DNA of 64,000 nt from Bugula neritina (taxonomy: Eukaryota; Animalia; Bryozoa): contig OZ037770.1 of the NCBI GenBank assembly GCA_964035545.1, positions 8,624,973 to 8,688,972 of the forward strand, in the 5' to 3' direction. The notes beneath the pieces were generated by a model. The model ran no database searches and had not been told where the DNA came from. It worked only from the letters and a program-made list of their open reading frames with translations. Each line of letters opens with the position of its first letter. The first letter of the stretch is position 1. Shown here piece after piece: positions 1-64,000 of this stretch. The position numbers were made by a program, and so were the translations under genes.

Positions 1-176
1 ATCAAATAAGTGTCATAATGACTCAGAACATTTGATCTGAGATTGTGTAAGATTACAAGAGTAATGATAGATGAAAGGATGCTAGTGCGCCACTGTACTT
101 TACAGCTTGTCGTAACTATAAAACTGAGGCTCTGTTTTATGAGTTAACAGGCTAATCGAGTTCTCAACTCTTGCAG

Positions 177-869
177 GCATGGATTTGTCACTGAGGAAGT
201 ACTATGAAGTGACTGACGTCTTAGCTAGTAAACGGATCCTGCTTATTATTCAGCCGTCTAAATACGAAGACCTGAGAATAAAAGATCCTAAAGGAAAGAC
301 GAGAGCCAAAATGTATGGGGAATATGACCAAGAAGGCAGAGGGGTCTGTATGCTTCATTATCACTATATGGTCACTGCTACTATGGTTACTGTCACTATG
401 ACGACCATAGCTATGGTTACTATTACTGTGGTAACTATCCCTATGATGACTATCGCTATGGTGACTATCCCTGTAGTGACTATCGCTATGGTGACTATCG
501 CTATGGTGACTATCGCTATGGTGACTATCGCTATGGTGACTATCGCTATGGTGACTATTCCTGTAGTGACTATCGCTATAGTGACTATCGCTATGGTGAC
601 TATTGCTATGGTGACTATCGCTATGCTGATGGCGTGTTCTTCGACTGATGGTTTTCAAGGTTCAAGTGTCAGTAACTTTCAGTTTTATTTTTGTTGAAAT
701 TCACTTTTTGCTAGAAAAAGTAAGCCTTGTTATTCCAACTGGTATTTCATGTTAGAATAATTTGTACTGACCAAAAAATACTTTATTTTAGGAACTGACT
801 ATAGAAAATAATATATATAAGATATTTTTGCGTCTAGGCACACACACAAACATAGCAGGTATATACTAG

Positions 870-939
<70 letters not shown>

Positions 940-3900
940 TGTGTGCGTGCGTGTGTGCGTTTGTTTATTGAACAATCTAGCATATATTAACTCTCCAATC
1001 TGCAGCAAACAGACTTATTCATAGACAAGAAATCTCCAATTGGTTGTATAAAGGATAATGTGGTTTATGATGACAGACTCTCTCCATTATATCTGTCTTT
1101 GGCGAAAACATCACTCTGTGTGGGAATTACAACTTCTTACAAGGTAAGCTGTTAGTTTAGGGTTGGTTCAGCAACTGTTGTAGTTCTCAATCTAATACAT
1201 TCAGCCTTGTAAAAGTTGTCTTTAACAGGCATATTTTCTCAAGTTTACACTACACCTGTTACAGATTAACTGGAGGTCATCCTTTGTTACATGACCTAAC
1301 TACTAATAATATATTAAAAAAATAGTTGAAAACAAGGCACTTACACCGTATTTACACATGTACAATCTTTATAATATTTTATGATGATGTTTTATCTTTA
1401 TAAAACTAGATTTACAAAACTTATGGTGTACTATGATTACTATGTAGATGGTACAACGCTGTGATGATTTTACATCACATACAACTACACAACTAGCACC
1501 AATTTAGGGTAAATTTTTAAAGTTTTTTAAAAAAACAAGCAGTTTACTGAAAGGTATTTTTATTTTTACCATAATATATTTAAGTTGAGATATGATTTGT
1601 TGGTGTGTAAACATCATTATAGCCTATATCTCAAACTATTTGATCACTCACTAACTTGTGATATCCAACAAGTGGCTGATTGTGTTCTAACTCTTACTAT
1701 ATCTAATTTATAATGCATACATAGTACAGTGTTGTGCAGCTTTAGACTTGACAAGTACAGCGGGTGTCAGCTATAGTTGTAAGACATTTATTAATCATAA
1801 ACTTTTCGTATGAAAATGCTCTACTTTTAGAGAATCCAGTTATTCAATAAGCCCTGATATAATAATTCACTTTTCATAAAAAAAGCTTGAAAGTTTCCAA
1901 TAATTATGATAATAGTATTTAGATTACAAAATGTAGAAATTTTGTATATAAATTATTTACCGTTTTGCGTTTAAAATATTTTAAGACTTATGTTTCATGA
2001 AACATAAGTCTTAAAATATTCTAAACGGTAAATAATTTATGCTAAGGCAAACAGCAAATTATATGTATTACTTTCTTGTGCAAAAAGAGGCTTCAAAGAT
2101 AGTTTCAACTATTCTTTTTACAGCTCACTTAGTAGTATTGGCATTATATGTTGGTATAGTTTGTACAGTTTGTGCTATAATTTGTAGCTATAGCTGTTTT
2201 ACATAAATTTTTTACTGAATGTACATCAGTCATGTAAAGTTAGATATTTCAATGTAATGCAAGTTTGTGTGTCCAGTTGGTGACTGAGAGTGAAAAGGTT
2301 CATGCAGGGAACATCGAGCCTATGGAAGAGACAGTCATGATGGCTGATTTCAACCCGAGTTTGAGCTGGCGGGGCAAAATGCTCATTATATGCTCAGCTT
2401 TCCATTATGTAAGTACTGCATAGCAACAGAGCTCCATTATGTAAGTACTGCATAGCAACAAAGTACTGTATAAGTACTGCATAGCAACAGAGTACTGTAT
2501 AAGTACTGCATAGCAACAGAGTTTCATTGTATAAGTACTGCATAGCATCAGAGTACTGTATAAGTACTGCATAGCAACAGAGTTTCATTGTATAAGTACT
2601 GCATAGCAACAGAGTACTGTATAAGTACTGCATAGCAACAGAGTTTCATTGTATAAGTACTGCATAGCAACAGAGTACTGTATAAGTACTGCATAGCAAC
2701 AGAGTTTCATTGTATAAGTACAACATAGCAACAAAGTTATATTGTATAGGTACTGCATAGCAACAGAGTTTCATTGTATAAGTACTGCATAGCAACAGAG
2801 TACTGTATAAGTACTGCATAGCAACAGAGTTTCATTGTATAAGTACAACATAGCAACAAAGTTATATTGTATAGGTACTGCATAGCAACAGAGTTTCATT
2901 GTATAAGTACTGCATAGCAACAGAGTTCCATTATGTAAGTATTGCATAGCAACAGAGTACTGTATATAACAACAATTAGTTTATTCATGTAACTATTATT
3001 ATGTAACAAAGAGGTTTTTATTAGGTAATTAATTATCTAGCAGCATAGCATTATGAATTAGAAATTTCTAAAAAGTAGTTTCTGACTTAAAATAATTTAC
3101 TCATGCTTGACTTGCAGACCTTGAATGTTGATTATTTTAGGGTATGACAAAGCATCTGTTAGGAATAACTAAAAGGTATGCGTTAGATATTTTATTATCT
3201 ATTATTTACTTTATTCCTGCTCTGCATGTTTAGCTACATAATAATCCCATACCTCATAAAGTGTATTCTGGAATATACCAGTGACAGGACTGAAAAGGCC
3301 GAAGCTGTAAAATTTGTATGAGTTTTCTTTACTTTAATGAAATGTAAAACTACTCAAAAACAGGTCAATATATTATTATTTACAACTTTGTTAAGTTGAA
3401 TTTGAGCCATATTTGAAAATATTGGGGTAGTGTGACATGCACTCCTGGTAACAAATATTATACATTGTCTGACGTTATACTAGTAAGTATAATGCAATAA
3501 TGTGTGGGTAATAATAATAATAATTTGTATTATTACCTGCTGATCAACAGAATTGTTGAGCCTGAGATGTTTGGACTGAGAGAAAGAAAGTCTAAGTACA
3601 TCTCAGAGAAGAACAGACTCATGAAGAAAAGCATTCAAGAAGAGAGGAAGCATTCACATTTGGCTGAAGCACTTCTGGACAAGGAGAAAATACAGGTATA
3701 CCTATAATATTTTATCTGTTGAGTAATGATATGGACTGCCAGGGAGGCAATTTCTACAGATTGTCCTTGTGTATTGTTCTCTTTGCTGGTTCTAGAATGT
3801 ACTCTGTCAACTCTGAGTCTTAGAGTTATTTTTGTAGTACAGATGCTATATATGTAAAATTATTTACAGATATTGTATTTACATTGTATTTACAGTGTAT

Positions 3901-6230
3901 TTGCAGAGTATTTACAGTGTATTTACAGTGTATTTACAGTGCATTTACAGGGTATTTACAGTGTACATATATACAGCGAATTTACATTGCATGTACAGTG
4001 TATTTACAGTGTATTTACAGTGTATTTACAGTGTAGATATATACAGTGTATTTACAGTGTATTTACAGTGTATTTATAGTGTATTTACAGTGTATTTACA
4101 GTGTACATATATACAGTGTAGTTACAGTGTAATTATAGTCTATTTACAGTGTATTTATAGTGTATTTACAGTGTATTTATAGTGCATTTACAGCTTTATA
4201 GGTCACTATACTTGTAAATTTTTGTAATAATATATACTGTACTTGAAAACTGCGCAAAATGTACTCATAGTATAATTATAGTATACTTGTAGTATAGGTC
4301 CTACTTACGTACAATGTACCTGCAGCATAGACACTTATATTGTATATATCATTTTTGCGAACTGGAACCTTGACTAAGGAAGTATACTGACAGTGTATTA
4401 TATAGAGTACATATATTGTGCACTTACACTGTACATATAATATACATACTATGTACTTACAGTATATACACTATGTACTTACAGTATACATACTATGTAC
4501 TTACAGTATACACACTATATACTTACAGTATACACACTATATACTTACAGTATATACACTATGTACTTACAGTATACACACTATGTACTTACAGTATACA
4601 CACTATGTATTTACAGTATACACACTATGTACTCACAGTATACACACTATGTACTTACAGTATATACACTATGTACTTACAGTATATACACTATGTACTT
4701 ACAGTATACATACTCGTATTATGTACTTACAGTGCACATGTATCACTTTTACAGACTAAAGCGTTAGCTAAAGAAGTGGAAGAACAGAACAAGCAGCTGT
4801 TCCTAGAGGCAAGAGAAAGAAGGAGAGATACAGAGGCTGAAGTTAGAAGAAGTAGTCTTGTTGAGCCGGTAGGCATATTCGAATGTGTCGATAAACTTAC
4901 ACTGTAATATGCAGTTTAATGCTGCATATTGTATACTGTATATATAATACAACTGATATACTGTATATATAATACCACTGATATACTGTATATCTAACAC
5001 AATTGATACTGTACATATAATACAACTGATACTGTATATATAATACAACTGATACTGTATATATAACACAATTGATACTGTACATATAATACAACTGATA
5101 CTGTAAATATAATACCACTGATATACTGTATATATAATACAATTGATACTGTACATATAATACAACTGATAATGTATATATAATACAACTGATACTGTAT
5201 ATATAATACCACTCATGGACTGTATATATAATACAACTGATACTGTATATATAATACAACTGATACTGTATATATAATACCACTCATATACTGTATATAT
5301 AATACCACTCATACACTGTATATATAATACCCCTCATATACTGTATATATAATACCACTCATATACTGTATATATAATACCACTCATATACTGTATATAT
5401 AATACCACTCATATACTGTATATATATAATATCTAGAGATTAGCTGTAGCCGTAACTGATGCAGCTCGACTGGCGTCTGACTCTATGGAAACTGATTTGG
5501 TAGAGAAACATTTCTCAGAAGCTCAGAAAACGAGGTTTGATTTTAAAATTTGCAATTATGTTTTATTGGGAAAGTTTTTGTAAATAATTTATGGGACTCT
5601 GGTGTAAGCAACCGTGATCTATTTGAAAAAGTTTCTGGTCTAAGGTTAATTAATAGAGTAAATAGTACCTCTATAGGAAAAGGTTCCGTCAAAGTTGTTC
5701 ATTACTACATTAAAAACCTTAGAGACATGTTACCAGCAGGAGTTAATGCAATGACGCTAGCCTACTTTAGGGCCTCCATCAGGGGTTTTTATAGCCTACT
5801 CTAAGAACTTCACTCTACTTTAGTAAAAGCATTACAGTCAAGCTGTTCTTCTACCTCAAGTCCAAGTTATTGTCTCCCTTGTTTATTTTGCTTAGCCTGT
5901 CCCATGCTATTTTGATAAGCACTGATGACTTTAAAAAAAATCAAAAATAATTATGCCTTAAGCTTTTAAAAATGTGGTTTGGTAGAGTTTATTTTCTAAG
6001 ATTTTTAAAAATATAAATCTTTGATTGTTTAAAAACTATTACAATAAATTTTTCTGACAGGCATTTTACCAATAATGGCATATGAAAATAAGTTTTCAAT
6101 GATAATATATTTTGTTATTGATATATTTTGTAGAGAAGACAATGGTGATAGAAGGCACACCTACGCGGTGGTAGACAAACCACCATATAATCTAACTCAC
6201 CCTATTTCCAAAAGTAACCCAACCCTTTAA
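177..6230 (+). CDS. Uncharacterised protein, probably 5'-partial, with a possible scramblase/tubby-C-like domain followed by a charged coiled-coil tail (307 aa from the ATG at 179)
   Basis: Eight phase-consistent GT-AG exons: 177-343, 1006-1143, 2277-2408, 3141-3175, 3551-3695, 4755-4868, 5437-5534, 6134-6230 (TAA). The segment MADFNPSLSWRGKMLIICSAFHY resembles the scramblase C-terminal motif (FP.DLD...K...LGA.F). AATAAA signals lie near 6467-6490. The family call is by eye only. Confidence 0.75.
368..625. repeat. 15-bp minisatellite (GTGACTATCGCTATG)n in an intron
   Basis: Tandem units start about 25 bp after the donor at 344 and explain the VTIAM/HSDSH ORFs. Confidence 0.95.
874..936. repeat. 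(TA)n microsatellite
   Basis: Direct read of the sequence. Confidence 0.95.
1948..2040. repeat. Spacerless palindrome: 46-bp perfect core with 18-bp outer arms
   Basis: AATATTTTAAGACTTATGTTTCA|TGAAACATAAGTCTTAAAATATT is centred at 1997/1998 and flanked by ATAAATTATTTACCGTTT ... AAACGGTAAATAATTTAT. Confidence 0.9.
2398..2965. repeat. 30-32-bp minisatellite derived from an exon/donor junction
   Basis: The unit is approximately TTCCATTATGTAAGTACTGCATAGCAACAGAG, about 18 copies. The first copy contains the real donor at 2409. Confidence 0.9.
3873..4192. repeat. 11-bp minisatellite (GTGTATTTACA)n
   Basis: Direct read; intronic. Confidence 0.9.
4440..4735. repeat. 22-bp minisatellite (TATGTACTTACAGTATACACAC)n next to the acceptor at 4754
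   Basis: Direct read; about 13 copies. Confidence 0.9.
4930..5430. repeat. 23-25-bp minisatellite (ATACTGTATATATAATACAACTGAT-like) filling most of an intron
   Basis: Direct read; ends at the acceptor at 5436. Confidence 0.9.
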
Positions 6231-6668
6231 GTTAAAATTATCTATTTATTCTCTTACAAAATCTGTCATTAGAGCTAAAAAGGATCAATGGCTATCAAAT
6301 ACACATTTAGACTTCTAGTGCCATGTGCTCTGTTCTCTTTAAAAAAAGATTGTTTAACACATCATGTGTTTGAGGTCAATATGACAGTTTGAGTGGCGAT
6401 GGTAAAGCTATTTTTTAGAAACTTTTCTCGCTGTCTCAGTTTATGATGTTATGTGTACAAACTGGTAATAAAATCGGAATAAAAATAAAACTAAAATAAG
6501 AAACTTTGTCACAAAATAATATGTATTTTATGTTTATTGCTCCAAATTTTCGAACCATGCGATTTTACATGCAAATGGCATGAGCTAGAACATTGGGTCT
6601 TTCCTTAAAAACAATACAAAGAATTGGTTCGGTACATAGTTTTTAATTGAAAGAGAAAAGTCTAAGTG

Positions 6669-9600
6669 TTATTTAAAGAAGACCATAACAAACACAGCTA
6701 CAGCAGCGATGACCACAGCCAGTAGGTTTACAATGCGGCGGTAAACAGGCTTTTCGTACAATGACTCATGTCTTTGTGCTGAAGCATCTTTATTAGCTGG
6801 CTGACTGCGATTGGCTACTCGGTGATCTATTCCACAAATCCATAGTACGACTTTCTTATACCAAACTACTCTAGTTTGCGCTGTCTCGGTGTCTACAAAA
6901 CACACATAAAAGTTACTTAGTCGGCTAATGGTGATTGTAAACATGCCAGCTGTTAGCAAATGGTAGATTTTATGATCCTGGATGTACACATAAAAACTAT
7001 TTTCTTTTTCACCAATAGCAAAATCTTTGCTTAAAATAAATCTAATAAAAAACACTTCAACAAAAACACAAAAAAAATAAAATGAGACAGTTGTATTGGT
7101 CCGTTACACTACCGTAATTCTGCTATAAACAGAAACAGTGTGAGAATGTATATTACTGGAAACATATTGAAATATGCAGCTACAATAAAAATGTTTTCAG
7201 TAAAACAATTTTGGAATGAAAGCTGTTTGAATCTAGACATATAGTCTGTAGGTAAAAAGCTATACAATTACATTAGCGTTTTTCTTACCTTCTTCTGACT
7301 GTTCATCCTCAGGGTTTTCTTCATTCTCTCCTTGAGCTGGAAGATTCACTCTTTCTTCTTTGTCAAAACGATTCCAGAATGTTAATCTGTGAAGCTACAA
7401 TAATACTTGGGATGCAGCTAAACATTGGCTTATATAATAGGTTACAGAGTTTAGCATGTTTGGATGTACACAAAATAAGCGTTTAATTAATTTGCATAAG
7501 TATAAAATCACATAGTGTGACGCCCTCATAAAAATCATGAGATGTATAAACTGCAGAGCATTGTCGCCTATAATAAAAAATATTCTATGTATTTGAGAAA
7601 AAAAGAGAGCAGCCTTGGTCTAAGGGTTAAAGTCTTGATTTAGTAAACACGAAATCGTAGGTTTGAACCTCAGTAAAGGCCATTGGTGATGTTAGGAAGA
7701 GCCATAATTGCTCTTGTGCCACATACAAATATAATCCTTAGCCTGCTTTAAAACGCCTTTTCCATCAAGAGTTCTCACAGAGATAGTGGCTATAGACGTA
7801 CGTGAGATTTTTTTTATGCATTTGAGAGAAAATAGCAATGAGGGTTTGTTTATTTAAATTAAGACCAATATAACAGCTCAAAGGCCTTGCCAGAAAGAGT
7901 GGTTAACTTACATGTTTAGGATTGATAGGCTTGGTGAGAAGAGAAATGACAACAGCAACTATTATACAGAGTACATAAACGAGAGCAGAGAAGTAAAGAA
8001 AGTGAAAGTCTTTGATGAATGAAGGTCTGGTATCTGGTCCCTCGCCACAACTTGGTTTGTCATAGCTGTACTCCAACACAAATCTAGTGATTCCAATAAC
8101 TCCACCAACAATCATACACCAGAACGCACCCTATTGGAATACACAGTAGCCAAATAAAAAACTAAAAACAGTAGAAATAGCTAAATACTAGTGTAAGATC
8201 ATCTTTTATTAATAATTTACATGCAAAATTACATAATTGTTATCATTTACCTTTTCTGTAATCCGAGATGTGAATAAAGCTAATGTGAAAGCAGCTATGA
8301 TTGGTGGTTGAAAGAATGAGCCGACTTGTACAGTGTACGTGAATATTTGAGAGCCGTGGTTGCCTTTGAGTAAAGGAACCCAAACTATACTCAGTCCAAC
8401 AAGTACCACTACAAACACTCTACAAGGAGTTCTTATATGTAGGCAACATATTTAATTTATATTAGAATTTATTATGAAACCAACATAGTCTAAAATCTTT
8501 ATTTTTCTGGAATATACTGACAACGGTTCTTGAGCTGAAAGAATATATACCTGAAGGAATATATACCTGAAGGAAAGTGAATCAACTAAGTAAGCTATGC
8601 AAACTAGGTCAACTAGGTCATCTAGGTCAACTAGGTCAACTAGGTTAACTAAGTCAGTTAAGTCAACTAGGTCAACTAAGTCAGCTAGATTAACTAGGTT
8701 AGCTAAGTCATCTAAGTCAAGTAGGTCAACTAGGTCAACTATAGGTCAACTTGATCAGCTATAAGGTTCAGCAAAGCCAGAAAGTGACAAAAAACTGCTG
8801 ACTCTTTTGCAGTCTCTCTGCATGTTTAGACAAGAAAGATGTGTTTAGATACTTGATATTAGACGAAACGTAAGAAGCCACTGTACTAGAATACTACCTA
8901 TTACACACTTTAGATGGTGGAGTTACCTTCCCACAATCATGAGCTCTCTACTACTGGCATTCTTACGAATCAGAGTCCAAATATCAAGCGTGAAGATGGT
9001 GCTGCTCGAGTTGAACACAGATGTGAGTGAAGACATCAATGCTGCTAGCATGACAGCCAGCATCAGACCTCTCAAACCTGTCAGCCAGTGGATATAGTGC
9101 GTTATATAATACTAGTATATAATATGTTCTACATATAAACATGTTTCACATAAATATATTATGTAAGTTTTGAATACAAGGCACGATATTTTAAAAACGT
9201 GTACGATTTAATTTTCAAGATTGCGATAAAATACTTTTCTTGTGTAGCTTATTGCATATATGGCCAACAAAGCAGATCGAAAATCTGATAAAACATCAAA
9301 AAATGCATGGCCAGAAGAAGTTGAAACCTAATTAAGCAAAACGTATTACTTATGAATATTTTAGACCTCACGCTTTTGATTTTATAAACAATAACACTTT
9401 CTGTTGCATTGTTATTCAGCTAGTTAATAGTTTGGATTTACCTGCAGGCATAAGATTTAGGACTAAAGCTGAGTAGGCTATGTTACTGCATCCGGCAGGC
9501 GAGTTGCAGACTTTAAGACAAGTCTCTGGGTCAGCACAGCCTACAGTCTCTGGAAATGATAGACAATAAATACTCTCATGTTTTGTCAGCTGGTCAGCAC

Positions 9601-12600
9601 CAATGACTATTGACTTTGCATTGTATAACCAATAATTAAGGGGCAGTTAATTTAAGTTATGGAAAATTTCAAGCACAAAAGGCACCAAAATGGTCTTTAG
9701 ATGCATACATTATGCAATGACAAATAATTTAAGCTGTATATAACTCAATATTGAGAAGTTTAAGTCATGAAATTATGAAGCCACACAAAATCCTCATTTT
9801 AATTTTATCATAACTTTGGCGAATTTAGTTTCAGTTTGCAGACGCATATACAAAACAAACAAATAAACCCACTACTCTTATAGTTTGTATTTTAATGTCC
9901 TTCACAATGCATCCTTGTAAGAAAATATTGTCATAAATAGTACCAAACTTACCAGGGTAGAGAACTCTAGCAATCATCCCAGGCATGACTAATAGGAAAA
10001 GAGGCAGCAACTTGAGTACAGCTGCCAGTAAGGTGCCTGCTTTAGCATGTGTTATATTCTTTGCTGCCAGTGCTCTTTGAACTATCACCTAAAAGCAAAT
10101 AAATGATGTGTTTTAATTTTTAAACTATAAAACACAATTAACTTTTAGTATAATGCTTTATGCAAAACTTCATTTTTACGATTTGATTCCAAATATGGTA
10201 CAATTTCTAACCACATGCAGGTTAGGTTATGTATTGCAAGTCATTATTTATAATATTCCCTGCACCAGCAGCAAAGTTTTTCTATAAAAACTTGTAGCAT
10301 CTAATCAAATTATACTCAAATTACACCAGACATTAAATTTAGCTACACAGATGACACTGGGTATTGACTTAAAACACTCACATACATTTAGGAGCAATAG
10401 TAGAGAAATTGACCTAGCCTAAGCTCTTTAATTATTTTTATTAAATTTTGGTTGGGGCGCGGATTGAAATTTCCACAAGAACACAACTTCTTTTGCTACA
10501 TTTTTAATCTAGAACACAAGCTTTTCTCAATTTCTCTATTTCTGCACCTACCTTCTGAACTATCCAAATGGTACTTGGCACTTACCTGGTCTGCACACCA
10601 GTACCAGAATGACTTGATGATGGCGCCAGTGAGCGCCCCAGGCCACGGCAAATCTGGGCTCAGAGGATCTCTGAAGATGTGAAACGCTTCATTCAAAGGC
10701 ATGTTACAAGTCTGGTTGGACAGGATTAGTGACTCTGGGATACTGCTGTGGTAAAGATCCAACAAACCTGTGTAACCACCAACTTCTATGAAGCCTGCAA
10801 TAAAATCACACATTCAAATTATTGTAGAAAAGAAGTATCTGCCATGCAAGAGCTTTTAAATGCCTTATTTTGGCAAATGATTTGAATTCAAAATGATTTT
10901 ATTACTAGGTCTGGCTGTATAGCTCTACACTTGTTAATATAATACTGCATTGAAAACAGCTATAGTAGCATACTGTCACTCATTAATTGTATTATATTAT
11001 CACCATGCATCACAGTGCATAGTACTAGTACAGAGTACTATAGTACTAGTAGACAGTAACAGTACCAGTGCTCAACACTAATATTAGCATGTGGTACTAC
11101 AACACTAGTACAAAATAGCGCAGTACTAGTACGCTGGGCTATATAGTAATAATATACAGTACACGGCGTACCTGGTGTTTTACTAATAATGATGACAATA
11201 TAACATTTGTGATGAAAAAACTGATGAGTATAAATCATAAAAAGACAATACTAAAACAAAACAACTTTGTGATGCAACACTTCTGAACACAATCTGAAAG
11301 CTATATGATATAGACAAGGACAATTTTCAATAAGTCAACTTTTCTACAATCAAATTGAAAGTTACTGCTAAAATCGTTGTATGACTATACATGACTATAC
11401 TATAAGGGTGTCTGGTAATAATGGCAGAAATAAAAATGGCACAGTGAAAATGACACAGTAAAATTGGCACAAGTAATAATGGCACGGATAATAATGGCAC
11501 AAATGGCAAAGTAGGTAAAAAGGCACATTTCAATATTGGGATGGGGGTTGAGGGAATGGAATGGGGAGTTTAGGTTTGGGGGTGAGGGGTTGAGTTTGGG
11601 GTTTGGTATAAGGGTTGGAAGTTTGGGTTTGGGGTTTAGAAAAATTTAACATCTGTGTGCCATTTTTACCTCTTTTTCATTTGTGCCATTATTACTTGTG
11701 CCACTATTACCCGTGCCATTATTACCTGTGCCATTTTTACAGTGCCATTTTTATCTTGCCACTTTTACCTAAAATCGACTTTGTGCATTACAATCACACA
11801 ACTTTTCAGTTACAGGTTTTAAAGCCTGTATATTTATAAGGTGCTTGTCTAAACTGAGTAGGTAACAAAAACAAATGCTAATATGCTATAGAAAATATAC
11901 CTACTTAAGACACACAGGAGGATGGCACCAGCCACCATCAGGATAGTCTGCACAAAGTCTGTCCAGATGACAGCAGTTAATCCTCCTGTAACAAACAAGG
12001 TTGGTTTAGCAAAGACTATTACTGCTTTGTGTAGCACTGCTCTGTGTAGCATTGCTTTGTGCAGCACTGCTCTGTATAGCACTGCTCTGTGTAGCACTGC
12101 TCTGTGTAGCACTGCTTTGTGTAGCACTGCTCTGTGCAGCACTGCTCTGTGAAGCACTGCTTTGTGTATAGCACTGCTCTGTGTAGCACTGCTCTGCGTA
12201 GCACTGCTATGTGTAGCACTGCTCTGCGTAGCACTGCTATGTGCAGCACTGCTCTGTGTTGCACTGCTATGTACTGAAATATTTGTGTCTATAGGAGACA
12301 CAAATTTATGTAAACTCATGTACTCTGAAAATGATGATGTGTCAGACATTGTTTGTTGCATTGCCAATAAAATCTTCTTATATCAAAGAAATGTATTAAA
12401 GTGAAAATTTTACACACTTTTGTTTTTTTCGTATAACAAATACCAGCTTAATAACATTTTAACTCCATCACTACACTTTACAATATCACAATATTATTTT
12501 ACTCTTATCGCATTAAAATTAATTGCATCATGATATTTTACTTTGATAGTACCGTATCACTATATTACTGTATTAAAAAGTTTCGTAATTGCTGCATTAT

Positions 12601-15600
12601 TGCATCGGTGTAATAATGTATTTTTGTACTACTGTGTTATTGTATTGGTATAAAATAGTTTGTGTGTTGAACTACATTTTAGTTTATTTAGAGTACAGTA
12701 TTAGTATAGAGATACATGTAACCATAGTTACCAGTGATAGTATTAGTGTAGAGATACATGTAACCATAGTTACCAGTGATAGTATTAGTACAGAGATATA
12801 TGTAACCATAGTTACCAGTGATAGTATTAGTGTAGAGATACATGTAACCATAGTTACCAGTAGCAGTATTAGTATAGAGATATATGTAACCGTAGTTACC
12901 AGTAGCAGTATTAGTATAGAGATATATGTAACCGTAGTTACCAGTGATAGTATTAGTAAAGAGATACACATAACCATAGTTACCAGTACAGTATTAGTAC
13001 AGAGATACATGTAACCATAGTTACCAGTGGTAGTATTAGTATAGATATACATGTAGCCGTAGTTACCAGTGATAGTATAAGTGAAGAGATACATGTAACC
13101 ATAGTTACCAGGACAGTATTAGTGTAGAGATACGTGTAACCATAGTTACCAGTGGTAGTATTAGTGAAGAGATACATGTAACCATAGTTACCAGTACAGT
13201 ATTAGTATAGAGATATATGTAACCATAGTTACCAGTAGCAGTATTAGTGTAGAGATACGTGTAACCATAGTTACCAGTGATAGTATTAGTAGAGAGATAC
13301 ACATAACCATAGTTACCAGTGATAGTATTAGTAGAGAGATACACATAACCATAGTTACCAGTGATAGTATTAGTGTAGAGATGCATGTAACCATAGTTAC
13401 CAGTGATAGTAAACAATGCAGCAACTAGAAGTATTCCACCAATACTCAAGTATGTGTCCAACTCTGTAGCTTGCTCTATGAAAACGGTTCCAGCAAACAA
13501 ATCAATCTACAGAACACAAGGCAATCTTTTAGAGTCAACTGATTATAGCAACAAATGTGAATGATTTTATTAAACTCACACATATTTCGTAGTATTTTGA
13601 TGTTGCTTAATAAAAGTACTTCTTGAAATTTCTGTAATTTTAAATTAATTCTTGAATTCATGAGAGGATGACTTGAAAATTTATAATTGAGTTCGTGTGC
13701 TTAAAATTTTTATCTAATTATAACTTTCACAAACATTATAATTTAAACAGCGTTATTGACAACACAAATTATTTTTTATAGTAGAAAATGACTAAAAAAA
13801 ACTACCTTTAACCAAGAAATAATATGCAAAAACAAACAGCTAAGCACTAAAAACTTAAGCAGCAAAGAATTAGGGGCTGTTCAAAGGTTCCTACCGATAT
13901 TTTTGTAAAAATGTATGCTATGAGGGTCATTGCAGAGTGAAACACTCGGATTCGTCTTCCTCCAAATCTTAGCCTGAGGTACTCTGGCATGGTGTTGGTT
14001 CCACTAGCTATATAAACAGGAACAAATACCCAGCCTAACACCATCACAATGATTACAGCCTATAAACACAACAGAACAACAACTGTACTGGGTCTCCTTT
14101 GCCATGGCTACTGCATCACTAAAATACATTTCAACCTACACTACTTTACTATTTATAATAAAATATGATACTAAACCAATCCTGACTTTTAAATTACAAT
14201 ACGCTGGGCTGGAATGGCAAAAACTTATATTCAATTATTGATAGTTATAGGAATGTTTATACCTATGCTATGATAGATTTTTACATAATTATTTACGGGT
14301 ATATCACTAGCATATACCAATATTAATGACATATGTTGATGTTTATATTTATTGTGTTTTATCAATAAACATCAGAAGATTAAAAACATATTGCCATACA
14401 TTTTTGCAGTCACTCGGTTTATGTTGCGAATTTTTATAAAAATTGTCATGATGAATGCAAAATTATTGCGTTGCCAACTTTTTAAAAATATTGTTTCAAA
14501 GTGGAAAATGTGAATACAAATATCAGAATGCAATTATGTTGATAGAATAAAAATAAAAAGTAAGTAGTTTAAATTATAAGAGCATGCATTAAATAAAATT
14601 GATCAATAATAAGTATTTGAAATTTATGCAGCATTTTCTGCATTGAGGTGACATTGAGGGAATATTGAGGGGACATTGAGGTGGCATTGAGGTGACATTG
14701 AGGTGACATTGAGGTGGCATTGAGGTGACATTGAGGTGACATTGAGGTGACAAGACACATGTGAACATGTTACAAGAATTTCATAAATATTTATTTTTGT
14801 ATTTTATTACTAATACTATTATGTACATATAATAAACTGAGCTAAACGTCACTTTGATAGTTCTGCAAAGTTTTAATGCTTATTTATGATTCTCAGTAAA
14901 TACCTTGTTAAATAGCATAACAATATAAAACAGAGTGAAGGCTACACTATGAAATGGTGACAATAGCTACATAAGTTAACCACTCACATGTAGCTCATAG
15001 TATGCAACACTAAGACCTGTGGCAGCACCACCTCCAGCCAATCCTAAAAAGTGCTGACTTCCAATGTTACTGGCAAATATCGAGGCTCCAACCTAAAACA
15101 TGCAAAGCTTAATTATACATAAACAATGTGCAACAAACACACGCACACGCACACGCACACGCACACGCACACGCACACGCACACGCACACGCACACGCAC
15201 ACACACATATACAGCATACACATGCTATATATTATTATTCAAGAATATTATTTAGTGCATGCCACGTATCGAATTTACATTATCCACATAGCTAGGCATA
15301 ACTTTTCATTGCAAAATCTGCAACCAACAGCCGCCAACACATAATTGGAGCTGTGCCTTGCTGGTTTGAAGTTATAAATGACTTGGTTACTGACTGCAGC
15401 AAAAAACACAACACTATTAATGACAAGCAAAAGTCAAAGAAATGCTCATGAATGAATATCAAATCATTTTCACATTAACATTTCAATGTTTACAACCAAT
15501 CAACAGATCCTAAATTAAAGAACATGGATCTTGCTTTGAGCATGTGCACACATATATCATGTTATGTCATGAAGAGAATAAGTAGCTATATACACATGCA

Positions 15601-16482
15601 GGCAGCATTGTGTGCATGTCATGTTATAGCACCTCATGTTGCATCACATCACGTCACATCACACCATGTCACATCACACCATGTCACATCATGTCATGTC
15701 ACACCATGACATGTCACACCATGTCATGTCACACCACGTCAGGTCATGTCATGACACACCATGTCACATCACGTGATGACACACCATGTCATATCACGTA
15801 GAGGACAAACACTCACAGGTATCCAGTGTTGATTCTGACCAGCTAAAAAGTATCCCTTCACACTTCCTCGGTTTCTAGTAGATGTCTACAAAGTTTGTAT
15901 TATTATTTAAATAGAGTGTAACGAAGCAATGGTGGTAACTATTTGTGCTATGATTTACCTCTACTTCAAAATATTTTGTCAAAGAGAAGACCTACTAAGA
16001 TTAGTAGCTAGACCCTAAAGCTTATGCCCTTTTTTGTCTGATGGTTTTGTGTGATTATTCAGAATTTTGCATTCGAAATTGTTGAGACCAACTTGACATA
16101 AATTATTGTAATTCCTTTGAAAAATATACTTGTTTGAAAAATTGTGTGTTTTTGCAAGAAATTAGTTGCAAGAAAGGGAGTTGCCATCAAAAAAGTGGTG
16201 CTGTTACCATCAGATTGAACAAGCTAGCAGACATAAACTAGAACCGAGCAAACATTATAGTAACTTGGAAACTTTCATAAAATGCAGCTTCTCCCAGTGT
16301 GTACAAATTATTTAACCACCATGTCTATGTCTGGTTTATGAAGGATCGAGTGACCAAATAACAATGATTTATATCAGATCAGATCAGGTTCATAGATTGA
16401 TTTGATAAGCTGAATGGGGCAATCATTTTGGTACCAAAACTTTTAAGCATACAAGTTTATTCTCAACTTATATATATCTATA

Positions 16483-16572
<90 letters not shown>

Positions 16573-17057
16573 TATATATATAGATATATATATATATATA
16601 TATATAGAAAATGTGTGTGTTTGTGTATACAGAGAATAATTGCAATTGCAATTGCAATTAAAATCGATGTACTATATAAAGGCTACTAAAACAAAAAATA
16701 ATCTTGTACTTTGATCTATGATCATAATTAGTATGAGATGTTTTATCAAAAAATAGAGCTGTGACTCCCAATTGTTTTTGCATAGACATGGTGAAACATG
16801 CCTGCATTATTTGTAGTATATAAAGCATAGTGCATCAGTCACTTCACACAGTACAAGTTTTTATTGTTACAGACAGACATGCAAAGAACATTTAAACTTT
16901 ATGAAACCAACTTCATTAGTCAATTAAATAACAATTCTGCCACATGAACTCTTACCCATATTCCGACTCCAACAACAAATACAAAGTAGAGACACAGAAT
17001 GAGATAATCGGACCAATGAAGGATCGGATTAGAAGGAACTTCTACAGTTGAACCCAT
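6669..17057 (-). CDS. Sodium/glucose cotransporter, SLC5/SSS family (SGLT1/SGLT4-like), 649 aa
   Basis: 14 phase-consistent exons: 16956-17057, 15817-15885, 14988-15092, 13895-14059, 13401-13506, 11905-11985, 10586-10794, 9953-10088, 9442-9549, 8927-9077, 8251-8419, 7912-8130, 7289-7394, 6669-6892 (1950 nt). Family motifs present: [85 protein letters not shown]. Confidence 0.97.
7607..7807 (+). mobile_element. tRNA-derived SINE, family A, copy 1
   Basis: A-box-like TGGTCTAAGGG and B-box-like GGTTTGAACC, plus the core GGCCATTGGTGATGTTAGGAAGAGC shared with six other copies in the window. Confidence 0.85.
8585..8755. repeat. 9-bp minisatellite (ACTAGGTCA)n
   Basis: Direct read; intronic. Confidence 0.85.
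11406..11776. mobile_element. Foldback/MITE-like element with inverted arrays of about 15-bp subrepeats and a G-rich centre
   Basis: The left arm has AATGGCAC repeats (11415-11530) and the right arm has inverted GTGCCATT repeats (11655-11770). The centre is GGGGTTTAGG/GGGTT-rich. Confidence 0.7.
12020..12275. repeat. 15-bp minisatellite (TAGCACTGCTCTGTG)n
   Basis: Direct read; about 35 bp from the SLC5 acceptor at 11986. Confidence 0.95.
12695..13410 (-). repeat. 42-bp minisatellite made of 17 tandem copies of an SLC5 splice donor
   Basis: The minus-strand unit is ACTATCACTG|GTAACTATGGTTACATGTATCTCTACACTAAT. The first copy is the genuine exon 5 donor. Confidence 0.95.
14640..14752. repeat. 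11-bp minisatellite (CATTGAGGTGA)n
   Basis: Direct read. Confidence 0.9.
15137..15206. repeat. (ACACGC)n microsatellite
   Basis: Direct read. Confidence 0.9.
15615..15798. repeat. Degenerate CATGT/CACAC 5-mer-based repeat
   Basis: Direct read; next to the donor at 15816. Confidence 0.8.
16469..16606. repeat. (TA)n microsatellite
   Basis: Direct read. Confidence 0.95.
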
Positions 17058-18008
17058 CGTACTTGTAGCAAGTAGCTACCAGAGTATTCCTGTGACAAGA
17101 TAGCCAGTAGCAAGTTCGTGTTGAGATTAGACAGCCTACTCCACTGCTGTAATGCCTTCACAACACTGACTGACTAGAGCAGGTACTTGCAATGTCCCAG
17201 GGTGTTCCTTACACTGACATTGCTAGCAGGTAATGTACTTGTCACCAAGTGCTTGACACTGTAAACAGGTGCTTGACTGCAAAGAATATGGACACCAGTG
17301 TCAATGCCAGTTATTGTGTTTCAACAACAGACACCTTCAATCACTTGCTGTCTCCAGTACTACAAGTTGGTGTTATAGGCTGACACCTCCAGCAAGTTCT
17401 TAAAACACTATTCTTTATAACGTAGCTGTAACTAGGATCATAATGATGCACACACTGTGATTGCACGCACCACTAAAGTAGAAGCTGGCACAGACTGCAA
17501 ATACCACCCACAATACTTTAATTATAACCTTTGTCACTTTTCAAATTTGATAACAACTCTTTGCTGAATGTTATCAAATGATTTATAAAGATAAGATGAA
17601 ATTGATAATACAGTTAATAGCAAGCAATTATAGAGACTCCCTCTGTGGCAAATATAGGTTAAGTGTAACACCAGCTCATGCAAACTTGAGAACAATTATC
17701 TCAACCCGTCCTATCAAATAAAATAATCAAATTTATTCAAAGTTTTGCATGCACTTTATAAATAATATCTTTGATAAACATACATATTTCAAAACAAATT
17801 ATCTGAAGTATGTATTTATAGAAAATATAATCAATGTAGAGAGCAATGTATAAATTAATATCTGCATGAAAGAAATTGAATATGAAATGAAGAAAAAAGC
17901 TAAAACCATTGAAGTTTATGCAACTAGTCTTGTGCAAATTGACATGCTAAGAAATTTAAAAATACATTTAGTTTGTGAGAGATACAATATATAAAGCTGT
18001 TAGTAGCT

Positions 18009-20285
18009 CTAATGGCGCAGCCTTTTCCTACGAAGCTTTCGGGCCCCTTTCTTGAGTTTTTTGTGAGTGGAGCCTCCATAGTGATCTCCGTGACCTTTGA
18101 ACTCTTCAGAAATAGGGTAACTAGTGGTTTCAATGTAGTCACTGGTGGTAGTTTGATATGCATCTGTAGTTGTGTCGTAGCCCTTAGCTGTGGAGGAGGA
18201 GGCGTATGAGTCACTTGTGGTACCGTACTCTGCTGTAGTTGTTTCATACTGCAGCAAAAATATATATTTCATAGGAGCAAATTGGAACACTAATACTTGC
18301 GGCTTTATGCCACTAAACCATAAAGTGAATTTGCAACTCTTAGATTGAAAATAGAAACTAAAGTTATATATTAGTAGGATGAATAATATTTTTTATGAAT
18401 ATTAGGTAGCTCTAAAGTTAATGTTTATAGTGTCAGCTTAAGGAACACACACTCACATATTTTCTATATTAGGCTGCACATAGACACACGCACGCACCAA
18501 CTTTTATGTATGCAACAAGTTTTATAGAGCAGTTATGATGCGAGACTGTCTCAATTATTGCAACTCCTACTATGAATGCTTTTAATAATTAGCAGCGTCA
18601 AGAAATTTTACATACGATATACACACGGAGGGGAAAACTCCCAGTACTTAAATAATACTCACAATTGGCTCAGTGATCTTATGCTTGTCAACCTCCGTTG
18701 TGTAGGCGCTGGTAGTTTCGTACTCGTCTTCAATATGGACCTTCAGTTTGCCATGCCCCCTCGGCTTTGAGTGACACCCACATCTACCAGGAAGCCCTGA
18801 TGGACCTATAGGGCCGGGAAGTCCATGAATACCCGGTCTACCCCGTCTTCCATCGAAACCCGGAAAGCCACGCGGTCCTGGTGGTCCAGTGGGACACACA
18901 TAGCATTGACCTCCTAAAACAGCATTGCTTACATCATGAACTTGCTGGCACTTGAGTTGAAGTTATCTGCACACTGAATTTATGTACATGCATTTACATG
19001 CCAAAATTGTTTCTACATTTGCAATATATAGCAGGGTAATGTGCAATTACATGTGCAAGAAGGAATGAATTTAAGAATTTCTATAACATTACATATAGGA
19101 GTTATCTCTACTTACTACTTCCTGTTGATATCTGTCTCTTTTCTCTAACCTCTTCAGCCGATCCTTTGATGTCTAGGCTGAGCACCTGTAAAACGAGTGT
19201 TTCTGAGATGTGAAACGACGCATTGAAAATGCACCATGCAGTTTTATTATCGATAAAAATCCAAATAAGTTTTGTATAAAATAACTTTTATTAATATTGC
19301 TTCTAAAATATTTTTTCTACTTACTTACGGCAAGTAGATTATGTATGTATTTATTTTATAAATTAAAAAAATAAAATCTTATAATGCAGGATAATTAAAA
19401 GATAGGCCATTGTTTCACTTTTTGCATAAGTTTAAAAATAAGTAAAGCAATAATATTCTAATTATCCTGTAGAGATAATTATACTAAAATTTTTATATGC
19501 CAACTCGAATACTCATAAAGATAGTCTTCTATACTATACCATTACTATAGTGCTGCTGAACTTAGAGGGCAATAATAGTAGTACCAACCTGGTGCTCAAG
19601 TTGTTTTACTCGTTGTGATAGGTTGAGACACATAAAACCTCCACCAATCACTATGAAGATAAGTAGTGCAAGGGACACACTGGTTATTGCATTGCGAAGG
19701 TTAAAGCGTTTTTCAACTGATGGCTTCTCTTCTTTTTCAGACAGCTTTTCCTTCTACAAATAAAACACAACTTCAAAATAGTGTAAAAACAGGTTGTCTG
19801 CAAAGATATATCAAAAGAAAATCCTTACCGTTTTACGAAAAGGAAAAGTTCAGCCTAAACAAGCTTTTTTACATTTTCATGTCATTGAAACACAAACTCA
19901 AAATAATTAGTATTTTATCTCAGTATTTTTAATCAATAAAAAATTAATTGTAAATCTCCATATAATAATTTAAATCCCGCCACCCGCGCAGGACCACGGC
20001 GGTGAAAGGTGACCATATAATAATTTAAATATTACCAATAACAGCTGTATATACCTTAAATTTTGGTTACCAAAGTTAGATGCTTTTAAATTGTTAGTGA
20101 GGGTAGACCAGTTTTACTTTTTTGTATTGAAATTTCAAATATAAGTAATTCTATTACTATATTACAGCTAGAACTATTCAATTAGTAAACATATGATATG
20201 AGTTACCAAATAAAAATAACAACGCGTGCTTTAAATTCCCTAATTACTGCAGTAGTACTGCCCTATACTATACAAATCTTACCAT
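18009..20285 (-). CDS. Short type II transmembrane collagen-like protein (242 aa) with a furin site, 12 Gly-X-Y triplets, a Tyr/Thr-rich region and a basic tail
   Basis: Exons 20283-20285 (ATG only), 19589-19753, 19116-19185, 18663-18913, 18009-18248; 729 nt in phase. Translation: [95 protein letters not shown]...GLPGRCGC... Confidence 0.85.
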
Positions 20286-20384
20286 GGTGAGATAGAATGA
20301 GTTGATACAGAACGCTCTCTCTTGCTCCTAGGTACTCTGGTTACTGGCTGATAAGTAATGACACATGTAACAGGTGTGCTCATA

Positions 20385-20392
20385 TTTATATA
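20385..20392 (-). promoter_or_regulatory. TATA box of the collagen-like gene
   Basis: Minus-strand TATATAAA about 100 bp upstream of the ATG-only first coding exon. Confidence 0.5.
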
Positions 20393-22269
20393 CCACATGA
20401 GTTGTGTTCTCCCTCATTAACCGTCTAAGAGTACCTTAGGAATATTCTGCTCTCTTAAGACTTAAGAACCAGTTAATTGTCTTATAAGTAGTGCAGTAGT
20501 TGTGTCTTGATAATTTACGTAGATAGCAGCCTTACATTTAAACTAAATCTTTATTAACTAATGAACCGATGTCCTTAGTCTGGGATTCAAACCACAGACT
20601 AAGCCTAATGCAATCAAATTTTATGAACTAAGAATAGAATCACCTTACAAGAGCTGACAACCCCAGTTATAGGGTTAGCCAATTATCTAACCACAGGCTA
20701 TGATTATAACTTCTACCCATGGCAAGGGCTGATTGAGATGGTCCTAAAGCTAAAGAGCTCCGGAGTCCTCACATAGTGACGACTGAGAGAACAGGCAGTG
20801 CAGCTGCTATCTGTGGTACGGGTCTATCAAGCTGCCATACAAGTATTACATATTCAGATTAATCTGCTACATCTACTACATCAGTATGCTATGTAGTTGT
20901 ATTTTGCTTTGAAGAGATTGCATACTTTATACTATGTTTCAAAAACAGCATATTTGAAAATACTTTGCAAGTTTTAGCAGGTTAGGAGGGGGGAAAGCAG
21001 TCCCTCTAATAAAGATGCCAGCGACAATATAAAATATACAAAGAGTAGACTCAACTAAGGCTGACTTAGGATGCTTCACATAGCTCAGGGTAACAACTAA
21101 TTACTCTTCATTACATTACTCAGTTCATTTAACAAGTCTTGCCTCATTAACTGGCTTAAATAATTTAAACATACTTGACTGAAACTCACAGTTCAGTCTT
21201 ATAGAATTTCCATATCTTGTTGATGTTCTGCTATTTACTCTGAATGAAAAACAAGCATAAATAAACTATAGGCTAAATAACTTTATTTAGTTTACTGGAT
21301 TCTTAGGAATTAAATTTTAATTTGTTATGTAAAATTACATTATATTTAACAAAGGCTTTCTGTTTTAATGCCAGGTTTTGCATTTATGTGATGAAATTCT
21401 CTTTTCTAATAAATTAAATCATCTAAAACAGAGTTTTGCGCATAACTTCCCAAGAATTCTACCGAAATAATTAGTCTGTGGGATAAAACACGTATAATTT
21501 GGATTCCAGTTCAAGAGGTGACAACTCTATTGAATGTATCTTCACTTCAATTTGATTGATATAGAAAGTTATACAGTGATAGTACCATTTTCAGTGCTAC
21601 ACATGCATTGAGAGCTTTATGATTTGGCAAAAAATTTGTTTTGCCGAAAAAATTTCAAAAACGTGTTTGGAGATGACCATCCTAACAGCTTTCTGCTGCA
21701 TAACACTTGTATATGAGTAGAAAAATTGAGACTTGCTGACATAAAATATACACACCAGTGAATTGTACTCTGTGAGACTAGAAAGTAGCAGTGCTATGAG
21801 TGTAAAGGGCAAGAATTAAATAATATAGCTCTTGAATATTTTTGTTTTCATTCGCCATAGGATACAGTCTCACAGTGTACAGAACATGGTGTAAGTTAGA
21901 ACTAGCTAGTGCACTGCAGAAACTTTCTGGAGTATTAGAAAGTTATATATTATACGTCTGCGTAAAATCTGCAGAAGTTTAGCATTTGATCACTGCCAGG
22001 TTTGAGCAGTAGGAGTTTTGAGGCTAGAGCCATGGATATTACCACTACTCTGCTGATAAATTCATATAAAGATTTATTAAATATAATAGATAATAAAATA
22101 GTCAAAACAATACATAATTATTATATTATATCCCTAATAACAGAATAGATATACTCTTAGCATATTTAACACACTTTTTACAGCATGATATCAGGTAATA
22201 GCAGAGCTCTACAGGGAATGGGCCCTTCAATGACTGTGAGAGAGCAAGCTACACGAGAGGGGAGAACTT

Positions 22270-25200
22270 CTAGTCATCAAATTTCCTGTTGGGATTCTTT
22301 CCGAACAGAGTTTCTCTCAACTCAGGCACCATCTGTTGAATAGAAGAGAAAGACCAGTAGAATAAAGTATGCTATTTACTTATGTAATATTTTAAGATAC
22401 ATAATATCTTTTCGGATTTTATCATATAAATGTCAAAACCTTGGCCTTTTACCTTGTGCCATGCATATAATTTAAAGTTCTAACTTTTAAATTCCATTTA
22501 AATAACTCTGAAGGTGCATACAGTAGTATCCAAAATATAAGTTTACTCTATTTATTTATATAAATAAAGAAGTAAATGAAAAATATTTCTCGTTTATTTA
22601 CTTCATTAAAGTATATAATATGCATGACATAGATGATAAGGAGAGCACACTATTCAAACAACACAACTCTCAACACTTACACACCACAACTACAAAGCAT
22701 TTCCCTCCCTTTTTTACATCAGGATTATAATAGTTTAATGTTTTCAAGTGTAGAACACAGGAACAGCTAATGAGAGCAAATAGGTAGGCAGGTATTAGAA
22801 TGGTGCATTGTCATTAGAGATAATCTCCCCATTAAAAACAGCCTAATGAGTGAGACTAACAGCTTTCTACACCCATATTCTAGTGATGTCCTGACACAAA
22901 GCATGTCCCAACATAATCAAAGTCATCAGTTTATAGGGTGTGGGGCGGGGGGGGGGGCTATAGAAACAAACTTTAGGTATTTGTTTTTGGATTAACATAG
23001 TTTTAGTTTATACAGTTGAAATATCCAAAAAAGTTTATGATGAGGTGAATGAGAACATTCTAGAAGCCAGTACAGCCCTACACAGAATGGATGGTAAACA
23101 TGCCACATCACTATACATAAAGTGCCACTTTGTAAGGCAGGCAGAAACAAGTGGTGACAGGTGCTACAGATCTGCTGATAATATTGAATAAGAAGAGGCA
23201 GTAATTAGAGTTGAGTGTTAAATAACTAAGAAAAGTCAGGATGGAATGGAGACACAGAGATTGAGAGCAGCTAACACCCAACTGAGGGATAATTAACTCA
23301 TCTACTCCAGCAAAAGTACTGCTGATTTGTCTGGCAACCTCCTTTTAACATCATTTATTAAAGAAAACTAAACCTGGACTGCAAATTTCAGCACTACTTT
23401 AAAAAGCAAAGCAAGAACGAGAATACCAACAACACCAACAAAATAATAAATTAATATTGTTGGTATAAATCACACAGGCAGTACAACTCATATCCACCAT
23501 GACTCATATCCACCATGACTCATAGCCACCATGACTCGTAGCCCTGATGACTCATACTGATGTATGACTCACAATAAATTCTTTTTCCACCATCTCAATA
23601 GCAAAAAACTATGACTATGAAAATCTACTCTTCAATGAAAACAAAACTGCCGATAAAAATGCATCTATCATCAAAACAAACAAGAGAACATAACTTGGCG
23701 ATGCCTTGCTATTCTCATCAAACACACAGGTTATATCCCATTTACCTTTACAATACTGGTACAAACACAGATCAGAGTAAAATGAATCATCAAGATTTCC
23801 GATTCTATAGAGCCAGGTGGCTAGAAGCCATACAGATGTAGAGCCAGGAATTTCAATGAAATTTTGAAATTAAACGAGAAATCAAAGAAGGAGCAATGTT
23901 ACACCATGGAAACTAACACCTCTAAATTGCCTTGCTGTAAAAGCATAAACTCCAATAAACCCTTGGGACTATATATCAAACACTGAGCTACATAAAACTT
24001 CACCCAATAAACACCTGGGACTAATGCTACTAACATGAGCTAAACAAAACTTCACCCAATATAGTTTACAATGACAAACAACAAAACACAAACAGAATCT
24101 GCTGCAGGTTGCAGCTGTTATGTCCAGAAAAGAATACAAACTTCTACATGCAAGCCGAATTAATAATATTAGACCTTCAAGGACAGAGATCAAACTATCA
24201 CAGCCAGAATTTGAAGAAACATAAGATTAACTGCTTCAAGTTGAAGTAATGGGAGTTTTCCCCTCACCTGTTCACTGATGGACTGTAGCCTTTTCTCCAG
24301 GGTGTTGGTCACTCTGATACGGCCGTTAAGGGTTTGCAGTTCCACACCTCCAGTTCTGAAAGTACATTTCATAGATGAAACAGAGGTTTGTCAACAGAGA
24401 CACCATTACACATAAATATATTGATTATGGATAGGAATAAAATGGAATCTTTCAACTACATTAAAATACAACATTATCATCTCTCTAAAGCACAGCAAAT
24501 ATAAATTAACATGTTAATTCGGACTGGTTGAGTGTTGTTTTGCTAATGAGTACTTTTAGCTTTATTATGAAAATGAAACATGCAAGTAGCCACTGCTGAC
24601 AGCAATCTTTAGAGTTATCCATAACATTAAGGTGACAGCATCAGGCATTGTCTAGACTCTAGTAGTTTCGAGTAAAAAAGATCTAAAGTTATATGCCAAG
24701 AGGGGATAATTCCAAATCAGACTCAAAGCTGCTAAATTTTTTGCCTGAAAACTCATAAAAATGTTAATCAATTATATTAGCCTTTTAAACTCAAGACCTT
24801 TCTAGAAAACACAAAGTTTTACTAGTAGACATGTGTCACACAGAGCACAAACTTGATACAAGGTGCCACAACTCCATTAAACACACTGCTGCAGTCTACA
24901 TCCAGTATACATATAGTATACATTTAGTATACATTTAGTATATAGGAAGTAGGTAGGTATGACTCACAGGTCGACGGGCAGATAATTCTCCTTATCGATT
25001 TTGACAGCGACGTCATGCCCAGTGAGTTTCTTATAAGTGGCCACGGCAGCGGGCAGCACTTCCTGTAAGGACCACAGTGAACATTAGTATAAAATATGAA
25101 GGACCAGAGGCTAGGGTAAAAATAAGTATGAAATATGAAGGACCAGAGGCTAGGGTGAATATTAAAATGAAATGTGACGAGATAAATGTCAAGGAATATG

Positions 25201-28054
25201 AAGGAAGCACAGGCTATGAAGGAACAAGCAAATCGTAAATAGGAAGTCTATTAATATATACATGAGTAATTACGTAATGTTACAAAATGTTACGCCCAGC
25301 CAACAATAACAGCCCTTAAATAAAATAATATGGAGTTTCCGATAACACACCTTGAAGTTGTTTCACAATTTAAGAAATTTATCCATTGCTACAGAGCAAG
25401 TTATTTTAACTCTTAATATTCCTTGAAAGGAACCACCAGCTTGTCATACAGATATCAGGTATGGAAGTTGTCCTACCATTATCAGTCCTTCGTCAACCTT
25501 TCGACATTTCAGCATCAGACTTTTCTCATTGAGTTGGCAAAGACACTGGGCTATCAATCCTTCAAGAATAGATTTGTATCTTGATTGGTCTTTGGTTATA
25601 CTGGCCAGTCTCTCCTTGGCCAAATCCAATAACACCTGAAATACATCATGTGGAGGTATGACAACTCCAAGGCTATCAGTTGATGCATTTCAGAAACTTT
25701 TTAAATATAGAATGTTATCAGAATATGACTACTTGCAAACACAGAAGAAAAACCAACTCATGAGGTTGAAAATGAAACTACACGTAGCACATGGTGACTA
25801 CACTAGTAGCCTTAGATCACTAGTAGCCCTAGGTCTCAGAACAAGACAGGCATACTTACTGAGACGTGATCTTCCCGAGCCTTCAACACTTTCAACCTTG
25901 ATGCGTTCAGCATGTTAGAGTTTTGACTGTAACAGGATATTTAGAGTGACTCATTGCACACGAGTTTCAAATGCTATGAATTTTTAGGAACTTACAAAAC
26001 ACTCCTATGTTTCATGAGTTTGAAAAACTTTATATATCTAAATACATGTCATCTTAGAAAAATATAAACCAGCAAAAATATATTCAACAATACGCTTAGA
26101 ACTTTTGCTACCTGAATTTTGAGCATGTTAACCAAACAGTGCATGAACACACATTCTGCCATAGAGATACATATATTTAACATTGCATCACCACACTACC
26201 GTGCACACACAGAACCTATACAGATGTAGCAGTACACCATAAGAGATACAAAACTCACATTTTCTTGGCTAGCTCCACCTGTTTCTCTTTCCTCTCGTAG
26301 TACTCCATAATCTTAATCCTTTGCTGCTGCACCAGTCGGCCTTTCTCAATATTGAACTCTTCTTCAGCCTAGAATATAGACAGTCACACATGCTTACAGG
26401 CGAATATACGTGTGCGAGTATAGAGGAAGTGATGTTATGCAGGTACACTTGAATGGAGCTAGCATTTTTACAATGTATACATAACTATAAACAAAGTGTG
26501 TAAGAGTTGATATAATGCCACAACTCTATACTACACAGAATTGACGCTTTAAGCAGTTGATTGCAGAACCAATCATAATAGTCTTGTCCAAGTAGAGTCT
26601 ACAATAACACCAGAAAGTACTCGTATTTATAGGTTTTCTGTAAAAATCCAACAACATTTTCAATACATATTATCTAAAAAAGAATACCTTAGTTTCTATC
26701 TCATCAACTTTTTCACGGGCTTCTTGATCAATGAAAGCAATCATATGCTTGATCTGAAAGTAGTACAGTACAATTTTAGTCATGTAAACCAGATCAGATC
26801 CTCTTCAACTTTGAAGTAACGCAATTAGATCTAATCAATATAATTACTAAAATTAACATGTGAAACATAATGCATACCACAAAAATTCCAATATTGTGAA
26901 AAAAAGATCACTGACAATATTTGTTGAGCTACGCAGGATAAGAATGTTCAAAACATACTTTAGTTTAATGATAAATGATTGAGTCAACCCGAACACACAT
27001 TTACATGTGAAGGAGAAAAAATTATAACTTTACAAATTAACAGTTAGGTGACAGCACTCAGCCCGACATTTGTATTGCTACTACAAACACAAATATATTG
27101 AGCTAGTCAAATAATTTCATTTATTTTGAAACCTACTCATATTGAACATATCTTGAATTATAATTAGTCATTCACATAAATGGAATTTCATTCAGCAATT
27201 TTTACCTACACCAGGACTTAATCTGATGACAATAGCAATAATATATATCAATAATAACAATAATATTAGTATTTAATGCTACAATAATATTTATATTATA
27301 GCACTTAATAATAATATTACCACCCTGAAAAAGTTTCTATAATGTCACATTCCAATTTTCAATTACTCTGCGAATAATTTTCATTACGTTTAATTACAAT
27401 TAAATTTTTAGTTACAGCCAATTTCAGAGTCAGTGTCAAACTTATAATGATTATGATAACACTGAGTTTGACAATCAGTATCACCTAGGGCTAGTCTTAC
27501 TCTTAGTAGAGACTCAAAGCCGCACTCACACTATTAATAATGTCATCACTATGAAATTGACCATCAGTATCAGTCTATCACTATCACTATGAGTATGAGC
27601 CTGATAGCAACCAGCAAAAATACTGAATAGCAGTTATTTGTTAACTTACTAACCGTATAAGTATCAATATTGTATCTGCACTTGAAACTAAACTTAATGT
27701 CCGGTCACCGGTGAGTGTAACTTGTGTCTATCAGTGCGATTGTCACATTTAAAGTCAATGGTTTTTAGAAAATATAACTGGTTACCGTTATGATTAAAAC
27801 TAGAGACAATCAAAGTTTCAAATTTTAAAGCTGCTCTCATACTGACAAAAAACTGATAAAGCTGAACCAAAATAAAAAGGAGTAAAAATAAAAGATCGAA
27901 GTTCAATTTGAAGCAAAACTTCAACTACTAGTACTAGCAAATAAGTTGAATAAAACTTTAGTTTAAGTTTAACTTCAAGTTTAATCATAAAACTCAAATT
28001 CTAGCAACAAATCAAATTTACCTGCTTTTGAACATCTTGATCACTTAAAGCCAT
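22270..28054 (-). CDS. ATP6V1E1: V-type proton ATPase subunit E (226 aa)
   Basis: Eight exons: 28022-28054, 26688-26753, 26259-26368, 25860-25926, 25477-25635, 24968-25062, 24268-24355, 22270-22332 (681 nt). Translation: [50 protein letters not shown]...GGVEL...[11 protein letters not shown]...[12 protein letters not shown]. Confidence 0.98.
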
Positions 28055-28182
28055 CGCTATAAATCTACAAGGTAAGCACTCTTCAACAGCACTAAACTTT
28101 TTAAAGAAAAAATGTTGACTTGGATTTAAAGTGATCAGTAGAATGAGTATTTATCGCTAGCTCAACCTGTATAGAATCAATG

Positions 28183-28196
28183 ATTGGTCATGTGAC
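28183..28196. promoter_or_regulatory. M-box/CLEAR-like MITF/TFEB site (GTCATGTGAC) overlapping a CCAAT box in the V-ATPase E promoter
   Basis: ATTGGTCATGTGAC lies about 130 bp upstream of the ATG. MITF/TFEB-family control of V-ATPase genes through such motifs is established in flies and mammals. Confidence 0.65.
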
Positions 28197-29797
28197 AAAG
28201 TGTCAAGGTCGGTACTGTAGTTTGCCTTGGAAACTTAGAACAGACAATATTAACGATGCGTACTCATATGAACACGATATAAAACCGCCGGCCTAATAAA
28301 TACTATTTTTCTAACTTGTGATTGGCCAATTCTTAACAGGTTTAAATGCCTAACGTATGCAAATTTGCAACCTTCCGTTTTAGGCTGAGCAACAATATAA
28401 CACAGTAGTCCCGTCAGTGTAAAGGGCCAATTTTATTTATTAGCTATCATTTTACCTGGCTCAAAGAATGTTGCGCTTACAAGGAAACAAGGCAACTATT
28501 AAAATAATAGATGTACATTTTGAAATACATATCTTATAAAAAGGACACAACTTGAATCATGGCTCAAAAAATATGATCTTAAACTACACTGCAAACTATT
28601 TCATATACACTTTGTATAGGTGCAAGTTAGAACACAATGCTTCACAAATGTTTTACTTATAGATGTATCTTTTGGATGCAGGGGTTATATAATTTGCACC
28701 GCTGAAACATTGACATTCCAATTTTTTCCTAAACTATAATATAGAGTGAGCTTAAGACAGCACATGTATATTGATGACATAATATTATAACTGTAATTAT
28801 TATAATTTAAACACAGTGGAAAAAGAATACAGTATAACATTATAGATATTTTTTATGTGCATGACCATCAGCTAGTGCATATTAGCTGATTATCATGTAG
28901 TATGTAAGCTATCCCTTTGCAAAAGATATACTACATAAGACTGTCGTTTATTAAACAAATGATAATAATACTGATAGAATGTTCATTACGTTAAAATGTA
29001 ATATATTATATAGGCTGCATGATTACAAAAACCTACCAAGAAATCTACTATACCTAATTTTGCTATTTCTGCTAACGCCTAATTATTAACGGTATTAATT
29101 CTTTGATGTGCAATGTGTTTCACCTTTAAAATTTGTTTTGTTGCTTTGCATTATTATATTGTGTAGACAAGGATGTAAAAGTTTAGAATAACAGCCATTA
29201 TAATATAAAAATAGCAGCAGTGGATTATTTACTGCCCCTACTTTAAAACTTTTCTTTGAATGTATGTTATCATAAAAATCAGAGAGACATTTTATTGTTA
29301 TCAAAACATTGTAAGAATATAAAATAGAAAAATTTAAATTAGTTCAGCCTGAACTATAGAAGAATTGTATGTATGGTCCTTTACAGTTATTACATCAATA
29401 CTCATAATGAAGCGGAATTGGAGGATAACAACATTTCTGGTTAGCATAACAGCATACTATCTTGCATGATATGATCAGCCAGCTCACTACCAAATATTTT
29501 TTTCTAATGTAACAATTATTTATATGATTGCCATTTTTATACAACTTCTTATGTAATTATCTTCTTTTGTCAAGTTCTAAGCCTATAAATGAATTATACA
29601 TTTTTACAGCTCTTCAAAAATCATGAAAAGGCAGAATACTTATTTGAAACACTGCCTGCTGAAATAAAATTCCTCATTTCCAAAATTGATCTTGACAAAA
29701 AATTATCCTTATACCAATTGTATATAGGAAGTTCTCATATTACCAAAGATGAATTGCTATATAAATATATAATAAATAAAAAATTCAACTGCCTAAC

Positions 29798-30418
29798 CTA
29801 TGAACCATAAGTAGAGTTTTGATAAACTTTAAGGGAGGAGGCTCTACGGTGAGCTGTTTCCACACTCAATAGCTGAAACTGTGACTCATCCTTGTCTGTA
29901 TTCTCATTCTCCGTTTCCTGCGGTGACCTTCCCAGTTTTGGTGGTGTACTATTGACCTTAGAGAGCTTCCTCTTTGCTGAACAATCATCATCTAAATCCA
30001 AATGGAATCCATTCTTCATATAATGTCGTATAGCAATAGACTTCTTTACGTCATCATCAACATGCACATTCACTGTTACTTCTCCACATGTGAAGCTACA
30101 GTTTTCCGTTCCTTGCGTCGAGCCTTTGGTGTACAAACTTACCACATCATGTTCTCTAGAATAAGCTGCATGCATAGCAGGCCCCGCTTTTCTTTTCAAA
30201 GTTCTTTCTCGTTTTATTGAGGCAAGTTTTAGTCTGAAAGTTGACAAGCAGAAAACTGTTCCAAAGATTGTGCAGACTAACAAGAAAGTTGCAGCACCAA
30301 CCAAAAGTCCAACTGTAGAAGTGGATAGGCCTGTGAGCGTCTCCACTGGTGACTGGCTGCTGCTGCTGCTGTTGCAGCTGCTAAGGTGTGTTGTGTTATT
30401 TGAGAAGAACCCAGGCAT
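29798..30418 (-). CDS. Intronless single-pass membrane protein of unknown function (206 aa)
   Basis: A non-repetitive 621-nt ORF with higher GC than its flanks. It has a Ser/Thr-rich N-terminus with N-x-S/T sequons, one hydrophobic helix (VGLLVGAATFLLVCTIFGTVFCL) and a basic stop-transfer stretch. Confidence 0.75.
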   Translation of the reverse strand: MPGFFSNNTTHLSSCNSSSSSQSPVETLTGLSTSTVGLLVGAATFLLVCTIFGTVFCLSTFRLKLASIKRERTLKRKAGPAMHAAYSREHDVVSLYTKGSTQGTENCSFTCGEVTVNVHVDDDVKKSIAIRHYMKNGFHLDLDDDCSAKRKLSKVNSTPPKLGRSPQETENENTDKDESQFQLLSVETAHRRASSLKVYQNSTYGS

Positions 30419-31711
30419 GCCTCTGTAGCTTCTTTCAGGCTGCGATCAACTACATTGTAATGGCAGCGCTAATGAACGCTGAGGTTTGCTATGTGTTGAG
30501 CTGCTTCACTGAATTTTGTCCTTATTGAAGAGGGAGACACAATAAGAGCTGTATAACATAATTACTGCTCTGCTAACACTGTGCGTTATACATAAGCTGC
30601 TGGATGAGCCACTTGTGTACGGAAAGGAGATAAATATATTGAGTAACTTTGTTAGCTTGTACTGTGTGCATCCTGTGCTGTGAACGTAGAGTCGCCCACA
30701 TTAATAAGAACACAAGGGAATTTACTACAAACAAATTAAATCTGAAGAAATGCAAGTGATTTAAAATATCTGCTATATATATCCTATTTAGACTCTCAAA
30801 ATAATTCTCAATGTATAAATCACAATGCTGAAAAAAGCTGGTTGCTAGTCTATGTAGTAATTGTAATTATGTGTTGCTAATGTGAGTTTAAGATTAAAAC
30901 AATATGCACATAGAGCTGTGAAGGAGTTGTGTGCTTCTACACTCAATATTGTATCTCATTTCACTATAGAATCAATAGTTTATGCCTTGAAAAGTCATTT
31001 TATATTGAAATACATGTAAAAATACATTAAAGGCAAAATCGTTTCTATAAGAAAATGTATTAGTTATGTTTAGTTATGGAAAGATTGAAGAAACTGCGCA
31101 GCTGAAACTTAAATAGTTAATGAAGTTTGAAAGTCAGGAGTTTTTTTTTAAATCTATTTTATATTTTTACCAAAATCCAATATAAAGTTGATGAATACCA
31201 AACACAGTCTGTAATAGTGCAATGTATGTATTGCTATACAAAATTGAAACACCAAACACCACAAATCTTTATTGAATTGTCTTCACGGTATTACAATGCT
31301 AATTTTATGTACCATATAACAGTATAGTATATTACAACACGTAGCTTTTATAAGATATAGTACAATACAGTGTTTAAGCATTTTTTGATAATTTTTACTA
31401 TTTTGAGTAAAAGTAAAACATCTAATTTAAACAAACCAACACTAAAAGCACTTTTCATGAAAATAGACAAATTTCAGTGATAGTTACAAAAGAGCACCTG
31501 CTTCATCTGAACATGACTAAGTTTTGTCAAAATAATAAATTCATACTGATATTAGATTTTTATTACACAATAGCTATAATATGAAACAATCACATATTTG
31601 AAAAATGACCAAACGAGATGCACTGTAGTATGTACTTTGCACAAGGTGTAAACAATATGTAGGGTAGATATATGAATCGAGTACTGGGGTTGTCTTATGC
31701 TATGTCGTACT

Positions 31712-41470
<9,759 letters not shown>

Positions 41471-42472
41471 GATTAAGTGTTCACTAAAAACATTGAAAAT
41501 GATTCATTGCACTGATAAGTAGAATTGTAGCAAGCTGCTGCCACTACTGGTGAAATGCTGCCGAAATGCTGCTGTGTAACATTAAAGTGTTAAAAAGCTA
41601 ACCAATAGTTTCTCTCTAAATTAATAACATGAGCGCATTAAACAAGCGCTTCCACCATGTTTGTAATGCTTGTTAGCAAAGGTGAACTTGCTATATATTC
41701 TTTGAATAAGAAAAATAGCCAGTAGTTAAGCAAGAATTGCTATGTTTCTAAACAGCAACTCAATAGTAAAGGTAACGGTAAAGTTTTATATTAATTACTT
41801 GTGCTGTCAAACAATGCTATAGAGATCATTAGCATTTATACAGCAAGATGGTAATTTACTTGATGCATTGTCACAACTACTTTCTACAGATATGAAGAAT
41901 ATTGATGCGCTGCAACTGAACGCTTCAAATTCATCAGTTGAATGATGATGTTTGCATTATTTAAACCATAGATGGATATAAGAAAACTAGAGAAAGAAAC
42001 ATGAGATATGCAAAATGGAAATAATTATTGTTTCAATTTTTTTCCATACATCGTTGATTTCGATCTAGATTGCTTCACATCCATGTAGAAATTGAAAATT
42101 TTATTTACGAATTTTACTAGAAACATAGCTATGAGAAAAATCAATTATTGTATTGCATAGAAAGAACTCCATGCTATAATATTGATGTGCCACATTGACA
42201 TAATTATTCTTACATAGGGTTATGTTAAAGCTTGCATGAATATAATACAAATAATCTTTAACACAGGGTTCTTTGCTGTTGTGGTGATATTGGAACCCGA
42301 AATTTGACAGTAAATATATAATAGTTGTTTATGATTAGTTTTGCAAATGGTGAAGTTACTTAGTGATTGAATAAGCTGTTGAATAATTAGACTTGGTAAA
42401 CACAATTAGCTACTCATGGGTGCTTTTCGAACAAATAAATGCAGAACATAAATAAGTGCACATATCTATGCT

Positions 42473-42692
42473 ACACACACACACACACGCACACACGCGC
42501 ACACACACACACACACACGCACACACACGCACTTTGCACAGCTGCGCACAGTCTGCACACGCACACACACGCACTTTGCACAGCTGCACACAGTCTGCAC
42601 ACACCTACACACAGTCTGCACACAGTCTGCACACACTGCACACACTGCACACATGCAATGCACACACCTACACACACCTGTGCACACTACAC
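42473..42692. repeat. (CA)n-derived compound repeat
   Basis: Direct read. Confidence 0.9.
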
Positions 42693-45600
42693 TCATTTTA
42701 CAAACTACAAATGCTATGTACACTATAACACACAGACAAGAACATGGCGAGATAACTATTTATAAATGCAGAAAAAATTGAGACAAGGCGAAGTGTTACA
42801 ACACTAAACGTATGCATCACTCTGGTATGTTGCTACAATTATGTAACTTGTGGTGCAGAAATTTGTCAAAAAAACTTCTTTGAAAAAGTCCTGATAATCT
42901 AACTAAAACAAACTGTTCATAATACATAGGAAAAATTTATAGCCCTCTCTCATTTAAGTGAAGCAAAATTGCAAGTAACAGTTATGACTTTAACTTGACA
43001 TTATATGAATGTTTACTAAAATTTTTACAAACTTAAATTTATTTTGCATAGGTATGCTTAGGCCTATTGGGTTTAGCTTTAGTTAAAGGTGTATACAGCA
43101 GTTAACTATATTGAATGACATAAGTAAATTCTGAATACACTGCTTATAATATATTACATATAATAGTATATTATTGAAACATATGTATGAAGCTATGAGT
43201 TTATGCTTTGTTAACTTTAAATTAAAAAGATTAAATTTTTTTACATAATCAGGCTTTACCAAAAATTTACTAACAAACTTTAATTAATTTTCAGCTTTGA
43301 ATAGAATTACATCTGAGCCAATTTGCTGATCAGGGGCTGTTTGCTACCAATGTAATGTTACAACTGTCAATTCAATGACAAATATATATATTACATAAGG
43401 CTTTTCACTACGTGCTCAATTTCTTCTAGGATGCTACAAAATTCATTATATTGCAATTAGAAGTAGCATGTTGACCTTGAACTTAGTACTATGACGTCAC
43501 TAAAGGTAACAAGTTACAACATTTCCTGGTTTCAACTTCATGCAATGCTAATTCCCAAAAATACCTGACTTTTTACTAAAAGGAATTTGCCAAATTTATT
43601 ATTTAATCTAGTATCTCTAGCCAATCAGATGCAACCTTCTACTCAATTATAGTGTCAAATCAGGAAATTGTACCACAAGGTACCAACAGGTGAATATTGC
43701 AGAGATAAAATGGTAGCTTGTATTTTAATGGATAAACAATTGTAATCCAGGTAAACAATCGTAATCAACATGAAACCAATGAAAACTCTAGTGAGCATAA
43801 GCCAATCAAAATATGTTGATGACATTTATCTACCTGCAGGTATCAATAGGTTTCAGGAAACAGTAAGTTATGAAAATATCATTTCTTTTTGATAATAATC
43901 TGTGAATTCCTGTATCTATGACTCATTCGTAGCATAACGCAAATCTATAGCTTACAGCTCACAACTCTAGCTGGTGGCAAACTTATAGTATTATTTGTGA
44001 ATTACAATATAACAGCAATACTAAACATGTCTTGCAGAATGTAAAGTAATCTGTTATAACTTGCATAAAAATATCTTTTTATTAAAAATAAATAGCAACA
44101 ACAGATTAAGGTAATTTTTTTAAGAGTACCATCAAATGCTTTCAATATTAGCTAGGTCATTCTCCTCTTTTATAAAAAAAGTGTTTCTATGCTTGTTTTT
44201 TTAAAGCTAGACAACACTTATGCTAGTAAAATAGTATTTATTTTGCTATTAAAATAATATATAGTGGATCACAAAACAAAGTGAAAAGAGTATTTCTTTT
44301 CTGTGGTACTTACTAGGGATTTAGTGCAAATCTTTTATTACATTTTTATCTTATTTACTCGAGCATTTTTATATTTTTTATTAGCAATACATCAAAATAG
44401 TAAGTTTAATATAACCCACCCATCTATAGCAGTATGTTGTTTACCTGAAAAAAATTTTCACAGTGAATTCATTACTTGTGTTTTGATGAAAAATAAAACT
44501 GCTGGTAAAAATGAAAAAAAAACAGAGGAAATGTTTTTCCTAAATTTTCTATTATTATTCATAATCTATAGGTAAATAAAGTTCTGATATCAAAAAGCTT
44601 GAATAAATGGGAAGATAATTCTTGCGAGCTGTTAATAAAAATGCATAAAATGATAATTACTGTCACATTGTTTGTTCAAAATTTTTTTGAAATTATTGAT
44701 GTTCACAAATGTTAAGGGTGGCAGTCAATTTTATAACTATAAGGTTATTATTTTTGCTATTCTATTTGTAATTATTATTCTAGAAGCAGCCCATGGTAAA
44801 TTTGTAAAGTATATTACATGCATATAATATTATATCATTAGCTAGAGACTATACCTAGCAAATAATATTGTTTCACAGATAAAATAGACTTTGATGGACA
44901 GACAAGTTATGGATCATAATTTTTGATTTAGAAATGAAAGCAATGCTATAACACTTGCATAAAGGCTAATTGTTATTAGAACAATTGAATGCTGTAATGA
45001 ATTCGCAAGTTTACACAAATTAAAGTTGGAGTATTATTTCACATCAAATAATTTATGTTATAAACTTTAATTAAAGTTTTGAAAATAAATAGGGTTTCAA
45101 AAAATTGATTGCAAAGCTAAACAAAAAATATTTAAATATCAAAAACGGCATTGCTTTGTAAAATATTATGTTAATATACGATGTTATTGGAAACTTTAAT
45201 TGGCAAATTACAATTTATGTAGGTTTCATTGAACCTGTTTTGTTATTGACCATTTTGCTGTCAAGGCAAGTAAAACTTATAACGGTTTTTTATATTACTC
45301 AACTTTTTTGCAGTCAAAAACTTTCTTGTTGTTTTTATACAATAATTGTAAAATACTGTAAGTTATGATATAAATATTATACTACTATAAAAGGAATAGT
45401 TATTACAGTATAAATGATGAAGTTTTATTAAATAAACTGGCTATATAACAATATAAAATTATATAACAATATATGATTATATAAAAATATAAGATTATAT
45501 AACAATATATGATTATATAACACCAATGCCCAATTGAATATATTATAATAAAGCATCTTAAGATACTATTATATTTGTTAAACAAAACAGGTTTCACAGC

Positions 45601-45879
45601 AAAGTTGCTTCTATCAAAAAACCTGTCTATAATGATAATTATGTTCACAGTGAACAGTAAATTTTCTATTTGTAAAATAACATATAGTTCTAACTTCACG
45701 TATATTTATTAACATATGTTGACTACTTTACCAACTTCTGTTGAAAATAAGATATTTTAGAATTGAGGCTTAGAGTAAATACGTGACTGAATTTTGTAGT
45801 ATCAAGGAACAGGCAGAGAATTAGCAATAACAACACCTGTCAGGTTGACACTTGTATGGCAAACTGCCAAAAAATATCT

Positions 45880-45886
45880 TATAAAA
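45880..45886 (+). promoter_or_regulatory. TATA box of the cystine-knot gene
   Basis: TATAAAA about 70 bp upstream of the ATG at 45952. Confidence 0.55.
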
Positions 45887-45951
45887 GTGAAATAGTTTTC
45901 TCTGAATTTTATTTCTCTTCCTTCCACGAGACTTGCTTAAGGTCTTAGAAA

Positions 45952-48900
45952 ATGGAAATTAAGACTACAATGGTAAGTTTGCATAACTCGTATTTACAAT
46001 ATGCTGGGCTTTTTCTGCAGTTTATATTATTGCAATAGTCCGTTATATTATTGGTAGGTAGTGTAATAAGAAGGTTCAACTTATCCATCTTAATAGAATA
46101 ATAGCGGTAAATATTTGTAGTACACGTACAACATGGAATGTAATGCAGTTTATACTAATGGCAATAAAATATAATGGGGTAATGTAACACAACTGAATAT
46201 AATACTTTAGAATAATGTAGACATATACAATATGACAGTGCAAGGACAAAAAACCATTGCTGTGTGTATATTGTAAAAAGCATATAACATTAGATTACGT
46301 TACGCAATGTTGTTTTGGAAAAATTCTTCGGTTATAAAAATTTGATTAAAGATTACACAAACGAAGCTAATGCTAATGCAGTGTTGCACTTTCATTGTTT
46401 TTATTCCGTTGACAGCTATAGTTCCCAAAGTTTCCATTATTAGCATATTATTTGTTTAGATTACTTAAACATTTTATGATATAGATTTTAATATTGAACC
46501 CAGTTGGAGTAAACTTCAAGCCTTTACAGCTTTCTAATTATTTGTTTATACAGTACAGTCTGTTTCTGACCTAATCATTATAGTCTAAACAGTACAACAT
46601 TCTTTTTCAAGTTTTACAATCTCACAACATAACTTCAATTTATATTTTATGAAATATATTTGTCTAAATTACCTAAAAGCTGAATTTTCTACTGACAAGA
46701 TAATTTCAATCAGCATAATATTGTTGGTTTATAGTTTGCAGTAGGCTACAGTGCTCTCTCCACATCTCATGGTACCAGTTTTCACAAATTTCCAGAGGTC
46801 ATGGGAAGAACTTAGACTCCTGTTTTTGTGGCTTATGTTTGTGTGTATAGGGACATAATAATTGAATTTAATAAATCAGTGATTTAAATCTAGTATTCTA
46901 ACATGTCACGAATCGTGGTTTTCGGACCGTAGCTTAGTGAGATATAGTGGGAGCACTGTATATGGTTTCGACCAACATATCATTTCTACTTTCTGTAACA
47001 CTGTTTGACCATTAGGAATACCTATTAGTAAAACTTTACAGCAAATTGAAGGCTATAATTAGTATAGTTATTATATCTTAAAAATATAATGATTTTTTAT
47101 ATAAAGAGCAAATATTTGTAGATATTTCAGCTGTTAGTCCTAGCAGGAGTGGTCATGGTTAATGTGACGGGTCAAGTACCCCCCAACAATTGTCAGGCCT
47201 CTTCTGGAATATGCACTGCTATGTCCCGTCAACAAAGCTACAGGTTAATATGAATTAGTTTTACAATGCATATAAGCTAAAATAAAAACTAAAGAAAATC
47301 TTCATTAAAAGCTCCTAATTTGATCATAGTGTTGGACAGAAATTATTAAGATTTTTACTTAAAGTAAACATATTTGCCCAGTCCCACAATATACTAATTT
47401 ATGCAAACTTTTAAAACAGATACTATAAGCTAAAATCATAAAATTTTTCAATTTATGAGTGTAATAAGAGAAAATTGTAAAAATGCTATCAAAACTTCAG
47501 CACATGATAGCATTATGTTGCAATGGGATAAATATAGGAGTTATCTGCACAGCTCTCTTGTCTATAAATGAAAAGTTTTGGAGCAAACTGTAAAATAATG
47601 ACAACTTTGCAGGAGTTCAGATGTTGGAGAGATGGAAAGAGCGTTTGCAGCAGAGTACAATAGCAACAAAGCAATGTACTCGGGTTCTGCCTCTTCGGCC
47701 AGGTCGGTAGGAGCCTCTGATACAAGTTCGAGAAGTTTGGGAGTTTCTTCCTCTTTGTGAGTAGTTATGATGATGTAACCACTTGTTCACTTACTATATC
47801 TAAATTACTTTTATACACGTGCTACATTATATGCAGTATAATATCTAAATTACTTCTACACAAGTGTTACATTATATACAGTATAACATCTAAACTACTT
47901 CTACACAAGTGTTACATTATATACAGCAGGATATCTAAACTATTTCTACAACACTATTGGCTTGGCATTTGTGGAATAGGAACTTATTAAATAACTTTAT
48001 CTATTCTATTCTGCAAGCTATCATGCAAATTTAAACCTGCCGAAATTATTCAAACCTAAATATCTCTAGTTTGAGAATTCACATGTTTCTTGTCTAATAA
48101 AATAGTAACTGAAACAATCACCATATCTCTACATATCATTATAATACTGGAGCTGCAATCACTATATTATTATATAATTATTATCTATAATATTTCTATT
48201 TTATACATCTATGACCTTTTATTACTATATTACAGTCAATAACCTTAAATTACTATACCTTCATAGTTATAGCTATACCTATGCCAACTATTATGTTTAT
48301 ATCGCCTCTCAACTAAATTACAAACTTGTTTATATTCTCCTAAAGGTTCAGAGGCAGCTGTCAGAAGACATGTTGGTACTGGAGACCCTTCAGTCTGTAT
48401 GATGGGAAGTGGTGGCTGGTGGTACAGTATGGCCCCCACTGGTACCAGTGGTTCAGGTACTGCTGGTGCAGGAACAGAACGTGCCACAACCGAACTGTAA
48501 GTTCACTATAACACACTACGCTACGTAGTACAAATACTACTACATGAGTGTTGCTATATTTTGGTATGTTGAAATAACTGAGTGTAGTGTAACGTTTGCC
48601 AAGTGGCCCCTTAGTGGTTAAATGAGTAGTGGGCCTGCTTGGAAGGCGGAGGTCTCAGGTTTGAGTCCCAGTGGGGGGAAATGTTTTGCACAAAGAATAC
48701 GCTGTACTGCTCTCTAACTTCTCAATAGCTTAAGAATTTGAAGTTTTTTGTGAAAGAAACATGTCTTATAAGAATAAGTATTACATTCATGGGAGATAAT
48801 TACCAAAACTACACGATCTTATTATACAATCTCAGGGTCCAATCATATGGCGAGGAAGGTGCAGTCAAGAATATTCCTGGGTTCGGTTCTTGGTTTGGAG

Positions 48901-48982
48901 AAAAGACTCTGGTTTAAGATGGAGGTGGTTTAGACTGAGATCTGACTGCTGCTGTATTCCTAGTAACTACCTGGTTGGCTAA
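45952..48982 (+). CDS. Secreted Spaetzle/neurotrophin-like cystine-knot protein (191 aa), Trp/Arg-rich
   Basis: Five phase-consistent exons: 45952-45972, 47131-47243, 47613-47756, 48346-48496, 48836-48982 (576 nt). It has a signal peptide (MEIKTTMLLVLAGVVMVNVTG) and a Ser-rich prodomain. The C-terminal domain reads CQKTCWYWRPFSLYDGKWWLVVQYGPHWYQWFRYCWCRNRTC...RCSQEYSWVRFLVWRKDSGLRWRWFRLRSDCCC, which follows the Spaetzle/NGF Cys spacing and motifs. Confidence 0.85.
46749..46958. mobile_element. Tc1/mariner-type (pogo/Tigger-like) MITE, 210 bp
   Basis: Imperfect TIRs CAGTGCTCTCTCCACATCTCA / TGAGATATAGTGGGAGCACTG, with TA on both sides. Confidence 0.8.
47792..47952. repeat. About 45-bp tandem repeat, 3-4 copies, after the donor at 47757
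   Basis: Units of ATCTAAA(T/C)TACTTCTACACAAGTGTTACATTATATACAG. Confidence 0.8.
48603..48682 (+). mobile_element. tRNA-derived head of a second SINE family, or a tRNA pseudogene
   Basis: GGCCCCTTAGTGGTTAAATG ... GGAGGTCTCAGGTTTGAGTCCCAGTGGGGG has A/B-box-like motifs but no clean cloverleaf. Confidence 0.45.
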
Positions 48983-49648
48983 GTACAGAATACCCGAATA
49001 CTGTTCGAAAAGATCTTATGAACCTTTTGTAGCTGAATATGTCAGAAACAATAGTTTTTGAATGTTGTTTTTAAATATAGAAAAAATTGTTTGAGCAATG
49101 AAACCAAATTTTGCGTGATGCATTATTTTGTAAATTGGAACTTTGTTTAATGATTGAGTCTCTAAATATAGATATCTACCTGCATAAAAGGTGTTATACA
49201 TTTTGCAATGTTCATTTAGTAAACACAGTGATATTCAAACTAATATATAAGCATCCACATTTGTCACCATTGTAATGTTTTGTACAAATTGATATATTAA
49301 CAAGGACGCATAAAAACAAAGAATTTTGAATTTTTAGAATGTGCAGTTACAAAGACAAGCAAATGCATAAATTCCTATAGCAGTCATGATAATATATTTG
49401 TTTAGCTATTAGAAGTACCAAACAATATATGAAAATAAATAACGGAGTTTTATGAAACCAACGACATTGAAGTATGCTAGAGAAAATATTCCATAAAGTT
49501 TAGTACGAAAATGTCTATCTGAAATGCTTTCAGACTTTAATATTTAGAAATTGAATTGAATGACTGTGTAAAGCATTGCAATGATGTCTACTATAACCAG
49601 TAACTGCAAGTCTACGAAGGGTTACTCTATCTTTAGAGCTCCTTGTGA

Positions 49649-52600
49649 CTAGACAAGACCATCAGATGGATTCTGAGCTACTCTCTGCTTAATCTCTTCA
49701 GTCAGAACTTTTCTGTTGAGCTGAAATAAATATAATAATTTGTTCATATTTTTTCATGCTATCGTAACCAGCCATTGAAAAAAAAGTTTCAAGCTTTAAA
49801 AAAATATAAGCTACACTAAGTTATCATTCCTCAACTGATCTTCAAGTTGGATTATTTTATACACAGTTCCTTCTGTTGGACAAGCTCAGAATATTGCTTT
49901 ACCTCGGAAATTATTTTAATATGTACCAAAGTTCCAATTTCCAAGAATGTATTAAACATAATGCTAGAAATTCAGACTCACCTTTGGTCTTGAGCCGCCA
50001 GTCTTTGGAATGTCAGCATATTTGTAGAAGAATATTCTGATTGGCCACTCAAGAGAGTTGTACATCTGAAATATATAATAGTTTAAATTGTACACTAAAC
50101 TAATAATATAATAGTCATGAGTAAAATATAAATATTGATATAAAAATCACAAACTAAACATAACTAAAATAAAAAAGTACAAGCTGCATTTAAAATAAAA
50201 ACAATGTTATAATTAATACCATAAAGAGATATGCGTAAAATATGATTTATGAAAATACAAAAATAACACTATGTAGCTTTATCATATAAAATAATGCATA
50301 TATTATAAGCAATACAAAGTGACAAGTTATTGTCTATTTAATGAATCAAAGCAAGTTTGTATGGAAGTAAGTTAGAGTATATACACAATATACAAACATA
50401 GGTTTATGTAAATTTTAGACAATTGCAATATAATATGCAGAGTACAAATAGTAAAAGTTTATGATGGTGTTGGGTTTTGCTTTGCTAGAAGGTCATTAGT
50501 TCAAGTTTCACAACTTGTAAACAGTATTCCATTCATTTGTCAGTATCAAAAATTTGAGTCACAACATGACGGTAACTGGCACATCTGTGCACATCAACAA
50601 TACTTTGATAATTTTTGTTGCTTCAATGTAACCTTACACAACAGATAACAAATAATATTAATTTTAATTGCCTTAAGACATCCTATATTCACGAAAATTT
50701 ATAGCCACTATCCTTGTGAAAACACCTGATAAAAAGGTTTTTTTTTAAAGCGAGATAAGGACTTTCTTATGTGTGAAACAGGAGCAATTATAACTGCTTG
50801 CTCGTCCTAACATCACCAATGGCCTTTATTGGAGATCGAACCCATGACTTTGTATCTACTAAACATGACTTCGGGCTCACTAAGCCATATGCTCTGAACC
50901 CTAGACCACGGCTGCTCCTTCATACCCTGTTATACAACAGTCTTTAAAGTCTTGGTAACAAATAATTATGGCAATACTGGCAACTCAAGAAAATTTTATG
51001 AATTCAATTAGATTAACTTTGACTCACATTTTCTTTAGCAAACTTCTTGACATCTTCCACAGTCAATCCACTTTCTGGTGCAGGCCTATTAGAGAGATGG
51101 AAACTCATTACATGCATACGGGCTTGTCCATTATATGTTATATACACCTGTATAGTATGTAATAATTAGAAAGATGGAAACTCACTACATGCATGCAGGC
51201 TTGTCAACTATATGCTATATAGCATTTGTTGCAACAACCCTAAGGGTATACATATTACATATATGATACCTAGAGCTTCAACTTGCAAATGCATGCAGAA
51301 GAGCTGCAAAACAATTTTCATAGATATCCTTAGCAGCTAAACAAAATAACTTTCAATTAGTTATGTTATTAGTCATGCTATTAGCTGTGCTATTAGTTAT
51401 GTCATCAGTTATGCTATTAGTTATGCTATTGGTTATGTTATTAGTTATGCTATTAGTTACGTTATTAGTCATGCTATTAATTATGTTATTAGTTATGCTA
51501 TTAGTTATGCTATTAGTTATGTTACTAGTTATGCTATTAGTTATGCTATTAGTTATGATATTAGTTATGCTATTATTTATGCTTGGAACTGAAAAAAGTT
51601 GAAACTGTATGATGATTTTATTAGCAAATGTTGATATTTCTAACCATATATAAAGTTCAAATATTTGGTTACTCTTATTACACTACTGGTACAGCTTTGC
51701 GATCCTTGTACATAGTTTAAAATTTTATGGCAGACTATTTAAAAATGGCAGACTATTTAAAAGATGGTGCCCAATTACATAGTCATCCCATTATTTACCC
51801 TGAATTGAGTTACCTCTTATGCAATGTCAAAGTGCATTCTTATTTACATGGAAGAATGGAAACTAAAAATGCTTTTCTCTCACTAAGCTTCGAGCCTGAA
51901 ACCCGGTCGTCCATCATACTACAAGGGCCACTGGGTAATCTCAAAACTACAGGAAGTAATGTTTTTGTCACTATTTATACAAATAGCTATATAGTATATT
52001 ATAGTATTACAAAAGTATCTTACTCTATCACATAGTTGAGGTCATGACCTTTGCCATTGTCTGTACCAATAACCTAAAATATTCAACATGTACATTTCTA
52101 AATAATTTATTACAGCATCTTTCTAAATAATTTATTACAGCATCAAAAAATTCAAGAAAAAGTTGAAAATAAAACACCTATGAATCAACCTCAGTGCTAA
52201 CCTATTCCATTATACAGAGTTAGCATGTTACAAACAGTAGATTAAACAACTGGTTAGAATATAAACTTACTGCACAGGTCCTGACTGAAGGATGTGTCAT
52301 TAACACATTCTCAATGCTGATTGAATAAACAACTTTCCCATTTATCTTCCACCTTTCAGCATTTGAAAGACGTCCATAAACATAGAGGAAACCATCTTCA
52401 TCCATTGACACCATATCTCTTCAAAGATAATATTCTAACAATTGAGAGGGCAATTGCTTAAGACTACTGACTAGTAGCACAACAACAGTTTATGTTTCAT
52501 CACTTCTAAATAAACTTTAAAATACCTCCAAATGCTTTTTCTATGATCTGTTGCAATATTTGCCTTATAATGTTTAGATTGTTATTTATGCATTAATACT

Positions 52601-53963
52601 TGTTTATTCTAATATTTCTTGAAACAAATTTATAAAGAAGTAGTTAAATAATAGCAGATCATAGTATGTTGTTGATGCCACAATGCATTTCATTTCTATT
52701 TACAAGCATTTGTTCTAGCACCTGTTATTCCACAGATCAACTTTGAGCTGAGTGCTAAAGCACTAATATTCTAAAATACTTGATATGGAAATTCCCCTTT
52801 CTTATCCGTAAAGTCATTTTCACTATTTACAACATGTTTTTAGAACTATAGCTGTAGTAGAATCTCAAACCCACCGGCTTAGCAACAAAATTTAAATTTA
52901 AATTTTAAAATAAAGCTGTTATTAAATAGTTGTAATGAATCTGTAATTCTATAGACTAAAAGGGCTTATTCACAAGTTGTTTATCAAATAAATAAAACTC
53001 ATAACCAATGCGCTACATCTCAGCTCACCCTGTATGGTACCATCCATATTTGTCCATGACCTTAGCAGTGAGCTCAGGTTGATCTTTGTATTCTAGAAAG
53101 AGACACCACCCTCTGACACAGAGTTCACCTTTAGTGTTGACAGGTACTGTCACTCCCTCCTCATCTATGATTTTCAGCTGACAAATAAGCAAACATATCT
53201 GCACTTAGCTTTGAAACTTGAGATATTGAAACAAGTCAAAAAGTTAGATCAGAATATAACATAGATATGATGTTTATTATCATAGGACTACAATATTAAT
53301 CTTTTTTTTCATCCTATCAGAGTGAGAAATTTCAATAGCGCATGCATTAATATATATTTTAGCAGTCATTTTAGTATAGGTTTTAGTAAAATAGTACTTG
53401 CTATTTTAATCTAGTTGACTTCAACGTCCTCCTATAGATATTTTTGCTAAATGTTGCAAGCTAGCATGCTACCTACTGCACTGACAAGCTGCTATTAACT
53501 AAAAGGTGGACTCTCTACTAACTTAAGCCCATATATTCAAAGGCTAGGCGAGAATTGCAGTCAGTAAAAGGTTTAAACTGTCTCTCATATTTACTCTCTT
53601 TTATAGACAGGATTAAACAAAAGTATGAGAAGTGAAATATGATGACCTATAAGATCAAATAATCAATGCAGATAACAGCTGTGAGCTGAATTCATCACTA
53701 AATAATATTTATATACCTAGACACACCATAGACACATCTTATATATACCATACCCACACTCTAGACACATCCTAGACACATCTTAAAAACCTCCTAAATA
53801 CTGTGTATATCAAGTATTTCACAGAGGGTTAGTTTTACCTCAACAAATGGCCGTCCCTTTCCAACAGAGTTCATTTTCTCTGGTGGCAGAAGTTTTATTG
53901 GAACTGGATTTGTAGAACACAAAAACTCAGTGCCTCCATAACCATCCTACAGTATCACATGTT

Positions 53964-54010
<47 letters not shown>

Positions 54011-57000
54011 CAGTAAATCATATTTTATTAAAATTACATATCTTACAGATATTGTAGAGTTGTGACTCCCCAGCAGCCCTATAGTGTAACAGTTAGCAAG
54101 CAGTGATAACCATTACACGATAGGAGCTACTGGGGAATCTGAACGCTACGGATATTCCCAGGTATCTTGCAATATCTCAAGCTAAATTGCTGGTTAATTG
54201 AACAAATTGCTGAACCACAATCTTAGTATTTTTATTGATTAGTCAAAATTAATTTTTTTCAAAATGAATTAATCTGGAGCTTTTAAGGTGCTAAATTATA
54301 AAATAAACAAAGTATTGAGCAATGAAATATATTATGCTAAAATACTCGTATATACCTGTAGAATCAAATTATCTAAATGTTTGAAGAAATACGTCACTTA
54401 CACTTGAGAATGCAGCAAATTCCATTAGCTTCTTTTTGAACTCTAGAGAAGATAAACTGCCACCAAAACTCAGCGACAGCAAGCTGCTGAGGTCATACTG
54501 AGTCTTGTAGGAAGGGTTGTTCACCATCTGGATGACGTAATCAGTTCTATGAGCTATGAGTTGTACGCTGCAAGCAAGAGAATTAGTGTGGCATTGTTAA
54601 GAAGTTAAAGTTGTTGGCCTCAACTAAATTGAGAAGGACTGCTCTAAAGCATAGTATGAGTTGTTTTCATATGTACATTGTTTGATAATACATAAATATA
54701 CTAAAATAAAAAGAATCACAATTGTAGAATTGACCTAAATAAAAAAAACTTAAATAATATATTTGATGCCACAACTTTTAAAATTTAAATACTTGATATT
54801 TAGAAAATCTATCTCACCGATATTTTTCAGAAATTGACAAAATTTCATGAATAGCTTCTTCGTCATTGCAGGAGTTATTTGCAGGATATATAACCAGATT
54901 ACTGCTACCCACCAGGCAGAAGAAAGCTGTGACAATCAGCTTTATGTCTCCTTCTATTACGTCGTTACAGCCAACCATTGACCCCTATTATAGCCAAAAT
55001 TTTATGAAACCCAGCACAACTACATTACTAAACCAACTTTACAAAAACAAGAACAAAAGTAAAAATCTGAACAGCATTACCATTTTTAAGGATTACTTAG
55101 CCGAAAATAGATCAGATAGACCATTATATACAAATCATTAAGCTGCTGAAGTCAAACGTACCTTGACTTTAGGGCCCTGACTAGCATATGCATACGCAAT
55201 GCTTAGACTCCCATTCGTTAAGGTAACTATCTTCGGATCACCTGTTGAACCCTGTCAAATAAATGAATGTTTACGCTGACACAAAGAAACTAATGTGATG
55301 GCATAGATTTGACTGGCGAATGAAATTATAATAAAAGTTTAATCAATAACATCTACATATAAATAGAAACTGATGAAAGTTTAGTAAAACCAAAACATAA
55401 ACAGCTTTAGAAAACTTACCAAGGAGCACAGATAAAGGAATAATATTTTACTTACAAATAGAAATTGTTGACTTAGTGTACAGGTAGCTAGTAAAACCGA
55501 AGTATAATTTGTTTGAGTAAAACCTTACCGAAGAGCAGAGATAAAGGAATGGGTCTTCTGGCTTCACCAAACTCTGCGCTGCTATTAGCTGTTCATCACT
55601 TAAGTTTTCCTTCCCAACTTTTATTAAGTCAGCAAATGATTTCCAATCACTACAACCACCAGACAAGACAGCAAATTGTGAAGAGTTACTTTAATACAAA
55701 ATGTAGAAAATGTCATTGATGCATATAAATTGATAAAAATTAAATTTTTAATATAAAGCATAGAGAAATATGTACATCGAAGCATGTGTTTTTGGAGTTA
55801 TCTTCACATCTTTGAGCAAAATAAATTGACCAACATGATACAAAGCGTAGTATATGAAATAGATTATATCAGATATATTATGTTTCTGAAGTTATCTCCA
55901 CATCTTTGAGTATAGTATGTACCTGAGTATGGAGCACTTGGGGTCAGTAGCAGCATGTTTATCATAGAAAATATGAGATATACCATGTCCTTCCCCGGCA
56001 GTCATCTCACTTATTACTTTGATAAACTCTGTGCAGACGTGTTCCTGGTACTTACCAGATGTACAGTTTCCTATCAGCACTGCAGTTGGCTTTATCTGTG
56101 AAGGAAAGTAACTCATGATCAAAGTGTGCACTAAACCTTATAACGTGTATATATTTAAATTAATATGATTGAATGTAGTATAGTGTATATATCTCTCCTT
56201 TAAACTCATTTTAAGACTTTTCTGAAATTCTGAACTAGCTTATGAAAATGTTGGGTTTTAGAAAAAACTGGCGTGCATGCTCTACTAGTCCTCATGATTG
56301 AGGTGCCAACATGTAAAAATTAGCTAGCCGGAGCACAGTAATAGAAACCTTTGTTGTCACCACAAAGCCAGCATTCTACTAATTTAGAAAATGCAAATTA
56401 CTCTTGTATGGGGGGGGGGGGGGGGGGGGAGGTGGATTTACAGAGATTGAGCAATTTTCAATGGGGCATCATGAAATGTGAAATGTGAAATATGTAATAT
56501 GAGTTTACTAGAAACGTTATACAGCTGTGAAACCTTTTCACAAATTCTGACTAAAACTTGAAAAGTAAACATCAAGCAGTCTCACCACCCCAGATTGCTC
56601 ACTCCTACACTGTTTATTAGCTCTCACTATTTTTAAATAGTGCTTTCTCTGCTAAAACGTTTATATTATTGCCTTTTCCCATTTCTGTGAATGACTACAC
56701 AAAAATCATTATATTAACAATTATTTAATGTTAATCGCTATACCAGAAACAAAGCATTCCGAATTTGTGTAATTGAAAAGGTAATATCTTAAAACCACCA
56801 TCAAGGGCTGTCTTGGTGGGCCAGACTTACAGCTTATCTGGGGTTTATGGCCAGCCCACTGGCTGTGTACATCGGTGAAAATAGAAATAATATAATGATC
56901 AGCTATAGAGCTATTAGGCTACAAGGTTACTTTTAACTATTAGATTACATAGCCAGCAAAACTAGGTTATGCTAATGCTTTCTACATACAAGCAATACAA

Positions 57001-59556
57001 ATAGATAATGTAAATAAATGTGAAGTAATACTGCAACAGAAAGATAAGTTACTGATAAGCTATAGACTGATAGATCTAACAATATAAGATAAAAACCAAC
57101 CCATGCGACCCTAGCTATCTTAATAGTGTTAGCACAGTAGTGGGTAGTCACAAACTTTACAGTCTACACTAAGTATATATTGAAAATGAAACACCAATTT
57201 AAACAGGTTGTATTTCAAGTTTTAGTAGAATGTCGACCTAATAAATGAAAAACAACAATATTGGGTAAAATTCAAGCTTTCAAAATAGAGGAGGTAACTC
57301 TGATATCAGACTTTTCAACAACTCAAAAAAGCTTGGTCAGAATAAACTATAAATTAGTGTGAATCATGAAAACACTTCAACGGGTCTAAATATTAAAAAC
57401 TGACATTTTAGATGTTGCGGCTTAAAGAATATCAGGGATATCCTGCAAAGCAATAAATCATGTCAAATTTTTGTGAGAGAAAGTTTTTTTGGCCTTGCAG
57501 AACTTCTAAAAAATATTTTGAATATTACAATTGAATTACTCTAATAAGCACATGTTTAAAATTTCATAATGCCTCCCCCCCCCCCCCCCCCCCCCGGTTT
57601 AAAACTTCCCCAGCCCATTTAAACCCACCCCTTTCAAATGAGAACCTCCATATTTGAAATCAGTAGAATGCTGGCTTCAAAGTGATATCTGACAGAAAAA
57701 AACTCACGCAATTTTATAGTCACTATCCCTGTGGAAACCCCTGATGGAAAGGGTTTTTGTTAAATCAGGCTGAGGACTTATTAAGATGAGGCACAGGAGC
57801 CATTATGACTAGATGCTCTTCCTAACATCACCAATGGCCTTTTTCAGGGCTTGAACCCATGACTTCGTGTTTACTAGGCAAACGCTCTAACCCCTAGACC
57901 ACAACAAAGATTAGTGTTAATGTGTCACACCCCGAACTTTTGAATGTTGGCATTTCACTACATAGTTCAGTATTGATAAGCTGAAATCAATTTTTAAACT
58001 AAAATATATAGTGTTGTGCTGATATACTCAAAACACTACTTTGTTTGTGCTCTTGTACCCTTATGCGTATTATTCTGCTACACATACTTGTGTACTTTCT
58101 TGCATATATTAGTTTACTATTTTACAGTATTGTATTGTATGACAGCATGATTAGGTGACAAATGGTTCTTCTATTTAGTAACCACTCTTACCTTTTTGAT
58201 CATCATAGTCATCACCTTTGAAATTGGAGAATATAAATAGTTTGCCTACAATGATTAAATACAGGATCAAATCATTAAGCTGCTGGTACAGTAACTTTTA
58301 TAAAGCTTTCTCTGAAAGTTCTTCAACAGTGTAAATTATAGCTGCAACAATATTTTAATATAACTCACATAGACTAAATCAAGAGATCCAATTTTATCAA
58401 GATAATATCTAAAAGAGGCTTTGGTTCACATTTAGTTCCGAAAACATGCTACTTGCATGAGGGGAAGTACAACTCAATAGCCCAAATCCTTTTAGTAATG
58501 AAACTTAGCGTAGAAATTGACAGGCGTCAAACAAATTGAAGCTAAACTAAAAAACTGATAAAACTTGGGATTTCTACTTTGCAAATGGCTCAATCAGACT
58601 CAATCAGGTACTGGCTATGTACCCAAAACCATGAAAAAAGCCTAAATGTAAAGAAGTATCAGTAATTACCGTGTACTTCAGGCCAAGTGAGAGACAGGCC
58701 ACCAGTAACAGAACAGAGTCTGATCCTTGTGAACCAAAACTGCAAAAACTGTCTCCTCTTTTCAAACCAATCTCTAACAGTCCTTTTGCTAAATCCATTG
58801 CCTATCAATAAAGTCATTAAATAAGGTCATTAAATATGTAAATCAAAATGAATAGAAGCAATAGGTCTATAAATGTGAAATGTAAAGGTAAATTTGCAAA
58901 AGTGCATTAAAAGTCACAGCAGAAATACTATACATTTTTGCCCATTGAAAGTGATCAATGTGATGCAAATGTTACAGCAGAATTATAAGTTAGCTGGCAG
59001 ACTACAATTGTTCGCAGGAAATTTTTAGCAGAATTCAGTGTGGTAACACTGGATGAAGATAGAATTTTTTTTTTCTTGAAAAATCTAGCCTCTTCCACTA
59101 AGAAGGAATGAATTATTTAAACCTAACATTTGGGTTGGCAGTATATTACTGACAGTCTGCTCACGTCACTATATCAAAATTCAATTAGTTTTTCCCCATT
59201 TTAAACATATTCATTCAGAGCCAATCAAATGGCATAAAAAGCACATAGGACATGTTTATATTACTTAAGCAAGCAATTTACTGCCCTTTTAACAGCAACT
59301 GCAAAACCATGATCTGTTCAACATCTTTAAACATACGATTATTATTTTTAAGGCTGCTTATCCTGACTAATTCTATATTACAAACCTTTTCATACAGCTG
59401 ATGGTGAGTCAGAGTTTCGTAAGGCTTGGTAAATGTGACATGACACTCTTCATTTCCTGTACAAGAGTTCCTGATGAGTTCAAGGAGACTCTCTGTCGGA
59501 ATCGGTACACTGGTGTCAAAGTAGTAGCTCTCACACATCTTCTTGGAGCTAGCCAT
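49649..59556 (-). CDS. Acyl-CoA synthetase / AMP-binding (ANL) enzyme, divergent ACSF2/4CL-like, 580 aa
   Basis: 15 exons: 59386-59556, 58670-58801, 58192-58245, 55923-56095, 55529-55649, 55162-55251, 54818-54984, 54402-54567, 53839-53946, 53029-53177, 52271-52418, 52024-52073, 51028-51085, 49982-50065, 49649-49720 (1743 nt). Motifs: LCSSGSTGDPK, YDLSSL, GYGGTE, SVGK, GELCVRG, GWYHTGD, GFLYVYGR, PKTGGSRPK. Confidence 0.92.
50687..50917 (-). mobile_element. tRNA-derived SINE, family A, copy 6
   Basis: Shared core, with a small internal duplication of CATGACTT...CTAA. Confidence 0.8.
51357..51582. repeat. 12-bp minisatellite (TTAGTTATGCTA)n
   Basis: Direct read; explains the LLVM ORF. Confidence 0.95.
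54059..54144 (-). other. Long intronic hairpin (pre-miRNA-like, or a collapsed MITE)
   Basis: The stem is over 30 bp: TCCCCAGCAGCCCTATAGTGTAAC...ATTACACGATAGGAGCTACTGGGGA. Plus-strand C.A mismatches become G.U pairs on the transcribed minus strand. Confidence 0.5.
56365..57677. mobile_element. About 1.3-kb segment bounded by inverted repeats (probable non-autonomous DNA transposon)
   Basis: AAGCCAGCATTCTACT at 56365 is inverted as AGTAGAATGCTGGCTT ending at 57677. A G-run near 56410 mirrors a C-run near 57575. No clear TSD. Confidence 0.5.
57702..57903 (-). mobile_element. tRNA-derived SINE, family A, copy 7
   Basis: Full match to the family core and head. Confidence 0.85.
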
Positions 59557-61179
59557 TTTTGTTAGAGCACTTTATTTGGCTTGACTTGTATTGGTGTTGA
59601 TCAGTAACTTACTGCTTATCAGTACTACCAAGTAGAGTAGATAAAGAAATACAGTAGTAGGAGGTGCTAGATTAATTAACTGGGCAAATTTTGGGTAATA
59701 TGTAAAATACTTTGTTTCATTTAAAAAACTTATCACTAAACTTCTTTTACTATTCCTTCCTGATATTTTTAATTATGTGATGTCATTCATATTGTGGTTA
59801 AAAATACCACAATACATTTGGGAATTTTAATGATATACAACTTCGAATTAAACATGGGAGGATAACTCCAAATTAACCACAACATATTTTTTGTTAGGGA
59901 GGTTGGAGTTATTTTTAACCATTTCAAGCATGAATTATTTAGTAGCCAAATTCTTAAATTTTATCATGCAATTGCTTAATTCAATTCTTTTAGCATATAC
60001 TCAAAGCTTTTCAATATTTACCTTTGGCATGTTAAAAAGAAATGTCCACATATGGGGACATCATGCATCTATTGAGGCATCTCTATTGTCTACATACGTG
60101 GACAAGATAATGATCCTGCAACAAATAAGTATTTATGTAGATCTTTTAAATCCTTTATTTACATAAATTTGTTTACACTTTCATAATGGTAACATTAAAA
60201 ATTTTGATAACAATTTTTAAAACAGCAAATCAAATAATAGCAAATTTTTGATGAGTAAATCTAAAGTTAGACTATCTATGTTATTCGAGCCTCTAAAGCA
60301 GTTTAAGGGTGTAGCTTAACTTTGGGTCTTGCATTTTAAACTTTGCTAGTGTATTATATGGCTTACACTATATACAAAAAACAGAGTTTGGAGTTTTGAC
60401 TTTCATATATGATATCTATTTGCACAACAGCATGGAGTATTATATCTTTGTAACCGGTTCATATTCTAAGATTTATATACTTAACTACCATAATCACTTT
60501 TTGATCTATTTATTGCCTAGCAACAAGGTGTTTGTATCATCGTTTAATAAAATAAAAATAACTTTGAATGCGCTTATGTTTCATGAACAAGAAAAGTAGA
60601 GTTCATATCTAACGTTACGATGAAATTGAGAATTTCACTAGGTAATCCTTAAAAGTAAGAATTAGTAAATCAGGTTAATGCTAGGAATAATATTAATAGT
60701 ATAAATTATTTCATCAATATGAATGAGAAATTAAAATAGAAAGAGGAGTTCAACTTTATTTGACAAGGAGCTAGCAAGTGTTTGTGTAGGCCTATATCAT
60801 ATTGAAATTTACCAATATGAATATTAATACGAACATTTAAATATTAAATCAAATTACTTAATAAAAATTCCAATAATAATACTAATCTAATAGCAATAAG
60901 TTATCTTTATATCAGCAATAATTATAAAACAAAAGACAACTATAAACTGTACTACTAGTACAAGTCTTAATGCTACTACTAGACCTAGTAGTAGCATTAT
61001 ACTAATAACATTAACTCAATGACTATAATCAATTGTAACATGATTATTAACAATAATACTAATAGCAATACTAATAGTTATACTAATATTAATTTCGAAG
61101 ACGGAGGATGAAACTCATTCTCACTCTCGAGCTCAATTAGTATCAGTATTACAGTGATTTAGTTTTACTACATTACTAT

Positions 61180-61420
61180 TAGTATTACTATTACTTATAC
61201 TTATAGTTTTACTAGTAGTACTACTACCAACTACTACTAGTATTACTGGACCAGTACTACTGCCACTGCTGCCACTACTAGTACTACTACTACTAGTACT
61301 ACGTCTACTAGTACTACCACAATCCTAATACTAATACTAATAGTAATAGACTAGTAGTGGTACTACTACCGCAATAGTACACTGTACAGCACCAGTAGTA
61401 GTACCACTAGTACTATGAGT
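61180..61420. repeat. ACT/AGT-rich low-complexity, self-complementary region
   Basis: Runs of TACTAGTAGTACTAC. Confidence 0.7.
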
Positions 61421-63073
61421 GAATGATTATGAAAGCTAAACGAAAATCTATGACAATCACTATAAGTATGATTATGAATATCAATATGAGTCAGACTGAA
61501 ACTAAAGCCAAAGGTTAGGACTACACTTAAGGCGAGTATAAAATTAAATAACTAAAGACGCAAACTTAATTTGAAATAACAAATTAGAAATATAAATGAT
61601 TGTATTTTTAGTAGACTTACCCGTGCTGCAAAAATTTTAAGGTTAAACTTCAAAGATAAAGATTAGCATTTAATTTTATTGCAAAAACAGTTTGAGGTTG
61701 GTAATTTTACTAGTTAGTTTTGCAGGGGGCAGAGAATGGGTGACACTAGCCTTAGCTTTTAATAACACGGAGCTTTTGATAACACGGAGCGAACTGCTTG
61801 TGCTATTTTATTTAAAGAAAGTTTTTTCAGGATCTTGCGCTATAGAAAAATTCCTCGAAATGTCGAATGGTTCTATAAGCAGCTCCGAGTTGGGGGTGAC
61901 CGAGTGCAGTAGTTCGCAGTTACCAAGTTTGAAATTTTGGACTTAAATTAGAACATGAAACCACCAACTCCAAACTCGAGAATCCCAAACTATTGCATTT
62001 ATTCCCATAGAAACTGTCACAAAAAGCCATATTGCAAGCTAGTAATCCTATGACTTGCAATAAGGAATTTTTTGTAAGTTTATTTACCAAGTTTATAATA
62101 TTTTTGCGAGCTTATATAGGTTACAATTTCTCATATTATATAAATATGATACAAGCCTATAATACTAAAACCGTAATACGTCGTATCTAATACATAAGTT
62201 GCATGTCATTGAAAACTAATACTTTAAATACTTTAAATACTTTAAATACTTTAAATTCTATAACTGCATAAATTTTGTATCAAATAAGATACAGTGTGAT
62301 GTACTGTATAAGGCTTAGTTTGCATCCTGCATGACGTTGTAGAAAACACAGCTTTATAAAGAAGCAGCCTATGTGTGAAGTAGGAACTCTACACTATTTG
62401 CTGTACGTGGTCTGTTTATTAAGTTGTTGTAGACTACTATGACAATATTTTTGCAATGCTCTATCATATTATATTATATACTAATCTAAAAGTTTATACA
62501 AAATAGGAGTTATCTGTTCAGTACTTGGATATGTTGCAAGTTTATATTAGTTTGTAAATTTTTGTTTAAAACGTATCTTGTTCCTTTTGGTCACTACCTG
62601 GTTGATTATACAGACATCTCCATTAACACTTAAAACCTACTTTCTCTCATATTATTAGCTACTTAGATGTTGGTAGCAGTTAACAAGTCAATTACTGTGA
62701 AGTTTAATGACATTTAACAGATTTAAAAATAATATTATTTGTTTTATCTTTTTTTGCTCTTGAATACTGCTGTGCTTTAATAGAGATATGAGTAGTTATC
62801 ACCACAGACTGAATGAAAGGAAGTGCTGGCCAGGTTTATAATAGTCTAAAAATGATTTTTTTGTAGTATAGAGCCAAAATAACTGTACATAAGCAAACGA
62901 CACAACAGAGGAAAATATGTAGCTAACGATGCTGTAATAACACAATTAAAGCTGTGATGATTTAACAAAAGCTTTCCAGTGCTCATTTAATTCATCTCTC
63001 AATAATTAATACTCTATTATATCGCAATGCAAGTAGGGGGTACGCCAAATTAGTCCTACTATGTCTTTTGTCA

Positions 63074-63132
<59 letters not shown>

Positions 63133-63315
63133 AATGCAGCTTTGAATAATTTCCCTGTTCGTAAAATAAAGAGATTGCAATCATATTAATTAAGGATTTT
63201 ATATTCTATCCTGTAAAGTAATAACTATTGAGTCAGACTATAATATGTTTTGAGTCGGTAAATAACTTTTCTATACCCCATTGCAAATTTGAAACTATAG
63301 TTATAGCTTCTAAAC

Positions 63316-63658
63316 CAGGGATGTCCAACCTTTTTAGAGAGAGGGTCACCAAAAGGAAATATTTTATGGCAAGGGTCACATTGTAAACTTTAGCTTATGC
63401 TGGGGGCCACAGCATCAGTATTTTTCAAATTATTTTATTTTAAATTATTATAAATTGTTACAAAATAAAGTCCTAATAGTTAATGCAAGCTCCATGTTTT
63501 ATTGTAGTATGTGTATAAATAAGACATTTAAAAGGTGATTTTTCACTCTAATTCATGTATATGTGTGAAAACTACTTTTAGCTCTATGCTTTTGAGAGCC
63601 ACATAAATGTAGACTGCGGGCCACATCTGGCCCTGGGGCTGCATTTTGGACAGCTCTG
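63316..63658. mobile_element. hAT (Charlie-like) MITE, 343 bp
   Basis: TIRs CAGGGATGTCCAA / TTGGACAGCTCTG, a degenerate 8-bp TSD (TTCTAAAC / GTTTAAAC) and internal GGGCCACA motifs. Confidence 0.8.
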
Positions 63659-64000
63659 GTTTAAACAATAAACCATCACAATTTTAAATGAGTAAAAACA
63701 TTTAAAAAATATACTCTCAATCAAATAAAAAGAATCCGATGCGATGATGCAGAATGTATAAAGTGCGCTGCATGCATTTTTATGCCAAAAAATCAGAATA
63801 CCTAATAAAATATAGTGGTTATTAACTTTGTTAGTAGCTCTACTGTTTATTAATAATAGATATTGGAATATGCTATTAATATATGTCTTTCATTTTGCTA
63901 TTAGAAATTTGAAATGATTCTCTTTTGCATAGTTCACCTCTGTCATGCTTCATACGTCATATAATGTTAAAATAACAAACATGCTTATGCAAAATATGTA

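Follow-up and report, generated by a model that had tools for sequence, protein, structure and literature searches.

A divergent, tryptophan-rich variant of the neurotrophin/Spaetzle cystine-knot superfamily predicted in the bryozoan Bugula neritina

The window surveyed here, a stretch of 64,000 nucleotides from the Bugula neritina genome, contains an unannotated gene whose predicted product is a divergent, lineage-specific variant of the neurotrophin/Spaetzle superfamily, as judged from its sequence. Neurotrophins and Spaetzle proteins belong to one ancient superfamily of ligands, of which they form the two branches; they act on very different receptors, Trk/p75 and Toll, respectively. We consider it probable that the locus is an intact gene of a bryozoan neurotrophin/Spaetzle-type clade, and that it encodes a secreted, dimeric extracellular ligand which is not processed by furin.

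Gene structure

The initial annotation had described a five-exon gene with a TATA box, a signal peptide and a Ser-rich prodomain. The features of the locus are as follows:

45879..45884, + strand: TATAAA box, 73 nt 5' of the ATG
45952..45972, + strand: exon 1, ATG and six codons (MEIKTTM), with phase-0 donor gtaagt
47131..47243, + strand: exon 2, signal-peptide hydrophobic core, then the beginning of the prodomain; C-x6-C motif (NNCQASSGIC)
47613..47756, + strand: exon 3, Ser-rich prodomain, with phase-2 donor
47719..47733, + strand: candidate processing site DTSSR (residues 81-85), with 106 residues after the Arg
48346..48496, + strand: exon 4, knot domain, N-terminal half, with Cys I-III, an extra Cys pair, seven Trp and a phase-0 donor after Cys III
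48836..48982, + strand: exon 5, knot domain, C-terminal half, with Cys IV and the invariant CCC; WRWFRLRSDCCC; stop codon at the end
49434..49439, + strand: first AATAAA 3' of the stop codon, 452 nt downstream, a possible polyadenylation signal by its position

All five exons were recovered exactly as described, with GT..AG borders at every intron and lengths of 21, 113, 144, 151 and 147 nt, which add up in frame to 576 nt, i.e., one open reading frame of 191 codons and a stop. The donors of introns 1-4 read gtaagt, gttaat, gtgagt and gtaagt, and at all four acceptors the ag follows a T-rich run. The TATAAA box is in place, exons 1 and 2 jointly read as a signal peptide (MEIKTTM followed by LLVLAGVVMVNVTG) and exon 3 is rich in Ser. 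The string TATAAAAGTGA is common to the window gene and an annotated B. neritina paralog (L022), where it lies approximately 66 nt 5' of the ATG. A search of the introns with ARAGORN detected no tRNA. The locus is thus, on the evidence of its sequence, an intact five-exon gene, for which splicing and expression are predicted. The genes that adjoin it have short exons only.

The sole protein of this family in the databases is the uncharacterized B. neritina hypothetical protein EB796_003419 (P0001; assembly GCA_010799875.2). Its annotated, spliced model also has five exons and starts with a tiny one, equivalent to exon 1, of eight codons followed by a phase-0 intron; its intron phases match those of the window gene at three of the four introns.

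It may be asked whether the locus is expressed at all, rather than being a silent or recently dead duplicate with exons left open by chance, or a gene with mis-modeled 5' exons. The search of sequencing runs retrieved the window gene from one run (X1), a DNA rather than an RNA run, whose contigs span the introns and contain no exon joints. Neither its product nor that of the paralogs on C6 (see below) was found among approximately 15 billion predicted proteins, and the support for exon 1, which has just 21 nt and lies 1.16 kb from exon 2, is the analogy with P0001. Nevertheless, an open frame runs through all five exons, their phases agree and their splice sites are canonical, and the promoter string is shared with a paralog. 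The 12 TGG codons, each a single step away from a stop codon, are all intact, as are the nine Cys codons. Both coding variants (48472 G>A and 48952 C>T) are synonymous, eight others being located in intron 4, and exon 4 is of a type also found, at 43% identity, in a family member of a distant species. We therefore regard a dead, silent or mis-modeled locus as very improbable.

The encoded protein

The predicted pre-pro-protein of 191 residues starts with a signal peptide, followed by approximately 70 residues of Ser-rich prodomain and a C-terminal cystine knot of approximately 100. A recount of the last 98 residues, encoded by exons 4 and 5, yielded the same composition as first reported, namely 9 Cys, 12 Trp, 14 Arg, 3 Lys and four acidic residues (3 Asp and 1 Glu), with a net charge of +13. 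The nine Cys comprise the six Cys of the knot, an extra pair that co-occurs and the middle Cys of CCC, which is invariant. Exon 4 also contains the sequon NRT at residue 136. Another NRT lies at residue 141; its Asn and Arg fall in this exon, of which its Thr is the last codon.

As had been claimed, the protein lacks a dibasic furin site: no R-x-K/R-R occurs in the 191 residues, and the lone RxxR falls within the knot. The single-Arg activation site of Drosophila Spaetzle is given as DVSSR|VGG, and attention had been drawn to the similar DTSSR motif of the window protein and to the exact number of 106 residues that would be released by cleavage there. The count is correct, and the motif recurs as DTSARS at the equivalent position of the C3 paralogs and P0001. 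It is missing from the C6 pair, however, so that the exact count is best treated as a coincidence.

The mature domain had further been described as extremely rich in Trp and Arg, and cationic. Trp indeed forms 12% of the knot (24.5% of its residues are aromatic). Strong positive charge is common to the whole bryozoan family and mature vertebrate neurotrophins are strongly basic too, hence only the Trp content stands out. Antimicrobial or structural roles of the protein are possible, and its composition raises the question of whether it is an extracellular effector or material, such as a Trp/Arg-rich, membrane-active antimicrobial, a clotting or adhesive protein resembling coagulogen, or a component of the zooid wall matrix that binds glycans or chitin. 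The aromatic content, the net charge with few acidic residues and the lineage-specific expansion of the family into tandem pairs would all suit such a function. On the other hand, several of the Trp and Arg residues occupy positions which are Trp or Arg in ordinary neurotrophins as well, and mature vertebrate neurotrophins are themselves strongly basic. This explanation is unlikely in our estimation, also in view of the selection data presented below.

Likeness to neurotrophins, Spaetzle and coagulogen

The window gene was searched against Pfam and the PDB exon by exon. Exon 5 alone matched the NGF family (PF00243) at 24.7 bits (E 2.7e-5) and the Spaetzle family (PF16077) at 23.0 bits (E 1.2e-4), both under the curated gathering cut-off, which is 27 bits for either family. 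In the PDB it matched residues 75-113 of human NT-3 (E 0.002). Full-length P0001 scored 24.2 bits for NGF and 23.8 bits for Spaetzle, over nearly the whole of the profiles (positions 3-95 of 96 for Spaetzle). The mixture of Spaetzle and neurotrophin features first noticed by eye is thus reflected in the profiles, with E values for exon 5 in the order of 1e-4 to 1e-5. No other Pfam family, coagulin included, matched exon 5 or P0001 at E values up to 10. Exon 4 alone had neither a Pfam match nor a meaningful PDB match, and it was assigned to the knot because it aligns with the paralogs and P0001.

When aligned with both canonical neurotrophins encoded in this genome, all six knot Cys of the window protein are in register, as are the motifs G..VVQ, Q[YW]F, W-x3-C and WRW[FI]R. 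The family shares with neurotrophins the pre-pro architecture, the order of the knot Cys and the basic mature domain, and the window protein also has Q[YW]F before Cys II, W-x3-C before Cys IV and the strand WRW[FI]R[LI]..C.C. It departs from them in its sub-cut-off Pfam score, the missing furin site, three extra Cys and a Cys I-II loop shorter by approximately six residues. Compared to the canonical neurotrophins of this genome, which are encoded by single exons, its knot is split by a phase-0 intron and has 12% Trp versus 3-4%, and a net charge of +13 versus about 0.

The structural comparison relies on the paralog P0001 rather than on the window protein, and on an alignment that included the two canonical neurotrophins. 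The AlphaFold2 model of its knot (residues 96-216; pLDDT 78) is all-beta with a long hairpin. In a Foldseek search of the PDB with this model the first 35 matches were all neurotrophins, the NGF and NT-3 structures being the closest, followed by coagulogen at rank 36 (E 0.014) and Spaetzle at rank 38 (E 0.19). Neighbors in the ESM Atlas include both Spaetzle and NGF clusters, and the nearest feature clusters are those of Spaetzle (0.93). Knots of the IL-17, Noggin and DAN/Norrin types were rejected, as they were weak feature or structure neighbors only and none of the six Cys of an NGF-type knot is missing.

The resemblance to Spaetzle could be taken further, whereby the window protein would be a true cytokine of that type: a clip-domain serine protease would cut after the Arg of DTSSR, and the 106-residue, disulfide-linked dimer would activate a Toll receptor. 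The lack of a furin site, together with a candidate single-Arg site which recurs in the C3 paralogs, fits this proposal, as do the odd number of Cys, which allows an interchain disulfide, and the invariant CCC. The spacing between Cys I and II is 35 in the window protein, near the 36 of Drosophila Spaetzle and below the 41-42 of neurotrophins. Spaetzle is also the nearest ESM Atlas feature cluster, and TIR-domain exons are present in the genome. An intron lies within the knot, as is reported for insect spz genes (PMC8296651), although some neurotrophins also have introns in this region (PMC2772990). However, the Spaetzle scores are no better than the NGF scores, the Spaetzle structure ranks behind 35 neurotrophin chains in what is a weak structural match, the C6 pair lacks the single-Arg motif, and the best-conserved motifs (Q[YW]F, W-x3-C and the C-terminal strand WRW[FI]R) are those of neurotrophins. 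The Spaetzle family consists of arthropod Toll ligands, and this proposal would place the Spaetzle-Toll module in a lophotrochozoan. A Toll-activating Spaetzle cytokine is thus quite unlikely, and it is equally doubtful that the branch rich in Trp, comprising the window gene, the C6 pair and L023 (a further member described below), is the lophotrochozoan counterpart of Spaetzle, i.e., a single-Arg-cut Toll cytokine.

Horseshoe-crab coagulogen shares this fold and serves in clotting once activated by a protease; it is likewise basic, contains an NGF-type knot and is cleaved for activation after single Arg residues, which lends some weight to an effector or clotting function. Yet it has no match to the window protein at the sequence level, it is larger (175 residues) with more disulfides, and it is known from chelicerates only.

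Paralogs and distribution

The window gene does not stand alone: it belongs to a set of five paralogs in its genome, the other four of which are arranged as two head-to-head pairs on C3 and C6. The same genome (G000) contains two ordinary single-exon neurotrophin genes, which have the furin sites RSRR and RRRR and score 80-86 bits against Pfam NGF:

C6:12814165-12814461: canonical neurotrophin gene
C3:29237127-29237435: canonical neurotrophin gene

The bryozoan clade is distinct, by sequence, from these two genes. Its invariant core is W..G.C...V..L...R...CCC.P, and the phase-0 intron between Cys III and IV has a position common to all family members. The phase-2 intron after exon 3 is common to the window gene, P0001, C6b and L023. 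The C-x6-C motif of the prodomain occurs in the C3 and C6 paralogs as well, and a motif in exon 3, ER..(A)EY.SN.A, is common to the window gene and the C6 paralogs.

P0001 is the ortholog of the C3 (+) paralog, and therefore a paralog rather than an ortholog of the window gene. It shares with the window protein the signal peptide, the C-x6-C motif, DTS[SA]RS and the invariant core, and differs from it in lacking the extra Cys pair, in its Trp content (5%) and in having, between Cys III and IV, an Arg-rich insertion that contains an additional Cys. The identity between the two is 27-29% in exon 4 and 55-57% in exon 5. Exon 4 of the window gene is closer to the C6 paralogs (40% identity) and to L023 (35%), a member encoded on a distant bryozoan-like scaffold, which has the same two knot-flanking introns and in which the Trp positions are kept. 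No synteny was detected between L023 and the window.

A search for homologs with the P0001 knot found P0001 itself only, and the JGI metagenome contigs yielded no family members. A profile of exon 5 gave two matches only among 1.84 billion representatives, where a profile of 50 positions needs approximately 47 bits, such that more distant members were possibly missed. The ortholog of the window gene in the sibling B. neritina assembly is unannotated, and literature searches yielded no description of bryozoan neurotrophin- or Spaetzle-like genes or of a Trp-rich knot family. The clade is apparently small and restricted to bryozoans, as it comprises the five genes of this genome, those of the sibling assembly and one bryozoan-like scaffold.

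Proposed function and its implications

According to the reading that we prefer, that of a secreted ligand of neurotrophin/Spaetzle type, the prodomain would be removed by a protease other than furin, cutting after a single Arg that precedes the first Cys of the knot by 12-15 residues. The knot would then act as a dimer, possibly linked via the invariant middle Cys of CCC, and serve as an extracellular ligand for a receptor of either the Toll or the Trk/p75 type. Cleavage, dimerization and receptor are inferred here from knowledge of the family. The extra aromatic residues may enlarge the hydrophobic faces of the sheets, and the Arg-rich surface may favor retention on anionic matrix or membranes.

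A survey of lophotrochozoans in 2009 found neurotrophins and no Spaetzle genes (PMC2772990). The bryozoan family, which lies between the two Pfam families, has no furin site and exists beside two ordinary neurotrophin genes, thus offers a test case for the emergence of new ligand classes from the knot scaffold, as well as for Toll-type cytokine signaling outside of the arthropods. Should there be a true counterpart of Spaetzle among its members, the protease-activated Spaetzle-Toll system would extend beyond arthropods, with bryozoans providing a second, independent system for its study. A Trp content of 12%, kept across distant bryozoans, is unusual for the surface of a cystine knot and may point to a new mode of binding. 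The practical value of the family is modest until expression, together with a receptor or an activity, is demonstrated.

Selection on the knot and the prodomain

For the window gene itself, the evidence of selection is of an indirect kind. In the closest pair of paralogs, the C6 pair, dN in the knot is 0.012 versus a dS of 0.163 (dN/dS of approximately 0.07, a value resting on few changes, 11 in this knot), while the prodomain is near neutral. Such a constrained knot beside a near-neutral prodomain is what one would predict if the mature knot is the functional portion of the protein. For the C3 (+) ortholog pair dN/dS is 0.24, likewise based on few changes. Typical antimicrobial peptides evolve fast, in contrast to the strong purifying selection on this knot and to the Trp positions retained in a distant species, and a ligand or scaffold therefore fits these data better than an antimicrobial peptide.

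Gene structure of the knot protein

The initial annotation proposed a five-exon gene with a TATA box and a Ser-rich prodomain, and this observation is confirmed. Exact anchors place all of the exons, with GT donors and AG acceptors preceded by T-rich tracts at all borders, and the coding total of 576 nt comprises 191 codons and a stop. TATAAA lies 73 nt upstream of the ATG, and the translation of exon 3 is Ser-rich.

Exons of the window gene
45952-45972, +, exon 1, 21 nt, translates to MEIKTTM
47131-47243, +, exon 2, 113 nt, hydrophobic continuation, then NNCQASSGIC
47613-47756, +, exon 3, 144 nt, Ser-rich stretch ending in DTSSRSLGVSSS
48346-48496, +, exon 4, 151 nt, first half of the knot
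48836-48982, +, exon 5, 147 nt, second half of the knot

The gene model is further supported by the closest database protein, P0001 (B. neritina hypothetical protein EB796_003419, 216 aa, from the second B. neritina assembly, GCA_010799875.2), since the same build is exhibited by its annotated model, which has five exons (24, 186, 89, 145 and 207 nt) and introns of phase 0 after the tiny exon 1, phase 2 just 5' of Cys I and phase 0 after Cys III. The promoters of the two genes have the string TATAAAAGTGA in common. The phase-0 intron between Cys III and Cys IV occupies an identical place in 5/5 paralogues of G000, the genome carrying the window. A characteristic intron lies inside insect spz knots (PMC8296651), and some neurotrophin knots also contain introns (PMC2772990). 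A search of sequencing runs found no RNA run that contains the window locus; the one run containing it (X1) is DNA.

Family assignment and fold

The proposal of a knot of mixed neurotrophin/Spaetzle type is supported by exon 5, and by the fold and feature neighbours of P0001. Searches starting from the window gene used individual exons, and the joined protein served for counting. Exon 5 alone matches both Pfam families, NGF with 24.7 bits (E 2.7e-5) and Spaetzle with 23.0 bits (E 1.2e-4), both below the cut-off of 27 bits; exon 4 alone gave no match in the Pfam or PDB search. In the PDB, exon 5 aligns with residues 75-113 of NT-3 (E 0.002), sharing the motifs W-x3-C, V-R-x-L and WRW[IF]R[IL]..C.C. 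The fold was modelled on the knot of the paralogue P0001 (residues 96-216), using an alignment of the family pieces and two canonical neurotrophins. The model (mean pLDDT 78) has an all-beta fold that includes a long C-terminal hairpin, and its Foldseek matches in the PDB are NGF, NT-3, BDNF and NT-4 at ranks 1-35 (E ~1e-4, TM ~0.5), with coagulogen at rank 36 and Spaetzle at rank 38. Among feature neighbours in the ESM Atlas, Spaetzle clusters rank first (0.93) and mixed NGF/Spaetzle clusters come next. Together with the near-equal Pfam scores of P0001 (NGF 24.2 bits, Spaetzle 23.8 bits), these mixed neighbours place the family, as judged from sequence and model, about equidistant from the two Pfam families and over neither cut-off. 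A Spaetzle-like Toll ligand is possible, and the feature neighbours lie on that side; the structural matches are led by neurotrophins, and lophotrochozoans are reported to have neurotrophins but no Spz genes (PMC2772990). The gene product is most likely a processed, dimeric secreted ligand from a branch of the superfamily that is rich in Trp and Arg and apparently limited to bryozoans.

Paralogues, canonical neurotrophins and relatives

The gene has four paralogues in G000, which also codes for two canonical neurotrophins.

Related loci in G000
C6:15.49/15.51 Mb, head-to-head, C6 paralogue pair, near-identical copies
C3:1.52 Mb, head-to-head, C3 paralogue pair
C6:12814165-12814461, canonical neurotrophin L010, single exon
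C3:29237127-29237435, canonical neurotrophin L011, single exon

The canonical genes, each a single open frame (218 and 199 aa), score 80-86 bits against NGF and carry the furin sites RSRR and RRRR. In alignment, the family shares with them Cys I-VI, G..VVQ, Q[YW]F, W-x3-C and WRW.R. Given these two genes, the window gene is not the bryozoan neurotrophin orthologue; it belongs to a divergent clade of its own. Each canonical neurotrophin shares its chromosome with members of this divergent family, possibly as the result of an old duplication.

A profile of the exon 5 pieces retrieved only two matches among 1.84 billion representative proteins, namely P0001, the orthologue of the C3 (+) paralogue, and P0002, an exon-5 ORF on the metagenome scaffold L023. 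The protein collections searched, including these representatives, yielded no product of the window gene or the C6 pair, and literature searches gave no description of bryozoan neurotrophin/Spaetzle-like genes. Upstream of P0002, L023 carries an exon-4-like piece whose best match in G000 is exon 4 of the window gene (43%), and two intron phases are as in the family; the L023 member has ~9 Trp in ~100 residues, counted by hand. A Pellino exon on this scaffold shares only 72% identity with its G000 counterpart, indicating that L023 derives from a distant species and hence that the Trp-rich type is old. The Pellino gene itself (a Toll-pathway E3 ligase; L023:4034-5792, -) lies 3-5 kb from the family member, and Pellino of G000 (C3:1020419-1020664) lies ~0.5 Mb from the C3 pair, a proximity which may represent loose synteny or chance.

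Composition and cysteines

Recounting the 98-residue knot returned the numbers first described, C9, W12, R14, K3 and four acidic residues (D3 and E1); the knot also has Y7 and F5, and its net charge is +13. The charge ranges from +10 to +17 in 5/5 paralogues, whereas the canonical neurotrophins of G000 are near neutral. Within the G000 family, only the window gene and the C6 pair reach a Trp content of 11-12%; that of the C3 pair is 5%. An effector or structural role of the knot protein is possible with such a composition; a ligand is the more likely reading. The Trp-rich members have in common an extra pair of cysteines, C-x3-C after Cys I and C-x-C at Cys II. Both are present or absent together across the family, as might be expected if they formed a fourth intrachain disulfide. 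In the CCC motif, the middle Cys is invariant in 8/8 sequences and is the candidate for an interchain bond.

An 80-aa Pro-rich antisense ORF (48245-48487, -) mirrors exon 4; rather than being a gene in its own right, it arises from the many TGG codons, whose complement reads CCA. In exon 5 of the C3 pair (L004:1459-1662, L005:1450-1686), the loop between Cys III and Cys IV contains an Arg-rich insert with an extra Cys, and the mature domain might be cleaved internally at the furin-like RRSRR/RRGRR of this insert.

Processing

As first noted, the 191-aa protein lacks a furin site (R-x-K/R-R). The alternative activation site put forward, DTSSR, is present at residues 81-85 with exactly 106 residues after its Arg, and the C3 pair and P0001 have a version of DTSSRS, DTSARS, yet the C6 pair has EYRSNQAS in its place. 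All members share a single Arg located 12-15 residues ahead of Cys I, and none has a furin site; that precisely 106 residues follow is best regarded as coincidental. In the C6 paralogues, the prodomain (exon 2; L020:6665-6978, with the corresponding stretch of L019) contains a tandem five-residue unit, (R/P)TTER, whose copy number differs between the copies by a 105-nt gap (35 codons) in one.

Constraint and variation

The knots of the C6 copies differ at 8 synonymous sites (dS 0.163) and 3 non-synonymous ones (dN 0.012); the corresponding values for the prodomain, 0.086 and 0.078, are close to neutral. The C3 (+) orthologues of the two B. neritina assemblies give a dN/dS of 0.24. At this locus (L021 versus L022) the introns diverge by ~11% and the flanks by ~17%, which fits sibling species in the B. 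neritina complex better than a single population. In X1, both coding variants of the window gene are synonymous, 48472 G>A (AGG>AGA) and 48952 C>T (TGC>TGT), and intron 4 has eight variants.

Introns and neighbourhood

Intron 1 includes a stretch (46736-46969) with ~40-fold higher contig word depth in X1 (3103 versus ~75), which is probably part of a transposon or a dispersed repeat. In intron 3, a 45-nt unit is repeated 3.4 times in tandem (47796-47950, 89% matches). Intron 4 bears a tRNA-like stretch (~48590-48700; agtggttaaa ... ggtttgagtccc), in which ARAGORN called no tRNA and which resembles a fragment of a tRNA-derived SINE. Located 4.5 kb upstream of the knot gene, a first coding exon of 82 aa (41222-41470, -) has N-glycosylation sequons and, after them, a transmembrane helix; it resembles the N-terminal part of a divergently transcribed GPCR gene.
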